Positions 1 through 28,003 of a stretch of 28,003 nucleotides of DNA are shown here, in pieces. The notes below the pieces were generated by a model. The model saw only the letters and a program-made list of their open reading frames with translations. It was not told the origin of the DNA and did no database searches. The stretch is taken from the NCBI GenBank assembly GCA_965205655.1, contig CBDBIJ010000006.1, forward strand, positions 1-28,003, given 5' to 3'. Numbering within the stretch: position 1 is the stretch's first letter; each line of letters opens with the position of its first letter. Source of the stretch: Candidatus Latescibacterota bacterium (GTDB lineage Bacteria > Latescibacterota > UBA2968 > UBA8231). A program made the translations under genes and the position numbers.

Positions 1-1
1 C

Positions 2-181
2 GCGGCCGGCTTCAATCTCGTCATATGCGTCTACTGCAAGCTGAGCGTCGTCAACGGTGTCCATACAACAGGCAATCTGCATCCAGCGACCAATGCTCTC
101 CATGAGCATGTGCTGCATACGTGGCTCAGTGACCATGCTTCGTACTGAAGCGACTAGTTGATGAATCGGTTCCTTGGCCAT
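2..181 (-). CDS. Hypothetical protein, N-terminal part (runs off the left edge)
   Basis: Manual translation from ATG at 181: MAKEPIHQLVASVRSMVTEPRMQHMLMESIGRWMQIACCMDTVDDAQLAVDAYDEIEAGR, open to the window edge. Starts 22 bp after the stop of the upstream gene (204), same strand. Confidence 0.65.
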   Translation of the reverse strand, partial: MAKEPIHQLVASVRSMVTEPRMQHMLMESIGRWMQIACCMDTVDDAQLAVDAYDEIEAGR

Positions 182-847
182 CGATTCTCGTGACCAGAGT
201 GCACTACGACTCGGGGCTCAGTGTGATCTCCTCGAGAAGGGAGAGAACATCACTCACGAGTATCATCGTTCGCACAGCATACCGATCAGCTTCGGTCCTG
301 CTTCTTATGTCGGCGTGTGAGCCCTTCTGGACGGCATCGAGGAGTGCATCAAGCCTGTCACCAGCAAACCGAAGGTCCGATCCCACGATCTCAGAAAACA
401 CTGCGGACTTAGCATTGTCCTCCATGAATGCCATCAGCCTATTGATGTAGTTCGATTTGCCGAGCCTCACAGTGACGGATTCGCCGTCGACCTCTCGCAC
501 TCGATCATCCGATTGCGCAGGAAAGACCCTATCCGCAAGATCCTCTAGTAGCCGTCGACATGCATGTACTGCACCTGACCAACTCGCGGGATTGGACGAT
601 CGCAGATCCGACTGAATAGACAGCAACCTTGGAAGAGCTTCTGGGAACAGCAGACCGCATGCACTCTCCAGGCGGTCACGGCTTCTTGCAAAGCAGTCGT
701 TCGCCTCAGCCGCCTCGAACCGAGCGTCGTGCAGGATGGCAAGATCGACCTCTGCCTCTACATCCCTGAGAGCCTGATGTCCGACATTGGCCAACGGCTC
801 GATCTCTCGAACTACCGTGATTTTGGATATGTAGTCCAGTCGCTCAC

Positions 848-2269
848 CTAGCAGCCCGTGGCTAAAGCCCCGTTTGGGAAGATTTGGGGTGGCCTGAGAT
901 TCGTGGTGCGAGTTGCCGCCAATGGCGACGAAAATCGAGCAGTGCCCGAGAGTTGAACCACGGGCGGCGACAAAGCGCGCCAAGGCGCGAAAACCTGAGT
1001 GATGAGAGACGAAATGAGGGAAAACGCCTTCCTCATACCCCTCGGAGTGCCCGCACCGAAGAGGGTGCGCATGAGGAGGCCGAAATTGCAGCCGCACACG
1101 TGAATGACGAGGCGTTTGAGGATGTTTTGTCGGCCCCGAAGAAACAGCCGTCGCATACCGCCGGTTTCGAACAGATGAGCATACGGGCGTTCGAGCAGCT
1201 CGCCGCGCTTACGCCGCAGCGCCTGCCCGCGGTTGCCGCGAATGCGTCGGCGATTGGCATACACCGCCTGTTGTGCTTCCGCTTTGTCCTTCCAATCTCG
1301 ACGCCCGCGATCCGGTTCGGAAATGTAGCTGCGAATGGCACTGGCTTTGAGATCGACCAGCACCTCGTTGCTGTGATACCCCTTGTCGGTGACGACTTCC
1401 GACAACGGTTTGGGATGCAGATGCTTCCTGGCCTCGGGATCCTGCGACACGGCCTCCACGTTCAATTCGGTTCGCACCAGCATCCACGGCAGCGATTCGG
1501 TGTCGCCTTCATCGGCACTCGGCAGACTCACGGCGACGATCGCCTGGGTGTCCATGTCCACCGCCGTCTCCACCTTGTGCGCCAGATGGGTGCGACGATC
1601 CTTCGTTTTGGTAATGCGGGCATCCGGATCGTGCGGGTGTTCCCAGTCCTTATTGGACGCTTTCTTCGGGCGCTTCTTGTCGATTCTGGCCAGATCCTCT
1701 CGCGTTGGCGTCTCGATGCCCGAGGCCTTGGCCAACTTCGTGAGAAACTCCTCGTAACTTTCGCCCGTGTCCCGGCGCACGATGCTGCGCATGGCGGCGT
1801 TGGCATCCAGCGTCGTGGCGTCGACGCCCAGCGTCTTCCCCTTCAGCAGGTTCGATGTGGCCAGCACCTTCAACACCCACTCGAAGACCTCATGATGCGT
1901 CTGGAAGTCGATCAGCCGGCGCGTGCGAGACACCGTCGAATGATCGGGCGTAGCCTTGTCGAGCTCGTAGCCGAGGAATGCCCGCAACGACAGCGAATCG
2001 GCGACGCGCCAGGCGATCTCACGCTCCGAGTCGATGCCTTCGAAATAGCCGATCATGAGCAGGCGGAAATAGACCCCGGGCGGGATGCCGGGCCGACCGG
2101 CGCCCTCGGCGTAAAACGTCGTGCACCGCTCTTCCACAAACTCGTCGAATCCGTGCTTGTCCAGCACCTCATTCAATCTCTTGTAAAAAGGATGTCCCGG
2201 AGCCCTCAGGTGCTGCGTCGCCACCCACAGCTGAGCTTGGCTCGCGCGCTTCCGTTTTCCCAACGCCAT
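848..2269 (-). CDS. IS1182-family DDE transposase, 473 aa
   Basis: Motifs GRPGIPP...IDSERE...PDHSTVSR (DUF772-like), GVDATTLDANA, TDKGY, ERPYAH. The stop codon lies in the left CTAG target copy. Confidence 0.9.
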   Translation of the reverse strand: MALGKRKRASQAQLWVATQHLRAPGHPFYKRLNEVLDKHGFDEFVEERCTTFYAEGAGRPGIPPGVYFRLLMIGYFEGIDSEREIAWRVADSLSLRAFLGYELDKATPDHSTVSRTRRLIDFQTHHEVFEWVLKVLATSNLLKGKTLGVDATTLDANAAMRSIVRRDTGESYEEFLTKLAKASGIETPTREDLARIDKKRPKKASNKDWEHPHDPDARITKTKDRRTHLAHKVETAVDMDTQAIVAVSLPSADEGDTESLPWMLVRTELNVEAVSQDPEARKHLHPKPLSEVVTDKGYHSNEVLVDLKASAIRSYISEPDRGRRDWKDKAEAQQAVYANRRRIRGNRGQALRRKRGELLERPYAHLFETGGMRRLFLRGRQNILKRLVIHVCGCNFGLLMRTLFGAGTPRGMRKAFSLISSLITQVFAPWRALSPPVVQLSGTARFSSPLAATRTTNLRPPQIFPNGALATGC

Positions 2270-2361
2270 GACAGCATCTCCCCTGCAAGGTTGATGCTCA
2301 AAGGTAAGGAGAGGCTCCTCATCCGCGCCGCAAGAAAATCACCGACTTTCACCACATGCTG
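852..2361 (-). mobile_element. IS1182-family (IS5-like) insertion sequence, 1510 bp
   Basis: Imperfect 16-bp terminal IRs CAGCCCGTGGCTAAAG (852-867) and CTTTCACCACATGCTG (2346-2361), 12/16 match. CTAG direct repeats at 848-851 and 2362-2365. Single transposase ORF. Confidence 0.9.
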
Positions 2362-2774
2362 CTAGGTCTTCGACCACCTCTGAGCAGACTGTCCGAAGGA
2401 GTGCCTTCAACTGGTCTGCAAGTTGCGGCGTTAGTGGCTGACCTGTTGTCTCCAGGACAGACCGGATCTCGTCCCAAACCTGAGATACACGGCCTCGAAT
2501 CTCGCCATCGAGAATCGATCGCAGGTGATCGTACGCAAAGCTACTGGCCACCGTGTTTCGGACAGCGAACTCATTCACCTTGCTCTCGAGGGCCTCTCGG
2601 ACATCGCCAGATCGAGAGCGCACGATCGATTCGATCTTTGTAATGAGGATGCTCTTGAGAGCATCAGGAAACCCCTTCAGGCTTGCCGTCACCGATGTCA
2701 TGGAGGTGTCTCCTGAGTCGCGCTTCCGACACGACACAACAGTCCTACGTCTGGTCTCCTACGTAACGTTGTCC

Positions 2775-2864
2775 ACATAACGCCCGCAATCACCGGGCCG
2801 CGACGGGTGATTGTCCATTTGGAAACGCCCGGCTTCGCGGCTCCGGTGCATTGCATTGTTATGC
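2775..2864 (-). other. Integron attC recombination site (90 bp)
   Basis: Minus strand: R'' GCATAAC (contains the TAA stop of the upstream gene), arm GCAAT-G-CACCGG-A-GCCGCGA, variable loop, arm TCGCGGC-CCGGTG-ATTGC, R' GTTATGT. Two extrahelical bases (plus-strand T2842, C2849) and an unpaired central spacer (AAT vs GGGC). Confidence 0.88.
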
Positions 2865-3461
2865 CTTTTTCGTCTTTTTGAAGCCAAAGCCCGGCTTTTC
2901 TTCGCGAACAAGCATGTCCATGAATTTTACAAATCGCCTCTGTCTGGTTTCGGGTTTCTTCGCACTTGTCAATCCGTACGCGATTACATAACGACTCGAT
3001 TTGTTGAGCGTTTCAAAAAACTGTTTCGCCTTCGGCTTGCTCTCCAGTGCTGCCAGAAAATCTGTTGGCACTTTCATTTCACTTGCCGCATAGGCGTTCT
3101 CCCACCGGCCGTCCGCTTTGGCGGCACGAATATGCACGAGCCCTGACTCCGTCATCCGGCCCTCGCTTATCAAACGCTCCGCATGCTCTCTGTTCCTTAT
3201 TGACCAGTTGCTTCGCGCTTTCCTGGGAGTAATTCGCTGGAAATAGGCTTGGTCATCGATTGACTTCTTGACGCCGTCGATCCAGCCCCAGCACAGTGCC
3301 TCAATCACGACATCGTCCCAAGTCACGCTCGGAATACCAGTCTTTTTCTTGAATATCTTCACCCACAGATCACTTTCGGTGGCGTGATTTACCTTGAGCC
3401 ACCGGCCGAAATCTTTCGGCGTTGCAAAGGTCATGATTCTCGCTGGATCGGGTTCAGGCAT
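2859..3461 (-). CDS. YdeI/OmpD-associated family protein (integron cassette gene), 200 aa
   Basis: Motifs WLKVNH, EALCWGWIDG, ITPRKARSNWS, VPTDFLAAL, AKKPETRQRR. More AT-rich than the core genes. Bounded by GTTATGCC upstream and attC downstream. Confidence 0.88.
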   Translation of the reverse strand: MPEPDPARIMTFATPKDFGRWLKVNHATESDLWVKIFKKKTGIPSVTWDDVVIEALCWGWIDGVKKSIDDQAYFQRITPRKARSNWSIRNREHAERLISEGRMTESGLVHIRAAKADGRWENAYAASEMKVPTDFLAALESKPKAKQFFETLNKSSRYVIAYGLTSAKKPETRQRRFVKFMDMLVREEKPGFGFKKTKKA

Positions 3462-3479
3462 GAAACTAGATTCTCTTCG

Positions 3480-3498
3480 GCATAACTATTACTTATCT
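3480..3498 (-). other. Putative integron attI core site
   Basis: Minus strand AGATAAG-TAATA-GTTATGC: degenerate L box, 5-bp spacer, R box. GTTATGCC is the exact complement of the cassette's own GGCATAAC. No attC-type left arm upstream. Confidence 0.55.
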
Positions 3499-3558
3499 GG
3501 ACGTCCTCTTTTTACGCCGACCCCGGCACGCCGGTTGCTCTCTCATCAAATCACTTAG

Positions 3559-5197
3559 CCTGAATAATTCATAAATTCGCTCAGGTTTGATCGGGATTCG
3601 GTAAATGATGAAGCACTGAGGCGTTTCTCGCTCAAGTGTGATTTTCGGGTCCGTGTTTCTTGGTCGTAGGTCGATGTGTCAGGCGGTGTTGCATTTCCTC
3701 CGGACAGACTGATCCCTTGGTCGTGCTGATGATCGATTTTTTGGTGCGTCGTCATCGTGCGCATTACGCGGTGTCGAGGTTGTAGACGATCAACCTCATC
3801 AAGTCCTTGAGCGGATATGACGTCGGAAAGTGAAAGCGCACCGTGGTGGTTTGCTCCCGTACTCTGGCGCCGATTTTGAGGACGCGGAGTTGGATCGTGT
3901 CGAAGTTGGACGTCGTCCATTGGGTAGCCTCGCATGCCGATATGTTTGATCGCGTGCACAAGCACATAGGCGGCGCTGTGCAGGAAGAGGCGGAATTGGT
4001 TTGCCGGGAATCGATGGCAGGAGGTCCGGTCGGAGTTCAGGAAGGTCTTGTGATTCTTGATGAACCCTTCCGATCGTCCGCGAGCACAGTAGACCTTCTC
4101 ATACAGAAACCTGGGCGTTCGGTTCCGAATGTTCGTGACCACAAAACGCGGGTTGGCCTTTCCTTGCGTAATCTCGGCCTTGTAGATGATCTGGCGCGGA
4201 CGGCTCCAGCTATCGGCCTGATAATCGAAGCGTGTAAAGAGCCGCACCGGCTTTTCGGTCTGCTCCGCCAGGGCGGCTGCCTGCTCCATCAGCGGTGCGC
4301 CGAGCGCTTTGAGCTTCTGGTTGACCGCTTGTCCGAGAATGAACGCTAGGCCGTATTCGTCGCACAGGTCGTGCACCTCCGGGGTGCTAAAGTGCGCGTC
4401 ACCACGCAAGGTGATCTGCACCTGCGGCCAGGCCATGAGGATATGATCCAGAACGCGTCTGAGAATCGCCGCGGCCTCGCGGCCACGGATTCTACGACCG
4501 GGTCGCAGAATGGTGGTGATCAACTTGCCTGTCTCTGCTTCGTAGAGATGGACGGGCAGGTAGCAGTACTCGTCATAGTAAGCGTGAAACAACGACAGTT
4601 GCTGTGAACCGTGCGTGGCATCATCCGTGTCATCAATGTCCAGGATGATCTTCTTCGGCGGCTTGTCGTAGGACTCGATGAATGTTTCCAGTAACGCGAG
4701 CCCGATTCGGTAGAGGTCCGTGCGGCTGATACTGTTCTCGAAACGAGACATGGTCGGTTGACTGGCCAGATCGGCTCCCGTCAGGGGGAGTCGATCGCAT
4801 GCTGCCTTCAGAGCCGGATCTGAACGCAGGTCGTTGCTGTCATTGGCGTCCTCGTACCCGCAGGCGATCTGGAAGACGCGCTGCTTGATGAGGTCGGTAT
4901 AGGTATGGTCGATATAGCTTTGATGTCGGCGATCACACAACGCCCTTACGATTCGGTCTACGATCCCTATCTTGGATTCCGCCTGCCGCAGGAGCAGGGC
5001 GCCCCCATCGCTGGTCGTCGTGCCGCCGTCAAAATCGGCTTCGATCTTCCTGCCCGAGATGCTTGCAAAGGATAACGTGATCTGCGACCTTTTCGTCGCG
5101 GTGTCCTCTCAAATGGTTGTTGTTTGTGTCCAACCCTAACTTAGGGCGAAACAACCAGTTGTACAAGAGGTCACCGCATTTTTATGAATAATTCAGG
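3559..5197 (-). mobile_element. IS1380-family insertion sequence, 1639 bp
   Basis: Terminal IRs CCTGAATAATTCATAAA (3559-3575) and TTTATGAATAATTCAGG (5181-5197), 16/17 match. Flanks TTAG (3555-3558) and CTAG (5198-5201) are not identical. Confidence 0.9.
3764..5099 (-). pseudogene. IS1380-family transposase (frameshifted, no canonical start codon)
   Basis: Reading upstream of 4940 gives FDGGTTTSDGGALLL. Motifs CGYEDAND, LASQPTMSRFEN, LDIDDTDD, LRGDAHF, YCARGRSE, ANQFRL. One extra base near 3926 shifts the C-terminus (TIQLRVLKIGARV) into ORF 3764-3967. The codon after the GAGAGGA RBS is GCG (5099). Confidence 0.85.
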
Positions 5198-5466
5198 CTA
5201 GCTGGGTCCTCAGCTCCTTCAGCTGCTCCTCCTGCTCGTCCGTCAGCTCGAGGGCTGCATGCACCCGCTTTCTCAGGTTTCCCCGCTTCGGATGAGCCTG
5301 ATCCGTTTCTCGCAGATCGAAGTCCGTGGCCTTGTCCGTCGCGCGCTGAGCGTCCGCCGGGCTTCCCGAGTACAAAATCATCGCCGCGATGATGAGATAC
5401 GCATTTTTCATGAGACATGGCTTTTTCATGAGACATGGCTTTTTCATGAGACATGGCTTTTTCATG
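5198..5466 (-). pseudogene. Secreted Spy/CpxP-like protein, 5' fragment truncated by IS1380
   Basis: ATG 5466 with GGGAGAG RBS. Signal peptide ending ADA-Q. LELTDEQEEQLKELR resembles the LTxxQ motif. The frame ends at the IS boundary. Confidence 0.6.
5404..5466. repeat. 18-bp perfect tandem repeat, 3.5 copies (TTTTTCATGAGACATGGC)
   Basis: Units at 5404, 5422 and 5440, partial at 5458-5466. Encodes MKKPCL x3 + MKN on the minus strand. Confidence 0.95.
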
Positions 5467-5506
5467 TCCGCTCTCCCGCTGAATTCCATCCAACTGTCTG
5501 TGCTGG

Positions 5507-5535
5507 TTAGACGCCTGAACCTTCCAGGCGTTTAA
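5507..5535 (-). promoter_or_regulatory. Putative ECF sigma-factor promoter
   Basis: Minus strand TTAAAC-N16-CGTCTAA, matching the AAC/CGTC ECF pattern, about 40 bp upstream of the Spy-like ATG. Confidence 0.45.
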
Positions 5536-5542
5536 TCATCTG

Positions 5543-7112
5543 TCAGGCCCGATATACCCTCTTGGAGGCGTCCACCTCTTCCTCCGGTCCCCCACGTCCA
5601 GCCATTTCGTCCAGAAAAGCCTGCCCCGATGCCTCGATCGCCGCCTTTTCCTCCCTAGATAGGTTGGGATAGAGGTTCATGAGCCGGCGGCGCAGGAACT
5701 GCTGCACCTTGTTGCGGCCATCCCTGTCGTCCGTGGCGGTGTTGTAGGTGCGGCGAATCCGCAACATGATCCGCAACCTTCGGATCTCGTTGTGAAACGG
5801 CGTCTCTTTCATGAGCAGACCTATGAGGGCGACCATGCATTTGAGACCGACCGCCGTCTTCAATCGCAACTCGCCATCATCCGAGTTGAGCCGGTCGGAC
5901 AGCTCATCCCTCTCGACACTTCTGAGATCGGCGACGAACTCCTCTTCGATGAGCCACTTGCCGATGGTCTCTCCGGGCGAATGGATGTGTCGGTAAGGCG
6001 GCATGTTTGCCGCCAGCATTCGCACTTCGTGGTCTTTGCGCTCCATGAGCGTGCCGAGGTTTTCGATCAGCTCGTCGTCGTCCTGCAGCGCGCTCGTCAC
6101 CCGTGAGAGATCGACGTCCGCTTCTTCCGAAGCCACCTGCGTTTTCCGTTCCACCAAAAACCTCAGGGCGTCGTCGCGGTTCTGGGGAATTCGGCTGAGC
6201 GCTTCGAAGGCGCCGATGTAATGAACGGAATGATCGACCGCCTCCCGAAGTCTCTGTTGAAGCTTCTCCCGCACGCTCTCTTCGATCTCAGCGCGAAGTC
6301 GATTCGCCTCCTCGTCGTCGATTTCTCCCTTGGCGAGCCGCTCGTCGATATCGTAGAGCGTGCGAAGATCGGTGACTTCCTCCTCGGTCAGCTTCTTGTC
6401 TTGCAGGTAGGCTTCCAGATTCCGCGGCGCGCGATCGATCTCCGCGTTCGCTGTCAGCTCGAACCTCTCCTTCTCCTGCTGAAGGCGTTCCTGCTGCTCC
6501 TCTTCGCTCGGCGGTGGTTCGTAGGCCGACCGCTCCGTCGGCTCCGCCGTTTGCGCCGCCCCTGTCGTGTGGACGGTGGCCATCGATGGCTGCGGGCGAC
6601 GGCGCGGCTGCTGACGGCGCTCCTTGGGGGGGGGCGGCCTTCAGCTTCTTGCCGTCGACGATGCGGATGATGGCTTTTTCGATCTTGGGATTGACACCGG
6701 TGGCTCCGACGTCCACTCCCATGCTCTCGAGAAAGATGGCGGTGCGGCCATCGCTGATCATCTCCTTGATCATGCCGTGTGCTTCCTCGACCGCACCTTC
6801 CTGCCCTTGCATGCGCTCCTCTACATCCTTGAAGTAACGCGTTACCGCGTTCTTGATCCCGAACGTAAGAAAGGTCTCCGGTTTCTCCTCGTTCACCATC
6901 TCGATCATCTTGATGAGCTCGAGCTTCATTTCCTTCGAAGGGGCTTCCTTGATCATCTTCTTGAAGTCCCGCACCATGGCGCGGAAGAAATGCTCGGTCG
7001 TGATCAACATTTCACCGCGTTGCAGGCGCGAGTCGATCCGCTGCCACAGCTCGAACTTGAGCTGGCTCGGCAGCAATTCGGAGGCGACAGAGTCTGTCGG
7101 GGCAGTCGTCAT
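5543..7112 (-). CDS. Hypothetical helical, charged protein (~522 aa) split by a frameshift, probably at a G9 tract
   Basis: ORFs 6288-7112 and 5543-6583 fuse if one G is removed from 6626-6634 (1569 nt), giving KKLKAAPPKERRQQPRRRPQPSMATVH. No family recognised. Confidence 0.65.
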
Positions 7113-7240
7113 GACAAGGCTATCGAATCTCTTCGGGTAGCTCGGCGAGAAATAGATGGCCGACGATTCATCGACTGTCTGCGTGCCTCTAAAATATACG
7201 AATATGGGCCCGCGGCAGACATTCTCCTAGATTCTGTACT

Positions 7241-7964
7241 CTGAAAGGCAGGCGCACTTCAGCCCAGGCACTTCGCCATCGGCCAAGACCGCCCGACACT
7301 ACCGGCCTCTACCATCTCGCCATTCGCCTGCCGAGTCGGCTGGAGCTCGCCCGCATCTTCAGGCGCCTCCACGATCGTAACTACCGGATCCACGGCTTTT
7401 CAGATCATCTGGTGAGCGAAGCCCTTTATCTCCACGACCCGGATGGCATTGGAATCGAGCTGTATTTCGATCAGCCACGGGAGCAGTGGCCGTGGCATGG
7501 CCACCAGATCTCCATGATCTCTGAGCCCCCTCGACACTGCAACCCTCCTCGAGGACCTTGCCGAAGATGCCGAACCCCAGCAGCGAATCCCTCCCGACAC
7601 CGTCATCGGACACGTCCATCTCCAGGTCTCCAGCCTCGAGCGAGCGGAGGCGTTCTACGCTGGTTTGTTGCAACTAAATGTGATGCAGCGAGATTATGAG
7701 GGTGCGCTTTTCCTCGCCTCCGGCGCGTATCATCACCATCTGGCCGTCAACATTTGGAACAGCGAGGGAGGCCGCGCTCCCCCCACGAATGCGGTCGGTT
7801 TGCGGGACTTTACTCTTACCGTCTCCGATCGGGAGTCGCTGCTCGAGGCCCGGAATCGCCTCGAGAAATCCGATGCCGACCTCGAGTTCACCACCGGTGA
7901 CGGCCTCAGAGCCATCGATCCGGACGGAAGTGTCGTGGAACTGGTCGTTCGCTCGGCGATCTGA
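7241..7964 (+). pseudogene. VOC/glyoxalase family protein (CatE-like), N-terminally truncated and frameshifted
   Basis: TGLYHLAIRLP, SDHLVSEALYLHDPDGIGIELY, then after +1 C at 7526-7530 IGHVHLQVSSLERAEAFY, FLASGAYHHHLAVNIW, DPDG. The first beta-strand/helix of domain 1 and a start codon were not found. Confidence 0.8.
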
Positions 7965-7969
7965 AAGCC

Positions 7970-9178
7970 ATGGCTTACCGACTCGCCGTCTTCGTCACCG
8001 TCACCTTTCTCCTTCTCTACCTGCTCAACGCGCTCGTAGTCAGGTTCGGTAACCACAGATGGTGGCGCAGGAAGTGGGTGCGAGCCGCCTTCAAATGGTT
8101 GCCGCTGTTGTTTCTCACGTTCGGCCTCGTATGGATAGCAGGCAACCTGCTCGACAGCCTGTGGCTGACCCGCATGGGAAGCGGGCTGCTGGTTGCCATT
8201 CACATCTATCTTCTCGCGCTGCTAATCGCAGCCATCATAGCCGCGCCGCTCAATCTCTGTGAAAAGCTGTACGACCTGGTAACTCGTCGGGCGTCGGAGG
8301 GAGCGACGAGCTCTCCGGAGCGTCCCACCTCTTCGAGCCGCCGACGGTTCCTGCACTCGAGCCTGGCGACGCTTCCAGCTCTGACGGCTACGACGGCAAG
8401 TTTCGGAATAGTTTCAGCGAGTGCTCCACCGCGCATGCCGCGGGTCGCCGTGACCTTCCCCGACCTACCCGAGGCGCTGCGCGGACTCACGCTGCTGCAC
8501 ATCAGCGACATTCACATCGGGCCATACATCTCGCTGAGCGATCTCGAGGCGCTCGTCGACCGGGCCCGGTCGCTGCAGCCGGACTTCGTCTTCGTCTCCG
8601 GAGATATCTGCGATCACATTCCCTCCTACCTGGACAGCCTGAAGATCCTGGAGCAGCTGCGACCGCCTTACGGAACGTATGCCTCTTTGGGAAACCACGA
8701 GTACTTCCGGGGCATCGATGCGGTGAGATCGAGCTTTGAGAAATCTGATATCCCGTTGCTCGTCGATGACGGCATCGCCGTGGATGTCCGCGGCGAAAGG
8801 ATGTTCGTGAGCGGAGCGGATGATCCAGTCTTTATGAGGGGTCCGGAGTCAGCGGCGAAGTTGAGACGCTCAGTAGAGGCGAGCCAAAGAGAGGCCGCAG
8901 GGACGGGGTTTCGAGTATTGATGAGTCACCGCTCGGTCGCCTTCGACACCTCGGCTCAGCTCGGAGTCGACCTGACACTGTCCGGTCACACGCACGGGTT
9001 CCAGCTGGGAACGGGCGGACGGAGCCTGTTCGAGAGTTCCTACCCGGACCGCTATATCTGGGGACACTACGTGAAGGGCGACCGGCAGCTCTACACATCG
9101 GCGGGGGTCGGTCACTGGCTCCCATTCCGCCTCGGCTGCCCACCGGAGGCGCCGCTGATCGTCCTCGAGAGGGTCTGA
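7970..9178 (+). CDS. Membrane-anchored metallophosphoesterase (YkuE/YaeI-like), 402 aa
   Basis: Calcineurin-like motifs SDIH, SGDICD, GNHE, SHR, GHTHG. Three N-terminal hydrophobic segments. Internal SRRRFL. Confidence 0.92.
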   Translation: MAYRLAVFVTVTFLLLYLLNALVVRFGNHRWWRRKWVRAAFKWLPLLFLTFGLVWIAGNLLDSLWLTRMGSGLLVAIHIYLLALLIAAIIAAPLNLCEKLYDLVTRRASEGATSSPERPTSSSRRRFLHSSLATLPALTATTASFGIVSASAPPRMPRVAVTFPDLPEALRGLTLLHISDIHIGPYISLSDLEALVDRARSLQPDFVFVSGDICDHIPSYLDSLKILEQLRPPYGTYASLGNHEYFRGIDAVRSSFEKSDIPLLVDDGIAVDVRGERMFVSGADDPVFMRGPESAAKLRRSVEASQREAAGTGFRVLMSHRSVAFDTSAQLGVDLTLSGHTHGFQLGTGGRSLFESSYPDRYIWGHYVKGDRQLYTSAGVGHWLPFRLGCPPEAPLIVLERV

Positions 9179-9253
9179 ACCAGGGCGAGCAATTCGAGAA
9201 TGAATTAGTTTACGGCGCTGTCCCTGTTCGCACATAGCGGAAAGGTCCCTCCT

Positions 9254-10591
9254 ATGAAAGACACAACGCGTTCCATCAAAAGATCACTCGAACTGACGAA
9301 GCGAGCCGCAGACGTCATTCCTGGTGTCTCGATGTTGATCAGTCGGCGGCCGAGCCGCTGGGCCAAGGGGGTGAGTCCGGTTTTCGCGGAGCGCGCCAAG
9401 GGATGCCGCATCTGGGATGTGGATGGGAACGAGTACGTCGACTGGATGAGTGCGGTCGGGCCGATCATCCTGGGCTACGCGGACGATGTCGTCGATGAAG
9501 CCGTGAGGCAGCAGATTTCGCTGGGATCTCTCTACAGCCTTCTCCACGAATCGGAGATCGAGCTCGCGGAAGAGCTGATCAAACTGATTCCCTCTGCCGA
9601 GATGGTGCGATTTGCCAAAGGAGGGGGGGAAGCCTGTACGATCGCGGTCCGGATCGCGAGGGGTGTGACCGGAAGAGACAAGGTGCTTTTCAGCGGCTAC
9701 CACGGATGGCACGATTGGTACATCGCGGCGAATCTGAGCTCGCACAGCCTCGACGACCACCTCTTTCCAGGCATCGACCCGATCGGAGTGCCGCGCGCGT
9801 TGGAAGGCACGTCCCTTCCGTTTGAGTATGGGAATCTCAACATGCTCGAAGATTGTCTGAAGCAGAACGATGGCGAGATCGCCTGTATCATCATGGAGCC
9901 AATGCGTAGCGAACTGCCTCCTGAAGGGTATCTGGAGGGCGTTCGCGACCTCGCCACCAAGTACGGGGTAATTCTCATCTTCGATGAAGTCTCGTGCGGA
10001 TTTCGGATTGCGCTGGGAGGGGTTCAGGAGTTCACAGGTGTTACGCCCGATATGTCGGTTTTCGCGAAGGCAATCTCGAACGGGTATCCGATGGCTGTCG
10101 TCGTAGGGGGACGGGAGTTTATGCAGCCAGTTGAGCGGATGTTTGTTTCGAGCGCCTACTGGGATGATGCCATCGGAGTTGCCGCTGCTCTTGCAACGTT
10201 GAGAGAGCTACAGCGACGGAACGCAGTCGCCCACTTCAATGAGATCGGCGCGCAATTCAAGGCTCGAATAAATACCGCGGCAGAGGAAGTCGGACTAAAT
10301 GCGGAATGTTTCGGCGTTGCGGCACATCCGGGCATTCGGTTCCATATCGAGGATCTCGCGAAACAGAAGCTCGTTACCACCCTTTTTGTTCAGGAGAACG
10401 CGAAGAACGGCGTTATTCTCGGAACGGGCTTTTTCTTCAATTGTTCCCACGATGAGGAAGCGCTCGACCGGACTGAGAAGGCCGTGCGCCAGAGCTTCGC
10501 GGTGATTCAAGAGGGATTGGAAAAGGACAGACTGGAGGATCTGGTGGAGGCGGATCTTCAGGAGGATCTGTTCAGGCGAATGGTACAATGA
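9254..10591 (+). CDS. Class III PLP-dependent aminotransferase (glutamate-1-semialdehyde aminomutase-like), 445 aa
   Basis: WDVDGNEYVD, GYHGWHD, IIMEP, LIFDEV, FAKAISNG (PLP lysine). Confidence 0.9.
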   Translation: MKDTTRSIKRSLELTKRAADVIPGVSMLISRRPSRWAKGVSPVFAERAKGCRIWDVDGNEYVDWMSAVGPIILGYADDVVDEAVRQQISLGSLYSLLHESEIELAEELIKLIPSAEMVRFAKGGGEACTIAVRIARGVTGRDKVLFSGYHGWHDWYIAANLSSHSLDDHLFPGIDPIGVPRALEGTSLPFEYGNLNMLEDCLKQNDGEIACIIMEPMRSELPPEGYLEGVRDLATKYGVILIFDEVSCGFRIALGGVQEFTGVTPDMSVFAKAISNGYPMAVVVGGREFMQPVERMFVSSAYWDDAIGVAAALATLRELQRRNAVAHFNEIGAQFKARINTAAEEVGLNAECFGVAAHPGIRFHIEDLAKQKLVTTLFVQENAKNGVILGTGFFFNCSHDEEALDRTEKAVRQSFAVIQEGLEKDRLEDLVEADLQEDLFRRMVQ

Positions 10592-10604
10592 AACGTGTAC
10601 CAGC

Positions 10605-11605
10605 GTGCTCGTAGTGACTGAACGCAAATCGACAGTACGCTGGGGAATCATCAGCACAGCTCGAATCGCCGAGACCGCCTTCGTACCGGCTGTACGTCAA
10701 ACCAGGCGAGGCGACTTGGTGGCCGTCGCCAGCCGCAGCCGCGAGAAAGCCGAGTCGTTCGCCGCGAAACACGGCATCCCCCGGGTCTTCGACGACTACG
10801 CCAGCCTGCTGGCCAGCGACGACATCGACGCTGTCTACAACCCCCTGCCGAACACGATGCATCGCGAGTGGACGGAGATGGCGGCAGAGAACGGAAAACA
10901 CGTTTTTCTGCGAAAAACCGCTCGCCACGTCAGTGGCGGATGCGGAACAGATGGTGCGCATCTGTCGCCAAGCGGGGGGTACTCCTGTTCGAGGCGTTCG
11001 TCTTCCTCTATCATCCGCAGACGCGCAGGCTGCGTCAGCTCATCGACGACGGCGCCATCGGCGACCTGTTGCAGCTGCACGCTCACATGTGCTTCCTTGT
11101 CCGGCGACCGACGGACAACATTCGCATGAACCGGCAGCTTGGAGGCGGCAGCCTGTTCGACGGGGGGTGCTATCCGATCACCTTCGCCCGCTTCGCCTTC
11201 GGCGATGAGCCCGTCGGCATTCAGTCCACCTGTCTGATGGATCCCGAGTACGGTGTCGACACGCGCGCCTGTCTATTGCTCGAATTCGCCGACAAACGTA
11301 CCGCGACGATTCAGGCCGGTTTCGACGCCTTCGGGGGCCAGTCAGCCGTGCTGTTCGGGAGCACGGGCTCGATCGAGATACCGAAACCCTACCATCCGGA
11401 GGAGCAGTCGAGCCTTGTCATCCGCAGACCGGATTCCGAGGAAAGAGTGCCGTTCGACAGCGGCGTCGTTCCGTTTGCGCCGGCGATCGAGCACTTCCAC
11501 GACTGCATTCTCGACGGCGCGGAGCCCATGGTCACGGCCGCCAACGCTTTTGGGACTTTGAAGATTATCGAACGTGTGCTGGAGTTGGAAGCACCGCATC
11601 CGTAG
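10605..11605 (+). CDS. Gfo/Idh/MocA family NAD(P)-dependent oxidoreductase (two apparent +1 frameshifts)
   Basis: VRWGIISTARIA, DAVYNPLPN, GKHVF(CEKP), GGGSLFDGGCY. Removing one T from T5 (10903-10907) and one G from G6 (10974-10979) restores a continuous frame including CEKP. Confidence 0.88.
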
Positions 11606-11695
11606 TTATACGGATATCAGTCCGAAAATCATTCTTGATGAGATGGGATCGGCTCCGTACCATTGGCGCAGACCCGAGAAAACCAACGGACAAAC

Positions 11696-12067
11696 ATGCC
11701 CAAGAAAAACGTCCTCGTCGTCGATGATTCCCCGTTCATTCGGGAAATGGTCTGCAAAATCCTCGACAAGTTGGGCTTCCTCTCGGTCAAGGCGTCTGAT
11801 GGAGACGAAGCCCTCGTCATCGCCGACCGATACACCCCGGACGCCTTCGTCCTGGACGTGAACATGCCCAAAATGAACGGCCTGCAGGTGCTCAGTAAAT
11901 TGCGGGAAGACGAGCGCTTCAAGGACACCCCCATCGTCATGCTCTCGGGCGTCAAGGACGAGGACATCGTCAAGAGCAGCATCCGCGGCAAAGCCACGGG
12001 GTACATCCTGAAAGACGATCCGAATGAGGTCATGAAGCGGCTCGGAAGCTACCTGGCCGATCTGTGA
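11696..12067 (+). CDS. Single-domain (CheY-like) response regulator
   Basis: VLVVDDS, phosphoacceptor in LDVNMPKMNG, IVMLS, GYILK. ATG at 11696 preferred over TTG at 11663. Confidence 0.92.
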   Translation: MPKKNVLVVDDSPFIREMVCKILDKLGFLSVKASDGDEALVIADRYTPDAFVLDVNMPKMNGLQVLSKLREDERFKDTPIVMLSGVKDEDIVKSSIRGKATGYILKDDPNEVMKRLGSYLADL

Positions 12068-12085
12068 AAATTACCGCCCTCACAT

Positions 12086-12119
12086 AAAAAAACCGGGCGC
12101 ATCGCTGCGACGCGCCCGG
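12086..12119 (-). terminator. Intrinsic terminator (minus strand)
   Basis: Stem CCGGGCGC/GCGCCCGG (12093-12100, 12112-12119), extended by a G-U pair on the minus strand, followed by T7 (12086-12092). Confidence 0.85.
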
Positions 12120-12334
12120 GATACCTCAGGTGACGCTGGCGGGTCAGGCCAGTGTCCATCCAGGTGATCAACCACCTGGTTCAGTCATTCGGAAGTCAGG
12201 TGGTCGACCTCCATAAGGGTATACTACTACTCAAAGACCACCTCCTTTCTATATCACCATGAGCGGCTAGCAACGCCCATGCGCATTTCTAATTGGTCGG
12301 CGCAGCGAATACATCTGCCTTCGTCGCAAGCTCT

Positions 12335-12373
12335 GCAGGAGTTTCGTCCGCAGGAGCCTCGTCGGCAGGAGCC
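12335..12373. repeat. Degenerate 15-bp tandem repeat (GCAGGAG core x3)
   Basis: GCAGGAG at 12335, 12350 and 12365, exact 15-bp period. Confidence 0.8.
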
Positions 12374-12427
12374 AACCAGGTCGGCGGGTATGCCTCAAAA
12401 TCGAACGACTGTCGCTCGATTCAACTG

Positions 12428-12459
12428 CAAATATACATATCGGACAAAAACGAAGTCAA
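12428..12459 (-). promoter_or_regulatory. Putative sigma70-type promoter
   Basis: Minus strand TTGACT (12459-12454), 18-bp spacer, TATATT (12435-12430). TATATTTG also matches the Bacteroidota-type TAnnTTTG element. Confidence 0.55.
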
Positions 12460-12521
12460 TTGAATTGTTGGCGTTTTGCGAGAGTCCTGCATGACTCGAT
12501 TTCCAATTTGTGGAAACTTGG

Positions 12522-12551
12522 CTTAACTTACGGAAGATACTTAACTTACGG
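12522..12551. promoter_or_regulatory. Pair of perfect 12-bp direct repeats (CTTAACTTACGG), probable protein-binding sites
   Basis: Copies at 12522-12533 and 12540-12551 in AT-rich DNA upstream of the minus-strand promoter. Confidence 0.5.
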
Positions 12552-12607
12552 TAATTCAAACTGATTGGAATGGCGGCCGCTCGACGTCGTCATCACTCGC
12601 TCCTCCC

Positions 12608-13513
12608 TCACCTTGCCTTCGAGCTTACGCCGCGGAGGCGGCCGAGGTCCAATTGCGTCGACAGTCCCAGCGTAAACTGCTGTCCGGTCGGGAAATTCCG
12701 CCCGTTAATCGTAGACCGAATGGCGATCTCCACGGCGGTGTCGCCGGCTACTCGGTACGACACCGTCGGACTCACGAACGTGACGCGCTTGATGAGCGAG
12801 CTGCTCCTGATGAAGCCGAAGTCCGTGCCGCTTTTACCGCGCAGGGCCTCCACTTTAAGCGCTACGAACACATTCGACGTCATGTTGTAGCCCAGCTCGC
12901 CGTTGAAGATCCATTCGTCCCCTGGATCGCGACCGGAATCGTCGTTCTCTGTCCTCACCCGGTAGCCGACATCCACGCTGCCGTACAGGGGAATTGGCCA
13001 CATCGATCGGCCCAGCTGAAGAACCAGATCGTAGTCTGCCTGCCCGTCACCTACTGGAATAAGGCCGTCCTCGTTGCGGAACTCGCCTGTGGGCAGCTTC
13101 GCCCCGGCTTTGAGGGTGAGGATGGCGGGCCTCTGAATAATTCGCCACTTCGCCAGCACCCGGATGTCGCTGAAGCCGCTGTCCGATTGCGGTTGGAGCC
13201 GAGTGTTGTCGACGAACTGCAGATCGAAGTACGGTACTTGTATCCCGACGTCTAGCCGGTCGGTGACACCGACAAAGCCCTCGATAAACACTGCCCTCGA
13301 TTCGTACTCCCCGCCGAACCTGTAAGGACGGCGGGAGCCGGCCTCGTAGAGACGGCCCGAGAACTCCGGCGAGGGGATATACCATTCGTCGGTGCGCTGC
13401 TGGAAGTAGGTGACCTTCGCCCACATCATTCCTCCCGGCAGCGTCCAGGCGCCTGCGAGCGCCGACTGCGCCGAACAGGTCAAAACGGTGACGACGGTGG
13501 TGATTCTCTTCAT
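12608..13513 (-). CDS. Secreted outer-membrane beta-barrel protein (MetA-pathway/'transporter'-like)
   Basis: Signal peptide MKRITTVVTVLTCSAQSALA-GAWT from ATG 13513. GVTDRLDVGIQVPY, GFSDIRV, KLPTG, PVGDGQ and alternating beta-strand pattern. Confidence 0.7.
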   Translation of the reverse strand: MKRITTVVTVLTCSAQSALAGAWTLPGGMMWAKVTYFQQRTDEWYIPSPEFSGRLYEAGSRRPYRFGGEYESRAVFIEGFVGVTDRLDVGIQVPYFDLQFVDNTRLQPQSDSGFSDIRVLAKWRIIQRPAILTLKAGAKLPTGEFRNEDGLIPVGDGQADYDLVLQLGRSMWPIPLYGSVDVGYRVRTENDDSGRDPGDEWIFNGELGYNMTSNVFVALKVEALRGKSGTDFGFIRSSSLIKRVTFVSPTVSYRVAGDTAVEIAIRSTINGRNFPTGQQFTLGLSTQLDLGRLRGVSSKAR

Positions 13514-13587
13514 GCTCGGGAATATACTTCTGGGCGCCGGATGGGCTCGATTGGCTGGCATGGGAGTCGTTTCGTTTCTTTCACCAC

Positions 13588-14879
13588 ATGCGCGTTATCG
13601 TACTCGGACTCAACCACACCACGGCTCCCGTGGAGATTCGCGAGCGGCTGGCGTTTTCGGAATCCGAGCAATCCGACGCTCTCAGTCTCATCAGGGAGCG
13701 TCATCGGCTCCCCGAAGCGGCCCTCCTCTCCACGTGCAATCGCACGGAGATCTACGGTGTTGACTCGGACGCGACTGGTTTCGACAACCTTCGAGAGTTC
13801 CTCGCGGCATCGCGCCGTGTCGATGTCGGCCAGCTCGGCGGCCACTTCTACGAGCTCGCAGACGCGGATGCCGCTCAGCATCTGTTTCGCGTCGCCTGCG
13901 GCATCGATTCCCTCGTCATCGGCGAGTCCCAGATTCTCGGTCAGGTGCGACAGACTCTGGAAATCGCCCAGCGCAGCGGCGCCGCAAGCCTTCTTGTCAA
14001 CGAGCTGTTCCAGCGCGCCCTGAAAGTCGGCAAACGCGCCCGCACCGAGACCGACATAGGCCGCGGCCGGCTGTCGATCAGTACCGCCGCCGTCGAGCTG
14101 GCCGGACAGATTTTCGATCGGCTGGAAGGCCGCGAAGCGCTGCTCATCGGAGCCGGCGAAATGATCGAGCTCACCGCCCAGTATCTCGTCGACAGCGGTA
14201 TTCGGCGCTTCATCGTCGCCAACCGGACCTTCGACAATGCCCGCGAGCTCGCCCGTCGATTTCGCGGCGAGGCCGTCGAGTTCGACCGCATCGAAGAGCA
14301 CCTCGGCGACATCGACATCCTCATTTCCTCCACCGGCTCACCCGATTTCCTCATCCGTCCCGAAATGATGCGAGGCGCCATGAGCCGTTCGCCGCCGGCC
14401 GCCCTCTTTTCATCATCGATATCGCTGTGCCGCGCGACGTCGATCCCGAGGTACGGCACCTCGATGACATCTACCTGTTCGATATCGATGATTTGCAGCA
14501 GGTCGTGGAGGCGAACCGGCACGAACGGGAAGACGAAATCCGCAATGTGCAGCTGCTCATCGACGAGGAGCACGCCGATTTCCAGCGCTGGTTCAAGGCT
14601 CTGGACTCGGGTCCAGTCATCCGGGCGCTGCGTCGGCAGGCGGAAGAGCTCCGCGCCCTGGAACTCGAAAAGTGGAGCGGAAAGCTCTCCCACCTCTCAG
14701 ACAACGACCGGCTGACCGTCGAGGCCCTGCTCAGAGGCTACGCCAACAAGCTTCTACACGAGCCCCTCGTTCAGATCCGCGAGCTCACCGGCGACCACGA
14801 CGGCTACGTCCGTCTCGATACGATTCGACGCCTTTTCAATATCGACGGCGTCGACGGTTCCTCGGAGAAAGACGCGTGA
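13588..14879 (+). CDS. hemA: Glutamyl-tRNA reductase (apparent frameshift near 14388-14397)
   Basis: GLNHTTAPVEIRE, catalytic STCNRTE, HLFRVACGIDSLVIGESQILGQV, IGAGEM, NRT, then IDIAVPRDVDP and NKLLHEP in the 14427-14879 frame. Confidence 0.95.
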
Positions 14880-15877
14880 CGACCGCCTGTCTCATCTTCC
14901 TCGGCATCTCGTTGCTGCTGTATCTGGCGGCCTCGCTGCTGTTTCACGGCGAGTTTCTCTTCGGCAAAACGCGCTGGCAGAAAATTGGTTCCAACGCCTT
15001 GCTGATTGGCCTCGCCGTCAATGCCGTCGGTCTCCTGCTGCACTTCCTCATTTCGGGGCAGTCGCCGTTCTCCAACATGCTCACCCTCATCGCCATTCTC
15101 GTCATGGCCTTCCTCTTGGCCGGACTCCTGGTCGAGCATTGGATTGGGACGAGGCATCTCAGCCTCCTCCTCGCCCCGCTCGCATTTCTCGGACTGCTCT
15201 ACCCCGTCCTCATGCCCGTCCGCTTCGACGATGCCGAGCACCTTCTCCTGCGCTTCCCGTGGCTCGGTATACACGTCGCCATCACCCTGCTCGGCCACGT
15301 GGGGTTTGCCCTCGCTTTCTGTACGGCCGTCGTCCACTTGATTCAGGCCCGGCTCCTGAAGCGGGGACGGCTCAACCGCTACCTGCCTCCTCTCGATAGC
15401 GCCGCCTCCGCCACTTTCTATTCAGCCGGCGTCGGTTTCTCCTTTTTCACTATCGGTCTCGGCATGGGCATCGTCTGGCTTTTCGGCGCCCCCGGCGAAT
15501 ACCTCGGCCCGCGGGATACGAAAATTTGGCTCGCCTTTCCGACCTGGGCTGTCTACGCCGTGTACCTGTACCTGCGGGGTGTGCGAGGTCAGCACGGCAG
15601 CCGCCTCATGTGGCTGGCGATCGCCGGTTTTGTGTTGGCGGTGGTTAACCTGGTGGGTGTGCGACACGGCTTCGACGCGAGCCCGCAGGTTGGAGCAGTC
15701 AGCGAGCTCAGCGAACTTAGAGACCCTCGATTCGCTACTTCTGATTCTTCAGCTTGTCTGCCTGTTTCGCCATGCTGCCTGCCTGCCTCTTCAATGCTTC
15801 CGACTGTTGTTTCATTTCGTCAGCCTGGGTCTGCATCTCTTCGTATCGCGCCTGCGCCTCGTCCGCCTTCTTCTTGA
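14876..15877 (+). CDS. ccsA: Cytochrome c assembly membrane protein (CcsA/HemX family); 3' end uncertain
   Basis: GTG overlaps the hemA stop (GTGA). About 8 hydrophobic helices, WLGIHV, LPPLD, GMGIVW, DTKIW, terminal RH. The tail beyond ~15670 is not family-like and overlaps the convergent gene by 143 bp. Confidence 0.75.
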   Translation: MTTACLIFLGISLLLYLAASLLFHGEFLFGKTRWQKIGSNALLIGLAVNAVGLLLHFLISGQSPFSNMLTLIAILVMAFLLAGLLVEHWIGTRHLSLLLAPLAFLGLLYPVLMPVRFDDAEHLLLRFPWLGIHVAITLLGHVGFALAFCTAVVHLIQARLLKRGRLNRYLPPLDSAASATFYSAGVGFSFFTIGLGMGIVWLFGAPGEYLGPRDTKIWLAFPTWAVYAVYLYLRGVRGQHGSRLMWLAIAGFVLAVVNLVGVRHGFDASPQVGAVSELSELRDPRFATSDSSACLPVSPCCLPASSMLPTVVSFRQPGSASLRIAPAPRPPSS

Positions 15878-16112
15878 GCTCCTCGGCTTCCGTTTTCATC
15901 TGCTTGGCTGTTTCGTCCATTTGCTTGGCGACGGCCACCATTTCCCCGGCCTGTTTCTTGAGCTGATCCGCCTGCCGGGCCAACTCCTGCGGCACCGGCT
16001 GACCGCCGCCGCCGCCGCCGCCGAGAAAGGGAATTTGATCACAAGAGAATAGCGCCGCAGCCGCCAGAACCGAGCCTGCGAGAGGAATTAGGCGCTTGGT
16101 CACATGCATCAT
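15735..16112 (-). CDS. Predicted lipoprotein with long heptad-repeat coiled coil
   Basis: GGAG RBS before ATG 16112, lipobox LFS-C, Gly7 linker, 11 consecutive heptads. Confidence 0.8.
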   Translation of the reverse strand: MMHVTKRLIPLAGSVLAAAALFSCDQIPFLGGGGGGGQPVPQELARQADQLKKQAGEMVAVAKQMDETAKQMKTEAEELKKKADEAQARYEEMQTQADEMKQQSEALKRQAGSMAKQADKLKNQK

Positions 16113-16148
16113 CGTCACTCCGTTATGTGTGGTCATACAGCATCGATG

Positions 16149-18512
16149 CTACCGCGGCTCGAGAAGCTGCACGGTCTCCGCCTCCTCCTCGATTTCCGCC
16201 CAGTCCCACAGCTGAGGGATGTACTCCACGTCGGCCCACATCTGCGCCTGATCGGCGTAGTGAGGACTCGCCGGATGTCCCGAAGCGCCGAGCGGTACGA
16301 TCCACTTCGAATTGCTCCAGTCGGAGGGGTCGTGGATGTAGCGATTCACCGAAATGTGGGAGGCGTCGTAGGTGCCGTGAAGGTAGTTGCCCGCCAGAGG
16401 TGTATCGCCGTCGCCGTGCACGGGCACCGAAGGCGGGTCGAGATGCGCTGCGTGCTGTGAGTATCGCGCTGACAGAGGGTGGCGTGGCCGAGTCCGGTGG
16501 ACCGCCCGCCACCTCCAGCTCGCCACGTCCTCGCCCAGGCGCCCTCGCAGCCTGGCAACTGCCACCGCGAAGCGCTCGCGCATTAACTGGCTCCAGTCCG
16601 TGCCTTTTGGCAACAGGGAAGTGTCTCCGCTCTCAAGGGCGAGCATAATTTCGAGTGCGAGGAGCCGCTCGTGTGCCACTGCCCCTGCATCGTCTGAAAG
16701 CAACGCTGGTGCCTGGTCCGCAAACAGATATCCCGCCACTTCCGCTGTGACCTCGGTACGCAGCTCGGCGTAGATCGTCGGCTGCACCAGCTCTCGGTCC
16801 ATACGGTAGTCCCACTGGCGCAGCAGCGCCAGCGCTTCGCCGGCGCATCCGTCCTCGCTTGGAGCAGCCTTCAAAAGCGCTTCCGTGAAGATGCGGGCCG
16901 GCTGCGAAATGCGATCTCCGTGAATCCGCGCCATGTCGGATGGCTTCGTCTCATTGCGAGTAAGCTCCAGTATTCGCGACTGCACTCGTCGCGCTCGAAA
17001 GCCGGCGGCGAACGCGAGACCGACGAAGTAGCGGTACGACTCATCTCGCACTCGTTGATTGCACGTTAGGGCGTAGCCCACCTCCGGATTGATCGCCCGG
17101 GGCAGCTCATCGTGTGGGATATACCCCCTCCACTCGTACTCGCCGGTCCATCCAGGCACGGCGCGCCAGCCGTTCGACTCGTTCCGTACCGGAATCCTGC
17201 CTTCGTGCAGGTAGCCGAAGTGCCCGTGGACGTCGGCGACGGCGTAGTTGTTGACTCGGTCCGTCCATTTCTCGAAGGCGTGGTGAAGCTCTTCGACGGA
17301 GCGGCTGCGCATCGCATCGAGAGCCGCATCGGGCCACGGCGTTCCTTCGATCAGTCCTGGGTCGGAGATGGCGATGCCCCACCCCGACGCGGGGTCACCG
17401 GCAATCACCGGCCCGTGATGGGTGACCGTCACCTTCAGGTCCACGTCGTCGCCCGCGTCGACGGCAATCGTTTCTTCCAGAACCTGTGCGGCTCGCCACT
17501 CTCCTTTGAATTCGTACTCCCGCCCCCCATCGGCCGCCTCGCGGAACCGCTCGATAAAGAGGTCCTGCGTATCGGCAGCTCCGTAGGTCATTCCCCAGGC
17601 CACGTGCTCGTTGTGACAGAAGTGCAAGGCGCCCGGCACACCGGGCACCGACGATCCCATGACCGAGAACTCCGGACAGGAGAGGTGGACCTGGTAGTAC
17701 ACGCTTGGCGTGTCGAGCGCTCGGTGGGAATCGCCGGCCACGAGAGGCAGACCGGAAGCGGTGAACTCTCCGGAAATCGACCAGGCATTCGATCCCGATT
17801 CGTGTCCATAGAGCGATCTCCACAGGTTGGCATTCGCGTTCCCATTGACCGCCTCGATGTCGTCCAGCAGTCGTCGCAGCTCATCCAGTCCGTCCAGCCT
17901 CCGCCCCTCGAACTCATCCCCCGGAGGCACGGTCAGCAGATGACCGCGAGGATAACCCCTCATGATTTTCGCGAAGCCTGGAGCGTCGCCGGAGGCGGCC
18001 ATGCGACTCCGGTAGAGTTTCCCTTCGTAGGTCCCAAGCAGGGTGTTGCGCATCTTGTAGACTGTGAGACAATGCCAGCTCTCCCAGCGCTCCGGCGTTG
18101 TACCCAGAATCGCGTATTCGATTGGCAGGGAGTCGGTCGTCTCTACGAAAGCGTTGACGCCGGCGGTGTAGGAATCGATCATTCCTCTCGCCTCGTCGGC
18201 AGACGCCTCGACGTCGAGCTTCGCCGTCCTGCCCATACCCGCCGCCCGCAACAGCACGTCGCTTTCGACGCCCTCACTCCCGATCCACTCCGCCCATCTG
18301 CCGAGAGCCCGGTGGCGATCGTAATCCATATGCCAGAGCCGATCCTGCGCCGTCGCGAAGCCCTGGGCGAAGAACATGTCTCGAACCGTTTCAGCTCTTA
18401 TGTGCGGGATTCCCCACTGATCCCGGTAGATGACCACGGGCTTTTCCAGGCCGTCGAGTTGCAGCGCCGACTCGACGTCGGGCAGGGCAGATTGCATATC
18501 GTTCCGATTCAT
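16149..18512 (-). CDS. Penicillin acylase family Ntn hydrolase, 787 aa
   Basis: RDQWGIPHI, FAQGFATAQDRLWHMD, GSNAW (N-terminal nucleophile Ser), GDSH, HHGPVI, CNQR, GASGHPASPHYADQ. Confidence 0.93.
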   Translation of the reverse strand: MNRNDMQSALPDVESALQLDGLEKPVVIYRDQWGIPHIRAETVRDMFFAQGFATAQDRLWHMDYDRHRALGRWAEWIGSEGVESDVLLRAAGMGRTAKLDVEASADEARGMIDSYTAGVNAFVETTDSLPIEYAILGTTPERWESWHCLTVYKMRNTLLGTYEGKLYRSRMAASGDAPGFAKIMRGYPRGHLLTVPPGDEFEGRRLDGLDELRRLLDDIEAVNGNANANLWRSLYGHESGSNAWSISGEFTASGLPLVAGDSHRALDTPSVYYQVHLSCPEFSVMGSSVPGVPGALHFCHNEHVAWGMTYGAADTQDLFIERFREAADGGREYEFKGEWRAAQVLEETIAVDAGDDVDLKVTVTHHGPVIAGDPASGWGIAISDPGLIEGTPWPDAALDAMRSRSVEELHHAFEKWTDRVNNYAVADVHGHFGYLHEGRIPVRNESNGWRAVPGWTGEYEWRGYIPHDELPRAINPEVGYALTCNQRVRDESYRYFVGLAFAAGFRARRVQSRILELTRNETKPSDMARIHGDRISQPARIFTEALLKAAPSEDGCAGEALALLRQWDYRMDRELVQPTIYAELRTEVTAEVAGYLFADQAPALLSDDAGAVAHERLLALEIMLALESGDTSLLPKGTDWSQLMRERFAVAVARLRGRLGEDVASWRWRAVHRTRPRHPLSARYSQHAAHLDPPSVPVHGDGDTPLAGNYLHGTYDASHISVNRYIHDPSDWSNSKWIVPLGASGHPASPHYADQAQMWADVEYIPQLWDWAEIEEEAETVQLLEPR

Positions 18513-18590
18513 TTTGACTCTCCGAGGGGGCTAAGTTAGATTTGCGCACGGCGACTGCCACGCGTCTCTGCTATCCTGTCCTGGAGGTCC

Positions 18591-20405
18591 TTGTTCGCCC
18601 TCCTCTCCGCCCTTCTCCTTCTTCACGTCCTCGCGCCGCCGGGCTCCGCCGCCGACGGGCACCGCCGCCATCACGCCCTCGCCATCCACGACGACCTCAA
18701 GTACGGCCCCGGCTTCGAACACTTCGACTACGTCAATCCGCGGGCGCCGAGAGGGGGTGAGTTGCGGCTGGCCGTCATCGGCACCTTCGACAGTGTCAAC
18801 CCTTTCATACTGAAAGGCGTCGTCGCCCAGGGTAGCACCCTCATCTACAACCGCCTCTGCACGAAATCGCTGGACGAGCCGCTCGCCGAATACGGTGAAC
18901 TCGCCGAGTGGATCGAGTACCCTGCGGACAGGTCCTCAGTCACCTTCGGGCTGCGGTCCGAGGCTCGCTGGCACGACGGCACGCCCGTTACAGCCGATGA
19001 TGTCATCTTCACCTATGAAACGCTCGTCAAAAAGGGCACGCCGTTCTACCGATCGTTCTACGCCGACGTCGCTGCGGTCGAGAAGTTCGGTCCTCTCACA
19101 GTGAAGTTCAGTTTTTCCGCAAGCACCAACCGCGAGCTGCCGCTCATTCTCGGTCAACTTCGCATCTTGCCGAAGCACTTCTGGCAGCGCCGACGGTTCG
19201 ATCAGACGACACTCGAGCCGCTGCTCGGCAGTGGTCCCTATCGCGTCGAGTCAGTCGACCCCGGCCGCTCCATCGCCTATCGCCGCGTCGAGGGCAATTG
19301 GGACGAGGAGCTCCCCGTCCGCAAGGGGCAGTACAACTTCGATCGCATACGCTACGACTACTACCGCGACGAAACAGTGGCGGTAGAGGCCCTGAAAGCC
19401 GGAGAATACGACTTCCGCTCCGGTGCCGGCCCCGTTGAGTGGTCGACTTCATACGAGACCGACGCCGTCGAGGCAGGTCGCCTCGTCAAGGAAGCGATCC
19501 CGCATGAGCTCATCCGGGGTATGAGCGGTTTCGTGCTGAATGCGAGACGCGGCAAGTTCGCCGACCGCCGGGTCAGGCGCGCACTCGCTTTCGCCTTCGA
19601 CTTCGAGTGGACGAACGCCACTCTGTTTTACGGTCTGTTCACCAGAACCCGCAGTTACTTCGAAAACTCGGAGCTCGCCGCTACGGGACTGCCCAAGGGC
19701 CAGGAGCTGGAGATCCTCGCAGCATTCGAAGGGAGAGTTCCGCACGAGGTCCTCAATGAACCGTTCACGCTGCCGTCCACTGACGAGTCTCGCACCATCC
19801 GCGACAACCTCCGCACGGCGCGCCGGATGCTCGCCGATGCGGGTTGGGTGATTCGGGATAATGGCCAGCTCACGAATGACGAGACTGGCGCGGTCATGTA
19901 TATCGAGTTCCTCCTCAGCCGCCCGCTCTTCGAGCGCGTCGTCGGCCCGATGCAACAACACTTGAAGCGCCTCGGCATTCAGTCCCACATCCGCACCGTC
20001 GACACCGCCCAGTACTGGAACCGACTTCAGCAGTTCGACTACGACGTCATCGTTCGCAGTTGGAACCAGTACCTCAGCCCGGGTAACGAGCAGCGCAACT
20101 ACTGGACCAGCGCTGCCGCCCGGTCACCAGGCAGTCGCAACTACGCCGGAATTGCCGATCCCGTCGTCGACGAGCTCGTGGAGCAGCTCATCGTCTCGCC
20201 CGACCGCGCCACCCAGGTCTCCGCTGCACGCGCCCTCGATCGCGTGCTCTTGTGGGGTCACTACATCATCCCGCACTGGCACAGTCGCCACTATCGCCTC
20301 GTATACTGGGATAAATTTGGCCGACCCGAGACCATAGCGCCCAACGGCCTCGCCTTCCTCCGAACCTGGTGGGCGACCTCCGCGTCTCGCCGGTTTAGCG
20401 ACTAG
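18591..20405 (+). CDS. yejA: ABC transporter substrate-binding protein, YejA-like (family 5)
   Basis: Signal peptide, LKYGPGFEHFDYVNPRAPRGG, GTFDSVNPFI, ARWHDGTPVTADDV, LGSGPY, AFDFEWTN, RALDRVLLWGHY. First gene of the operon. Confidence 0.85.
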   Translation: MFALLSALLLLHVLAPPGSAADGHRRHHALAIHDDLKYGPGFEHFDYVNPRAPRGGELRLAVIGTFDSVNPFILKGVVAQGSTLIYNRLCTKSLDEPLAEYGELAEWIEYPADRSSVTFGLRSEARWHDGTPVTADDVIFTYETLVKKGTPFYRSFYADVAAVEKFGPLTVKFSFSASTNRELPLILGQLRILPKHFWQRRRFDQTTLEPLLGSGPYRVESVDPGRSIAYRRVEGNWDEELPVRKGQYNFDRIRYDYYRDETVAVEALKAGEYDFRSGAGPVEWSTSYETDAVEAGRLVKEAIPHELIRGMSGFVLNARRGKFADRRVRRALAFAFDFEWTNATLFYGLFTRTRSYFENSELAATGLPKGQELEILAAFEGRVPHEVLNEPFTLPSTDESRTIRDNLRTARRMLADAGWVIRDNGQLTNDETGAVMYIEFLLSRPLFERVVGPMQQHLKRLGIQSHIRTVDTAQYWNRLQQFDYDVIVRSWNQYLSPGNEQRNYWTSAAARSPGSRNYAGIADPVVDELVEQLIVSPDRATQVSAARALDRVLLWGHYIIPHWHSRHYRLVYWDKFGRPETIAPNGLAFLRTWWATSASRRFSD

Positions 20406-20409
20406 GCCG

Positions 20410-21516
20410 GTGGCAACCTACATCCTGCGCCGACTGCTTCTCATGATTCCGACTCTGTTCGGGATCATGGTCGTCAACTTCGCCATCATCCAGGCGGCGC
20501 CCGGCGGACCGGTGGAACGCCTCATCGCACGCCTGCAGGGCCTCGAGGTGAGTGCCACGGCGCGCGTCGGCGGTGGGGAGCACGGCGACCTCAGCGAAGT
20601 CTCCCGTCAACTCGAGGGCGGTGCGGGGGGAGGGCGATATCGCGGCGCCCGCGGGCTCGACCCCGATCTCATTCGCGAGCTCGAGCGCCAGTTCGGATTC
20701 GACAAGCCCGCGCACGAGCGCTTCGTCCACATGATCGCCCGCTTTGTGCAGTTCGATCTGGGCCGCAGCTTCTACCGCGACGAGTCCGTCATCGATCTCA
20801 TCGCCGCCAAGCTGCCCGTTTCCATCTCTCTCGGTCTGTGGACGACCCTGCTTGTCTATTCGATTTCCATTCCGCTCGGCATCCGCAAGGCGACCGCCCA
20901 CGGCAGTCGCTTCGACCTGTGGACTTCCGGCGTCATCATCGTCGGCTATGCCATTCCCGCGTTCCTCTTCGCCATCCTTCTCATCGTCCTGTTCGCCGGC
21001 GGTCACTACCTGGACTGGTTTCCGCTCAGGGGGCTCACCTCAAATAGTTGGGATGCGATGACCCTCTCCGGCAAACTCGTCGACTACATCTGGCACCTGT
21101 GCCTGCCAATCCTGTCGATGGTGATCGGCGGTTTCGCCGGACTCACCCTGTTGACCAAGAACTCTTTCCTCGACGAGATACACAAACAATACGTCGTCAC
21201 CGCCCGGGCCAAGGGCCTGAGCGAGACGCGCATCCTCTACGGCCACGTCTTTCGCAACGCCATGCTCATCGTCATCTCGGGGTTTCCCGGCGCTTTCGTC
21301 GGCATCCTCTTCACCGGAGCGCTGCTGACGGAGATCATCTTTTCTCTCGACGGCCTCGGTCTGCTCGGCTACGAGGCCGCCCTCAATCGCGACTACCCGG
21401 TTGTCTTTGGCACTCTGTATCTGCTCACTCTCGTCGGCCTCCTAACCCAGTTGATCGGCGATCTCGTCTACACCGTCGTCGATCGCCGCATCGATTTCGA
21501 GAGAAGGGATCATTGA
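20410..21516 (+). CDS. yejB: ABC transporter permease YejB
   Basis: YILRRLLLMIPTLFGI, APGGPVE, YRGARGLD, LTKNSFLDEI, TARAKGL, HVFRNAML, FSLDGLG. Confidence 0.93.
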   Translation: MATYILRRLLLMIPTLFGIMVVNFAIIQAAPGGPVERLIARLQGLEVSATARVGGGEHGDLSEVSRQLEGGAGGGRYRGARGLDPDLIRELERQFGFDKPAHERFVHMIARFVQFDLGRSFYRDESVIDLIAAKLPVSISLGLWTTLLVYSISIPLGIRKATAHGSRFDLWTSGVIIVGYAIPAFLFAILLIVLFAGGHYLDWFPLRGLTSNSWDAMTLSGKLVDYIWHLCLPILSMVIGGFAGLTLLTKNSFLDEIHKQYVVTARAKGLSETRILYGHVFRNAMLIVISGFPGAFVGILFTGALLTEIIFSLDGLGLLGYEAALNRDYPVVFGTLYLLTLVGLLTQLIGDLVYTVVDRRIDFERRDH

Positions 21517-22625
21517 AGCTCTCTCCACTCGCGCGTCGGCGCCTCGGTAGCTTCCGGCGCCACCGCCGCGGCTGGTGGAGTCTCTGGCTCTTCCTCGTCC
21601 TGTTCGGGATGAGCCTGCCGGCCGAGTTTTTCGCCAACGATCGGCCCATCGCCGTCTGGTTCAACGGCCAGCTCTACTGCCCCGTCTTCGTCGACTACCC
21701 GGAGACCGACTTCGGCGGCGAGTTCGAGACCGCCACCGATTACCGCGACCCCGTCGTCCGGCAGCTCATCGACGTCAACGGCTGGATGCTGTGGCCGCCC
21801 ATTCGCTATGACTACCGGACAGTAAACTTCGACCTGCGCCGTCCCGCACCCTCGCCGCCGTCCGTGGAGAATCTGCTCGGCACGGACGATCAGGCTCGCG
21901 ACGTTCTCGCCAGGCTCATCTACGGTTTTCGCCTCTCCGTCCTCTTCGGCCTCTGCCTCACACTCGCCAGCTCGCTCATAGGCGTGGCCGCCGGTGCCGT
22001 GCAGGGCTATTTCGGCGGCTGGACCGATCTTCTTCTTCAGCGTCTCACCGAGATCTGGTCCGGGCTCCCCGTCCTCTACCTGCTCATCATTCTCGCCAGC
22101 GTCGTCGAGCCCGGCTTCTGGTGGCTTCTCGGGCTCATGCTGCTGTTCAGCTGGATGAGCCTCGTCGGGGTCGTGCGCGCCGAATTCCTGCGGGTGCGCA
22201 ACCTCGACTTCGTGCGCGCTGCCCGCGCCCTCGGTGTCGGCAATCTTCGCATTGTCTTCCGCCACCTGCTGCCGAACGCGATGGTCTCCACCCTGACTTT
22301 TCTTCCCTTCATTCTCACCGGCTCCATCGCCGTGCTCACTTCCCTCGATTTCCTCGGGTTCGGCCTGCCCGCCGGCTCCCCCTCTCTGGGCGAGCTGCTC
22401 GGTCAGGGCAAGCGCAACCTCCACGCACCATGGCTCGGCCTCACTGCGTTCGCCATTCTCGCCGCCACCCTCGCCCTCCTCGTCTTCATCGGCGAGGCCG
22501 TGCGAGACGCCTTCGATCCGCGCCGTTTTACGGTGCCGGCGGCCACCGAGGTGCGCCTGCAGCCCGCGCCGGCTGCCGGCAAACCGGTCGTGCCCGAGAG
22601 GCCCGTTTCACGGCGATCGAAATGA
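21513..22625 (+). CDS. yejE: ABC transporter permease YejE
   Basis: TTG start overlaps the yejB stop. RRGWWSL, YPETDFGG, LGTDDQARDVLARLIYGFR, VRAEFLR, SLDFLGFGLP, GEAVRDAFDPR. Confidence 0.92.
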   Translation: MKLSPLARRRLGSFRRHRRGWWSLWLFLVLFGMSLPAEFFANDRPIAVWFNGQLYCPVFVDYPETDFGGEFETATDYRDPVVRQLIDVNGWMLWPPIRYDYRTVNFDLRRPAPSPPSVENLLGTDDQARDVLARLIYGFRLSVLFGLCLTLASSLIGVAAGAVQGYFGGWTDLLLQRLTEIWSGLPVLYLLIILASVVEPGFWWLLGLMLLFSWMSLVGVVRAEFLRVRNLDFVRAARALGVGNLRIVFRHLLPNAMVSTLTFLPFILTGSIAVLTSLDFLGFGLPAGSPSLGELLGQGKRNLHAPWLGLTAFAILAATLALLVFIGEAVRDAFDPRRFTVPAATEVRLQPAPAAGKPVVPERPVSRRSK

Positions 22626-24233
22626 GTCTCCTCGAGATACAGGACCTGAGCGTCACCTTTCACGGCGATGAGTCGGGCGACGGGCGAGCCGCCGTCCATG
22701 CGGTCCGCAACGCCTCTCTCGATGTCGACGATGGAGAGACAGTCGCTCTCGTGGGCGAATCGGGCTCCGGCAAATCCGTCACCGCGCTGAGTGTCCTTCA
22801 GCTATTGCCTTATCCGGCGGCCACACATCCCTCCGGGAGCATCCGTCTCAACGGCGAGGAGCTGCTCGGCGCTCCCGCCTGTCGCCTGCAGTCGATCCGC
22901 GGCGACCGCGTCTCCATGATATTTCAGGAGCCCATGACGAGCCTGAACCCGCTCCACACTGTCGAACGGCAGGTGAGCGAAACCCTCGTTTTGCATCGCG
23001 ATTTGACTCGGAGTCAGGCACGCGAAAGGACCGTCGACCTCCTCGAGCAGGTGCAGCTCAGCGGCGCGTCGGACCGGCTCGACTCCTGGCCACATCAGTT
23101 ATCGGGAGGCGAGCGCCAACGCGTGATGATCGCCATGGCCCTGGCCAACGAGCCCGATCTTCTCATCGCCGACGAGCCCACGACCGCCCTCGATGTGACC
23201 ATTCAGGCGCAAATCCTCGAGCTTCTCGGTTCGCTGCAGCGGCAGCTGGGTATGGCCGTCCTCCTCATCACCCACGACCTCTCCATCGTGCGATTGCTGG
23301 CCGAGCGTGTCTTTGTCATGAAGGACGGGGTAGTCGTCGAGGCGGGAGCCACTGAAGAAATCTTTCGAGCTCCGAAGCATCCCCACACTCGTGGGCTCAT
23401 CGACGCGGAGCCGCCGATTCGAAAGTCTGAGATCAATCCTCATCCCCCTCCACTCGTTATCGAGGCGCGCGACCTGAAGGTTCACTTTCCGATTCAACGC
23501 GGCCTCCTTCGCCGCCACTGTGGACCATGTCAGAGCTGTCGATGGGGTCTCCGTGCAGCTCCGCGCCGGACAGACCGTCGGCCTCGTCGGCGAATCCGGT
23601 TCGGGAAAGACCTCCTTCGCCCTGGCCTTGCTCAGACTCATCGCCAGCGACGGTGAAATCCTTTTGGATCGCCATCGCGACTTGCGTCAGATCAGCAGCA
23701 AGCAGTTGCGACCCCTTCGCCGGCAGCTGCAGATCGTATTCCAGGACCCCTTCGCGTCCCTGTCACCGCGCATGTCGGCCCTTCAAATCATCGAGGAGGG
23801 ACTGCGCGTTCACGAGCCGGGGATCGCCTACGATGATCGCCGTCAAAGGACGGCGGACGTAATGAGCGACGTGGGCCTGCAACCTGATGCGATGGACCGC
23901 TACCCCCACGAATTCTCAGGCGGACAGCGCCAGCGGATCGCAATCGCCAGGGCCCTCATTCTGCGGCCGAAGCTGCTCGTACTCGACGAGCCCACCAGTG
24001 CCCTCGACCGCACCGTGCAACTGCAGATCATCGAGCTCCTCAGCGACCTGCAGGCACGCCATTCACTCGCCTATCTGTTCATCAGTCACGACCTGCGCGT
24101 CGTGCGAGCCCTCGCCGACGAGCTGATTGTGCTCAGGAGTGGAGTGATCGTGGAGCGGGGCCCCACCGAGCAGATCTTCGCCGAGCCGAAAACCGAATAC
24201 ACCCGGGCGCTGATCTCGGCGGCGATGCTGTGA
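22622..24233 (+). CDS. yejF: Fused double-domain ABC ATPase YejF-like (apparent +1 frameshift near 23516)
   Basis: ATG overlaps the yejE stop. Two Walker A motifs ([16 protein letters not shown]), signatures LSGGERQR and FSGGQRQR, two DEPT motifs. Removing one C in CGCCGCCACTGTG gives [14 protein letters not shown]. Confidence 0.88.
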
Positions 24234-24340
24234 AGCTATCGACCCGCCACCTCTCTCTCCGTCCTTGACGACCGCCTCCGAAAACGGCTTTATCTGTCTC
24301 CTGACATGCGTCCATTACTCGAGAAAAACGGAGATGTGAG

Positions 24341-26034
24341 ATGGTGCTGAAGTATGCCTTGGCGAAGAGCTTGATCGCATTGGTTGCCATGTTGTCGCTG
24401 CGCACGGGCATCTCGGCCGCCGAAATCGACTCACAGCGGCTCATCGATGCCGCTGGAGAGCCGGAGAACTGGATGACCTACTCAGGCACCTACAACGCCT
24501 GGCGTTACAGCCCGCTGGATCAGATCGATCGCGGCAACGTCACTGACATGGCGCCGGTGTGGGTGCGCCAGACCGGGACTGTGGATGGAGGGTTCTCCTG
24601 TACGCCTCTAGTCGCCGACGGCGTCATGTACATCTCCTCCCCCTGGAACCGGGTGTTCGCCGTCGACGCCGCGACCGGCAATGAGCTGTGGCACTACTAC
24701 CATCCAAAGCCGGCGGAATACGGCCTCATCTACCCACCCACGAACCGCGGCGTCGCCCTCGCGGACGGACTCGTGTTCATGGGGACTCTCGACAACTATC
24801 TGATCGCGCTGGACGCCGAAACTGGAGAAGAGGTCTGGAAAGTGCAGGTTGACGATGTCAGCGTCTGCGGCTGCAACATCACCGGCGCCCCGCTCGTGGT
24901 GAAGGACAAAGTCATCATCGGCGGCACCGGGGGAGACTCGGCCCATCGCGGCTACCTCAATGCCTTCGATACGAAGACGGGCAAGCACGTCTGGAAGTTC
25001 TGGACCATCCCGGCCCCGGAGAGAAGGGGAACGACACCTGGATGGGCGACAGCTGGAAGTTCGGGGGCGGCGCCACCTGGCTGACGGGATCCTACGATCC
25101 GGAGCTCGATCTTCTGTATTGGGGAATCGGCAATCCGGCAGCCGATTTCTACGGCGAAAGAGCGGATGGGAGCCAATCTCTACACCGACTGCATCGTGGC
25201 GCTGGATCCCGACAACGGCGAGCTCAAGTGGTACAATCAGCTAATTCCCCACGACGTCTGGGACTGGGATACTACGTATGAGCAGGTGCTCGTCGATCTG
25301 CCCGTCGGCGGCAAAGAGCGCAAGCTCCTCGTCCACCCGAGCAAAGGTGGCTACACATGGGTACTCGATCGCACGAACGGCGAATTCGTCGGCGCTTGGC
25401 CGCTGGTCGAAAACATCAACTGGATCAGCGGCATCGATGAAAACGGCAACCTTCTCGGACGTTACGAGCCGCCCGTGGACGAGCCGAGCATTATCTGCCC
25501 AGCCATTGGCGGCGGGCGCAGCTGGAACCACGCCGCCTACAGCCCCCGCACCGGTCTGCTTTACACCACCGGAATCGAGTGGTGCCAAGGAGGTGATCGC
25601 CCAGAAGGGAAGAGCCGAAACGGGGTGAGCTGTTTCTGGGAGGCGTCTTCGAGCTCCGACCGACACCGTCGGGTAATCAAGGTAGTCACTTCAATGCCTT
25701 CGACCCCGTGACCGGCGAGAAGCGCTGGAGTTACAAAGCGAAATATCCCCTGCTGGCTTCCTCACTTGCCACTGGCGGCGATCTCGTATTCACCGGTGAC
25801 CCCGAGGGGGCTTTCATGGCGTTCGATGCCGTCACCGGAGACAAGCTCTGGAGCTTCACACCGGTTCGGGGCATCGCGGCTCGGCCATCACCTACCTCGG
25901 TCGATGGCCGTCAATACGTCGCCGTGCCTTCCGGCTGGGGGTCTGCCGTGGCCGGCTCTTGCCGCAGCTCTGGCCGGGAGACGGAGGACTTTCCGGGTGG
26001 TGGTGCGCTCTTCGTGTTTGCGCTGAAGGAATAG
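24341..26034 (+). CDS. Periplasmic PQQ-dependent dehydrogenase (methanol/ethanol family fold), multiple apparent frameshifts
   Basis: Signal peptide, [81 protein letters not shown]. Spread over at least four frames (shifts near 25020, 25165, 25590-25620, 25860-25980). Confidence 0.88.
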
Positions 26035-26051
26035 CCGCCCGTCGTCCAGAG

Positions 26052-27477
26052 CGCTTTGTCCCGATCTTAGTTGAAACAGCACAGCTCCAAATCGTTACGT
26101 TTTGATACGAGAAGCCCGTTGGAAGAAGTCTCGCATCGGTAACGATGGGGAGCCTGCAATGAGCAAGCTGGTAGCACGGAGAAGGGCGTCAAACGAACGG
26201 TGAGCATCGGCAAGGTAGCACCCGAGACTGCAGAGCAAGTAGAGGACCTGGATGGCCGGATCGAGGCGATCCAATGGCTGATTCCTTGGGGCTGCAGGCG
26301 GTCGCGGAGGAGCTGCAAAGAGCGGTCGTTGAGTTGGCTGGGCCGCGGTATCAGCGCAAGGGGTCGGATCAGCCGTTACGCCGCTGGGGGTCTCAGCTCG
26401 GGTCGGTGTACCTGGCCGACCAGAAACTACCCGTCGATGTGCCGCGGGTGCGCAACGTGGCCAACCATACCGAGGTCCCGCTGGATGTTTACCAGGCACT
26501 GCAGACGCCTCGACAGATGGACGAAGGTCTGCTGTTGCGGATGCTGAAGGGCATCGCCACGCGCAACTACGAGGCCTGCGCTGAGGCCGTACCCGAGGCC
26601 TTTGGTCTGTCATCCTCATCGGTGTCCTGTCGTTACGTGAAAGGCACGGCTCGAAAGCTGGCTGAATTCCAGGAGCGATCCCTGGAAGGATATGATCTGG
26701 TGACGCTATTCCTCGACGGCAAGAGCTTCGCGGACGAGGAGATCATCATCGCCCTGGGCGTCACCCTCGACGGACAGAAGATCCCTCTTGGCTTCGTGCA
26801 GGCGGCCACGGAAAACGAGCGCGTCTGCCGTCGCTTCTGTCCGATCTGGTCGAACGCGGTATGCAGTACGAAGCCGGACTGTTGGTCGTCATCGACGGCG
26901 CCAAGGGGCTTTACAAGGCGGTGATGTCGGTGCTCAAAGGACATGCCTGCGTGCAGCGCTGCCAGTATCACAAGCGCCAGAACGTCGTGTCGTATCTGTC
27001 CAAGAGCGAGCAGTCCGGTATGGGTCGCAAGATGGAGGCGGCCTACGGCAAACCGAGATACGAGGCGGCCAAGGCGGCACTGGACGCGCTCAAACCGGGC
27101 TTGAAGTTGATGAATCAGTCCGCCCTACACAGCCTCGAGGAAGGCATGGAAGAGACCCTCACACTCCATCGGTTGGGACTGACGCCGATGCTCAAGGATT
27201 CCTTCCGCACCACCAACTGCATCGAGAACGTCAACAGTCTCCTGGAGCAGCTCACACACAACGTGCGACGCTGGACCAACTCATCACAGCGTCACCGTTG
27301 GGTAGCCACGGCACTGCTCGACATCGAACCACGTCTGCGCAGGGTCAAGGGCTATCGCCATCTGCCGATGCTCCGGCAAGCCATACAAGCCGAACTCGGC
27401 ATCAAACAGCTCGCGATGATGGGCTGACACACTCACCCGAGCCTGTGATTTGTTTCAACTGAAACTGGGCCTTGACC
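26052..27477 (+). mobile_element. IS256-family element (copy 1)
   Basis: Imperfect IRs sharing the perfect core AGTTGAAACA (26069-26078) / TGTTTCAACT (27451-27460). Outer ends approximate; no target duplication found. Confidence 0.75.
26159..27427 (+). pseudogene. IS256-family (mutator-type) transposase with at least three frameshifts
   Basis: GGGGAG RBS and ATG 26159. VPRVR, GIATRNY, LFLDGK, ALGVTLDG, VIDGAKGL, QRCQYHK, TTNCIE across ORFs 26200, 26274-26924 and 26861-27427. Confidence 0.88.
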
Positions 27478-28003
27478 AGCGCGTCAAACGCACGGTTGAA
27501 ATCGGCACCGTGGATCCAGCGGCAGGAGCTGTGGCAGAGGATCTGGATGCTAGAATCGAGGCGATCAGCTGCTGGTCCTCTCGGACTGGAGGCGGTGGCC
27601 GAAGAGCTGCAGAGGGCGGTCATGGAATTGGCCGGGCGCCGGTATCACGCAAGGAGTCAGATCAGCCGTACCGTCGCTGGGGCTCTCAGCGGGGATCGGT
27701 ATATCCGGGGTGATCAGAAGGTACCCGTAGAGGTGCCCCGGGTACGCAACGTCGACAGCGACACGGAGGTCGCGCTGGACGCCTACCAGGCCCTGCAGAC
27801 GCCCCGGAAAATGGACGAAGGACTGCTGCAGAAGGTGTTGAAGGGTATCGCCACTCGCAACTACGAGGACTGCGCCGAGACCGTACCGGAGACGTTCGGC
27901 CTGTCACGCTCGTCGGTCTCCCGTCGCTACGTGAAGGGCACGGCTCGCAAGCTGGCCGAATTCCAGGAGCGCTCCCTGGAAGGCTACGACCTGGTGGCGC
28001 TGT
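27478..28003 (+). mobile_element. Second, diverged IS256-family element: 5'-truncated, frameshifted, runs off the right edge
   Basis: Paralogous to 26186 onward (GCGTCAAACG, ATCGAGGCGATC, CGCTGGGG, GCCACTCGCAACTACGAG, GGCACGGCTCGCAAGCTGGCCGAATTCCAGGAGCGCTCCCTGGAAGG). Lacks its own left end. Confidence 0.85.

Follow-up and report, generated by a model that had tools for sequence, protein, structure and literature searches.

The minus strand at 12086-12459 of the window (the whole stretch of 28,003 nucleotides analyzed here) has the outline of a transcription unit with no long gene inside it, which raises the question of whether this element is a gene and, if so, what its RNA might do. Taken alone, the sequence makes a weak case for a gene, because the number of promoter-like sites in the element (one) matches what shuffled sequences lead one to expect (mean 0.9) and because folding beats that of shuffles on the plus strand (z -3.61) as well as on the minus strand (z -3.94). 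What settles the question is the conservation of the promoter pattern, the 5' hairpin and the terminator across homologues.

Promoter, terminator and surroundings of the element

A sequence scan places a sigma-70-type promoter, TTGACT-18-TATATT, on the minus strand at 12459-12430 (-35 at 12459-12454, -10 at 12435-12430). The same pattern lies 108-228 nt 5' of the Shine-Dalgarno (SD) sequence in 21 of 24 homologous loci (27 loci fetched, less two chance hits and one duplicate), and 6-7 nt 5' of the SD in 18 loci of the sister family f4. The 11-bp hairpin at the 5' terminus (12398-12422) varies in sequence between genera while the hairpin itself is kept; in 16 of the 24 same-family loci with the promoter, a hairpin within the first 36 nt is better than in shuffles (p<=0.05). 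The unit closes with an intrinsic terminator, a 12-bp stem followed by seven T residues (12086-12119), and two-sided changes occur in six of ten stem pairs in the homologue alignment. The predicted transcript runs on the minus strand from a putative start site at 12424 to 12086 (~338 nt), and an RNA-Seq contig covers part of it. By these comparisons of sequence, the element is a real, conserved small RNA gene.

Much of what a sequence-only reading had proposed for the locus was borne out. The promoter, the hairpin at the predicted +1, the stems at 12243-12198, 12179-12160 and 12156-12132 (all present in computed folds) and the GC stem with its T7 terminator were recovered; the terminator lies far from the nearest minus-strand gene, which ends at 12608; ARAGORN gave no tRNA or tmRNA call; no Rfam family reached its gathering score on the window; and the homologues collected carry two-sided changes in the terminator stem and in the B:C and P0 helices described below. 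The conserved promoter, terminator and ORF likewise support an independently expressed minus-strand RNA with a micro-ORF. The proposed length of ~340 nt agrees with our prediction for this locus but is lineage-specific, as sequence conservation is confined to the 3' ~170 nt and the sister family f4 is leaderless. The remark that no normal gene is present holds for long genes and fails for a conserved 12-codon ORF behind the strongest SD of the genome.

Positions 12114-12377 are covered by a 264-nt contig in each of two RNA-Seq runs (depth 87 and 28), and one of the runs also contains a 241-nt contig of a relative's homologue at depth 554. In RNA runs X7 and X8, three of the 30 bins of 10600-14200 have depth, all three on the element, and the missing cover elsewhere proves nothing, these being assembled contigs from one sample. 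We read these data as a hint of transcription only, since the contigs come without strand, ends or level and since both runs, from a single marine metatranscriptome sample, were retrieved by searching with this 28,003-nt stretch.

Of the two flanking genes, the plus-strand one encodes a receiver domain alone (PF00072) and the minus-strand one a PF13557 protein. This arrangement invites the view that the RNA is a base-pairing sRNA of the conventional sort, with the convergent response regulator or the ribosome-binding sites of mRNAs as its target, and two strands of the RNA (B and C, below) do contain CCACC, which could pair with SD-like sequence. We regard such a role as highly improbable. The terminator ends ~19 nt short of the regulator's stop codon; no homologue of the regulator occurs among the longest ORFs beside other loci; and the conserved open region of the RNA is the SD itself, not an anti-SD. 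The functional link to the regulator that had been suggested is thus unsupported, and antisense control of that gene was rejected for want of overlap and of a conserved neighborhood. Neighbors vary across same-family loci, with the PF13557 gene common to five. In 18 loci of f4, the leaderless form (L166-L186) has an ABC permease gene on one side and, directly downstream, two ORFs that we take to be rplM and rpsI, encoding ribosomal proteins L13 and S9.

Two Shine-Dalgarno motifs around a twelve-codon reading frame

The defining feature of the element is an extended SD (SD1; 12235-12251, minus strand), which pairs without interruption over 17 positions (15 Watson-Crick, two G-U) with the predicted 3' tail of the 16S rRNA encoded by the same genome. 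At -28.3 kcal/mol, this duplex is the strongest among 28,032 SD-like windows of the source genome, the antisense strand of the rRNA gene excepted, and it spans the 16S tail from helix 45 into the bases after the anti-SD. Directly behind SD1 stands a micro-ORF (12196-12234, minus strand) with a TTG start, 12 codons (MSSSIPLWRSTT) and a TGA stop. Start, open frame and stop are kept in all 37 distinct same-family ORFs, drawn from 90 partly redundant loci and exclusive of three ATG loci of genus g12 that fall beyond the spacing range of the script. The 37 are 10-13 codons long, begin with TTG (28) or GTG (nine) and end with TGA (35), TAA (one) or TAG (one); their lengths vary by whole codons, and the stop is retained even at the cost of a base pair.

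A second SD-like motif (SD2, GGAGGU; 12207-12212, minus strand) lies inside the micro-ORF, its GAGG ending 9 nt before the stop codon. This distance is 9-10 nt in 35 of the 37 distinct same-family ORFs, where SD1 stands 6-7 nt from the start codon and SD2 the same 6-7 nt from the last sense codon. So that SD2 itself played no part in the selection, metagenomes were also scanned for SD1 plus a start codon only; this returned 119 loci, 114 of them distinct and with a stop, and 104 of these with 8-20 codons. Of the 104, 95 have 9-11 nt between the end of GAGG and the stop, compared with a mean of 2.7 (maximum 9) in shuffles and with 75 of 2890 long ORFs of the source genome (2.6%). The metagenomic SD2 falls in reading frames 0, 1 and 2 in 73, 27 and 3 cases, respectively, and the two SD spacings differ in this set (mostly 7-12 versus 7-8 nt).

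Could the product be a functional peptide of 10-13 residues, with the RNA features merely keeping its level very low? The frame, start and stop kept in 37 of 37 ORFs speak for it, as do a common N-terminal Ser-Ser and the conservation of the peptides RreB and RreR, each within its own clade, reported in the sections of PMC5711450 available to us. The same sections describe synthetic RreB and RreR as unstructured. The 3' end of the ORF is one nucleotide motif translated as WRSTT, GGETT or GRLIT; the peptides are alike within genera, differ by frame in their C-terminal half between genera, and are unlike between genera and phyla. A functional peptide is accordingly quite unlikely; as far as comparison of sequences can tell, the peptide is poorly conserved and the conserved item is the spacing of SD2 to the stop.

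Several variants of this plan were observed. The source genome carries a second, paralogous two-SD micro-ORF unit, with an SD1 of ordinary length, on the minus strand at the end of contig C129. The paralogous units there and in relatives (L405-L407, L409-L413) have 10-12 codons, a hairpin and a terminator, and their GAGG stands ~9 nt from the stop codon, so that SD2 still precedes the stop where SD1 is ordinary; in the relatives, a conserved GTGCATCC lies ~90 nt upstream and is possibly an alternative promoter or leader motif. Locus L423 (G153:C2) and similar pattern matches in genus g13 place the extended SD before a two-codon ORF (ATG, Arg, stop), possibly a minigene variant. Finally, L009:1495-1690 (G013) keeps the promoter, leader, SD1 and ORF, with SD2 altered and strand C and the usual terminator missing, and is a natural truncation or insertion.

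Alternative folds and the 5' leader

Pairing was counted in a 23-row alignment of homologues. A closing helix, P0, joins the middle of the ORF (12218-12222) to the bases just before the terminator (12125-12121); 80% of its 105 cells are paired, and four of its five pairs show two-sided changes, from few independent events. A switch strand B (12198-12205) has two possible partners, SD1 (12243-12236) or strand C (12160-12179), the latter forming its own hairpin in one fold and a 15-bp helix with SD2 and strand B in the other. Hairpin D (12132-12156) is variable and absent from some homologues. The B:C helix, which joins SD2 and the ORF end to the downstream strand, is paired in 92.7% of cells, against 25-51% in slid controls, with two-sided changes in three of 15 pairs. 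For the alternative fold, the values are 98.9% for SD1:B, a figure to be read in the light of SD1 being constrained anyway, and 97.5% for the strand C hairpin, with one-sided changes only. Only one of 14 same-family helices has a U facing the A of SD2, indicating that the partner strand avoids being a full anti-SD.

In the core of the element the two folds are level (-70.1 versus -70.2 kcal/mol), and they come within 3 kcal/mol of each other in only 10 of the 23 homologues. Bistability does not appear to be general, however, as the B:C fold is favored in 20 of 23 and has a probability of 0.94 in the full-length RNA of the element. For loci beyond the family, a duplex test gave weak results (B:C in 14 of 99, SD1:B in 17 of 99), and a helix of at least 8 bp starting at SD2 occurred in 10 of 91 (contiguous) and 38 of 99 loci, which is an enrichment, yet a minority. 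A universal bistable switch is thus unsupported outside the family.

Upstream of SD1, the leader domain (12294-12378) consists of a closing helix, read by eye and uncounted, around a variable insert, with GCUGC (12306-12302) on its 3' side. The leader is ~174 nt long here and 71-191 nt in same-family loci, and it is absent from f4 (6-7 nt before the SD). The loop of the terminator, GCAGC at 12108-12104, is complementary to the leader GCUGC, which allows for a different reading: the leader would sense a ligand or protein and thereby govern termination or the accessibility of SD1, for instance by a GCUGC/GCAGC kissing contact. Consistent with this, GCTGC is present in 18 of 18 leaders of one subclade and GCAGC in the 3' hairpin of 17 of these 18 loci, neither occurring at those places in 16 loci of another subclade (GCTGC in 0 of 16 leaders), and L011 keeps its GCAGC hairpin although a further hairpin follows. 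No covariation or compensatory change was seen in the contact, which could be one inherited event; the leaders of other subclades are unrelated, f4 has none, and no Rfam riboswitch matched. A sensing leader is thus very doubtful. A kissing contact in the second subclade was also considered and rejected (complementarity by eye in some g13 loci, missing in g15 and L020/L022), as were two features that lie in the variable leader insert and are unshared by homologues, namely CsrB-like GCAGGAG repeats on the plus strand and an Ala/Pro/Glu-rich frame at 12420-12289.

Relation to rre genes and a possible role at the ribosome

The rre kind of gene is itself already published. In the parts of their paper that we could consult, Hahn et al. 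(RNA Biol 14:1353, PMC5711450) place rre genes only in Alphaproteobacteria and leave them without function. Their rreB RNA measures 165 nt, and its 17-nt match to the 16S tail leads into a 14-codon ORF that opens with GTG; the RNA sediments together with 30S, shows weak translation, and has a half-life that rises from 10 to 37 min (~3.7-fold) on a start-to-stop change. Twenty-fold overexpression left growth unaffected, which disfavors simple ribosome sequestration (PMC5711450, same parts). A literature search on rreB and the Shine-Dalgarno sequence found only this paper.

As far as those parts go, the element resembles rreB and rreR as a stand-alone small RNA that matches the 16S tail over 16-17 nt and has a weak start, a short ORF (14 or 18 codons there), hairpins, a terminator and an SD partly in predicted pairing. 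Of the properties that mark rre genes, it has at least 16 nt complementary to the host 16S 3' end (17 pairs, two of them G-U, where the match of rreB is perfect), a short ORF behind the extended SD with the usual non-ATG start (TTG, 12 codons), and its own promoter and terminator conserved in the clade. It differs in that the last complementary base is not the first base of the start codon, as with the GTG there (the match ends at 12235 and the TTG begins at 12234), and in its leader, ~174 nt compared with ~8 nt in a ~165-nt RNA that starts a few bases before the SD. It also belongs to another phylum, shows no peptide similarity, and has a second SD before the stop, a feature that the consulted parts of PMC5711450 do not mention for rreB or rreR. 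Added relative to the known rre kind, judging from the alignments, are the 71-191-nt structured leader and the two alternative folds. The sequence-only reading had named the element a candidate for something undescribed, which stands insofar as no Rfam family reaches its cut-off and falls with respect to the anatomy, which is that of rreB and rreR (PMC5711450, in part), and to two apparent distant kin.

The first of these is CC2171 (RF01867), a Caulobacter sRNA and the only informative one among six weak Rfam matches at E<=10. CC2171 has an extended SD and start codon near its 5' end, a terminal hairpin, and a helix from the middle of the ORF to just before the last hairpin, in the same place as P0 of the element; its middle region does not align, and Rfam files it as a non-coding sRNA. 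The element scores 13.8 bits and the best same-family locus 37.4 bits against a cut-off of 75, which none of 21 genomes reaches. Since the primer used to clone rreB starts like the CC2171 consensus, rreB probably belongs to CC2171. The second is Ms_IGR-5 (RF02471), an actinobacterial sRNA whose consensus holds the same SD1, a start codon and GAGGUG before the stop, with SD1 paired to the ORF end; it is termed validated but uncharacterized in the portions seen of 10.1101/2021.12.14.472595 (see also PMC10454040). Ms_IGR-5 gave no match at E<=10 to 11950-12700, and a Latescibacterota locus related to the sister families reached 39.1 bits, under the cut-off of 45. Loci from pattern searches exceeded that cut-off (98.5, 95.2 and 51.6 bits), the same pattern set giving 34-38 bits against CC2171, and these searches also turned up ORFs of 18 codons with a GTG start in Rhodobacteraceae, along with 14-codon ORFs similar to the beginning of RreB. 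The Rhodopirellula-1 motif was set aside, as its alignment, in what we saw of the PMC2864571 supplement, is unrelated.

We then assessed how widely the plan is distributed. A DNA search of 60 relatives matched the 3' ~170 nt only, in 23 of 36 same-family genomes; a covariance model of the conserved core found matches, mostly single ones, in 69 of 75 genomes of the family and in 108 of 132 of the class; and the pattern of extended SD plus start occurred in 123 of 131 other class genomes and 6 of 36 outside the class, compared with 5 of 168 in a backwards control. Among 30 pattern loci fetched, 26 had ORFs of 9-15 codons. A GTDB scan requiring both SD motifs returned at least 117 loci, with Actinomycetota (86), Acidobacteriota (10), Pseudomonadota (nine), Planctomycetota (five) and others among the matches listed, and the two-SD micro-ORF plan was found in at least eight named phyla; these counts overstate independent events, the loci being related to one another. 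A named Latescibacterota locus clusters with the sister-family elements with 99% local support, an indirect sign that the window probably comes from this phylum. Phage records gave no match, and 46 pattern matches in viral contigs comprised 40 of one 16-codon ORF type without the anatomy of the element and one that is rreB-like. From its pattern, present in at least eight phyla and nearly every class genome, the element looks like a housekeeping gene. For 80 named loci of other phyla, the scores of model R1 reached at most 38.3 bits, to which SD1 and the terminator contributed most; descent of all these from one ancestor is therefore undemonstrated. The element would work like an rre gene, and shared descent with CC2171 or Ms_IGR-5 is plausible on sequence grounds.

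What might such an RNA do? We favor, with a probability of roughly 60%, a stand-alone small mRNA of the rre type that would act via its contact with the ribosome and not via its peptide. By analogy with rreB, SD1 would capture the 30S subunit tightly and initiation would be slow. The translating ribosome would open the long helix in which SD2 and the stop codon are otherwise buried; once that codon is in the A site, SD2 would stand 6-7 nt from the P-site codon, as SD1 does from the start. Because these two spacings are equal, the 16S tail could pair again at the stop, in this case with SD2, and retain the ribosome, or its 30S subunit, as it terminates. On release, strand B could refold onto SD1 and shut the entry site, or else the RNA would be cut, and the RNA would in this way report or buffer the supply of free 30S subunits and the cycle of initiation, termination and recycling.

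This ribosome-contact reading draws on SD1 as the best 16S match of the genome, on a distance from SD2 to the stop that is fixed across frames, and on paralogues that keep SD2 before the stop with an ordinary SD1. Against it, structure alone could account for the fixed SD2, as a copy of SD1 sharing its partner strands; moreover, the changes in SD1:B are one-sided and the two SD spacings differ in the metagenome set. A related view is that the RNA acts on immature or idle 30S subunits, where the match would cover the free 16S tail and protect it, guide its trimming or test it, the ORF serving only to release the subunit. The f4 gene lies, in 18 loci, upstream of the ORFs that we recognize as presumably those of L13 and S9, which would suit this view. 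So would a match that spans the tail from helix 45 past the anti-SD and, from the parts consulted of PMC5711450, the presence of rreB on 30S. It leaves the fixed distance from SD2 to the stop unexplained, neighbors vary in the element's own family, and we consider it unlikely.

Extending the ribosome-contact reading, we tentatively suggest, as a possibility with somewhat worse than even odds, that rreB/CC2171, Ms_IGR-5 and the element form one previously unrecognized, multi-phylum class of bacterial housekeeping RNAs in which two SDs bracket a dummy ORF. SD1 would load the 30S subunit, SD2 would re-anchor the ribosome with the stop in the A site, and each round of translation would flip the fold or commit the RNA to decay, such that the RNA senses or parks ribosomes at termination and recycling. 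If true, this would be a natural device using SD pairing at termination, and it would join three orphan RNA families, CC2171 and Ms_IGR-5 having been filed as unrelated non-coding RNAs while the same two-SD plan is seen across at least eight phyla. SD-like sequence just upstream of a stop is known from the internal-SD recoding or pause sites of prfB, where the SD-to-stop spacing is shorter than in the element, and translation of a short ORF alters RNA folding in leader-peptide attenuators; in contrast to both, the transcript of the element has no downstream gene, second frame or regulatory codon run. A literature search, with subscription journals mostly uncovered, found no paper on the fixed spacing of SD2 to the stop, on a link between rre genes, CC2171 and Ms_IGR-5, or on such genes in this lineage.

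Some observations concern the surroundings of these elements. In L073 (286-454 and 576-665), a two-SD element lies ~120 nt from a tRNA gene, and rreB likewise adjoins a tRNA gene (PMC5711450, as far as consulted). Between the upstream gene and the promoter of the element, 12519-12553 holds a direct repeat of 12-13 bases (CTTAACTTACGG twice), a possible operator. Elsewhere in the window, genes at 10605-11605, 13588-14879, 20410-24233 and 24341-26034 are split across frames; they include what we take to be a Gfo/Idh/MocA oxidoreductase, hemA, an ABC transporter and a PQQ-type dehydrogenase. The splits are probably sequence errors in the assembly, as run X5 has single-base indels at 10903, 10974 and 14031. 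The ORFs at 848-2269, 3555-4940 and 26274-27427 are presumably IS transposases, to judge from their appearance.
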